A stretch of 25,230 bases of DNA from Dehalococcoidia bacterium (GTDB lineage: Bacteria; Chloroflexota; Dehalococcoidia; GIF9; UBA5629). Under the pieces are notes generated by a model. It was not told where the DNA came from, made no database searches, and saw nothing but the letters and a program-made list of their open reading frames with translations. The translations under genes and the position numbers were made by a program. The stretch is taken from the NCBI GenBank assembly GCA_030604795.1, contig JAUVVE010000001.1, positions 1 to 25,230 on the forward strand. The letters run 5' to 3'. This document shows positions 1 to 25,230 of the stretch, piece by piece (the stretch's first letter is position 1; the number at the start of each line of letters is the position of its first letter).

Positions 1-164
1 ATAACATAGTCGCCAGTATCAAGATACGGAACATATATTGTCTTATGCTTGCCCATGAGCAAGCTTGCTACCCTGGAGGCGAGCCTACCCAAGGTCTTAC
101 CAGAGGCATCAATGACATGCCACTGGCGTTGGACGTCCTCGGCTCTGGTTGAGTAAGTCTTCAT
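1..164 (-). CDS. rplM: 50S ribosomal protein uL13, N-terminal part (runs off window edge)
   Basis: Not in ORF track. Manual translation from ATG at 164: [54 protein letters not shown], matching the L13 motif W[14 protein letters not shown]...LMGKHK...DTGDYV. ATGA overlap with the truA stop. Confidence 0.97.
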
Positions 165-937
165 ACTGCCAGCTCCAAATTGCCAGCGTAATTGACTCTG
201 GTGAGACATAGGCCGTGAGCCGGAGCGGTCGGTCCTGCCAAACCGGGCATCTTTGCCTCCATAATCTGGCGCAACTCTTCAAGTCCAGACTTGCCTAACC
301 CCAGCCTGATTAGCAGTCCTACCGTATTGCGCACCTGATGAGGCAAGAATGAATTGGCGACCACATGAACAGTGACCAAGTCTTGCTCCTTCGTCACCTT
401 AGCCTCGTAAACATCACGCACTGTGCTCCTCAGCTTACCTAACGAGGTAGCGAAGGAGGCGAAATCATGCTGACCTTCGATAAGCTGACATGCCGCGTTC
501 ATGACTTCGATATTCAACTCATTGGCTACGAAATAAGCGAAGCCCCTGGCCAAAGGCGACCGAGTTGGAGTATTCAAAATGAAGTAATCATATTCCCGGC
601 TCGCAGCATCGTGCCTGACATTGAAGTCTGCACACACCCTGCAAGCACCCTTAACCGCAATATCCTCCGGCAGATAATGATTCAAAGCTCTAACGAAGGT
701 CTGTGGAGACAGGGCAGACTCACTCTGAAAGCTGGCCACTTGCCCCTTCGCATGTACGCCAGAATCAGTCCGGCTGGCAGCCATTACCCGCCTCCTCTCC
801 CCGGTAACCTTCCGTATGGCCCCTTCCATCTCAGCTTGAATAGTGGGCAAGCCAGCTTGCCACTGGAAACCATGATAATGGCTGCCATCGTACTCCACAA
901 CCAGAACAATCTTGTTGAAACTGCCAAAGAGCTTCAC
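161..937 (-). CDS. truA: tRNA pseudouridine(38-40) synthase TruA
   Basis: [21 protein letters not shown] (catalytic Asp), FLPHQVRN and [11 protein letters not shown] motifs; usual position after rplQ. GTG start. Confidence 0.96.
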
Positions 938-953
938 TAACCAAGACGGCTTG

Positions 954-1307
954 TTATTCTACCAGCTTGAGCTGACACATAGGTGCGCTATCGCCCAGCC
1001 GTGGCCCCAGCTTGACCAGCCGTGTATAACCTCCCGGACGCTCTGCATATCTGGGAGCCAGCTCATTGAATACCTTATCAACCATCTTCTTGTCCGTAAC
1101 AAAAGCCAGAGCACGGCGCCGAGATGATAAACTGCCCTCTTTCCCCAGAGTAATCATCCTCTCCGCCGGACCACGAACTTCCTTGGCTTTGGCCTCAGTG
1201 GTGACGATTTTTTCATATCTAAACAAATCAGTCACCAAGTTGCGGCATAATGCCCGGCGGTGAGCCGCAGGTCTACTCAGTTTCCGCCCGGCTATCCGAT
1301 GTCTCAT
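954..1307 (-). CDS. rplQ: 50S ribosomal protein bL17
   Basis: [12 protein letters not shown]...TTEAKAKE...RPGGYTR motifs; follows rpoA. Confidence 0.98.
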
Positions 1308-2340
1308 CCGTCATCTTTCCTTCCACATCCAAATCGCCTTCTACTTCTGCGGAAGCCGATTCCGCGGAAGCCGAAGGCGCTTCTTGTGTTTTCTTCTTTT
1401 TCTCTTTTGCTTCAGGAACAAAAGGCAAGTCGAGTCCCCTGAGGGCCGTCTCCACCTCATCCCTAGACTTGGCTCCGAAACCAGCTAGTGCACATAGACC
1501 TTCTATGGTTTTTTCTAGAATCTGACCCAAGGTGGTGACCCCACCTCTTCTCAAGCTATTGTAGGTGTGAGTGGATAGGTTCAGCTGGTCTATAGGCATG
1601 TTGTACTGCTCCGGCGGGATTAACCCTTGCCAGGCTAGTTCTGCTCCTTCCTCCACCAGGGCTTTGGCCAGTTCTCGAAAACAGGAAAACTGCTCCATCA
1701 GAATAGTAGCGCTCTGACTGACTGCCTCAGTTGGAGATAGAGTGCCATCAGTCCAGACTTCCAGGACAAGCTTTTCCTGGTTACTTCCTTCCGTGATGCC
1801 ACTAGGCTCAACCGAGTAATTGGCGCTCCGCACCGGGCTGAAGATGGCATCTATCGGAATCGCACCGATCGGGAGGCTGTCGCTGGAGCCAGCCGGCACC
1901 CAGCCTCTGCCCAGCTCGACGTTAAACTCAGCGCTCAGCCTGGCTTCAGGGGAATCCAAGGTAGCCAAATGAAGCTCTGGATTGGCAATTTCAAAATCCG
2001 CTGACACCTTAATGTCGGCAGCGCAAACCTCGCCTGCACCCTCAACCTCCAGACTCAACTTGCCAGACCGCTGCGAAAGGGGACGAATGCGCACCGCCCT
2101 GACATTCAGCAAAAAGTCGGTGGTATCTTCCTTGACATAAGGGATTGTTGAGAACTCGTGCTGAACCCCTTCGATCTCAACCCAGGTTATGGCGGCACCA
2201 GACAAAGAACTGAAAAGCACACGGCGCAGACTGTTACCCAAAGTGACTCCAAAACCTCTCTCCAGAGGTTCGGCAACAAAACGACCGTACCTCTCAGTGC
2301 TTTCAACACACTCTACTCTTGGTAACGATAATCCAGCCAA
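1273..2340 (-). CDS. rpoA: RNA polymerase alpha subunit
   Basis: [34 protein letters not shown] and EVWTDG motifs plus alpha-CTD. TTG start with GGAGG SD. Charged C-terminal tail overlaps rplQ by 35 nt. Confidence 0.98.
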
Positions 2341-2349
2341 AATGCCTCC

Positions 2350-2982
2350 TCAACGGGAATAATACTCAACGACAGCTTTCACATCGAACTTGACTTCAAT
2401 GTCATCGCCGGTTGGCAGGGCAAGAACCCGGCCCACCAACTCCTGCTTATCCAGCGTCAACCAGCCGGGAATAGTCCTGTCCTCGATTTCCTGAACGAGT
2501 GTCTTATAGTATTCAGTTTGAGTACTCCCATTCCGCCAAGCGATAGCATCCCCGGACTTCACAAGGCAGGAGGGGATATCAGTCTTACGCCCGTTTAAGA
2601 GAAAGTGGCCGTGGCACACCAGCTGTCTTGCTTGAGGGCGGGAGCTAGCGAACCCCAAGCGATAAACCACATTATCTAAGCGTCTTTCCAGCAAGACCAC
2701 GAGGTTTTCCCCGGTTACGCCTGGAATCCTCTCCGCCTCAGCGAAGAACTTGCGGAATTGCCGCTCCAGGATTCCGTAGGTATAGCGCACTTTTTGCTTC
2801 TCTTGCAGCTGAAGCGCGCGGTCAGACATCCTCTTGCGCCGTCTACGAGCCGGGCGGTACCCAGGTGGAACTTTCCTTCGCTCAAAAGCACACTTGGAGG
2901 TAAAACACCTCTCACCTTTGAGCATTAGTTTGTCGCCAACACGTCGGCACAAGCGACAAGCAGCCCGTGTATATCGCGCCAT
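2350..2982 (-). CDS. rpsD: 30S ribosomal protein uS4 (Zn-ribbon C+ type)
   Basis: MARYTRAACRLCRR...QLQEKQK...LLERRLDNVVYRLG. Start moved to ATG 2982 because the track start at 3015 lies inside rpsK. Confidence 0.97.
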   Translation of the reverse strand: MARYTRAACRLCRRVGDKLMLKGERCFTSKCAFERRKVPPGYRPARRRRKRMSDRALQLQEKQKVRYTYGILERQFRKFFAEAERIPGVTGENLVVLLERRLDNVVYRLGFASSRPQARQLVCHGHFLLNGRKTDIPSCLVKSGDAIAWRNGSTQTEYYKTLVQEIEDRTIPGWLTLDKQELVGRVLALPTGDDIEVKFDVKAVVEYYSR

Positions 2983-2984
2983 TT

Positions 2985-3377
2985 CTACACTCGCCTTCTT
3001 TTTCGAGCACGACAACCGTTATGCGGGACAGGAGTCACGTCCTTGATCCCGGTAACGGCAATCCCAGAAGCCTGGAGAGCTCGAATTGCCGCCTCGCGTC
3101 CGCTACCAGGACCTCGGATAAATACCTCGACTTGGCGTAGCCCGTGTTCCTTGGCCCGCTGAGCAGCTCCCTGAGCAGCCAATTGAGCCGCATAGGGGGT
3201 GCCTTTTCGAGACCCTTTGAACCCGGCTGTGCCGGAACTCCCCCACGCAATAACACTACCTTTGGGGTCCGTAAGAGTAATGATTGTGTTATTGAAAGTG
3301 GACTGGATATAAGCTTTACCTTCAGGGATCAGCTTACGCTCTCGTCTTCTTACTCCAGTTCTTCTTTTCCTAGGCAT
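2985..3377 (-). CDS. rpsK: 30S ribosomal protein uS11
   Basis: [30 protein letters not shown] and [11 protein letters not shown] motifs. Confidence 0.98.
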
Positions 3378-3394
3378 ATCGTCTGACCGCTCCT

Positions 3395-3784
3395 TTACTT
3401 CTTGGTGGCACCACGCTTTTGTCCGCGGCCAGCTACCGTCTTGCGAAGACCGCGCTTGGTCCGAGCGTTGGTTCGTGTCCGTTGCCCGTGGACCGGAAGA
3501 CCCCGACGATGCCTCATACCTCGATAGCTGCCGATTTCAACAAGGCGTTTGATGTTAAAATTGACCTCTCGCCGAAGCCCACCTTCCACCGTATACTCCT
3601 TGTCGATAACTTCGCGAATACGGTTAACTTCCTGTTCGCTAAGGTCCTTTACCTTAACGTCAGGATCAACACCGCTGGAAGACAAGACCCGACGGCTCAA
3701 GGTAGGGCCGACACCGTAGATGTATTGCAGAGAAATCGAGACTCTCTTACCTTTGGGAATATCCACACCAGCAATACGTGCCAT
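3395..3784 (-). CDS. rpsM: 30S ribosomal protein uS13
   Basis: [10 protein letters not shown]...[26 protein letters not shown]. Confidence 0.98.
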
Positions 3785-3804
3785 CTTTCAACTCACTCCC
3801 GCAG

Positions 3805-3918
3805 TTATCCCTGCCGTTGCTTATGCTTAGGGTTCTGGCAAATAACCCGAACTACACCACGGCGCCTGATGACTTTACACTTGTCGCAAAGGCGCCTAAC
3901 AGAAGCGCGCACTTTCAT
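3805..3918 (-). CDS. rpmJ: 50S ribosomal protein bL36 (Zn-binding C+ type), 37 aa
   Basis: Not in ORF track. Manual translation [37 protein letters not shown]; GAGGTG SD upstream; canonical position between infA and rpsM. Confidence 0.98.
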
Positions 3919-3940
3919 TCGCAGTCACCTCAAATCTAAA

Positions 3941-3982
3941 AGAATACGCCTAATAATAGGACTTTGTCAACAAACATGTCAA
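3941..3982 (-). promoter_or_regulatory. Tandem sigma70-type internal promoters upstream of rpmJ-rpsM (alpha-operon promoter)
   Basis: TTGACA(3982-3977)-18 nt-TATTAT(3958-3953) and TTGACA(3970-3965)-18 nt-TATTCT(3946-3941), in the AT-rich 83-nt infA-rpmJ spacer. Confidence 0.7.
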
Positions 3983-4001
3983 AACGCAATCTACTCGCCA
4001 A

Positions 4002-4220
4002 CTACTTAAATCGATAGGTAATTCTCCCCCGGCTCAGGTCATAGGGCGACAGTTCCACCAGCACTCTGTCTGCAGGCAAAACCCTGATGTAATGCCGCCT
4101 CATTTTACCCGAAATATGGGCCAGAACCTTGTGCCCATTAGGCAGCTCGACACGAAATGTAGCATTGGGCAGCGTCTCAACTACCGTGCCTTCAACTTCT
4201 ATCGCTTCTTTGCTAGGCAT
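4002..4220 (-). CDS. infA: Translation initiation factor IF-1
   Basis: [23 protein letters not shown]...HISGKMR...[15 protein letters not shown]. Confidence 0.98.
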
Positions 4221-4229
4221 GCTACTCTT

Positions 4230-4976
4230 CTACGGTAGAGTAAGTATCTCAGGTTCACCATCGCTGATAGCAATAGTGTGCTCAAAATGAGCTGAAAGGC
4301 TGCCATCAGCAGTCAGCACCGTCCACTGGTTCTCACCGAGGCGTGTCCGGTAGTGACCAGTAGTCACCATTGGCTCCAAAGCCAAGGTCATACCCTTCTG
4401 CAATGCAGGGCCCTCACCCCGGATGCCGAAATTGGGAACTAACGGGTCCTCATGCAGGTCTCTGCCAACTCCATGTCCAGAATACTCTCGAATCACTGAG
4501 AATCCCCGTGTCTCAACGTAGTCTTGAATAGCCGCGGAAACGTCTCCCAAGTGAGCGCCGCGACGTGCAGCCTTTATCCCACCAATCAAGGCAGCCTCGG
4601 TAACAGCCAAGAGTTCCTGCGCTCTAGAGTTAATACTGCCTACTCCGACTGTTATCGCCGCATCACCGTGGAAACCGCTGACGAATGCCCCAAAGTCTAG
4701 AGATACGATATCACCCTCACTCAATTGCCGTTCCCCGGGAATGCCATGAACGATTTCATCATTCACCGACACGCACAAGTGCGCCGGAAAGCCTCGATAG
4801 CCTTTGAAAGAGGCCCTAGCACCACGTTTCTCGAGTTCGTTCACTGCCACCGAGTTCAGCTGGCACGTCTTGATCCCCGGCTTTATCTCCTCCTTCAGTC
4901 GCCCCAGAACAGCCGCCACAACTTCCCCAGCTCGCCGCATCATAGCCACTTCCTCTGAAGACTTTATGATGGTCAT
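4230..4976 (-). CDS. map: Type I methionine aminopeptidase
   Basis: CVSVNDEIVHGIPG, GFHGDAA, YSGHGVG, ALEPM and SAHFEHT metal-ligand motifs; ATGA overlap with adk. Confidence 0.97.
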   Translation of the reverse strand: MTIIKSSEEVAMMRRAGEVVAAVLGRLKEEIKPGIKTCQLNSVAVNELEKRGARASFKGYRGFPAHLCVSVNDEIVHGIPGERQLSEGDIVSLDFGAFVSGFHGDAAITVGVGSINSRAQELLAVTEAALIGGIKAARRGAHLGDVSAAIQDYVETRGFSVIREYSGHGVGRDLHEDPLVPNFGIRGEGPALQKGMTLALEPMVTTGHYRTRLGENQWTVLTADGSLSAHFEHTIAISDGEPEILTLP

Positions 4977-5635
4977 TTGGCTGCCACCGACCCCGTCTCC
5001 AGAGCATCGACTATCGCCTCGGCCACTTCCTCTATCCCCAACTTGCCCTCCACCTCAACGAGCTTGCTATCTCTGCGGTAATAGTCCAAGACAGGAGTAG
5101 TCTGTGCAAAATAGACCTTCAGTCGCTCCCTAACCGTCTCGGGAGTATCATCAGAGCGTTGCTGGAGTTTCCCACCGCATTTGTCACATATCTTAGCTAC
5201 CTTTGGTGGTGACGTTATCTCATGATAAGGCGCCTGGCATCCACCGCATATCCAGCGCCCGCCAAGTCGTTTCAATAGCTCTTCCTCAGCCACCTCGATA
5301 TATATTGCCTTGTCTATAGCCTTCCCCCGACTGGCCAAGGCCTCATCAAGCGCCCTAGCCTGCTCCACGGTTCGCGGAAAGCCGTCAAATACGCACCCCG
5401 TTTCACAATCAGGCTCATTCAGCCGCTCTGAAATAACCTGAATCGTCACCTCATCAGGAACCAACAGACCCTTATCCATGTAATCCTTAACCACTTGTCC
5501 CAGCTTAGTCCCTTTCTCCACTGCCTGCCGAAACAGGTCACCAGAGGCTATATGAGCTAAGTCCAGCCTTTGAGCAATGATAGCTGCCTGAGTTCCCTTG
5601 CCCGCCCCTGGAGCACCAAGCAAGACCAAGAACAT
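4973..5635 (-). CDS. adk: Adenylate kinase with long Zn-binding LID
   Basis: GAPGAGKGTQ P-loop, FDGFPRT, LID CGGC...CDKC, QRSDD. Start ATG 5635 has AGGAG SD; ATG 5653 (ATGA-coupled to secY) is an alternative. Confidence 0.96.
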   Translation of the reverse strand: MFLVLLGAPGAGKGTQAAIIAQRLDLAHIASGDLFRQAVEKGTKLGQVVKDYMDKGLLVPDEVTIQVISERLNEPDCETGCVFDGFPRTVEQARALDEALASRGKAIDKAIYIEVAEEELLKRLGGRWICGGCQAPYHEITSPPKVAKICDKCGGKLQQRSDDTPETVRERLKVYFAQTTPVLDYYRRDSKLVEVEGKLGIEEVAEAIVDALETGSVAAK

Positions 5636-5649
5636 CAGTCCCTGACTCC

Positions 5650-6966
5650 TCATCTCAAGAAACCTTCATAGCGGCGCATTGTCAGCTGCGCCTCTATCTG
5701 CTTCATGGTATCCAAAGCTACACCAACCATAATGAGCATCCCGGTACTGGACAGAGTCAATATCGCAACGTCGGTCACTTCCCGAGCCAAGAAAGGCAGT
5801 ATGGCGATAAAAGCGAGGAAAAGAGCACCACCCCAGGTGATATTCCTGATAACCTTGTTGAGATAGTCAGTCGTGGGTTTCCCCGGGCGGACACCTGGGA
5901 CAAAACCCCCCTGACGCTGCAAGGTCCGCGCCAGGTCCATCTGCTCAAATATCACCATGGTATAGAAGAAGGCAAAAGCGACCACCATCAAGAAATAGAA
6001 TCCCCAGTAGAACAGTCCTACGGGTAGAGGTGCATTAGGACTGAACCACTCCGTAAGCGTATTCCAGAAGTTTGGATCCTGCCCTGGCGGGCTAGCAAAA
6101 TAACTGGCTATTGTTCCTGGGAAAATCATTAACGCCATAGCAAAGATGAGTGGTATCATCCCGGCAGTATTCACCCGAAGTGGAATATGCGTCGAGCCCG
6201 ATTGGCGATACATACGAGTGCCGCGAAACGCAGTCCGTGCATACTGAACCGGAATCCGGCGATGAGCCTCGGTGAATATGACTATGAGCACCATGGTAGC
6301 CAAGGCCACAATGCCAAAGGCAATCAGACCGCCCACATTCCCCTTGGCCAAGAAGCCGCGCCCAATCATCTCCGGCAAACCCGCCACAATGCCACCAAAG
6401 ATTATTATCGACACACCGTTTCCAATACCCCGCTCGGTAATCAGCTCACCAATCCAGACAAGAAACATAGTGCCCGCTGCCAGTGACACTATTATGGCTA
6501 CAGTGGGTAATGCGCCGGCGGGACTAACAATGCCCTGACTACGCAGCAGCGCCAATTGAGCATAGCCCTGAAGCCCTGCTAAGGGTACGGTTAGCCAATG
6601 AGTATACTGGTTAATCCTGCGTCTGCCGGCGTCCCCCTCTTGAGACAAAGCCCGAAGACCAGGAATAACTGGAACCAACAGTTGCATAATAATAGAAGAC
6701 GTTATGTAGGGATAGACTCCCATCGCCGCCACGCTGAAGTTCCTCATAGCCCCCCCACTAAACAGGTCAAGCATACCCAGCAATTGATTCTTCTCGAATA
6801 GCTCATGTAGGGCATCAAGGTCCACTCCGGGCAAAGGCACATGAGCTACAAAGCGGAAAATCACCAGCATGCTCAACGTGAAGAGGAGTCGCCGTCGCAG
6901 GTCTGGCAGGGAAAAAGCATCCAGCAGTGCTTGAATAAGGCGCGGTCTAGCTTCCCGCTGCTGCAT
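5650..6966 (-). CDS. secY: Preprotein translocase subunit SecY
   Basis: MGVYPYITSSII, GIGNGVSIIIF, RRIPVQY, IPLRVNTAGMIPLIFA and GGFVPGVRPG motifs; multiple hydrophobic segments. Confidence 0.98.
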   Translation of the reverse strand: MQQREARPRLIQALLDAFSLPDLRRRLLFTLSMLVIFRFVAHVPLPGVDLDALHELFEKNQLLGMLDLFSGGAMRNFSVAAMGVYPYITSSIIMQLLVPVIPGLRALSQEGDAGRRRINQYTHWLTVPLAGLQGYAQLALLRSQGIVSPAGALPTVAIIVSLAAGTMFLVWIGELITERGIGNGVSIIIFGGIVAGLPEMIGRGFLAKGNVGGLIAFGIVALATMVLIVIFTEAHRRIPVQYARTAFRGTRMYRQSGSTHIPLRVNTAGMIPLIFAMALMIFPGTIASYFASPPGQDPNFWNTLTEWFSPNAPLPVGLFYWGFYFLMVVAFAFFYTMVIFEQMDLARTLQRQGGFVPGVRPGKPTTDYLNKVIRNITWGGALFLAFIAILPFLAREVTDVAILTLSSTGMLIMVGVALDTMKQIEAQLTMRRYEGFLR

Positions 6967-6967
6967 T

Positions 6968-7414
6968 CTAGACCCCCTCCACTCTTCCCCCAGCAGCCAT
7001 GATTTTCCTTTCAGCGGTAGCAGAGAATTTGTCGGCCTTTACCACCAGCGGGCGATCGATTTCCCCATCGCCCAAGATCTTGACCGGCTGCCGAAGAGAG
7101 CCAATCAACCTGACTCTGAGCATATCCTCGGGGGTGATTTCAGCATTAGGAGCGAACACTCTGAGTTTGCCCACATTAACGATATTGTATTCAGTTCGAA
7201 AAATGTTCACGAACCCGCGCTTCCGAGGTAAACGCTTGATAAGAGGCAACTGCCCTCCCTCAAAACCAAGGCGAACACCACCGCCAGAACGCGAGTTCTG
7301 TCCCTTACAGCCTCGTCCCGAATATGTACCGTGCCCACTGCCATCGCCGCGTCCGACGCGCTTTCTGCCGCGCCTGGCACCTGGGGGGGGCTTCAATCTA
7401 CTCTGTTCCATCAT
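6968..7414 (-). CDS. rplO: 50S ribosomal protein uL15
   Basis: [12 protein letters not shown]...[16 protein letters not shown]. Start is ATG 7414 or 7411. Confidence 0.98.
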
Positions 7415-7592
7415 CCTTCACTTCCGCCTTGACCAGATGACTGACCTTGGCTATCATACCCCGAATGGACGGGGAATCCTCGTGTTCCACCGTTTCATTA
7501 AGTCGATGAAACCCTAAGGCTCTCAAGGTCCGCTTTTGCGCCTTGACATACCCGATGTCGCTCCTCGTCCAGGTGATACGCAGCCTAGCCAC
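7398..7592 (-). CDS. rpmD: 50S ribosomal protein uL30
   Basis: (M)[13 protein letters not shown]...TLRALG...[12 protein letters not shown]. Start moved to GTG 7592, with GAGGTGG upstream. Confidence 0.95.
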
Positions 7593-8127
7593 CCACCTCG
7601 ACCTCCTCCAGTTCAATTCCAGCCTTCCGTCTGGCTACAGCCTCCTTCGGGTCCCTGAGGCTGGCCAACCCCACCATAGTGGCTTTGACTACGTTAACAG
7701 GATTGGCGCTTCCCAAGGACTTGGTAAGGGCATCCTTTATTCCTGCAGCTTGGAGCACCGCCCGAACGCCGCCACCAGCAATCACACCCGTTCCAGGCCA
7801 CGCCGGCTTAAGTAAAACCTTCCCGGCACCAAACTTAGCCAATATCTCATGCGGAATAGTAGTGCCAGCCATGGGTATCTTGATTACATTCTTACGGGCG
7901 GTCGCACCGGCTTTGCGGATTGCTTCTGGTACCTCCCTGGCCTTACCGAGGCCAATCCCTACATGCCCGCTGCCATCACCAACTACCACCAGAGCTCTGA
8001 AATGAAGCCGCTTACCGCCTTTCACAACCTTGGCTACCCGGTTGAGTGCCACTAGCTTTTCACTCAGTTCTAGCTCACTGACATCAACTTTGACATTCTG
8101 CCCAATTACCTTGGTAATCGCTTTCAT
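7585..8127 (-). CDS. rpsE: 30S ribosomal protein uS5
   Basis: [12 protein letters not shown]...[22 protein letters not shown]. Start moved to ATG 8127 (GAGGT SD) because the track start lies inside rplR. Confidence 0.97.
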
Positions 8128-8137
8128 TGAACCAACC

Positions 8138-8503
8138 TCAAAACTCCAGCCCGGCCTTCCGGGCACCTGCAGCCAAAGCCTTGACTCGCCCATGATACTT
8201 GTAACCACCCCTGTCAAGAGCCACGCGATTGATCCCCTTATTCAGCGCACGCTGAGCCACAAGGGAACCTATCAGCTCAGCACTCTCTGTTTTCGTTTTC
8301 TCTGTGGTTTTGCCTCTGATCTCTGGGTCCAGACTACTGGCCGAAGCCAGAGTCTGCCCGATAGAGTCATCAATGATTTGAGCATAAGTGTATTTCAAGC
8401 TCCGAAAAACACAAAGCCTTGGCCTCGTCCCGGTTCCGCTCACCCTGCCTCTGACCCGAGCATGACGCCGCTTTCGTGCTAGCCTTGTATCAATCTTAGC
8501 CAT
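8138..8503 (-). CDS. rplR: 50S ribosomal protein uL18
   Basis: RPRLCVFRS...[23 protein letters not shown]. Confidence 0.98.
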
Positions 8504-8512
8504 CGATGCCTG

Positions 8513-9064
8513 TTATCCTCTTAGGCCGACCTTGCCTGCCTTACCAGCTTTGCGGCGAAGTCTCTCACCAGCATACTTGATACCCTTGCCTTTGTACGAG
8601 TCAGCAGGGCGTAGAGCCCTAATTCGAGCCGCGGTCTCGCCGACGACCTCCTTATCAATACCTACGACGCGGACGCGGTTAGTCCCTTCCACCACAATCT
8701 CCACACCGGGCGGTGGCGCGAAATCCACCGGATGACTATATCCAATCTGAAGTGACAACTTGTTGTCTGTTGCTTGAGCCCGGTAGCCAACACCGTTCAA
8801 TTCCAGGGTCTTTTCAAAACCTCTTGTAACCCCCTCGACCATGTTAGCCAGAAGAGTCCGACTTAATCCGTGCAGAGAACGATTGACCCTATCATCACTG
8901 AGCCGGGCCACTATCAGGGTTTCATCTCTTACTGTGATAGAAATCCCCGGGGGAAACGAACGAGATAGCCTACCCTTGCCACCATCCACGGTCACTTCAT
9001 TCCGCTGGATATTGACCTTGACACCCGGAGGTACGGGTATGGGACGCAATCCTACGCGAGACAT
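8513..9064 (-). CDS. rplF: 50S ribosomal protein uL6
   Basis: MSRVGLRPIPVP...HGLSRTLLANMVEGV...GVGYRA...YKGKGIKY. Start moved to ATG 9064 because the track start overlaps rpsH. Confidence 0.97.
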   Translation of the reverse strand: MSRVGLRPIPVPPGVKVNIQRNEVTVDGGKGRLSRSFPPGISITVRDETLIVARLSDDRVNRSLHGLSRTLLANMVEGVTRGFEKTLELNGVGYRAQATDNKLSLQIGYSHPVDFAPPPGVEIVVEGTNRVRVVGIDKEVVGETAARIRALRPADSYKGKGIKYAGERLRRKAGKAGKVGLRG

Positions 9065-9086
9065 GAATCCACCGTCAAAGTATTCG

Positions 9087-9482
9087 TTACCAGACGTAGC
9101 ATAGTAGTTCACCACCAAGATTTCGCCGCCATGCCTCCTGTCCAGTGACGAGCCCCTTGGACGTCGACAAGATAGCAACACCAAGGCCACCATAGACACG
9201 GGGAATCTCCGTTCGGCCTACATAGACTCTAAGACCGGGCTTGCTGACCCTCTCCAAACCCGCGATAGCTGGCTGGTCACCTATGTACTTCAGGAGGATC
9301 TTGACAACTCGCTGTGGCTTGCCCCTTAACACGGTATAGTCCGAAATAAAGCCCTCGTCCTTGAGAATCTTGGCAATGGAAAGCTTCATCTTGGAGGCCG
9401 GTACAAGCACGCCATCATGGCGCACCATCACGGCATTGCGAATGCGCGTCAGCATATCAGCAATCGGATCAGTAACTGTCAA
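9087..9482 (-). CDS. rpsH: 30S ribosomal protein uS8
   Basis: [14 protein letters not shown]...[10 protein letters not shown]...[12 protein letters not shown]...[12 protein letters not shown] start with GGAGG SD. Confidence 0.98.
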
Positions 9483-9504
9483 CAGATGCCTCCAGCACTT
9501 TCAA

Positions 9505-9690
9505 TCACCAGCTTGACTTTCTCACCCCAGGAATTTGACCACTTAAGGCTAACTTTCGAAAACAAATGCGACACAAACCAAACTTGCGGATATAGGCGCG
9601 CGGTCTGCCGCATAATTGGCATCGATTTCGCTGCTGCACCCTATACTTTGGAGGGCGCTTCGATTTTACAATTTTGGATACTTTCGCCAC
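9505..9690 (-). CDS. rpsN: 30S ribosomal protein uS14, short Zn-binding type Z
   Basis: 61 aa with RCQLCGR...GLCRICFR...[11 protein letters not shown] start. Confidence 0.98.
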
Positions 9691-9706
9691 GTTTAATACA
9701 AACCTG

Positions 9707-10249
9707 CTAGCCTCTACTAAAAGGCATGCCTAGAGACTCTAGCAAACTCCTGCCTTCCTCATCACTAGCTGCGCTGGTGACGATGGTCACCTCGAGTCCC
9801 CGCAGCCTATCCACCTTATCATAATCAATCTCGGGAAAAACTATCTGCTCCTTAATCCCCAAAGTGTAGTTGCCCTCGCCGTCAAACGAATCTCGGGATA
9901 CCCCCTGAAAATCCCGAGTGCGCGCCAGAACAACATTGACCAGCTTATCACAGAACTCATACATCCGCCTGCCATGCAGTGTCACCATCATCCCGACAGG
10001 CATGCCTGCTCTGAGCTTGAAAGAGGCAATAGACTTCTTGGCTCGTGTTATCACCGGATGTTGCCCTGAGACAGCCGCTAAATCCCTCTCGGCTGCTTCC
10101 AAAGCTTTAGGGTTCTGTATTGCCTCACCCAGACCGATGTTCACAACAATCTTGTCAAGTCTTGGCACCTGCATCACATTCTTGTAGCCGAACTTACTCG
10201 TCAGTTCGGGTACCGTTTCCTTCAAATACTTCTCCTTCAGCCGAGACAT
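9707..10249 (-). CDS. rplE: 50S ribosomal protein uL5
   Basis: [16 protein letters not shown]...[10 protein letters not shown]...[20 protein letters not shown]. Confidence 0.98.
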
Positions 10250-10268
10250 ACCTAAGCTACACCTTTAC

Positions 10269-10580
10269 CTAATCAATAACTTCGTAGCAAGAACGGCAAA
10301 TCCGCGCCTTTCTGCCGTCATCAAGAAAACGGAAGCCAACCCGGGCCGGTTTGTTGCACTTATTACAAACCAGCACCACATTTGACGCTTGAAGCGGCAC
10401 TTCCAGCTCAATTATGCCAGCCTGTCTGGCCTGACGGCGGGCTCGCGAATGACGTTTAGCCATGTTGATGCCATCGACCGTTACCTTGCCTTTCTTTGGG
10501 AAAACCTGACGCACCTTGCCTTTTTTTCCCCTGTCTTTGCCGGCAATAACAAGAACCGTGTCATTCTTTCTAATCTTCAT
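10269..10580 (-). CDS. rplX: 50S ribosomal protein uL24
   Basis: KIRKNDTVLVIAGKDRGKKGKV KOW motif; C-terminal CNKC...CRSC. Confidence 0.98.
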   Translation of the reverse strand: MKIRKNDTVLVIAGKDRGKKGKVRQVFPKKGKVTVDGINMAKRHSRARRQARQAGIIELEVPLQASNVVLVCNKCNKPARVGFRFLDDGRKARICRSCYEVID

Positions 10581-10581
10581 C

Positions 10582-10953
10582 TCAAAGAACCTCTGGAGCC
10601 AAAGACACGATCTTCATAAAATTCTTGTCCCTGAGTTCCCTGGCTACTGGACCAAATATGCGAGTGCCCTTGGGATTATTCTTATCGTCCAGGATCACCG
10701 CCGCATTCTCGTCAAACCTGACGTAGGAGCCGTCCGGACGATGATACTGTTTAGCTACGCGCACAACTACCGCCCGTACCACGTCACCCTTCTTCACCAC
10801 ACCACCACCAGGTATGGCCCGCTTTACTGAAGCCACAATAACATCGCCCACGGCAGCGTACCTCCTTCGAGTCCCACCTGGCACATTGATGCACATAATC
10901 TGCCGGGCTCCAGTGTTATCAGCTACTTTCAGTCTAGTCTGAGGTTGAATCAC
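10582..10953 (-). CDS. rplN: 50S ribosomal protein uL14
   Basis: [16 protein letters not shown]...FDENAAV...[13 protein letters not shown]...SLAPEVL. GTG start. Confidence 0.98.
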
Positions 10954-11257
10954 TGTCTTCTACTTCGGGCCGAATCTGAGCAGGTTCGGCAACCTCCACC
11001 TCGGCGACTTCTTTCCTCCTTATTATCTCCACAACCCGCCAGCGTTTTTCCTTAGACAAAGGGCGAGTCTCAACGATCTTCACCGTATCACCAGCCTGGC
11101 AGGCATTAGCGTCATCATGGGCTTTGAACCTGGAAGTATGTCTGACGACCTTCTTATAGAGAGGATGGCGTCTCCTAGTTGTCACTAACACCACCACCGT
11201 CTTATCCATCTTGTCGCTTACTACCTTCCCAGTTCTGATTTTGCGCTTCTTCTCCAT
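10934..11257 (-). CDS. rpsQ: 30S ribosomal protein uS17 with acidic C-terminal tail
   Basis: [14 protein letters not shown]...HPLYKK...[13 protein letters not shown]. Confidence 0.98.
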
Positions 11258-11260
11258 AAC

Positions 11261-11458
11261 CTACCTTATGCCAAGCTCCCTTTCTCTTAGTACCGTCTTC
11301 AGTCGGGCAATCCTCTTCTTGACCTTCGGCAGCTCCCGGTGATTAGCCAACTGCCGTGTGGCTAGGCGAAACCGCAAATTAAACAGCTCCTGGTGAGCCG
11401 TCTCCAACCGCTTCGATACCTCCTCATCCCTAAGAGACCGAATCTCGTCGATTCTCAA
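11261..11458 (-). CDS. rpmC: 50S ribosomal protein uL29
   Basis: [15 protein letters not shown]...[16 protein letters not shown] start. Confidence 0.97.
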
Positions 11459-11885
11459 CTCTCGCCTCTTCCTTGACCGTTTCTTTTGTCACAAACCTGG
11501 TGGCGATAGGTAACTTATAGGAAGCCAGATGCATCGCTTCCCGAGCCATACTCTCTTTTATGCCACTCACCTCAAAAAGCATTCTCCCCGGTCTCACTAC
11601 AGCTACCCAGTGGTCTGGAGCACCTTTGCCGCTGCCCATTCTCGTTTCCGCCGGTTTCTTAGTCACTGGCTTATCCGGGAAGACGCGAATCCACATTTGA
11701 CCCCCACGACGCAAATAACGAACTATGACTCGACGAGTAGCTTCAATCTGCCTAGCTGTTATCCAAGCCGCTTGGTAAGCTTGCAGCCCAAACTCACCAA
11801 AGGCAATGGTGTTCCCCGACTGCGCTTTTCCCCTCCGTTCCCCCCGGTGAGCTTTACGATACTTCACTCGCTTCGGCTGTAGCAA
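11430..11885 (-). CDS. rplP: 50S ribosomal protein uL16
   Basis: [11 protein letters not shown]...ITARQIEA.R...[12 protein letters not shown]...KLPI.T. TTG start. Confidence 0.98.
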
Positions 11886-12525
11886 TTTCTCTCCTCACTT
11901 CAGGCACGATGTCACCTTTATAGACCCAGACTTTGACCCCAATATGACCCATTGCAGTATGAGCCTCAGCAAAGCCATAGTCGATATCAGCACAGAGTGT
12001 ATGCAAGGGCAAGCGCCCTTGAAGTGTAGTCTCACGGCGAGCGATTTCAATACCTCCCAGCCTCCCAGCACAACTGATCTTCACCCCTTTTGCACCAGCT
12101 TGCAACGTCCGAAAGGCAGTTTGTTTCATTGCCCGCCTAAAAGCCATCCGACGCTCAAGTTGGTCAGCCACATTCCGAGCCACCAGACAAGCCTCAAGCT
12201 CAGGCTGTTCAACCTCCCTGATAGACAGTCGCACTCTCTTGCCACAGATTGCTTCCAAATATGCCCTCAGTTCCTCGGCACGCTGTCCACCTCGCCCGAT
12301 GACGATCCCGGGGCGAGACGAATACACCGTTAACAATACCTCATTACCTTGGTGGTCAGTCTCCACCCTGGCAATACCACTGTCACGGCACTTCATCTCA
12401 ATAGCTCGACGCAACTTCAAATCTTCCTGCAATAGCTCGGCGTAATGCTTCTCATCATACCACTTGGCCTGCCAGCCTCGAATGATACCGATCCTAAAAC
12501 CGTAAGGGTGAACCTTATGTCCCAT
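11854..12525 (-). CDS. rpsC: 30S ribosomal protein uS3
   Basis: [13 protein letters not shown]...[10 protein letters not shown]...GRLGG.EIAR...[16 protein letters not shown]. Confidence 0.98.
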
Positions 12526-12864
12526 CTATTCTGCCTCCCCAGAAACGAAGACGCTGATATGACTGGAACGCTTCAGGATAGGACTCACCCGCCCCCTTGC
12601 CTGAGGACGGAATCTTTTCAGGGTGCGCCCCTGATCAGCAGAGATATCCGCAATCCTAAGCTCAGAAGGTTCCATTTGAAAATTGTTTTCAGCATTAGCG
12701 GTCGCCGACTTGATTACCTTGGCCACAGCTCGAGCAGCCCGGGTCGTTGAGAATTGCAGAATAGTCAAAGCCTCATCAACTCTTTTGCCCCGTACCATGT
12801 CTGCGACTAGTTTGACCTTCCGAGCCGAAACACGAACGTCTTTAGCTATTGCTCCTACCTTCAT
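12526..12864 (-). CDS. rplV: 50S ribosomal protein uL22
   Basis: RVSARKVKLVADMVRGK...SATANAENN...LKRFRPQARGR. Confidence 0.98.
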   Translation of the reverse strand: MKVGAIAKDVRVSARKVKLVADMVRGKRVDEALTILQFSTTRAARAVAKVIKSATANAENNFQMEPSELRIADISADQGRTLKRFRPQARGRVSPILKRSSHISVFVSGEAE

Positions 12865-12874
12865 TCCCGTAAGA

Positions 12875-13168
12875 CTATCCCTTCTTCCTTGCCTGAACAG
12901 TCACTTGCGCCTTGCTGATGTGCCCCCGGAACATCCGAGTCATGGCGAACTCTCCCAGTTTGTGCCCCACCATATTCTCAGTAACAAAAATGGGGACATG
13001 TCGTCGACCGTCATGTACTCCAATGGTATGACCTATCATTTGGGGCATAACAGTAGAGGCGCGCGACCATGTTTTCAGCACTACCTTATCCCCAGAACGA
13101 TTAAGTGCCTCTATCCTGGCAAGTAGTTTGGCATCGCAATAGGGACCCTTTTTTGATGAACGCGACAT
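12875..13168 (-). CDS. rpsS: 30S ribosomal protein uS19
   Basis: [10 protein letters not shown]...[10 protein letters not shown]...HDGRRHVPI...MVGHKLGEF. Confidence 0.98.
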
Positions 13169-13187
13169 CCTATTCCTGCCTCTTCAA

Positions 13188-14018
13188 TTACTTCTCCGCA
13201 TTTCGCCGCCTGACAATCAGTTTATTAGAAGCCTTATTACGGCGCGTCCTATAGCCCAAAGCTGGCTTGCCCCACGGCGTCTTTGGCGCCATTCCCCGAG
13301 GAGCCCTCCCCTCACCACCCCCATGGGGATGGTCTCGCGGCGTCATGGCCGAACCGCGAACCTGAGGACGCCGCCCCCGCAGCCTTCTGGCTCCAGCCTT
13401 GCCCAACTTCACGCCCTGATGTTCAACATTGCCTACCTGCCCCACGGTAGCCAGACAATCAGTCAGAAAACGCCGCACCTCCCCCGAAGGCAAGCGCACG
13501 AGTGAATACTTATGCTCTTTACCTAGAAGATGCGCCACCGTACCAGCGCTACGCACCACCTGCCCGCCCTTGCCTGGCTGCAACTCGATATTGTGAATCA
13601 AGGTGCCCTCTGGGATCAAACCCAGCGGCAGAGCATTGCCCGGCCTTATCTCAGCGCCCTCTCCTGCTCTTATGCTGTCGCCTACGCCAAGCCCAGCCGG
13701 GGCAAGAATGTAACGCTTTTCCCCGTCTGCATAATGGATGAGAGCAATGCGAGCCGAGCGAGACGGGTCATACTCAATAGCCGCCACCCTCCCAGGCACG
13801 CCAAGCTTATTCCTCTTGAAGTCGATTATGCGCAGCCTACGCTTGGCGCCACCGCCTCGATGCCGCACAGTTACCACGCCTCTGCTGTTGCGCCCTGCTT
13901 TCTTCTTGAATGGCTTGAGCAGAGACTTCTCAGGAACTGACTTGGTTATCTCGTCGAACGAGATACTAACCATGCCACGCTTGCCTGGTGATGTCGGACG
14001 ATAAGTTCTCAGTGCCAA
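13188..14018 (-). CDS. rplB: 50S ribosomal protein uL2
   Basis: [38 protein letters not shown] and TPWGKP motifs. TTG start with GGAGGT SD. Confidence 0.98.
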
Positions 14019-14038
14019 AGCTTACCTCCGCCTAATTC

Positions 14039-14134
14039 CTACGGATGTCTCCTTTGCCAGCGATTCCTCTTAAGCATCTTGCGATGCTTATGCTTCGCCA
14101 TCTTCTTGTTCCGTTTCTTGATAACTGAGCCCAA
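14039..14134 (-). CDS. Small basic protein of bS22 / AURKAIP1-COX24 (mS38) family, probable 30S ribosomal protein bS22, 31 aa
   Basis: Not in ORF track. TTG start 6 nt after an AGAGGA SD, TAG stop at 14041-14039. Translation MGSVIKKRNKKMAKHKHRKMLKRNRWQRRHP matches, from recall, the actinobacterial bS22 pattern MGSVIKKRRKRMxKKKHRKLLxxTRxQRR. It neatly fills the 133-nt rplW-rplB gap. Confidence 0.88.
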   Translation of the reverse strand: MGSVIKKRNKKMAKHKHRKMLKRNRWQRRHP

Positions 14135-14151
14135 TTCTAGTCCTCTTCTCC

Positions 14152-14436
14152 TTAGACTCCTTCAAAGAACTCGATCTTCTGCCCTGCCTCCAACGTAACG
14201 ACCGCTTTCTTCCAAGAAGGAGTCATCACCCGCCCCCTGCCTATCCTCCTCATCTTTCCCGGAACAGTCATCACATTCACCTTAACCACTCCAACCTTAA
14301 ACGCGGCCTCGACCGCTTCCTTAATCTGCTGTTTAGCCGCCCCCTTTGCCACCTCAAACACATACCTATTCCGCTCTGAAAGCAGCGTGCTCTTTTCAGT
14401 GATCAAAGGACGCCGCAATACTTCGTAAAGATGCAT
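14152..14436 (-). CDS. rplW: 50S ribosomal protein uL23
   Basis: RRPLITEKS...YVFEV...KQQIKEAVE..F.V.V..VN...WKKAVVTL. Confidence 0.98.
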   Translation of the reverse strand: MHLYEVLRRPLITEKSTLLSERNRYVFEVAKGAAKQQIKEAVEAAFKVGVVKVNVMTVPGKMRRIGRGRVMTPSWKKAVVTLEAGQKIEFFEGV

Positions 14437-14462
14437 GTCAACGCATACCCCGTAATCCAGCT

Positions 14463-15119
14463 CTAAGTGCCGCTAGTCGCCACCGCCTGTGTTCGCTTTC
14501 CACCCCACAACTCCTCCGCCTTGCGCACTGCGTCTACGGTCATTATTAACGCTCTATAGGAGAGCAAATCGGCCACGTTGAGCAGGCGGGCCGGCATTGT
14601 CTTGACACCCGGCAAATTGCGCCCCGACTTAGTCACGTTGACCTCAGCTTCCAAAGTGGCAACAATAACTGAAGTACCCACCCCCAACGCCAACAAGATA
14701 TCCAAGAACTCCCTGGTTCTCGGCTCATCCAGACCGAGCTTGTCCACGACGCTTAATTCTCCACCGCTGGCTTTGCCAGACAGAACACATCTCAAAGCTA
14801 GACGTCGCATTTTCCTAGGCATAGCTTGCCGGTAAGTCCGGGGGTGCGGGCCGAAAGCCACTCCACCACCCCTAAGCAAAGGCGATTTCACATCACCACG
14901 GCGCGCCCGACCGGTACCCTTCTGCCTAAAAAGCTTCCTGCCACTCCCCTTAACCTCACCCCTTCTCTTAGTATCAGCAGCACCCAGACGACGGTTGGCT
15001 AGCTGCATTACTAGCGCCTGGTGCACCACAGCCTCATTAAAGGACACACCAAACACTTCGTCGCTTATTTCCGTCTGGCCGACTACGTCACCCTTCACAT
15101 TATGAACGTCAACTTGCAT
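14463..15119 (-). CDS. rplD: 50S ribosomal protein uL4
   Basis: TKRRGEVKGSGRKLFRQKGTGRARRG...GGGVAFGPHPR...PRKMRRLAL. Confidence 0.98.
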   Translation of the reverse strand: MQVDVHNVKGDVVGQTEISDEVFGVSFNEAVVHQALVMQLANRRLGAADTKRRGEVKGSGRKLFRQKGTGRARRGDVKSPLLRGGGVAFGPHPRTYRQAMPRKMRRLALRCVLSGKASGGELSVVDKLGLDEPRTREFLDILLALGVGTSVIVATLEAEVNVTKSGRNLPGVKTMPARLLNVADLLSYRALIMTVDAVRKAEELWGGKRTQAVATSGT

Positions 15120-15132
15120 TCTTGCTCAACTC

Positions 15133-15744
15133 TCACCGAGCCTTGTTGATAAGCAGCAGACCTTTGTTAGAACCCGGCACCGCCCCTTCAACCAGAAGTA
15201 AGTGACGCGACAGATCGACATCGATCACTCTAAGATTCCGCGCCGTCACTCGGGCGCTCCCCATATGCCCAGCCATACGCGTTCCCTTCCACACCCTGCC
15301 CGGGTCAGTACCAGCACCAATAGAACCGGGCGCCCGATGACGGTCAGATTGCCCATGAGTCTTTGGGCCACCAGCAAAATGGTGACGCTTGACTACACCA
15401 GCAAAACCTTTGCCTTTTGATATGCCGGTAACGTGGACCAAATCGCCGGACTCGAATATATCTACGTCGAATTTTTGTCCCACCTCGACCGACTCAACAT
15501 CCTCCGCAGCAACTTCACGCAGATGCCCAAGCTGACCCACGCCCTTAAGGTGGCCTCTTCGCGGAGAGTTAAGCCCTCGCGTCTCCCCAAAGCCGAGCTG
15601 CACAGCATTGTAGCCATCCTTGGCCTCGGTCTTCACCTGGGTAACAAAGCAGGGGCCAGCTTCAATGGCCGTTACCACAACCTCCCCACTGTCTCGGAAA
15701 AGCTGAGTCATGCCTATCTTTCTACCAATTATGCCTTGAACCAT
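15133..15744 (-). CDS. rplC: 50S ribosomal protein uL3
   Basis: GRKIGMTQ...DGYNAVQLGF...SKGKGFAGVVKRHHF...HRAPGSIG...MAGHMG...GAVPG. Confidence 0.98.
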   Translation of the reverse strand: MVQGIIGRKIGMTQLFRDSGEVVVTAIEAGPCFVTQVKTEAKDGYNAVQLGFGETRGLNSPRRGHLKGVGQLGHLREVAAEDVESVEVGQKFDVDIFESGDLVHVTGISKGKGFAGVVKRHHFAGGPKTHGQSDRHRAPGSIGAGTDPGRVWKGTRMAGHMGSARVTARNLRVIDVDLSRHLLLVEGAVPGSNKGLLLINKAR

Positions 15745-15753
15745 TGTTCCGGC

Positions 15754-16062
15754 CTACAACCTAATATCTATTTCCACCCCCGAAGGTAGCTGAAGCTGGC
15801 TCAACGCATCAATAGTCTTGGAGGTTGGCCCCACAATATCAATGAGGCGCTTGTGAGTACGAATCTCAAATTGCTCTCGCGAGTCCTTATCAATATGGGG
15901 AGAGCGAATCACACAGAACTTCTGGATGTGAGTGGGTAGGGGTACCGGACCAATGACCACAGCACCAGTCCGCTCGGCAGTCTCCACAATTTGCTCCACT
16001 GATTGGTCAACCAGCTTGTGGTCGTATCCCTTGACCTTAATTCGAACGTTCTGCTTCGGCAT
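15754..16062 (-). CDS. rpsJ: 30S ribosomal protein uS10
   Basis: GPVPLPT...[24 protein letters not shown]...LPSGVEI. Confidence 0.98.
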
Positions 16063-18141
16063 CTAAGTCCCTTTCACCCTACCTATGATTTGGTCCCTCT
16101 GGTTAGCGGGCACTTCTCTATAGCAGTCAAACTCCAAGGAATAGCTTGCCCTGCCTTGACTCAGTGACCTCAGGTCAGTGGCGTAACCAAAGGTCTCTGC
16201 TAGAGGAACAAGAGTGTAAACAACACAAATCTCGGCGTGGGTTTCGATTCCCTCAATATGTCCTCTTCTTGAATTCAAATCGCCGATCACATCACCCAGA
16301 AACTGGGCTGGCATAACCAGTTCCAGTTTCATAATTGGCTCGAGGAGGACAGGCTTAGCCCTGCTGACACCATCCTTCAGAGCTATTGAACCTGCCATTT
16401 TGAAAGCCAGTTCCGATGAATCAACTTCGTGGAAGCTGCCGTCATACAGAGTGGCCTTAATATCTACTAGCGGATAGCCAGCTAGCACACCACTTTCTAG
16501 AGCCTCTTTAACTCCCGCTTCCACTGCCCGAATATACTCCTTCGGTATAGCTCCGCCCCTAACCCGGTCAAGAAACCTGAAACCGCTTCTCCGTACTCCA
16601 GGTTCAAGTCTCAGCCACACATGCCCATACTGTCCTCGACCTCCAAACTGACGAATAAACCTGCCTTCGGCTTCTACCGCTACAGTTATGGTCTCCTTGT
16701 AAGCAACCTGTGGCTTACCAACCCTTACCGCCACATTGAACTCACGCAGCATCCGGTCTACCAGGACTTCCAGATGCAGCTCGCCCATCCCAGCAATAAG
16801 GGTTTGCCCAGTCTCCGCGTCGCTACGTACTCCAAAAGTAGGATCCTCCTCCGAAAGCTTATTGAGGACTTCACCAAGTCTATCTTGATCAGACTTGCTC
16901 TTGGGTTCAATGACCATCGAAATCACTGGCCCGGGGAAACGAATAGGCTCAAGAGCCATCGGCTGACTTGGTTCGCACAAAGTATCCCCGGTAAACGTAT
17001 TCCTCAGACCCAGAGTAGCCGCGATGCTACCTGTATCAACCTCGTCCAGCTCTTCACGATGATTGGCGTGCAGGAGAATCAATCTTCCAAGACGTTCTTT
17101 GTGTCCCTTGCTGGCGTTAAGGACTTGCGCCCCCACCTTGACCTTCCCTGAGTAAACCCGGAAATAGACCAACCTGCCCATAAAAGGGTCGGCAACTACC
17201 TTGAAAGCCAAAGCGGAAAATGGTGCATCGTCACTCGCCTGCCGGAGAACTTCCTCGCCAGTCTCAGGATTAATAGCATGAACGGGAGGCATATCCAGAG
17301 GAGAAGGGAGATATGCTATGACTCCATCAAGTAATGGCTGGATTCCCTTATTCCTCAAAGCACTGCCACAAAGGACAGGCACTATGCGACTGGCCATAGT
17401 CAACCTTCTTATGGCAGCTCTGACTTCATGGGTGGGAATGTCTCCACCTTCGACATAAAGCAACATCAATTGGTCATCGTTCTCGGCTAGCCTCTCAATC
17501 AATGACTGGCGGTGTTCATTTGCCTCATCTTTCTGTTCCTCCGGAACCGGCATCTCCACCGGCATAGCGCCAACATCATCAGAAAAGAGCCAAGCCTTGT
17601 TGTCAATCAGGTCTATGACACCCTGGAAGCGATTCTCCTTACCCCAGGGCAACTGTATTGGTATAGGTCTGGCCCGCAGACGCTCTTCAATCATCTCCAC
17701 GGTGCGATGGAAATCGGCCCCAACCCTATCCATCTTGTTGATGAAACAGATTCTCGGCACACCGTACCTATCTGCTTGCCGCCATACTGTTTCCGACTGA
17801 GCCTCTACACCGGCCACAGCATCAAGTACCACCACCCCCCCATCCAGAACTCGAAGACTGCGCTCCACCTCAGCAGTAAAGTCCACATGCCCCGGGGTAT
17901 CAATGATATTTATGCGATGCTCCCGCCAATGACAAGTGGTGGCTGCGGCGGTGATAGTAATGCCTCGCTCCCGCTCCTGCTGCATCCAATCCATCACTGC
18001 TGTCCCCTCATCCACTTCGCCAACCTTGTAGGTGCGACCTGTATAGAACAGGATTCTCTCAGTGGTAGTAGTCTTGCCCGCGTCAATATGAGCGATGATC
18101 CCTATGTTTCGCACCTTGTCCAGAGGAAAAGTTCTGGCCAT
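16063..18141 (-). CDS. fusA: Elongation factor G (692 aa from ATG 18141)
   Basis: [63 protein letters not shown] and LLEPIM motifs. An upstream in-frame ATG at 18207 would add 22 aa. Confidence 0.98.
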
Positions 18142-18200
18142 GACCTTGGTCCCTGTACCAACCGCTTTTTTCGGCCGTTGGGCCTTAATTACTGCTGTCG

Positions 18201-18671
18201 TTACCATCGATAATGAGCAAAAGCTTTGTTCGACTCAGCCATCCTATGTGTATCTTGCCGCCTCTTGATAGCTGCTCCCTGACCCTGGGCAGCATCGACA
18301 AGCTCAGCCGCCAGTTTCTCCGCCATAGATTTGCCGCCGCGAGCTCTAGCAGAGGTGAGAAGCCAACGCATGGCCAAGGACAACCCGCGTTCCGGTTGAA
18401 CCTCTATTGGCACCTGGTAGGTAGCACCACCAACACGCCGCGACTTGACCTGGAGTGCGGGAGTAGCATTCTTGATCGCTTGGCCCAGAATCTCCAAGGG
18501 CTCGGTCTTCAATTGCTGATTGACCAAATCCAAAGCATCGTAGACAATCCGCTCGGCTGTAGCTTTTTTCCCGTCCAACATCACTCTGTTGACAAACTTG
18601 GCCAGGATATGGCTTCCATACTTAGGATCAGGGGTTATTTGTCTCTTTTTTGGTTTAGCTCGCCTTGGCAT
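18201..18671 (-). CDS. rpsG: 30S ribosomal protein uS7
   Basis: MPRR...[13 protein letters not shown]...[15 protein letters not shown]. Confidence 0.98.
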
Positions 18672-19106
18672 TTAACCTTCCGAAATCCTGACTACTCTGC
18701 CTCGCTTAGCTCCATATTTGCTCCGCCCCTGCTGACGGTTTTCCACCCCGTCGGTATCCAAAGCACCCCGAATAATGTGGTAGCGAACCCCGGGCAGGTC
18801 TCTGACCCTACCGCCACGGATGAGAACCACAGAATGCTCCTGCAGATTATGCCCCTCCCCAGGTATATAGGCAGTCACTTCAATACCATTGGTTAGTCGC
18901 ACTCGGGCAACCTTGCGCAGGGCAGAATTAGGCTTCTTGGGAGTCGTGGTCTTGACCTGCACGCAAACGCCACGCTTCTGCGGCGAGCCCTTGCCTCGCC
19001 TGACCGTGTTCTTTAGGGCATTATACGTGATGCTCAGTGCTGGAGCTTTGGTTCGCTTGCCGAGCTTCCGCCGCCCCTTTCGTACCAGTTGGTTGACCGT
19101 CGGCAT
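18672..19106 (-). CDS. rpsL: 30S ribosomal protein uS12
   Basis: [37 protein letters not shown] and [13 protein letters not shown] motifs; extended loop before PQKRG. Confidence 0.99.
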
Positions 19107-19258
19107 TTCCCTTATTCCCTCACTATTATAAACACAAGCAACAACTAAAAAGCCACCCAGTTGTCTTCCGGTCTACTTCCCGATCGGGCTCGCGTCCCGG
19201 TTCAACCAGCCGGCTTACTCAGGTTTTCCAACCCAGGCCAATGGCTAGTAGACGCTAA
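19107..19258 (-). promoter_or_regulatory. Putative structured 5' leader of the rpsL superoperon
   Basis: About 150 nt between the predicted TSS and rpsL. Closing stem GTCTACT/AGTAGAC, hairpins GGGTT-GGAA-AACCT, CCGG-N9-CCGG and CCC-GATC-GGG, then ACAACTGGG/TTTAGTTGT. Folded by eye only. Confidence 0.45.
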
Positions 19259-19264
19259 AACCAA

Positions 19265-19294
19265 AATATACCACAAACATGTGCGATATGTCAA
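19265..19294 (-). promoter_or_regulatory. Sigma70-type promoter of rpsL superoperon
   Basis: TTGACA(19294-19289)-18 nt-TATATT(19270-19265), with an extended -10 TGn. Confidence 0.75.
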
Positions 19295-19331
19295 CAATCC
19301 CAATGGAAAGCCTATCAGACACGCGAGAAGG

Positions 19332-19361
19332 TTGAAAGCTAGAGAAGCGGACAGCTATAAT
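19332..19361 (+). promoter_or_regulatory. Sigma70-type promoter of radical SAM-acs unit
   Basis: TTGAAA(19332-19337)-18 nt-TATAAT(19356-19361); the ATG follows 16 nt later without a clear SD. Confidence 0.7.
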
Positions 19362-19377
19362 TGCGCCACCGAACAAG

Positions 19378-21216
19378 ATGAAGATGATCCCTCTCGATGA
19401 TATCCTTTACCAGGTCTCCAAGCCAGCTCGCTATACCGGCGGCGAGTGGAACAGCATTGTAAAGGACTGGCAAGCCACTCCAGTTCGAATTGCCTTGGCA
19501 TTCCCCGACATTTATGAAGTCGGCATGTCCAATCTGGCTATCCCCATACTCTACCAAATACTTAATAGCCAGCCGGACGTGCTTGCCGAAAGGGTCTATG
19601 CTCCGTGGGCGGATATGGAAACGTTCCTGCGCCGTCACAACCTTCCCCTGTTTAGCTTGGAGACTAAACGCCCCCTGAGCGATTTTGATATTATCGGCTT
19701 CTCCCTGGGCTACGAACTCACGTACACCAACGTGCTGAACATGCTCGACCTGGCTCGAATTCCGCCATTCAGTCATCGCAGGGACCGGTCGCACCCGTTG
19801 ATAATAGCTGGGGGCAGTTGTGCGCTCAACCCAGAGCCCATGGCTGATTTCATCGATTTGTTTGTCATCGGTGAAGCTGAAGAGGCCATATTGAGACTCC
19901 TGGAGGTCTTCCGAGCTTACCGAGATAACAGAGAGGAACTGCTGCGACAGGCATCGACTCTTCCCGGTATCTATGTCCCGAGCTTATATCAAGCCCGCTA
20001 CCACAAAGACGGCACCTTTGCCGACATTACTTCTGAAACATCCGAAGCCAGGCCAGCGATTGAGCGACAGATAGTGACCAAAGTCCCGCAGCCAGTCACC
20101 AGGCCGGTTGTTCCCTATATCGAAGTAATTCACGACCGCGGAGCTATTGAAATCCAGCGGGGGTGCAGCCGGGGATGCCGTTTCTGCCAGGCAGGAATGA
20201 TTTATCGGCCGGTCCGCGAACTCCCCCAGCAGGAAGTAACCAACGCCGTGGGTGCACTTATGAGGAACTGCGGTTATAATGAAGTTTCGCTGGTTTCCCT
20301 AAGCACCGGAGACTACCGTAACATAGACGGATTAATTGGTCGGCTATCGGGCAGATATCACCAGGATAACCTCACCCTGTCCTTACCCAGCCTCCGCTTA
20401 GATACGTCCTCGATAGAGTTGATAGAGTCATTGCCGTCCCGACGCAAGACTACTCTCACCTTCGCCCCTGAAGCTGGAAGCGAAAGGCTAAGGCAAGTCA
20501 TCAACAAAAGCATCCGTGAAGAGACGATACTCGACACCTTCGCCGCCGCCTTCAACAGGGGCTGGCTGAACCTTAAATTATATTTCATGGTTGGACTGCC
20601 CACCGAGACCATGGATGACGTAAAGAGCATCGTTGACCTAGTAACCAAAACCTGCCAACTAGGCAGAAAGACCAGGAACAAACCGCCGAGGGTCAGAGTT
20701 AGCGTAGGAACTTTTGTTCCCAAACCCCATACTCCCTGCCAATGGCTAGCCCAGGACACGGAAGAACAACTAACTCCAAAACATGAACTGCTGAAACAAG
20801 GTTTACGCCGAGCTGGAGCCCAACTCTCGTGGCAAGACCCGAAAACCAGCCAGCTTGAGGCAGTTTTATCGCGAGGCGACCGACGCCTCGGACAAGTTAT
20901 CTTTAAAGCCTGGGAATCGGGCAGCAAATTCGATGCCTGGCATGAACACTTCAACTATGATAACTGGCTGCATGGCTTCAAGGAAAGCGGACTTGACCCA
21001 GCGTTCTACGCTTGTCGGGAGCGACCACTTGATGAGTCACTGCCCTGGCAGCATATTGACATCGGGGTAACCCCAGCCTTTCTTAAAGAGGAATACCAGA
21101 ATATGTGGCAAGGAAAAGAGACCACCGACTGCCGCCATGGAGCATGCAATGCCTGCGGGCTCCAGCGCTGGCACACAGAGTGTCGCCAGAAGGCTAACGG
21201 GACGACCATCGACTAG
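19378..21216 (+). CDS. TIGR03960-family B12-binding-like radical SAM protein, function unknown
   Basis: Family-typical N-terminus V.KPARYTGGEWNS...AFPDIYEVGMSNL...ERVYAPW.D; EIQRGCSRGCRFCQAG (CxxxCxxC); TFAPEAGSERLR; FVPKPHTP; C-terminal DCRHGACNACG. Family assigned from recall. Confidence 0.88.
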   Translation: MKMIPLDDILYQVSKPARYTGGEWNSIVKDWQATPVRIALAFPDIYEVGMSNLAIPILYQILNSQPDVLAERVYAPWADMETFLRRHNLPLFSLETKRPLSDFDIIGFSLGYELTYTNVLNMLDLARIPPFSHRRDRSHPLIIAGGSCALNPEPMADFIDLFVIGEAEEAILRLLEVFRAYRDNREELLRQASTLPGIYVPSLYQARYHKDGTFADITSETSEARPAIERQIVTKVPQPVTRPVVPYIEVIHDRGAIEIQRGCSRGCRFCQAGMIYRPVRELPQQEVTNAVGALMRNCGYNEVSLVSLSTGDYRNIDGLIGRLSGRYHQDNLTLSLPSLRLDTSSIELIESLPSRRKTTLTFAPEAGSERLRQVINKSIREETILDTFAAAFNRGWLNLKLYFMVGLPTETMDDVKSIVDLVTKTCQLGRKTRNKPPRVRVSVGTFVPKPHTPCQWLAQDTEEQLTPKHELLKQGLRRAGAQLSWQDPKTSQLEAVLSRGDRRLGQVIFKAWESGSKFDAWHEHFNYDNWLHGFKESGLDPAFYACRERPLDESLPWQHIDIGVTPAFLKEEYQNMWQGKETTDCRHGACNACGLQRWHTECRQKANGTTID

Positions 21217-21234
21217 CACAAAAGGAAGAGAACC

Positions 21235-23157
<1,923 letters not shown>

Positions 23158-23183
23158 AGGGCGCGCCTAAGCACACGGGGAAT

Positions 23184-23212
23184 TTGACTTGTAGTTCTAG
23201 AACCACTAAACT
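23184..23212 (+). promoter_or_regulatory. Sigma70-type promoter of rplY
   Basis: TTGACT(23184-23189)-17 nt-TAAACT(23207-23212). Confidence 0.65.
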
Positions 23213-23232
23213 AGGTGCTTTGGACGGATAAG

Positions 23233-23898
23233 ATGGAGCGACTCGAACTCGAAGTCTCTAGACGGGAAATAACGGGCAAGAAAGTGAGATTCCTGCGCCG
23301 TGAAGGCATCATTCCCGCCAGCCTCTATGGCCACGGCATCGACTCCACAGCGCTACAAGTTGATGCCAAACCTCTCGAGCAGATGCTGGCTCAGGCTGGC
23401 AAGACCGACCTGATCGACCTTAAGTTCACTGATTCAAAGACGACGAAAAGGGTCCTAGTGCGCGAAGTTCAACAGAACCCCCTCACCGATGAGTTGCTCC
23501 ATGTGGACTTCTATCAGGTCAAGATGACCGAAAGAATAAGCGCTGAGGTTCCCCTGGCGTTCGTAGGAGAGGCACCGGCGCTCAAGACCAGGAATGTCTC
23601 CTTGCTCCGCCTCGTTGATTCACTGACCGTCGAAGCCCTGCCTGACGCCTTGCCGCACAGCCTCGAAGTGGACCTCTCGACCCTGGAACAGACCGACCAG
23701 GCTGTCTACGTCAAGGACATCCATCTGGGAGACGGAGTAACCCTCCTGGGCGATCCAGAACAGATGGTAGTCAAGGTAGCCGAGGCCCGCCGCGCGGTTG
23801 AAGTTGAGGAGGAAGTCGTCGAAGCCGAGGTCGGGGAAGAGGTTGAAGCAGTGGCCGAAATGCCAGAAGCCGAGGCTGAACCCACTGGCAAAGAGTAG
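23233..23898 (+). CDS. rplY: 50S ribosomal protein bL25 / general stress protein Ctc (long form)
   Basis: R...GKKVRFLRREG.IPA.LYG, VREVQQNP...LLHVDFY, V.AL...LP..LEVD.S.L; acidic tail. Start moved to ATG 23233 because the track GTG at 23215 lies at or upstream of the predicted TSS. Confidence 0.95.
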   Translation: MERLELEVSRREITGKKVRFLRREGIIPASLYGHGIDSTALQVDAKPLEQMLAQAGKTDLIDLKFTDSKTTKRVLVREVQQNPLTDELLHVDFYQVKMTERISAEVPLAFVGEAPALKTRNVSLLRLVDSLTVEALPDALPHSLEVDLSTLEQTDQAVYVKDIHLGDGVTLLGDPEQMVVKVAEARRAVEVEEEVVEAEVGEEVEAVAEMPEAEAEPTGKE

Positions 23899-23992
23899 TA
23901 CCACAGGCGCCAAACTGGTTGACCAAAGCTAAGGACAGACTCTGCTTTCAGCTCTTTTGCCACGAACAAACCCGTGTGGTCAATGACCTATC

Positions 23993-24790
23993 CTAGCTAT
24001 TGGCCACAACGAAGTCCTTCACCGCTTGAAGGTATTCCTCCATGCCTCCCATGAAAATGGTGTTGTGGTCAACGCCCGGGATAATAAGCAAGCGCTTGTC
24101 CTTTGAACCAAGATTATCGTAAAGCGCCCTGCCCTCCTGAACAGGAACGATATGGTCATACTCCCCGTGCAAAACGAGAGCAGGTATAGAAATCTGCCGA
24201 GCGAGTTCAAGACCCGTAGGCGTCTCCCTCCTGGTAAGGCCAAGGGCAGCAGTCGGAAAGCCCAAGTACTCGAATAGGTTGAATACATTGGCAAACCCAC
24301 TTTCCACGATCAGGCCACTGAGTTGGCTTTGGTAATTGTGGGCAAGCTCAATAGCAGATACACTCCCCAGAGAGCGCCCCATGATAAATAGGCTCCCTGA
24401 ATACCCTCTTTCTTTGAGCACCTGCTTAAAGCCTTCGAATATGGGATGGGCATCCCTTACCATACCAGCAAGTGTCGGCTTGCCTCCGCTCATACCGTAG
24501 CCCCTGTAATCAGCCACAAAGAGGTTGAGGCCAATCCGATTGTAAATGGAGCCGATGTCATCATAATCGCTGGCTATCTCGCCGTTGCCGTGAAAAAACA
24601 AGATAGTGGGGTACTTCCTGTTGTCAGAGTAGAACCAGCAGGAAATGGAAACAGCCTCGTCAACGGGGATGGAGCACGCCATGGCGTTGGCCGACCCGGG
24701 TCTCCGGGTGAAGTCCCTGCGAGGATAGAAAACGAACTGCAAGACTTCCGGTCTGTCTAGAGATGAAAGCTCATCCCACGGCTTGGCCAT
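23993..24790 (-). CDS. Alpha/beta-fold hydrolase (ABHD/BEM46-like)
   Basis: ILFFHGNGE oxyanion motif, DYRGYGMSGG, nucleophile elbow GRSLG, acid in HGEYD, base in DHN. Confidence 0.88.
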   Translation of the reverse strand: MAKPWDELSSLDRPEVLQFVFYPRRDFTRRPGSANAMACSIPVDEAVSISCWFYSDNRKYPTILFFHGNGEIASDYDDIGSIYNRIGLNLFVADYRGYGMSGGKPTLAGMVRDAHPIFEGFKQVLKERGYSGSLFIMGRSLGSVSAIELAHNYQSQLSGLIVESGFANVFNLFEYLGFPTAALGLTRRETPTGLELARQISIPALVLHGEYDHIVPVQEGRALYDNLGSKDKRLLIIPGVDHNTIFMGGMEEYLQAVKDFVVANS

Positions 24791-24805
24791 CGCCCCTCAT
24801 ATCCG

Positions 24806-25230
24806 TCAAAGCTCTATTATCTCTCCCTTGACATCTTCCTCAATTGTCAAGATACCGAACGACCTCCTTCCTTGACCCGGATTGAAGAAGAAGGTGCCTC
24901 TGTTTCGTTCATTCCTCGCCACGTGGCTATGTCCATATATGATGATATCCACCTCGTCGAACAGCCTTCTCACCCTGTCCTCTATCCCCCACGGTCCCCC
25001 TGAGCCATGCGCAATCCCTATCTTCTTGCCGCCGACCACAACCATCTCCGTCTCTGGAAGCAGGCCCCTGAGCTCAGCCGAATCCATGTTGCCCCACACC
25101 GCTGTCACCTCGCCAAGCCTCCTCAGCCCCTCAAGGACTTCCAGACTGACAAGGTCGCCAGCATGGACTATCGAATCCACCTCCGAAAGCGCCCGGACCA
25201 GCTTCTGCGGCATTTCTTCGAAGGAATACA
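24806..25230 (-). CDS. YfcE/MJ0936-family metallophosphoesterase, 5'-truncated by window edge
   Basis: HAGD, VWGNMD, AHG, YGHSH and FNPG motifs. The frame stays open to the window edge (..YSFEEMPQK) and the first D-x-H motif is missing, so the real start is outside the window. Confidence 0.9.
   Translation of the reverse strand, partial: YSFEEMPQKLVRALSEVDSIVHAGDLVSLEVLEGLRRLGEVTAVWGNMDSAELRGLLPETEMVVVGGKKIGIAHGSGGPWGIEDRVRRLFDEVDIIIYGHSHVARNERNRGTFFFNPGQGRRSFGILTIEEDVKGEIIEL

Follow-up and report, generated by a model that had tools for sequence, protein, structure and literature searches.

The window analysed here is a stretch of 25,230 nucleotides from a Dehalococcoidia bacterium. On its minus strand, the genes fusA, rpsJ, rplC, rplD, rplW, bS22, rplB, rpsS, rplV and rpsC follow one another with short gaps (11854..18207), and the ORFs of this block occur in the same order in the public gene calls of relatives. 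The S10 operon order rpsJ-rplC-rplD-rplW-rplB-rpsS-rplV-rpsC is retained on one strand, the sole departure being the gene for the small ribosomal protein bS22 between rplW and rplB. The end of fusA abuts the start of rpsJ (16062-16063), with no tuf gene in between, and the same EF-G/S10 junction is seen in relatives' public gene calls.

The upstream neighbour of the inserted gene, rplW (uL23; 14152..14436), was recognized as an ORF ending with a TAA stop codon (14152-14154), and relatives' public gene calls have PF00276 at this position. The downstream neighbour, rplB (uL2; 13188..14018), starts with TTG at 14018 and matches TIGR01171 with 407.7 bits (13200-14012). The two genes are separated by a spacer of 133 nt (14019-14151), in which the bS22 gene occupies positions 14039..14134: a TTG start at 14134, 31 codons and a TAG stop at 14039-14041. 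The 17-nt gap between rplW and bS22 (14135..14151) contains a Shine-Dalgarno sequence, GAGGA, 6 nt upstream of the TTG, and the 20-nt gap between bS22 and rplB (14019..14038) contains another, GGAGG, 6 nt upstream of the rplB TTG. The ORF list and a reading of the minus strand thus confirm the layout described in the original prediction, a 133-nt gap holding a Shine-Dalgarno sequence, a TTG-started frame of 31 codons and the Shine-Dalgarno sequence of rplB. A motif scan of the rplW-rplB spacer detected no promoter-like or terminator-like site, and an Rfam scan of the whole window returned no RNA family.

The peptide encoded by this frame, which comprises 31 residues including 14 Lys or Arg and 3 His, matches the NCBIfam equivalog model NF047430 (ribo_bS22) with 67.6 bits (E = 7.3e-19, profile positions 1-30 of 31), against a curated cut-off of 34 bits. 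It also matches Pfam PF08213 (COX24_C; the mS38/AURKAIP1/DUF1713 family) with 36.2 bits (E = 5.6e-9, profile positions 1-29 of 33), against a gathering threshold of 23 bits. In a search of all PDB chains, the top match was bS22 of Cutibacterium acnes (8crx_X, E = 5.6e-8), with 23 of 30 aligned residues identical; the mycobacterial bS22 chains of 5o5j and 21 further entries were also matched, and mitoribosomal mS38 chains gave weak matches (E = 0.14-1). The alignment spans 29-30 residues, and the N-terminal MGSVIKKR motif and Lys16 are aligned with those of the solved chains. Lys16, which contacts the h44 backbone in Mycobacterium smegmatis bS22 (PMC10081302), is retained in 22 of the 27 distinct operon-type peptides. 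The genome to which the window belongs (0.92 Mb, 76% complete) contains a single bS22 copy, and a second one is possible given this completeness. The prediction that the peptide belongs to the bS22/mS38 (AURKAIP1-COX24) family, and would score against both the DUF1713/COX24 and the bS22 models, is borne out by the two curated HMM cut-offs passed and by the solved bS22 chains matched. The 31-codon frame is a real, conserved gene for an already known ribosomal protein, bS22.

Selection on the frame was assessed in 39 distinct genomes with the rplW-bS22-rplB arrangement. No frameshift or stop was seen in the bS22 frame in any of these related genomes, and 37 of them have a 31-codon frame, the other two a 30-codon one. 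Variable sites number 19, 14 and 27 at codon positions 1, 2 and 3, respectively, and pooled pN/pS is 0.14 for bS22 versus 0.29 for rplW; synonymous sites are saturated (pS 0.84). The bS22 frame is under purifying selection. A conserved frame with dN/dS below 1 among relatives, the check put forward with the original prediction, is what the pN/pS value and the stable length show across the 39 genomes. The signals around the frame are similarly arranged in these relatives: the median gap upstream of bS22, counted from the rplW stop, is 17 nt, that downstream, up to the rplB start, is 20 nt, and an SD-like motif precedes bS22 in 34 of 39. The start codon of bS22 is TTG in 28 genomes, ATG in 9 and GTG in 2; rplB, which starts with TTG in the window, has TTG at the aligned position in 28 of the 39 relatives.

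The operon position is shared by the entire sampled part of the order to which the window belongs: all 41 genomes have one bS22 match, each directly upstream of rplB and on the same strand. Here, position was determined by comparing bS22 and rplB coordinates, and 25 genomes were additionally checked with rplW by tblastn. In a wider sample of 201 Dehalococcoidia genomes, bS22 was matched in 61 (54 of them over the cut-off) and not in the remaining 140, among them one family whose genomes, of 1.4-1.9 Mb, are complete on a single contig. From the comparison of bS22 with rplB coordinates and from fetched loci, 18 of the 61 bS22-bearing genomes were classified as operon-type, and in 43 the gene is located elsewhere in the genome. 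The operon-type set consists of the window's order and four further families, namely, f9 (G152), f100 (G489), f80 (G469 and G502) and f78 (G467, G501 and G522). The rplW-rplB spacer is 119-211 nt long in operon-type genomes and mostly -10 to +90 nt in the others. Unusually long spacers occur in bS22-less operons as well (424 nt in G534, 169 nt in G465 and 163 nt in G608). Translation of these three Dehalococcoidia spacers in three frames yielded no bS22-like frame or relic. In one genome of the window's own family (G012:C4:489892-490824), the match to rplB falls into two parts and contains an internal TAA, and the adjoining bS22 scores only 38.5 bits; indels in the assembly or decay of this operon copy may be the cause.

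Outside this group, bS22 is widespread in other genomic contexts. Among 301 sampled Chloroflexota genomes, 63 have bS22, and the operon position is found only in the window's order and in G152; elsewhere in the phylum, bS22 stands alone in public gene calls, next to genes for acyl-CoA dehydrogenase, thiolase, HAD hydrolase or LemA. In Actinomycetota, bS22 was found in 68 of 121 sampled genomes and near rplB in none of the 68 (none of 64 if four unpublished bS22-bearing genomes, G340, G387, G427 and G459, are excluded); where the two genes share a contig, about 114 kb or more separates them, and in the remaining genomes they lie on different contigs. An actinobacterial locus (L267; G370:C1:278424-281513) has a weak uL2-like tblastn match, with 34% identity over about 90 residues, roughly 300 nt upstream of bS22; it was discarded, since the real rplB of this genome is on another contig, and is possibly spurious. 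The metagenome-assembled genome JADFIY010000077.1, titled 'Acidobacteria bacterium B3T1L10', groups in the phylum of the Acidimicrobiia genome G335: the genome samples drawn around the two are identical, and it therefore adds no further phylum to the survey. In the phylum of G336, with records titled delta-proteobacterium or Syntrophus-like, bS22 was matched in 26 of 81 genomes (18 over the cut-off), and in that of G337, with a record titled Nitrospiraceae, in 41 of 71 (26 over the cut-off). Thus, bS22 is common in these two phyla, though neither is named in the structural papers on bS22 (PMC10081302, PMC7797042, PMC10618245). In 56 loci fetched from the two phyla, no ribosomal protein gene lies within 1.5 kb of bS22. 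A Met-first peptide pattern search, which returns only ATG-started bS22 genes and does not constitute a survey, yielded 21 loci.

Together, these data support an S10-operon position of bS22 that is conserved and lineage-specific, confined to one Dehalococcoidia clade among the lineages sampled. The recruitment of bS22 between rplW and rplB proposed in the original prediction is supported by all 41 sampled genomes of the order, and its statement that known bS22 genes lie outside the S10 operon agrees with our samples, where no other bS22-bearing lineage has the operon position. Its extension to 'Dehalococcoidia-type ribosomes' in general is too wide, given that bS22 is matched in 61 of the 201 genomes and lies in the operon in only 18.

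Different explanations of the spacer and of its history have to be considered. A very short, TTG-started frame, the exact translation of which is absent from a collection of 15 billion proteins, could in principle be a chance ORF in an enlarged non-coding spacer. However, a chance ORF would not be expected to reach 67.6 bits on a curated equivalog model or to be retained in 39 genomes with an excess of third-position changes and a low pN/pS, and the long rplW-rplB spacers of three other Dehalococcoidia contain no such frame; we regard this explanation as refuted by the NF047430 score and the selection data, with practically no probability left to it. Alternatively, the spacer could be a structured regulatory RNA or encode a leader peptide controlling rplB, with the likeness to bS22 arising from basicity alone. 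A 161-nt stretch indeed folds better than its shuffled versions (z = -3.15), and an 18-nt hairpin with a 7-bp stem and a GCAA loop lies inside the bS22 frame (14072-14089, minus strand). The 3' arm of this hairpin, however, requires ATG-CTT codons that are found only in the window's genus, with CTC/CTT in other genera, and because it rests on codons limited to one genus, the hairpin is probably not a conserved element. Furthermore, nothing in the window matches Rfam, substitutions are distributed as in a coding frame, and the similarity to bS22 extends residue by residue over 29-30 positions rather than being one of composition. A regulatory RNA or leader peptide is therefore, in our assessment, very improbable.

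A different kind of alternative accepts the gene as a true bS22 homolog and holds that the operon copy was acquired by horizontal transfer from another phylum, or that the gene was inserted several times. The history of the insertion was approached with a tree of seven concatenated operon proteins (uL3, uL4, uL23, uL2, uS19, uL22 and uS3; 75 rows, 1211 columns, quick LG+G4 search). In the free tree, 16 of the 18 operon-type genomes are grouped with an SH-aLRT support of 87, and an inner group of 14 with 98; G152 and G489 fall outside the group of 16, in nearby, poorly supported positions. This placement would be compatible with multiple insertions, and a foreign or repeated origin could also be argued from the majority of sampled Dehalococcoidia families that lack any bS22 and from the little phylogenetic signal that 31 residues contain. 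When all 18 operon-type genomes were held as one clade, however, the log-likelihood was 24.8 higher than that of the free quick tree, with an AU p of 0.67. Operon-type peptides have Trp26 in 27 of 27 and His15 in 25 of 27, a pair that is also the commonest in other Chloroflexota, where His15 is present in all 40 distinct peptides and Trp26 in 29; Trp26 is found in 9 of 10 peptides from other Dehalococcoidia. By contrast, the sampled Actinomycetota peptides mostly have Lys15 (17 of 24; Trp26 is likewise present in 17 of 24), and those of the phylum of G336 have His26 in 21 of 25. Residues 15 and 26 thus fit relocation within Chloroflexota better than import from outside, a peptide of 31 residues being weak evidence in this respect. 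Overall, transfer from another phylum or repeated insertion appears unlikely, and a single insertion between rplW and rplB is the simplest and most likely reading, which the tree does not reject; because the tree was built from the operon's own proteins with a short search, we treat the single insertion as most likely rather than proven.

The window sequence is present in marine-sediment, subsurface and hydrothermal metagenomes. One metatranscriptome library, X20, contains a 328-nt contig that covers positions 13893-14185 with 12 differences and comprises the 5' end of rplB, the whole of bS22 and the 3' end of rplW. Four of the differences lie inside the bS22 frame, two of them synonymous and two resulting in R23K and N24S, and the encoded peptide is that of a same-genus relative (L020). 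This contig fits co-transcription of the three genes in a sister species, with the qualification that DNA carry-over is possible and that an assembled contig is no proof of a single transcript.

We consider it highly probable that bS22, most likely moved once into the S10 operon, is made together with uL23 and uL2 from its own Shine-Dalgarno sequence and TTG start. Under this scenario, the gene would have been relocated from a stand-alone site to the position between rplW and rplB and would be transcribed together with the core ribosomal protein genes. Translation would be initiated at the dedicated Shine-Dalgarno sequence and TTG, either by ribosomes coming directly from termination on rplW or by ribosomes newly bound at the Shine-Dalgarno sequence, and the output of bS22 would thereby be coupled to that of uL23 and uL2. 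By homology with the solved ribosomes, the protein would then join the 30S subunit in the h44/h45 pocket. Because bS22 is dispensable in M. smegmatis (PMC10081302), membership in the operon is no proof of need. A role of the TTG start in tuning the amount of bS22 is speculative; TTG is the start codon of rplB here as well. More tentatively, and with slightly less than even confidence, we suggest that a single ancient insertion was a rare genomic change that marks a marine-subsurface Dehalococcoidia clade (the window's order and at least four families), that it turned an accessory protein into a core ribosomal subunit whose synthesis keeps pace with that of uL23 and uL2, and that the near-universal TTG in the order sets the bS22 dose relative to these two proteins.

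The gene is only partly hidden. Exact copies of relatives' peptides are listed at NCBI as 'AURKAIP1/COX24 domain-containing protein [Dehalococcoidia bacterium]', and public gene calls locate these between Ribosomal_L23 and Ribosomal_L2 in GCA_016875875.1, GCA_020354105.1, GCA_036382715.1 and GCA_012961565.1, as well as in the same-genus assemblies GCA_014384515.1 and GCA_023128735.1. Three operon-type peptide clusters have NCBI records as their only sources, and the exact peptide of the window was absent from the protein collection mentioned above in an exact-sequence cluster look-up. This pattern of sources lends weak support to a tendency of ab initio gene callers to skip the bS22 gene. The prediction that gene callers miss the gene is too general, since the gene of relatives is annotated in NCBI records. 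In the searchable literature, we found no paper that joins bS22 with the S10 operon, none among those listed that joins it with Dehalococcoidia, and for bS22 and Chloroflexi only a review on another subject. The structural papers on MSMEG_0945/Rv0550B, Fjoh_1533 and bb0822 describe no S10-operon position (PMC10081302, PMC7797042, PMC10618245). The operon position thus appears to be unreported in the literature, yet visible in public annotation.

What we describe is a known protein family in a clade-specific operon position, and neither a new protein, nor a new mechanism, nor a new kind of system. The gene order of the S10 operon is among the most conserved in prokaryotes, and therefore, the stable insertion of an extra ribosomal protein gene is uncommon. 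The arrangement is evidence, from genomic context, for bS22 as a regular part of the ribosome far beyond the phyla for which structures are available, and it could be of use as a simple marker of a single Dehalococcoidia clade. For annotation, the lesson is that ribosomal operon spacers can contain genes with non-ATG starts and a length of only about 30 codons. The interest of the finding is moderate and lies in ribosome evolution and annotation.

In the solved actinobacterial, Bacteroidota and Borrelia ribosomes, bS22 lies in a pocket of the 16S rRNA that h44/h45 and adjacent helices form, beside the decoding centre. The protein of the window can be compared with the actinobacterial ones (M. 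smegmatis MSMEG_0945, M. tuberculosis Rv0550B and C. acnes; 5o5j, 5o61 and 8crx, among others), with which it shares the equivalog and Pfam families, the MGSVIKKR motif, Lys16, the approximate length (31 versus 33 residues) and extreme basicity. It has His15 and Trp26 in place of the Lys15 and the Val26 or Ile26 found in the solved actinobacterial chains; moreover, actinobacterial bS22 genes stand alone, far from rplB. The stand-alone bS22 proteins of other Chloroflexota (Dormibacteria, Anaerolineae and other Dehalococcoidia families) are 57-84% identical to that of the window and have His15 in common with it, and TTG and GTG starts are common among their genes, as they are in the window's clade; unlike the window gene, however, these genes have unrelated neighbours and no ribosomal one.

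The bS22 proteins of Bacteroidota (Fjoh_1533) and Borrelia (bb0822) are likewise tiny basic helices in the same 30S pocket, but their sequences are divergent from that of the window, and neither of the respective papers gives an S10-operon position (PMC7797042, PMC10618245). In the control genome of Bacteroides thetaiotaomicron, NF047430 does not reach its cut-off. Borrelia bb0822 has a non-ATG start and was previously unannotated (PMC7797042, PMC10618245). The similarity to mitoribosomal mS38 (Cox24/AURKAIP1) is weak and involves its C-terminal COX24_C domain, which is matched by the window peptide; unlike bS22, mS38 is longer and nucleus-encoded. Both mS38 and the cytosolic eL41 occupy the same rRNA pocket as bS22 (PMC10081302, PMC10618245).
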